From: Calditrichia bacterium | GTDB lineage: Bacteria > Calditrichota > Calditrichia > RBG-13-44-9 | Assembly: GCA_037381445.1 (NCBI GenBank) | Contig: JARRQT010000041.1 | Span: forward strand, 1 to 16,566 | Reading direction: 5' to 3' | Length of the DNA stretch: 16,566 bases | Made by a program: the position numbers and the translations under genes | Shown here: one piece after another, positions 1 to 16,566 of the stretch | Position numbering within the stretch: the stretch's first letter is position 1 | Layout of the letters: the number at the start of each line of letters is the position of its first letter | Notes under the pieces: model-generated | Database searches by the model: none | What the model was told of the DNA's origin: nothing | What the model saw: the letters and a program-made list of their open reading frames with translations, nothing else

Positions 1-492
1 CGGAAAAGCGGTCATCAGATCCAGATTGATATTTTCAAAACCCGCTTTCCGCGCGGATTCGTAATTTTCCAGCACATCGTCCACGGTATGGATGCGCCCC
101 AGGAACTTCAGATCGCGGGAATCGAATGACTGCACGCCCATACTCAGGCGATTTATTCCCATGCGGCGCAGGGCAAGAAGCTTCTCAGAATCGATGGTGC
201 CGGGATTTGCTTCCATGCTGAATTCACCGTCGGCGGCAATGCTGAAATGTTTGTGCAGATGGTTCCAGATACTTTCCAGTTGAGAAATGCTCAGGGTGGT
301 GGGCGTACCGCCGCCAAAAAACACCGTATCGAAATGCAGATCGCCGTGCTGCCGAGCCAGCAGTTCAATTTCATGCAAAAGCGCCGTCACGAAATCGTCA
401 CGGCGCTGCAATGAAGTAATGGAATAAAAATCACAGTATCCACATTTCCTTTCACAGAAGGGAATGTGAATGTAAAGCCCTGCAGATTGCAT
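1..492 (-). CDS. hemW: Radical SAM heme chaperone HemW (HemN-like); partial, runs off the left edge
   Basis: Manual translation from ATG at 492: MQSAGLYIHIPFCERKCGYCDFYS...FFGGGTPT...SMEANPG...NRLSMGVQSF...LGRIH...NINLDLM. Shows the CxxxCxxC radical SAM motif and HemN/HemW family motifs, with no stop down to position 1. Sits in the usual lepA neighbourhood. Confidence 0.92.
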   Translation of the reverse strand, partial: MQSAGLYIHIPFCERKCGYCDFYSITSLQRRDDFVTALLHEIELLARQHGDLHFDTVFFGGGTPTTLSISQLESIWNHLHKHFSIAADGEFSMEANPGTIDSEKLLALRRMGINRLSMGVQSFDSRDLKFLGRIHTVDDVLENYESARKAGFENINLDLMTAFP

Positions 493-497
493 AATGC

Positions 498-1170
498 TTA
501 CCGGATTACCATTGCCAGCCGGTCCCAGCGGATCTTGTGGAACACCCGGTAACCGGGAATATATGAATTTGCCGACAATATTTTCCGGCGGGACAAATCC
601 CCATTCGCGGCTGTCGGAGCTGCGGTCCCGGTTATCTCCCATCATAAAGTAGTGATGGGGCGGCACAGTCACCGGCCCGAAATTGTCCCGGCTTCCCAGG
701 CCGGGCTTGAAAGTGGGATAATACCTGTTGTACCGCGGATAAATGGTCGGGTCGAGGTACTTGAGGTGGGGCGGATTGACAAACTCCTTTCCGTCCACGT
801 AAACCTGTTTATTGATAAGCTCCACCGATTGACCCCCGGTGGCAATGCACCGCTTAATATATTCGAGATGTGGATCGCGCGGATAACGGAATACCACGAT
901 GTCATCCTGATGGGGCGCTTCAATCCGCGGGAATCTGAACCATGGGACGTTAAAGCCGATGCGGGTAAACGGAATTCCGATCCAGTTAGGGGTTTGCGCG
1001 CCGTAGTAAAATTTGTTCACCAGCAGAAAGTCCCCCACCAGGAGCGTATCTTCCATCGAGCTTGTCGGGATCTTGTAGGCAGCGATGACAAATTGCCGCA
1101 GGATCAATGCAGCCAACACAGCCACCAGAATCGCCTGAATGGATTCCCAACGTTTATTTTTGGGTTTCAA
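498..1170 (-). CDS. lepB: Signal peptidase I with a frame disruption near the C-terminus (reads through into hemW; native tail in +1 frame)
   Basis: TTG start at 1170 with SD AAGGAG (1184-1179). MKPKNKRWESIQAILVAVLAALILRQFVIAAYKIPTSSMEDTLLVGDFLLVNK (TM anchor and catalytic Ser box), DIVVF...YIKRC (catalytic Lys), YFMMGDNRDRSSDSREWGFVPPENIVGK (box E). The typical tail ...HKIRWDRLAMVIR* ends at TAA 500-498 but is offset by one base (span 673 nt, not a multiple of 3). Confidence 0.93.
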
Positions 1171-1256
1171 ATATCTATCTCCTTTTAATAACTCCTGTAG
1201 TTTATAGAATTATTTAATCGGTCACAACACTATGAAAGTTTCATACATAATTAAAA

Positions 1257-1286
1257 ATAATAAAATAATAATCCCTGCACTGTAAA
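1257..1286 (-). promoter_or_regulatory. Possible internal sigma70-type promoter for lepB-hemW
   Basis: TTTACA (1286-1281), 18-nt spacer, TATTAT (1262-1257) in the 238-bp AT-rich lepA-lepB gap. The AT richness makes a chance match possible. Confidence 0.35.
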
Positions 1287-1408
1287 AATTTGAATTTCTT
1301 TTTTAATCCTTTGCTGCCCTGCCTGCCATTGAATTCCGGCTTCACATATTAAGGTAAGGCATGAGGCGGCGTAATGTATGATCCGTGCAATCAATTACCG
1401 ATCCCGTA

Positions 1409-3205
1409 TTATTCCGCGGAGAGGACCGCCAGAAATGCTTCCTGTGGAATTTCCACCCGGCCGATCTGCTTCATGCGCTTTTTTCCTTCCTTCTGTTTTT
1501 CCAGAAGCTTGCGCTTCCGGGTGATGTCTCCGCCGTAACATTTGGCCAGAACATTCTTGCGAAGGGGTTTTACCGTTTCGCGCGCGATAATTTTATGACC
1601 GATGCCGGCCTGAATGATGACCTCGAACATCTGACGCGGAATGATGGAGCGCAGTTTGGAGCAGAGTGCCCGACCGTATTCATAGGATTTATCCTGATGC
1701 ACGATAGTGGAAAGGGCATCCAGCGGCTCGCCGTTAATCAAAATATCGAGCTTCACCAGCTTCGATTCACGATAACCGGCAAAATCATAATCAAAAGAAG
1801 CATACCCCCGGGACACGGATTTCAGCTTATCGAAAAAATCGAAGATAACTTCAGACAGCGGGAATTCATATTGGATGTCGGCGCGCGAGGGATCGATATA
1901 ATTGGTGTTTTTCAGAATACCGCGGCGCTCCATGGCAATTTTCATGACATTCCCGATATACTCGGGCGGAGTAATGATTTGCGCCTTGATGAACGGTTCC
2001 TCAATTTTGGCAATTTTCACCGGATCGGGCATCTTGGTCGGGTTGTCAATCAATTTCATTTCACCGCTGGTCTGAGTTACCTGGTAAACCACGTTTGGGG
2101 TAGTCACGATGATTGACTGGCCGAATTCGCGCTCGAGTCTTTCCTGCACAATTTCCATGTGCAGGAGTCCCAGGAAACCTACGCGGAAGCCGAATCCCAA
2201 CGCCGTGGAGGTATCCGGTTCAAACTGAAGGGCGGAGTCATTCAGGGCGAGTTTTTCCAGCGACGTTCGCAGGTCTTCGAATTCCTGGCTCACTACCGGG
2301 AATATTCCGCTGTAAACCATTGGCTTCACGCGCCGGTAACCGGGCAGAGGCCCGGCGGCCCCTTGCTTCACATGGGTAACCGTATCACCAACCCGGATAT
2401 CCCGCACATCTTTGGCCCCGCATATCAGGTAACCCACTTCGCCGGTGGTCAGCTTTTGCCGGGGAATCCGCTTGAGCCTGAGCGTGCCGAGTTCTTCCAC
2501 CTCGAATTCCTGTTGTGTTGCAAAAAAATGAATTTTATCGCCAACGCCGATTTCGCCTTCAAAAACCCGGATAAGCGCTACCACGCCGCGGTAATTGTCA
2601 AAGCTGGAATCAAAAATTAGTGCTTGCAGCATCTTGTCGGCGTGGCCCCTGGGCGGGGGGATTAGATGAATGATTGACTCAACGATTTGTTCGATGCCCT
2701 CCCCGGTCTTGGCGCTTGTCAGAATGATCTCCGACTCATCGCAGCCAATCAGCTCCATAATCTGGTGTTTGGTGGCTTCCACCTGCGCGTTGGGCAGGTC
2801 AATCTTGTTGATCACGGGAATGATTACCAAATCGTTTTCCATCGCGTGATACAGGTTGCTGATGGTTTGGGCTTCCACGCCCTGGGCCGCATCCACCAGC
2901 AGCAGGGCGCCTTCCGCGGCGGCCAGACTGCGCGATACTTCGTAGGAAAAGTCCACATGCCCTGGTGTATCGATCAAATTGAAGATATACTTTTTACCGT
3001 CGGTATGCGCGTAATCCATCCGGATAAAATGGGCTTTGATGGTAATTCCCCGCTCCCGCTCCAGATCCATGGCATCCAGAACCTGGGCCTTGAGCTCGCG
3101 CTTGTCGAGGGTGTGTGTATACTCCAGAAGGCGGTCCGCCAGCGTGGATTTTCCGTGATCGATATGTGCAATGATACAAAAATTTCGAATATTGTCTATA
3201 CTCAT
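1409..3205 (-). CDS. lepA: Translation elongation factor 4 (LepA)
   Basis: 598 aa; [41 protein letters not shown] and the C-terminal [25 protein letters not shown] signature; AAGGA SD upstream. Confidence 0.99.
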
Positions 3206-3245
3206 TCACTGTCCTTTTTTCACTGCCGATTTATTAAAGTCCGGC

Positions 3246-3274
3246 AATTTAAATTAATTCTCTTGTCATGTCAA
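3246..3274 (-). promoter_or_regulatory. Sigma70-type promoter of lepA
   Basis: Perfect -35 TTGACA (3274-3269), 17-nt spacer, -10 TAAATT (3251-3246), 40 nt upstream of the lepA ATG. Confidence 0.75.
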
Positions 3275-3610
3275 ATCATATGCCAAATCGGGATTAATCT
3301 GATTTTTAATGCCGGCAATAAATCAACGCCAATGGTCCAGAGTAGTTTCTTTTGAAAAAAATCTCCTGCCCGGAGCCGAAAGAATACGCTCGGGAACTCC
3401 GGCAAATTTGATGTTAATATTTCGCCCTCCTCGATTTCATAAAATAAACACAGGGAGGATATAGGGTTCTTTTCCATTTTTATTAATACCATTTCTCAGG
3501 AAAGTTTTAATATGTTAATTTCAGTTCTGAATCGATGTCCGCACGCTCACGGGAGGAATGCCGGATGGTTCCCGTAACCTGTAAAAGTTGAAACGCAGTG
3601 GGATGAAGGG

Positions 3611-3639
3611 TTGCTAAATTGATATTATTCACTTAATTT
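3611..3639 (+). promoter_or_regulatory. Possible sigma70-type promoter of the acyl-CoA ligase gene
   Basis: TTGCTA (3611-3616), 17-nt spacer, TAATTT (3634-3639), 29 nt upstream of ATG 3669. Confidence 0.4.
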
Positions 3640-3668
3640 AAGATGCATATTTATAGTCAGGAAATTAT

Positions 3669-5387
3669 ATGAAATTTGATCTTTCCAGATATACCCTGGA
3701 CTGCTTTTTTGCCAAAGTGCTTGAAAAATACCCGACAAGGCCGGCCTTGGCCGTGGTGGGAGAAATACCGTTCTCCTATGCTGAATTCGGAGAAAAGGTG
3801 AACCATCTGCGAAATAAATTATACGAAGCCGGCATTAGAAAAGGAAGTAGGGTGGCCATTCTGGGGAATTCTTCTCCCCACTGGGGGATTGCCTTTCTGT
3901 CCATCACAACGCTCGGCGCAATTGCGGTCCCTATCATGGAAGATTTCCCGGATACGGATATTGACCACATACTCCGGCATTCGGAGGCGGAGAGCATTTT
4001 TATTTCCCAGAACCTGCTCGAGACGCTGAGCCTGCCGGCAATCGATTATCTCAATTTTGTTATTAACCTGCAGGATTTTGAATTTATCAGAAAACCGCAT
4101 CCGGAAGAGAAGAATATGTGGAGCAAACTGCAGGATATCCCGGGGAAAATTCTGAAAACAAGGGATAACGCCCCCGTCCTGCCCCAAAAATTTGAGTGCC
4201 AGGATATTGAAGAAGATGACATCGCGGAAATTCTGTACACCTCCGGTACCACGGGACATTCCAAGGGGGTGATGCTGACGCATAGGAATCTGGTCAGTAA
4301 TCTGTTTGAGGGACCGGACCTCCTGGGAGTCATCGATGAAAACAGCGTGATTCTCTCCTTCTTGCCGCTGGCCCATGCCTTTGGCTCCACCTCCGCGTTT
4401 CTCTCCATCATTTACTGCGGGGCCAGCATTTGCTATCTGAACCGCAAACCTTCTCCCAAAATCCTGATGGAGGCAATGCAATTGGTAAAGCCGACGATCA
4501 TTGGGGCGGTGCCGTTGATTTTTGAAAAAATCTATCATAAGAGGGTTTTGCCGGTCATTACCGAAAAAAGAATGCTGCGCATTCTGACCAAAAGCCATCT
4601 GGGAAGAAAACTAGTTTACAGGAAGGCAGGGGAAAAAATCATGGAATCATTTGGCGGCCGCTTGAAATGCGCTATCATCGGCGGGGCCAGCCTGAACAGG
4701 GAGGTGGAGATGTTTTTGCGAACGGGCGGAATTCCCTATGCCATGGGCTATGGTTTAAGTGAGTGCTCCCCGCTGGTTGCCTTTTCATCCATAGAGGGGG
4801 TGCGAATCGGTTCGGTGGGCCAGCCGATTAACGATGTTGAGATAAAGATTTTAGATCCGAATCCCAAAACCGGGGTTGGGGAAATTCTGACAAAAGGTCC
4901 CAATGTGATGAAGGGATATTATAAGAATGAACAGGAGACCAGGAAAGTATTTACCGAAGACGGCTGGTTTATTACCGGAGACCGGGGCTATCTGGATAAG
5001 GATGGCTACCTTTATATCAAGGGGAGATCGAAAAATGTGATTATCGAAGCCTCCGGAGAAAATATCTACCCGGAGGTGATTGAGGAGAAACTGAAAGAAT
5101 CCCTTTTTGTCGAGGAGGCCTTGGTTCATATGTCGGGGAATGAGCTGATTGCCCGCATCTACCCCGACTATGAATATATCCGCACGCTGGAGGAAGGCAA
5201 GGAGGAGAACGCCATTGCATCGGACATTCTCCGGATTCTGGAAGATGTCCGGCTTGAAACCAACCGAAAACTTCCCCCGACATCGAAGATTCAAAAAATA
5301 TTCGAGCAGGCCGAACCCTTTGTCAAAACTCCCACAAATAAAATAAAGAGGGCGGAATATATTCCGGATTATTTGTCGGGGTATTAG
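3669..5387 (+). CDS. fadD: Long-chain-fatty-acid--CoA ligase (AMP-binding, FadD-like)
   Basis: 572 aa; YTSGTTGHSKG P-loop, LPLAH, GYGLSE, GEILTKGPNVMKGYY, GWFITGD, GRSKNVI..SGENIYPE and C-terminal KTPTNKIKR; AGGA SD. Confidence 0.92.
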   Translation: MKFDLSRYTLDCFFAKVLEKYPTRPALAVVGEIPFSYAEFGEKVNHLRNKLYEAGIRKGSRVAILGNSSPHWGIAFLSITTLGAIAVPIMEDFPDTDIDHILRHSEAESIFISQNLLETLSLPAIDYLNFVINLQDFEFIRKPHPEEKNMWSKLQDIPGKILKTRDNAPVLPQKFECQDIEEDDIAEILYTSGTTGHSKGVMLTHRNLVSNLFEGPDLLGVIDENSVILSFLPLAHAFGSTSAFLSIIYCGASICYLNRKPSPKILMEAMQLVKPTIIGAVPLIFEKIYHKRVLPVITEKRMLRILTKSHLGRKLVYRKAGEKIMESFGGRLKCAIIGGASLNREVEMFLRTGGIPYAMGYGLSECSPLVAFSSIEGVRIGSVGQPINDVEIKILDPNPKTGVGEILTKGPNVMKGYYKNEQETRKVFTEDGWFITGDRGYLDKDGYLYIKGRSKNVIIEASGENIYPEVIEEKLKESLFVEEALVHMSGNELIARIYPDYEYIRTLEEGKEENAIASDILRILEDVRLETNRKLPPTSKIQKIFEQAEPFVKTPTNKIKRAEYIPDYLSGY

Positions 5388-5686
5388 CGCGTTCAGATTT
5401 TTGGGGAATGACTCATTTTTCTGCTGGAAAGCCGGAGATCGGCCGTGGTGCACTTTTGATAGGATCGGGTATTGCAGAGCGATAATAGCATTACAGGAAT
5501 CAGGAGCACATCAAGAATATTTGATGTTTTATCATTTCCTGGTTCCGCATAATTTGAGCAATGCCGGTGCAGCAGTTAAATTATTGCAGAGAACAAAAAG
5601 CAGTGTTGAAAGTTATATAATCGAAATAAAATAATTTTGTCAGGGATGAAACCACAAAAGTTGAGACGAATTTGCTGAGGAGAAAA

Positions 5687-7210
5687 ATGACACGCGATCG
5701 AAGGGATAAGAACAAAGAAGCCGCTGTTACGAGTGGAACTGAAGGAGAAAATAAAGAAAAAAATCAGCCGGAAGAAGAAATTGTCGAACCGGAAAATGCA
5801 CTTCCCGAAATTACTTTTAATGAGCTTTCCGAAGGAATGAAGGCAGCCGCCGGGCGCGCCGGCTGGAGCCGGCTGATGGATGTTCAGCGGAGAGCGATTC
5901 CATACCTGCTGGCAAAGAGGGATGTTATGATTCAAAGCCGCACCGGCAGCGGAAAAACCGGGGCCTTCCTGCTGCCCATTCTGGAAAGAATCGATATTCA
6001 TAAATCCCATTGCCAGGCGATGATTTTAGTCCCTACCCGGGAGCTTGCCCAGCAGGTGGCCCATGAGGCTGAAATCCTTGGGAAGGACACTGACATCAGG
6101 ATTGCGGTGGTTTACGGCGGCACCGGTTACGGACGGCAGATCGAAGCGCTGCGCGGCGGAGCGCATTTGGTGATCGGAACGCCGGGAAGAATTCTGGACC
6201 ATTTGCTGAGGGGCTCTTTCTCCCTAAAGGAACTGCAGGTGCTGGTGCTGGATGAAGCGGACCGCATGCTGTCCATGGGATTTTACCCGGATATGCTGAA
6301 AGTAAAGGGTTTTCTTCCCTCGCGAAAAATAAATGCATACCTGTTTTCCGCCACATTCCCGCCATATGTCATCCGGCTGGCGGGGCTGTTTCTGGAGCAC
6401 CCTGAAATATTGAGTCTGAGCCGCGATCATGTGCATGTTGCCGAGACCCAGCACATTTTTTATATCGTCCCGGCGATGGAGAAGGACCGGGCGCTGATCC
6501 GGATCATCGAAATGGAAAATCCCGTTTCATGCATTATTTTTTGCAACACCAAATCGACGGTAAATTTTGTATCGATTGTGCTGCAGCGTTTTGGCTACAA
6601 CGCCGATCAACTCACTTCCGATCTTACCCAGAATGCCCGGGACCGGGTCCTCGGCCGGGTGAGAAGCGGGAATCTGCGTTTCCTGGTGGCCACCGATGTG
6701 GCGGCACGCGGTATTGACATACCGGACCTGTCCCACGTGATCCTGTATGAGCCGCCCGAAGATCCGGAAGCCTATATTCACCGGGCTGGGCGCACCGGAC
6801 GCGCCGGGGCCAGCGGGGAGGCTATTTCGCTGGTCAGTAGCCGGGAGCAGATGGATCTGGTTCGTATAGGTAAACGCTTTAATATTGAATTGCTGGAGCG
6901 CCCGCTGCCGTCTGACGAAGACGTGGAAAAAATGGTATCGCAGCGGGTGATTGCCATGCTGGAGTCCCGCCTGCGGGGTTACGATAACGTAAAATTGGAG
7001 CGGATGAAACGTTTTATTCCCCTGGCCAAAAACCTTGAGGAAAATGAAGAGGAAATGAGTCTCATTGCCTCGCTTCTGGATGACTACTACCAGCAAACGC
7101 TTCACGCGCCGCCTGTTTTGCCCCAATCCGGAGAAACCGCTGCCGCACCGGATTCCAGTCAGAGACGAAAAAAATCTTATCGGCGTGGCGGCAAACGGCG
7201 AAGGCGGTGA
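5687..7210 (+). CDS. DEAD-box ATP-dependent RNA helicase
   Basis: TGSGKT, PTRELA, TPGR, DEAD, SAT, TDVAARGID and HRAGRTGRAG motifs. ATG 5687 follows SD GAGGAG (5677-5682) and is preferred over the TTG at 5672. Confidence 0.96.
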   Translation: MTRDRRDKNKEAAVTSGTEGENKEKNQPEEEIVEPENALPEITFNELSEGMKAAAGRAGWSRLMDVQRRAIPYLLAKRDVMIQSRTGSGKTGAFLLPILERIDIHKSHCQAMILVPTRELAQQVAHEAEILGKDTDIRIAVVYGGTGYGRQIEALRGGAHLVIGTPGRILDHLLRGSFSLKELQVLVLDEADRMLSMGFYPDMLKVKGFLPSRKINAYLFSATFPPYVIRLAGLFLEHPEILSLSRDHVHVAETQHIFYIVPAMEKDRALIRIIEMENPVSCIIFCNTKSTVNFVSIVLQRFGYNADQLTSDLTQNARDRVLGRVRSGNLRFLVATDVAARGIDIPDLSHVILYEPPEDPEAYIHRAGRTGRAGASGEAISLVSSREQMDLVRIGKRFNIELLERPLPSDEDVEKMVSQRVIAMLESRLRGYDNVKLERMKRFIPLAKNLEENEEEMSLIASLLDDYYQQTLHAPPVLPQSGETAAAPDSSQRRKKSYRRGGKRRRR

Positions 7211-7310
7211 GAGGAGCTGTTCCCCCGGGACAGGAGACGAAAATGATAAGGTGCGAGGGTATTCTTTTTAGATCAATTTACTTTCAAAGGCGAGATAAGA
7301 GGAGGGGTAG

Positions 7311-7493
7311 ATGATTCAGCTTGAAATCAGCAAGGACGAAGCCGTGATTTTGAAGGATTATATTGAAAGCTGTCTTTCGGACCTGCGTATGGAAATTGCC
7401 GGAACGGAAAGCATGGATTTTCGCGAACGTCTCAAAAAGAAAGAGGCGTTTTTAAAACGGCTTCTCGAACAGTTGTCGGAAGAACTGAAATAA
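7311..7493 (+). CDS. Small hypothetical protein (60 aa, predicted all-helical / coiled coil)
   Basis: Very strong SD (AGAGGAGGGG) just before ATG; fills the gap between two + strand genes; amphipathic helical pattern (LSDLRMEIA...FRERLKKKEAFLKRLLEQL). Confidence 0.8.
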   Translation: MIQLEISKDEAVILKDYIESCLSDLRMEIAGTESMDFRERLKKKEAFLKRLLEQLSEELK

Positions 7494-7605
7494 AACAATT
7501 TTTCGATCAATCCCTCTTTATTCCAAATGATAAATCGAGGCCTTTGCGGCTTTGAAGAATTACGACTCGAAATACTAAACCGTCTTAATTCCTTTTGGGT
7601 ATATT

Positions 7606-8367
7606 ATGAATTTCCCGCAGGAACGGACCATTATTGTAACCGGCGGAAGCAGCGGTGTCGGGAAGGCGATTGCCGCCGCTTTTCTCGAAAAGGAACACGC
7701 TCAGGTTATTATCATCGGACGAGCGGAGAGCAGACTGCGGGCAGTCTGCGCAGAGCTTGGTTCGGGGACGCACTACCGGCAGGCGGATGTGGGAAAGCGC
7801 CGTCAGGTGACAACGGCTGTTGCCGGAATTATAAAGAGATTCGGTAAGATCGATGCCCTGATCAACTGTGCCGGGATCGTCCGCAGCGTCAGCCCTGAAA
7901 CGCCTCTCGCCGAGGCGGAAAAAGCCTGGGATGAAGTGATGGAAACCAATCTGAAAGGCAGTTTTCTGATGGCCATGGCCGTGATTCCCCATCTTGCGCG
8001 CCCGGGCGGCAGAATTATCAATATCAGCTCCATTGCCGCCTTTACAGGCGGAAAGGCACCGGGCGGAACTATCGCCTATGCCGCCTCCAAATCCGGGCTG
8101 CACGGACTGACTTACGCTCTGGCAAAGCAATTGGGGCCGGAGGGCATTACCGTTAATGCAATTGCATCCGGTACCATTGAGAATACCGGAATAACCAGCC
8201 GCTGGCCTCCGGATCTGCTGGATGAAATCCGGTCCCGGATTCCGGCCGGCAGACTGGGGCGGGCGGAGGATATTGCCGCCGCAGCCACTTTTCTGGCATC
8301 CCCGGAAGCGTCTTATATCAACGGGGAAATCCTTAATGTAAACGGGGGATGGCTGTTCGGCCGCTGA
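7606..8367 (+). CDS. Classical SDR family NAD(P)-dependent oxidoreductase (FabG-like)
   Basis: TGGSSGVG glycine motif, NCAG, catalytic N-S-YxxxK (ISS...YAASK) and C-terminal NVNGG. The basic residue after beta2 (IIGR) suggests NADP(H) preference. Confidence 0.95.
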   Translation: MNFPQERTIIVTGGSSGVGKAIAAAFLEKEHAQVIIIGRAESRLRAVCAELGSGTHYRQADVGKRRQVTTAVAGIIKRFGKIDALINCAGIVRSVSPETPLAEAEKAWDEVMETNLKGSFLMAMAVIPHLARPGGRIINISSIAAFTGGKAPGGTIAYAASKSGLHGLTYALAKQLGPEGITVNAIASGTIENTGITSRWPPDLLDEIRSRIPAGRLGRAEDIAAAATFLASPEASYINGEILNVNGGWLFGR

Positions 8368-8482
8368 TGGGTGGTTGATGCAACCGGCTGCCAGTGTTTT
8401 TGGCGATTTGATTTTTTATCCTGAAATTGCATACGGTATTCATTGCAAGCGATCTGATAAATATTAACGAAGGGAGGGCATT

Positions 8483-9493
8483 ATGAACATACCTGAAAAA
8501 ATGCAGGCGATGGTACTGGAAAAACAGGGGGAACCATTGAAATATAAGGAAGTACCGGTTCCCAAACCGTCACCGCGCCAGATGCTGCTGAAAATTCATG
8601 CCTGCGGGGTGTGCAGAACGGATTTGCACATTGTGGATAAGGAGCTGCCGAATCCGAAACTGCCCCTTATTCCGGGTCATGAAATTGTGAGCTCGGTTGT
8701 TCAGAAAGGAGAGCAGGTAAAGGGATTTGAAATCGGCGACCGGGTAGGAGTCCCCTGGCTGGGATATACGGACGGGGACTGCAAATTCTGTAAACGCGGC
8801 CAGGAAAACCTGTGCGAAAATGCCAAATTCACCGGTTATACCATTGACGGCGGGTATGCGGAATATACTGTCGCGGACTACAATTACTGTTTCCATCTTC
8901 CGGAGTCCTATTCCCATCCCGAAGTGGCACCGCTGCTTTGCGCCGGGCTGATCGGCTTCCGCACCTATCGGATGGCTGGGGAGCATGTGACGAATCTGGG
9001 CATCTACGGATTCGGAGCCGCCGCTCATATCGTGGCACAAATCGCTGTCCATCAGGGCAAACGGATATTTGCCTTTACCCGTCCGGGAGATACCGCCTCT
9101 CAGGAATTCGCCAAACGTCTGGGAGCGGTCTGGGCCGGGGATTCCACCGTGAAACCTCCCGAGGAACTGGATGCGGCCCTTATTTTCGCGCCGGTAGGAT
9201 CGCTGATTCCCGCGGCACTGAAGGCCACTATCCGGGGCGGCGTGGTGGTCAGCGGCGGCATTCATATGAGCGATATTCCTTCCTTTCCTTACCGCATATT
9301 ATGGGAAGAACGGGTGATACGCTCCGTCGCTAATCTCACCCGCAAAGATGGGGAAGAGATGATGAAGGTGGCGCCGGAGGTTCCGGTTAAAACCGAAGTG
9401 CACACTTTTCCGCTCAAGGAAGCGAACGAGGTGCTGAATAAGCTTCGTGAGGGGAAGATTGAGGGCGCCGGGGTGCTGATGATGCCGGAATAG
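8483..9493 (+). CDS. Zinc-dependent alcohol dehydrogenase family protein (MDR superfamily)
   Basis: CGVCRTD, GHE, DGDCKFC...NLC structural Zn loop, PLLCAG and GIYGFGAAA nucleotide-binding motif; SD GGAGG upstream. Confidence 0.95.
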   Translation: MNIPEKMQAMVLEKQGEPLKYKEVPVPKPSPRQMLLKIHACGVCRTDLHIVDKELPNPKLPLIPGHEIVSSVVQKGEQVKGFEIGDRVGVPWLGYTDGDCKFCKRGQENLCENAKFTGYTIDGGYAEYTVADYNYCFHLPESYSHPEVAPLLCAGLIGFRTYRMAGEHVTNLGIYGFGAAAHIVAQIAVHQGKRIFAFTRPGDTASQEFAKRLGAVWAGDSTVKPPEELDAALIFAPVGSLIPAALKATIRGGVVVSGGIHMSDIPSFPYRILWEERVIRSVANLTRKDGEEMMKVAPEVPVKTEVHTFPLKEANEVLNKLREGKIEGAGVLMMPE

Positions 9494-9575
9494 AAAACCG
9501 GTAAATTCATTGCTTTCTGAAACAGTATAGAGGGTGAGTTATGCGGCCTGTTTTTTGTGGAGAAATTGCGGAATA

Positions 9576-10352
9576 TCAGATATTCAATAGAGCCGGTTGA
9601 ATGCGCAGGGGAAGTTCCAGATCGTTGGTTTCCAGCAGTTCCCTGTTCCTGAATATTTCGGTTGCCGGTCCGTCGGACACAAGCAGGCCTTTGTTCAATA
9701 TGATTACCCGGCTGCAGGTTTCCAGTGCCATATCCAGATCGTGGGTGGTAAGCAGGATGGTCCGGGGACTATTTTGAATCCAGCGGATGATTTTTCGCCG
9801 GTGGGCGAGGTCCAGGTTGCTGGTGGGTTCATCCATGGCGATAATCCGGGGCTGCATGGAAAGAACGGTTGCGATACTGGCCAGCTTGCGCTCGCCGAAA
9901 CTGAGGTGAAAGGAAGACCGCTGCTCGAAACCTTCCAGTCCCACGTCCTGCAGGGCGCTGTGCACGCTGCGCTTGACCTCCTCCGATGACCAACCCATAT
10001 TGAGGGGCCCAAAGGCCACATCTTCAAAAATTGTGGGACAAAAAAGCTGATCATCCGGGTTCTGGAAAACGAGGCCTACCAGCGTTTTTATTCTTATGAG
10101 ATTCTTTTTCGCGACCGGGAGTCCCAGAATTTCCAGTTTTCCCCCGCCCTGCCTCACACCGTTAAAAAGCGTCAGCAATGTGGATTTTCCCGATCCGTTG
10201 GGACCGATAATAGCCACCTTCTCACCCTGCGAAATTTCAAAAGAAAGTCCCTTCAGAGCGGCGGTCCCGTCAGGATAATGGAAAGTGATCCCTTCGGCCC
10301 GAACGGCTTTGGCATTTTCATCGATTTCCGGTATCTCAACTTTATTTGTCAT
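9576..10352 (-). CDS. nikO/cbiO: ECF-type nickel/cobalt transporter ATP-binding subunit (NikO/CbiO)
   Basis: Walker A GPNGSGKST, Q-loop VFQNPDDQLF, signature LSFGE, Walker B IIAMDEP, H-loop TTHD; last gene of the nik operon. The start could instead be the adjacent GTG at 10355. Confidence 0.93.
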   Translation of the reverse strand: MTNKVEIPEIDENAKAVRAEGITFHYPDGTAALKGLSFEISQGEKVAIIGPNGSGKSTLLTLFNGVRQGGGKLEILGLPVAKKNLIRIKTLVGLVFQNPDDQLFCPTIFEDVAFGPLNMGWSSEEVKRSVHSALQDVGLEGFEQRSSFHLSFGERKLASIATVLSMQPRIIAMDEPTSNLDLAHRRKIIRWIQNSPRTILLTTHDLDMALETCSRVIILNKGLLVSDGPATEIFRNRELLETNDLELPLRIQPALLNI

Positions 10353-10385
10353 CACAAAATTTTCCTTTTATATCCTGCGAAATTG

Positions 10386-11141
10386 TCATACTAAAAAAGG
10401 AATGCATAAAAAGATCAGGAACACGGCAAGCACCATGCTGTCCGAAAATTTCCATTCCAGTTCGCCGATGGTATAAATCTCGCCGCTGAATCCTCTGGCG
10501 TCCATGGCTTGGTACACCCGCTCCCCCCTTTCATAGGTCCTGATAAAGAGCACCCCGATCTGGCGGGCCAGCATTTTCAGGCGGGTGAAAACCGGCAGCC
10601 TGATATAGCGTGACTGAAAAGCCATCAGCATGCGTTCCGTTTCATCGATCAGCAGAAAGATGAAACGGTACATAAAAGACAGGATAATGATCATCACCCG
10701 CGGTACCTTCAGCTTTTCCATTCCCTTCAGCAGCATTGAAAAATCGGTGGTGGTGGTCAAAACAATGGACATGAACATGGCGAGAATAGACTTGATATTG
10801 ATCATCAAGAATTTTTGCAGTCCCGGTTCATAAATTTTTAAAAATCCCCAATGATAACCCACACCGTTCCCGCCAGGAAAAAAGGGCAGCAGGAACGTGA
10901 TCAAAAAGATCATGGGATAGATTTTTGAAAGCTTGGACAGAAAGTGAAAAAAGGACACCCCGCTGGCAAGGGCCAGGACAACAGGTATGACCGTCAGATA
11001 CATGAAATAATGTTTTGCCGAATAGGGAATGGCCACCACCACCAGGATATAAAGCACCATCATTATGACTTTAAGGCGCGGATCCGCTTTGTGAACGGGG
11101 CTGTCGCCGGCACGGTGATGATCGAGAAAATCGTGTTTCAT
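10386..11141 (-). CDS. nikQ/cbiQ: ECF transporter transmembrane T component (NikQ/CbiQ)
   Basis: True start is ATG 11141 (MKHDFLDHHRAGDSPVHKADPRLK), which overlaps the nikN stop as ATGA. Multiple TM helices, MYRFIFLL..E, SR and RTYERGERVYQAMDARGF motifs; 251 aa. Confidence 0.93.
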   Translation of the reverse strand: MKHDFLDHHRAGDSPVHKADPRLKVIMMVLYILVVVAIPYSAKHYFMYLTVIPVVLALASGVSFFHFLSKLSKIYPMIFLITFLLPFFPGGNGVGYHWGFLKIYEPGLQKFLMINIKSILAMFMSIVLTTTTDFSMLLKGMEKLKVPRVMIIILSFMYRFIFLLIDETERMLMAFQSRYIRLPVFTRLKMLARQIGVLFIRTYERGERVYQAMDARGFSGEIYTIGELEWKFSDSMVLAVFLIFLCIPFLV

Positions 11142-11449
11142 GATTTTCGTCTCCTTTTTTGCGGGCCCCGGTTCCGGAAATGATAAATCAGGTAAATGAT
11201 GCCGGACAGAAGACCCGCTCCGATCAGGCCTGAGAGGATTTGGTTTAACCCGGATGGCAGTTGGGAGGACACGGTGTAATCTGCCAGCGGCGCCGCGTGC
11301 TGAGGATTGTCGTGATGGAGAATTCCCAGTTTCCCCGCTACACTTTCCAGGCCGTCCGGGAGAGAGGATGAAAAAATGGTCAGGAGAAGCAAAATGATAA
11401 AAATACCGAAGATTATCCACCCAAGACGAACGCTGCTGAGTTTTCTCAT
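11138..11449 (-). CDS. nikN: PDGLE-domain membrane protein (NikN-like auxiliary component)
   Basis: 103 aa; two hydrophobic segments flanking SSSLPDGLESVA and APLADY motifs; ATGA overlaps with nikM and nikQ. Confidence 0.9.
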   Translation of the reverse strand: MRKLSSVRLGWIIFGIFIILLLLTIFSSSLPDGLESVAGKLGILHHDNPQHAAPLADYTVSSQLPSGLNQILSGLIGAGLLSGIIYLIYHFRNRGPQKRRRKS

Positions 11450-12117
11450 TTTTCTGCGGCCTCCTTTACCGGCGATTCAAGGGAAAGAATCATATCGGGA
11501 CGGATACTGCGGATGGATTCGTAAATGAACAGGGTCATGATCCCTTCCAGCAAGCCAATGACGGCATGAACGCCGGCGAGCAGCCCGATGCTCACTTTCA
11601 TGTCCGCCAGACCGGAAAATCCCAGCTCTGTGCCGCACAAAATTGCGCTGACTTCCACAGAAATCCATGCTGCCAGGAAAACGGAAAAGGACTGAAAAAG
11701 ACGCGAGTGAAAAAATTTTCTGTTAATCCTCTCCAGATGGTAAAAAAGGAGGTAACTGATCCCGACTCCGGTGATGCCCATGTTGAGAATATTCGCGCCC
11801 AGCGCAGTGATCCCGCCATCCTGAAAAAGGAGCATCTGCACTACCAGTACCAGTGCGATGATGAAAATCCCTGCCGACGGGCCCACCACCAGCGCTGCCA
11901 GAAATCCCCCCAGAAGATGGCCGGAGGTCCCGCCGGTCACCGGAATGTTGATCATTTGCGCCACAAATATGAAAGCCGCCAGCATGGCAATTTTGGGCAC
12001 GGTCTGCTGGTCAAACTGCTTTTTGACCTTCTGCCACACAATTGCCAGCCCGCTGACAGAAACCGTGTACGTTGCGGCGATGGTCGGTGTATTCAGAAAA
12101 CCGTCAGGAATATGCAT
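11446..12117 (-). CDS. nikM/cbiM: ECF transporter substrate-binding S component NikM (CbiM family)
   Basis: N-terminal MHIPDGFL metal-binding motif (NikM-type rather than the CbiM MHIMEG type), GGTSGHLLG, DGGITALGAN and HAVIGLLEG. Confidence 0.95.
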   Translation of the reverse strand: MHIPDGFLNTPTIAATYTVSVSGLAIVWQKVKKQFDQQTVPKIAMLAAFIFVAQMINIPVTGGTSGHLLGGFLAALVVGPSAGIFIIALVLVVQMLLFQDGGITALGANILNMGITGVGISYLLFYHLERINRKFFHSRLFQSFSVFLAAWISVEVSAILCGTELGFSGLADMKVSIGLLAGVHAVIGLLEGIMTLFIYESIRSIRPDMILSLESPVKEAAEK

Positions 12118-12120
12118 GGC

Positions 12121-12534
12121 CTAAATCAGATCCTTTCCTGTGGATGTCAGGTTCAATGTTCCATGTTTCACGCCCTTGGCGGCAATGAGCTTCTCCGCCA
12201 GCTGTTTTACATCCTGGCTCTTTCCGCGCATCAGGATCACCTCGATGCAGTTGTCATGGTCCAGGTGAATATGCATGGAAGAAAGGACCTGATCGTGGTG
12301 ATCGTGCTGAATATCGGTCAGTTTATCTGTCAGTTCGCGGCGGTGATGATTATACAGAATGTTTACTACACCCACCACCTCGGCATTTTTATTAACTTCT
12401 TCCTGAATCAGTTCTTTTCGGATCAGATCGCGAATGGCTTCGGAACGGTTTGAATAGTGTTTCTTTTCAATATGTTCATCGAAATTCTTGCTCAATTCAT
12501 CGGGAATTGAAACGCCAAATCGAATCAGTTTCAT
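12121..12534 (-). CDS. nikR: Nickel-responsive transcriptional regulator NikR
   Basis: Ribbon-helix-helix N-terminus RFGVSI...YSNRSEAIRDLIR; ACT-like domain with Ni ligands QH...HIHL...C(IEV); SD GAGG upstream. Confidence 0.97.
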   Translation of the reverse strand: MKLIRFGVSIPDELSKNFDEHIEKKHYSNRSEAIRDLIRKELIQEEVNKNAEVVGVVNILYNHHRRELTDKLTDIQHDHHDQVLSSMHIHLDHDNCIEVILMRGKSQDVKQLAEKLIAAKGVKHGTLNLTSTGKDLI

Positions 12535-12549
12535 ATGACAGCCTCATTC

Positions 12550-12576
12550 GTAATATTTTTCATGAAATAGTAACAC
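12550..12576. promoter_or_regulatory. Putative NikR operator
   Basis: + strand GTAATAT-N13-GTAACAC, containing TAATA-N15-TAACA (fits the TRWYA-N15-TRWYA NikR consensus). Overlaps the -10 box and lies just upstream of the nikR SD. Confidence 0.7.
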
Positions 12577-12595
12577 TAAAAGTAAAAAAATGCAA
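12567..12595 (-). promoter_or_regulatory. Sigma70-type promoter of nikR-nikMNQO
   Basis: TTGCAT (12595-12590), 17-nt spacer, TACTAT (12572-12567), 32 nt upstream of the nikR ATG. Confidence 0.7.
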
Positions 12596-12663
12596 GTGGA
12601 GAGATTAATTGTGTCACGCTTTTGGCACGGCAAGCCGCACGGGGATTTAAATCCGTGCATATG

Positions 12664-12688
12664 AAAAAGGCAGGAAATCCATCCTGCC
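12664..12688 (-). terminator. Rho-independent terminator downstream of the mltD-like gene
   Basis: Minus strand GGCAGGA-TGGATT-TCCTGCC (7-bp stem, 6-nt loop) followed by TTTTT, 31 nt after the stop at 12720. Confidence 0.8.
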
Positions 12689-12719
12689 CAATTATTCTCT
12701 GAATTGCAATAAAATTAAT

Positions 12720-14591
12720 TTAGTCCGAAACGACGATTTTGAGCTGATCTCCGGGCCTAATCCGGTTGCTGCGGCGGTTATTCCAGTTTTTTATGTCCCG
12801 AATGCTGACGCCGTATCTGGACGCGATATCCCATAGGGTATCGCCGCTTCGCACGGTATACATGATGGTTTTTCCGTTGCCGCCATCTGTACCGGCTTCA
12901 GTTGAGGTCGGTGGTGCCGGAGGGCCCTGCGTTTCATTATCCGCCAGCAAGGCTGACGTTTTGGGGAGCCAGATATTGAGTTCCTGCCCGGGATGGATAA
13001 TCCGGGAGTAACCCAAGCCGTTCCAGGACCGGATCTGCGTCAGCGTGACGCCATACCGGGTCGCGATTTCCCACAGACTTTCGCCCTGCCGTACAATATG
13101 CACCTGTTTTTCCCGGCCCGGTACATTGGCGACGGGCTTCGACCGGCGACTTGATCTCGGCGGAGTATAGCGCGATGCATATTTATAATTGTATTTCTTG
13201 TTTTGAGGGACTGGTATAACCAGCGACTGACCGGCCCGGATAAAACTGCCGCGAATCTTATTGAAACGTTTTATTTCAGACATGCTCACCCGGTATCTTT
13301 GAGCGATTGTTGAGAGCGTCTCGCCAGAACGAATGCGGTGATGAATCCAGGTAAGCTTCTGGTCATCCGGAACCTTGGCATAATTTTCCAGAAACTGCAC
13401 TCGTGTGCCCCTGGGGATATTCAGAATCCAGCTGTCCAGATCGGGAGGGGTGCACCAGCGGAGAAGCGCGGGATTCAATTTCTTGACTTCATCAAAACTG
13501 CTGCCCACGCAGTTTGCCACTACATTCAGATCCACGCATTCCCGTACCGTCACGGTGTCGAATTCCACCGGTGATTCTTCATCGACAAAAAAACCATATT
13601 TTTCGGGAGACTTTGCCATCAGTGCGGCGGCGATGAAAGTGGGAACATAATTCCGGGTCTGGCGGGGCAAGCGGGGCAGTTCCCAGAACTCATCCACATT
13701 ATATCTTTGAATCCGTTTTTCAATTTTTCCGGGGCTGAAATTATACCCGGCGATGGCAAGATACCAGTTATTGAATCTTCCGTAGAGGTCTTTCAAATGT
13801 TTCGCAGCCGCCCGGGTCGATTTCTCAGGGTCACGGCGCTCGTCATACCACCAGCTGCTGGTCAGACCATAGGCCTTGCCGGTGCTGTAGATAAATTGCC
13901 ACATGCCTACCGCTCTGGCATAGGAATTGGCATAGGGGTTGAATCCGCTTTCGATCATGGCAAGGTAATAAAGTTCCTCCGGCACCTGCTCTTCATTTAG
14001 AATCTCTTTTGCCAGGTTTCTGTATTTCCCGGCCCGCTGCAGCCATTTTGTGAACACTCTGCGGCCTCTGCTCTGGAAATATTTGATGGCATTTTCCACT
14101 TTCTGGTTCAGAACCAGGGGGATTGCCAGCTGTTCTTCATCCTCGATAACGTCGGGGATGGAAACCAACGTGCTGTCATTTTCCCGCGCGGCAAGACTGT
14201 CTTCCATATCCGAAAGCGCCTGCAGGACATTGGCGGCGCTGAGGGTATCATTTTCAATACCATTCATGCGTTCGAGATATCTTGCATATTCCAGCGAAAT
14301 ATTTTCCAGGGTGCCCAAAGAGATAGAATCCAGTGTCTGGATATCCTGTTTCTGCAGATCACCAACAATATCCATTGCCTTCCCATAATAGTAATCGGCT
14401 CCCATCGTATCGGCTATTTGTTCGGCTTCCTTCGCCAGTTGGACGAAAGACAGCGCCTGGTCCAGCGGCGAATTTTTTTCCTGAGCAGAAATATTCTGTT
14501 CCGGTGCAGGGGCCGGTTTTTTATTGCTCTTCAAACCGGCACAGGATGAAAATAGTAAAATCGTAACCAGCAAGATAAAACCGTACTTCAT
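12720..14591 (-). CDS. mltD: Lipoprotein lytic murein transglycosylase with SLT domain and three LysM domains (MltD-like)
   Basis: Lipoprotein signal peptide (LFSS-C17); SLT motifs AMIESGFN (catalytic Glu), AVGMWQF, DERRDP and TRNYVP; LysM repeats HRIRSGETLSTIA, HIVRQGESLWEIA and YTVRSGDTLWDIA. Confidence 0.92.
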   Translation of the reverse strand: MKYGFILLVTILLFSSCAGLKSNKKPAPAPEQNISAQEKNSPLDQALSFVQLAKEAEQIADTMGADYYYGKAMDIVGDLQKQDIQTLDSISLGTLENISLEYARYLERMNGIENDTLSAANVLQALSDMEDSLAARENDSTLVSIPDVIEDEEQLAIPLVLNQKVENAIKYFQSRGRRVFTKWLQRAGKYRNLAKEILNEEQVPEELYYLAMIESGFNPYANSYARAVGMWQFIYSTGKAYGLTSSWWYDERRDPEKSTRAAAKHLKDLYGRFNNWYLAIAGYNFSPGKIEKRIQRYNVDEFWELPRLPRQTRNYVPTFIAAALMAKSPEKYGFFVDEESPVEFDTVTVRECVDLNVVANCVGSSFDEVKKLNPALLRWCTPPDLDSWILNIPRGTRVQFLENYAKVPDDQKLTWIHHRIRSGETLSTIAQRYRVSMSEIKRFNKIRGSFIRAGQSLVIPVPQNKKYNYKYASRYTPPRSSRRSKPVANVPGREKQVHIVRQGESLWEIATRYGVTLTQIRSWNGLGYSRIIHPGQELNIWLPKTSALLADNETQGPPAPPTSTEAGTDGGNGKTIMYTVRSGDTLWDIASRYGVSIRDIKNWNNRRSNRIRPGDQLKIVVSD

Positions 14592-15088
14592 ACAGACAAT
14601 ATTCCTTTCTTAACAAGTTCAACAACCTTCCGGATGAAATCGGAGGTGGAGCGGCCTGGTGTGAGCGGAATGGGAACAACCTCCCCGCCGTTAGCCCAGA
14701 CAACCTCCCGCCCGACAATCTCTTCAATCCTGTAATCGCCGCCTTTCACCAGCACATCAGGAACCAGTGCAGCGATCGTTTCCGCCGGCGTTTCCTCATC
14801 GAACAGGCAGACGTAATCCACGGATTCCAGCGCCGCCAGTACCACCGCTCGGTCTTCCTGATCCATGAGCGGGCGGCCCGGGCTTTTCAGTTTCCTGGCC
14901 GAAAAATCGCTGTTCAGACCAAGCATCAGGACGTCGCCCAGGGAGCGCGCTTTCTCAAGATATTCCACATGCCCGCGATGGAGAATGTCGAATATGCCGT
15001 TGGTGAAAACCACTTTTTTGTGCTTTTCGCGAAAATCCTGCCGGATGCTAACCAGCTGAGGAAGCGTTTTAATTTTTTCCTTTATCAT
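14588..15088 (-). CDS. rfaE2: D-glycero-beta-D-manno-heptose 1-phosphate adenylyltransferase (HldE domain II / HldC)
   Basis: VVFTNGIFDILHRGHVEYL, GLNSD, GRP, FDEETP, LVKGGDY and GRSTS motifs; 166 aa. Confidence 0.95.
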   Translation of the reverse strand: MIKEKIKTLPQLVSIRQDFREKHKKVVFTNGIFDILHRGHVEYLEKARSLGDVLMLGLNSDFSARKLKSPGRPLMDQEDRAVVLAALESVDYVCLFDEETPAETIAALVPDVLVKGGDYRIEEIVGREVVWANGGEVVPIPLTPGRSTSDFIRKVVELVKKGILSV

Positions 15089-15322
15089 TTTCCCGGTAAT
15101 CCGTTTTCAGTACCGAAAGAAGAAATTATTAAACCAGCAGTTAAAATCCTATAAAATCAAAAACAACCATATCCTGAATTTCCGGGAGAAGAACGGATTC
15201 CCGGATTTTAATTTGAAAAGCTTGAAAAAGAGAAAACCATCCGTGAATTCGGAAATTCCCGGATCATTTTTAAAACGAATCATCAGAAGCAGTGAGAAGC
15301 CGACGCCATGATACCCTAGTGC

Positions 15323-16330
15323 TCATTTATTCACTGAATTCTGACTTTTCAGAATTGATGTCATCAGCCGCTCCAGGTCTACGGGCACAACGCCCACTTC
15401 TTCGCAAACCAGCCCGGCCGCGTAATTGGAAAGTGTGACGGCCTCCTTCATAGTGGCGCCGCCGCACAACGCATAGGTCAGTGTGGCAATCACCGTATCC
15501 CCGGCACCGGACACATCGGCGACCTTGCGGGCGCGGGTATCCAGAAATGCCGGTTCCTCTCCCTGTTCGAACAATGCCATTCCCCTGGAACCGCGGGTGA
15601 TCAGCACGGCCCTGGAATTGAGGGAACGGAGCAGATCCGCGCCGGCGTTCTTCACATCCGCCTCATCCCGGATTCGAATGGCCAGCGCCTCCTCGGCCTC
15701 TTTTGTGTTGGGTTTGAACAGGGTAACATTTTTAAAAGAGAAGAAATTTTCGAATTTAGGATCGACGGTCACATATCTACCGTGCCGGTTGGCCAGATCG
15801 GTGATATGTTCCACCAGCGGCGGGACCGCCACTCCTTTATTATAATCCTGAATAATGATTGCGGAAACGTCATCAATGAGGGAAACAAAAATATCGAACA
15901 GTTTTTCCTGCACAGAATTTGGGAGCGGTAAAACCGATTCCTTATCGACCCGCGCCACGTGCTGATTATTTCCGATTATGCGTGTTTTTACGGTGGTGGG
16001 ACGGTCATCGGAAACAACGATTCCATCCGATGGCAGATTGTTTTCCCGGAGCATATCCAGAAACACACTGCCCATCCGGTCGTTTCCCACAACCCCGGTG
16101 AGTACCGGGGTAGCCTTTAGTCCTACCAGGTTGTAGGCGACGTTGGCCGCGCCTCCAAAGCGCAGTTGTTCGGAAGCGATATTAATGATGGGCACCGGCG
16201 CTTCCGGCGACAGGCGGGAGACTTCCCCCCACAAATATTCATCCACCATCAAATCGCCAAAGACGATGATTTTCTTTCCTTCGGCATTCGCGGCAATTTC
16301 CTGCAAGCGTTTTTCTGTAAAGCGAATCAA
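15323..16330 (-). CDS. rfaE1: D-glycero-beta-D-manno-heptose-7-phosphate kinase (HldE domain I / HldA)
   Basis: GDLMVDEYLWG..RLSPEAPVP, GGAANVA, TTVKTRI, QDYNKG, VDPK, KPN..E and DVSGAGDT (PfkB family); TTG start with GGAG SD. Confidence 0.95.
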   Translation of the reverse strand: MIRFTEKRLQEIAANAEGKKIIVFGDLMVDEYLWGEVSRLSPEAPVPIINIASEQLRFGGAANVAYNLVGLKATPVLTGVVGNDRMGSVFLDMLRENNLPSDGIVVSDDRPTTVKTRIIGNNQHVARVDKESVLPLPNSVQEKLFDIFVSLIDDVSAIIIQDYNKGVAVPPLVEHITDLANRHGRYVTVDPKFENFFSFKNVTLFKPNTKEAEEALAIRIRDEADVKNAGADLLRSLNSRAVLITRGSRGMALFEQGEEPAFLDTRARKVADVSGAGDTVIATLTYALCGGATMKEAVTLSNYAAGLVCEEVGVVPVDLERLMTSILKSQNSVNK

Positions 16331-16480
16331 AAACAGTCTCCGAAATAATATTCAACCTAATTTAATAATCGAACCGTCTGCTGCTATCTTGAAAGATGCC
16401 GGCCGGACAATCAGGCGATATGTAGGCAAATTGTTTTAACCGGCCAATGGTGATGATTCCGGAAGCGGGTAGTCAGATTT

Positions 16481-16566
16481 CTATTTTTCCAAAATTTTTG
16501 TGAAAAAGCTCAAAACCGGCTCTTTTACCATACTCACCACAAACAACAGAATTAAAAGAGGAAATC
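16481..16566 (-). CDS. 3' end of a probable membrane protein; partial, enters from the right edge
   Basis: Open minus-strand frame ...FPLLILLFVVSMVKEPVLSFFTKILEK* (TAG at 16483-16481): a hydrophobic segment plus amphipathic tail, co-directional with rfaE1. Only 27 codons are visible. Confidence 0.45.
   Translation of the reverse strand, partial: FPLLILLFVVSMVKEPVLSFFTKILEK

Follow-up and report, generated by a model that had tools for sequence, protein, structure and literature searches.

The 390-aa reading frame that appears to join lepB to hemW at the beginning of the window is almost certainly the product of a local assembly error in which 26 bases of lepB are missing, and lepB and hemW themselves are ordinary genes of a Calditrichota-type bacterium. 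The window is the whole 16,566-nt stretch of DNA analysed here, positions 1-16566 of contig C41 (38,556 nt) of the genome assembly referred to below as G000. The fusion is not regarded as real, since lepB and hemW are two separate, ordinary genes in other assemblies of this organism.

The reading frame in the deposited sequence

A sequence-only reading had described a minus-strand frame open from a TTG at 1170 down to position 1, with lepB running in-frame into hemW, and re-reading bears this out. The frame is free of stops over 390 aa and carries the Pfam domains Peptidase_S26 (residues 8-202) and Radical_SAM (residues 233-390), with TIGR02227 and TIGR00539 as its best NCBIfam families. The order of its parts is likewise as first described, at the same coordinates. 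The first 201 codons of lepB (568..1170, minus strand, TTG start) encode the N-terminal membrane helix, the catalytic Ser38 and Lys106, and the GDNR box of a signal peptidase I, and end in GFVPPENIVGK at 568. They are followed by a Pro/Gly-rich stretch of 25 aa (493..567, minus strand) and then by MQSAGLYIHIPFC from the ATG at 492, where codons 1-164 of hemW begin (1..492, minus strand). The native tail of LepB, SYIPGYRVFHKIRWDRLAMVIR*, lies in the neighbouring frame (498..566, minus strand; codons 211-232 and the TAA), with the hemW ATG 5 nt beyond its stop, again in agreement with the earlier coordinates. The frame of this tail is lost solely through the missing 26 nt, and the apparent linker is a wrong-frame reading of the tail and the 5-nt spacer that corresponds to no real peptide.

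Upstream of lepB lies a 598-aa ORF (1409..3205, minus strand), mentioned for context only, which we take from its sequence to be lepA. Farther into the window, positions 9576-12534 of the minus strand presumably hold a nikR-like regulator followed by cbiM/N/Q/O-like genes for nickel or cobalt uptake; the listed start of the ORF at 10386-11420 looks too early. A single N stands at C41:16567, right behind the end of the window.

Comparison with other assemblies

The contigs of four public runs (X1 to X4) were compared with window positions 1-1600. X1 is a possible source of the window DNA, X2 and X3 (about 97% identical) derive from one sample of another study, and the X4 contigs do not cover the junction. 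One X1 contig (depth 8.55) spans all of 1-1600; it differs in one letter and has 26 additional nt behind 567, and X2 and X3 each supply one contig with the identical insertion. The form of the window that is 26 nt short was absent from the contigs of X1, X2, and X3, the three runs that cover the junction, with the proviso that contigs can lose rare variants. With the 26 nt restored, the lepB frame is ...GK-PLIIYLSWN-SYIPG...VIR and ends in the stop at 498.

The missing segment therefore falls at 567..568 on the minus strand, where the joint can be slid by 2 nt, and intact copies there encode PLIIYLSWN (residues 202-210), as placed by the contigs of all three runs, by the DNA alignment, and by the intact protein P0123. 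When DNA from 12 relatives of the same family was aligned to size the gap, a 26-column gap appeared in the window only, all 12 relatives being filled. The sequence-only reading had predicted that a deletion of 3n+2 nt, some 8-9 codons, directly after GGC AAA took away a hydrophobic strand; it amounts to exactly 26 nt. The extra bases at 567/568 that bring LepB back into one frame ending at the TAA at 498 are present in the contigs of other assemblies, as distinct from raw reads.

In the protein collection, the corresponding cluster has three members, namely the 390-aa fused form, which comes from the window's contig alone, and two intact 232-aa forms. P0123, encoded on a contig of 5,739 nt, the length of an X1 record, has the same residues 1-201 as the window and goes on with PLIIYLSWNSYIPG...VIR; P0002 lies one residue apart from P0123. 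The fused frame thus recurs in none of the three runs covering the site, in none of 36 relatives, and in one of three cluster members, the window's own. Of the recent mutation and the assembly artefact that had been offered as alternatives, the artefact is supported and a real recent mutation is not.

Over the whole window, the 26 nt are the sole indel relative to the main contigs of X1, of which records 1, 2, 4, 5, 6, and 8 differ from the window by 2, 0, 1, 0, 0, and 0 letters. At 4613 and 5764, X1, X2, and X3 share another letter against the window; one of these differences is silent (Leu), and the other replaces Asn by Lys within the ORF at 5672-7210. They may be consensus errors or a result of strain mixing. 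In X1 there is also a second, minor strain (depth about 3-6), met at window positions 5445-5608 and 15896-16172, which has letters in common with X2 and X3.

Signal peptidase I

The intact lepB would encode a signal peptidase I (S26A), an enzyme expected from its family to cleave signal peptides on the outer side of the membrane. P0123 matches TIGR02227 with 151.9 bits (cut-off 47) over profile positions 2-161 of 162, and the match of the window's copy, which lacks residues 202-210, ends at profile position 156. Named homologs are Calditrichota signal peptidases. S38, K106, and G178-D179-N180-R181 are invariant in 62 homologs, and S38 and K106 align with the E. coli boxes as a Ser-Lys dyad. 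The hydrophobic strand that follows GDNR...VG(K/R) is present in the contigs of X1, X2, and X3 and in both P0123 and P0002, and is missing only in the window's assembly. Within and behind it, L203, I204, and Y206 are each conserved in 58 of the 62 homologs and S208, R223, and R226 in all 62, and the fused frame sheds residues 202-232, including the three invariant positions.

For the fold of P0123 an alignment-based model was used (pLDDT 76, against 38 for the single-sequence fold). It has one N-terminal helix and a strand at 198-206, the block 201-210 reaching a pLDDT of just 62. The model superimposes on E. coli LepB with Z 13.4 and rmsd 3.8 over 165 aligned residues, and the protein belongs with the LepB family as represented by TIGR02227, PF10502, and the E. 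coli structures 1T7D, 1B12, 1KN9, and 9NLO. The E. coli segment GRATAIWMS aligns with GKPLIIYLS of the intact protein; unlike E. coli LepB, the Calditrichia protein is shorter, at 232 aa, and has a single N-terminal helix. Trp300 is reportedly important for the activity of the E. coli enzyme, according to the title of a study, and by our own count Y206 would correspond to this residue. W300, M301, and F303 are listed as membrane-contacting in a portion of PMC1934363. In E. coli, signal peptidase I is essential, with its catalytic domain on the periplasmic side (PMC9360617, section 2.4.1).

HemW

The start of the contig cuts hemW, which is completed on another contig of the same assembly. Window positions 1-119 are an exact 119-nt overlap with C30:1-119, and hemW runs on there to 376 aa in all. 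Its motifs are CERKCGYC (CxxxCxxC, of the radical SAM heme chaperone) in the window and HNLRYW on C30, and an excerpt of PMC10114718 gives HNxxYW as a HemW motif. TIGR00539 is the best NCBIfam family for each of the two overlapping halves, which score 173.5 and 170.7 bits when taken apart (the cut-off of 205.4 applies to the whole protein). Family and both motifs are shared with HemW and nothing unusual was seen in either half; the gene is split over two contigs of the assembly.

The junction in related genomes

Forty-one genomes were searched, G000 included, and 36 of the 40 relatives gave a scorable junction; the loci of G005, G007, and G023 have none, and G034 was left out. lepB and hemW are neighbours across the order and class sampled, and in all 36 scored relatives lepB stops 24-34 codons after the GK, ahead of hemW. 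The LepB-HemW fusion protein of the earlier reading is not upheld, and both checks named in that reading went against a real fusion: contigs of other assemblies carry the extra bases, and a fusion is absent from every scored relative.

At four loci (L002, L003, L004, and L014, in G002, G013, G015, and G006), hemW lies in the frame of lepB, 6 nt behind the stop, so that the loss of one stop would fuse the genes; none was seen. Two tandem copies of lepB stand upstream of hemW in 12 genomes of the sister family f3 (L019, L022, L024, L025, L030, L033, and L035-L040, in G018, G024-G029, G031-G033, G035, and G036), and the window's family shows one. In G033 the lepB-hemW locus is split on two contigs.

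Deletions across the assembly

ORFs were taken from 800 kb of the relative G009, 400 kb of G013, and 400 kb of G010 and compared with G000, keeping matches of at least 50% identity and at least 70% coverage. Frame breaks in G000 were found in 14/397, 6/142, and 9/203 of these forward tests (G009, G013, and G010, respectively). Of the 29 events, 24 are deletions, each 20-197 nt long and together falling at 20 distinct sites; the other five consist of a 1-nt shift, a single N gap met twice, one tandem duplication of 73 nt, and an unexplained gain of 164. In the reverse tests, in which ORFs of G000 were searched against the relatives, breaks numbered 2/430, 0/151, and 6/219; three of these eight, including the one in lepB, mirror deletions of G000 itself, and the remaining five are gaps of 100 N in G010. 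No N-free deletion in a relative was seen in the 800 reverse tests. The G010 artefact consists of 100 N with duplicated flanks of 55 nt, a frame shift of 155 nt (L123:1990, L123:6340, L129:16430, and L130:5950). The count is a lower bound, as deletions that preserve the frame escape the scan and the forward tests did not pick up lepB itself. The 29 events in about 830 kb tested correspond to roughly one per 30 kb of conserved coding sequence, a rate that by extrapolation would give about 150 silent breaks genome-wide.

DNA alignments at 11 deletion sites gave net gaps of 62-197 nt, and no Ns were found near the 11 N-free sites checked. The broken genes include rho (C20:35775), lnt (C350:3450), mutS (C100:2980), hflC (C9:6110), and hemN (C396:1540), and further N-free deletions lie at C30:3220, 7654, and 8110; 7 of the 13 genes scanned matched no family at E 1e-40. 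Ten broken fragments were looked up, of which seven found nothing and three were on record: one is a singleton, and two, including lnt, share a cluster with proteins of full length that come from other assemblies and are 93-98% identical. Exact microhomology, of the sort that a repeat-driven deletion would leave, was absent at 10 of the 11 other sites, in a weak test that used the DNA of a relative at 61-82% identity; the lepB joint slides by 2 nt.

G000 further contains 79 runs of N (1-107 nt), and in 83 cases its contig ends overlap by 119 nt. It also has 18 unspaced tandem duplications (26-101 nt), of which 1.6 Mb of three relatives shows none.

Alternative explanations

It is very unlikely that the sampled strain, or a subpopulation of it, has genuinely and recently lost the 26 nt and makes a LepB-HemW read-through protein that is briefly tolerated or rescued by a paralog. 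As the window also differs from X1 at a few single letters, it may come from a sample or strain other than X1, which sides with X2 and X3 at 4613 and 5764, and the X1 contig could in principle owe its 26 nt to the minor strain; that contig follows the window, however, at all but 2 of 5,474 letters, whereas in the other strain 48 of about 1,530 (~3%) are different, which makes a minor-strain form at this one site improbable. The contigs compared do drop rare variants. An unseen paralog is conceivable in an assembly that is 91.85% complete, and tandem copies of lepB occur in the order, in the 12 sister-family genomes, but the contig search of G000 for a second lepB, a check that the earlier reading had proposed, revealed none. 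Moreover, rho and lnt are interrupted in this assembly by gaps of the same type, and a living cell is unlikely to bear all of these breaks together. Slightly less probable still is that a real strain of the sampled sediment has the deletion and survives on a signal peptidase I joined to HemW and missing the final conserved strand; if this were true, that strand, or a stand-alone signal peptidase I, would be dispensable.

We give hardly any credence to an evolved arrangement, be it a LepB-HemW fusion, a self-cleaving polyprotein, or a programmed +1 frameshift, by which secretion would be linked with heme trafficking, and the sequence-only reading had already ranked it lower. The two genes are indeed neighbours throughout the order and class sampled, and hemW follows in the frame of lepB in 8 of 36 relatives, but this fraction does not exceed the one third expected by chance. 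Open frames of 700 aa over both genes were initially listed for four relatives (G003, G020, G022, and G036) and were rejected as real fusions, each containing the lepB stop in-frame. The AAA-TTC-A run at which a shift might occur is created by the deletion joint and found there only; it is present in none of the 12 aligned relatives, all of which read through in one frame. HemW is a cytoplasmic protein, at odds with the periplasmic catalytic domain to which it would be joined, and the LepB domain in the fused frame is not whole, having lost residues 202-232. When the protein collection was searched with the 390-aa query, the best 120 of 7,820 matches were all stand-alone S26 proteins of 216-281 aa with PF10502 only, none of them fused; a second search, with residues 1-201, gave the same result. 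This absence is weak evidence because fused forms can sit under short representatives, as the window's own does, and both searches covered cluster representatives of 214-683 aa. The literature search yielded no paper combining lepB, hemW, and fusion. For this organism, the intact forms in other assemblies refute an evolved fusion.

Origin of the gap and implications

The assembly error that we prefer accounts for the frame, as a 26-nt gap would by itself carry the reading past the lepB stop and into hemW. Unfilled scaffold joins are its likely cause because G000 is scaffolded, as its 79 N gaps of variable length attest. We infer that, during scaffolding, the assembler placed contigs end to end and left the true gap between them neither filled nor marked. 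The N runs, tandem duplications, and 119-nt end overlaps fit a de Bruijn assembly with gap-estimating scaffolding, in which a positive estimate would have been written as Ns, and a wrong one would have produced butt joins with sequence dropped or duplicated.

Comparable errors have been described. A portion of PMC7111523 reports local errors backed by no read and duplications at scaffold joins in scaffolded metagenome assemblies, local assembly errors being suspected most in those made by IDBA-UD, and a portion of PMC11017572 traces many putative pseudogenes to low-coverage assembly. The present case shares with those accounts, as far as these portions go, a consensus absent from other assemblies, broken coding genes, low depth (the word depth of X1 is about 8.5), and a scaffolded assembly. 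It differs from the portion of PMC7111523 in that N-free deletions of 20-200 nt are not described there in those words, and the attribution to scaffold joins is our own.

In the cell, lepB and hemW would be separate neighbours, lepB encoding a Ser-Lys signal peptidase I anchored in the membrane and hemW, which begins 5 nt farther downstream, a radical SAM heme chaperone of the cytoplasm, as predicted from family knowledge. A false 390-aa protein has already entered the public protein collection. Fusions, truncations, and pseudogenes from this genome should first be compared with other assemblies. As to the biology of this bacterium, lepB and hemW are almost certainly ordinary, and the value of the finding lies in the warning it gives of silent, N-free deletions in this assembly.
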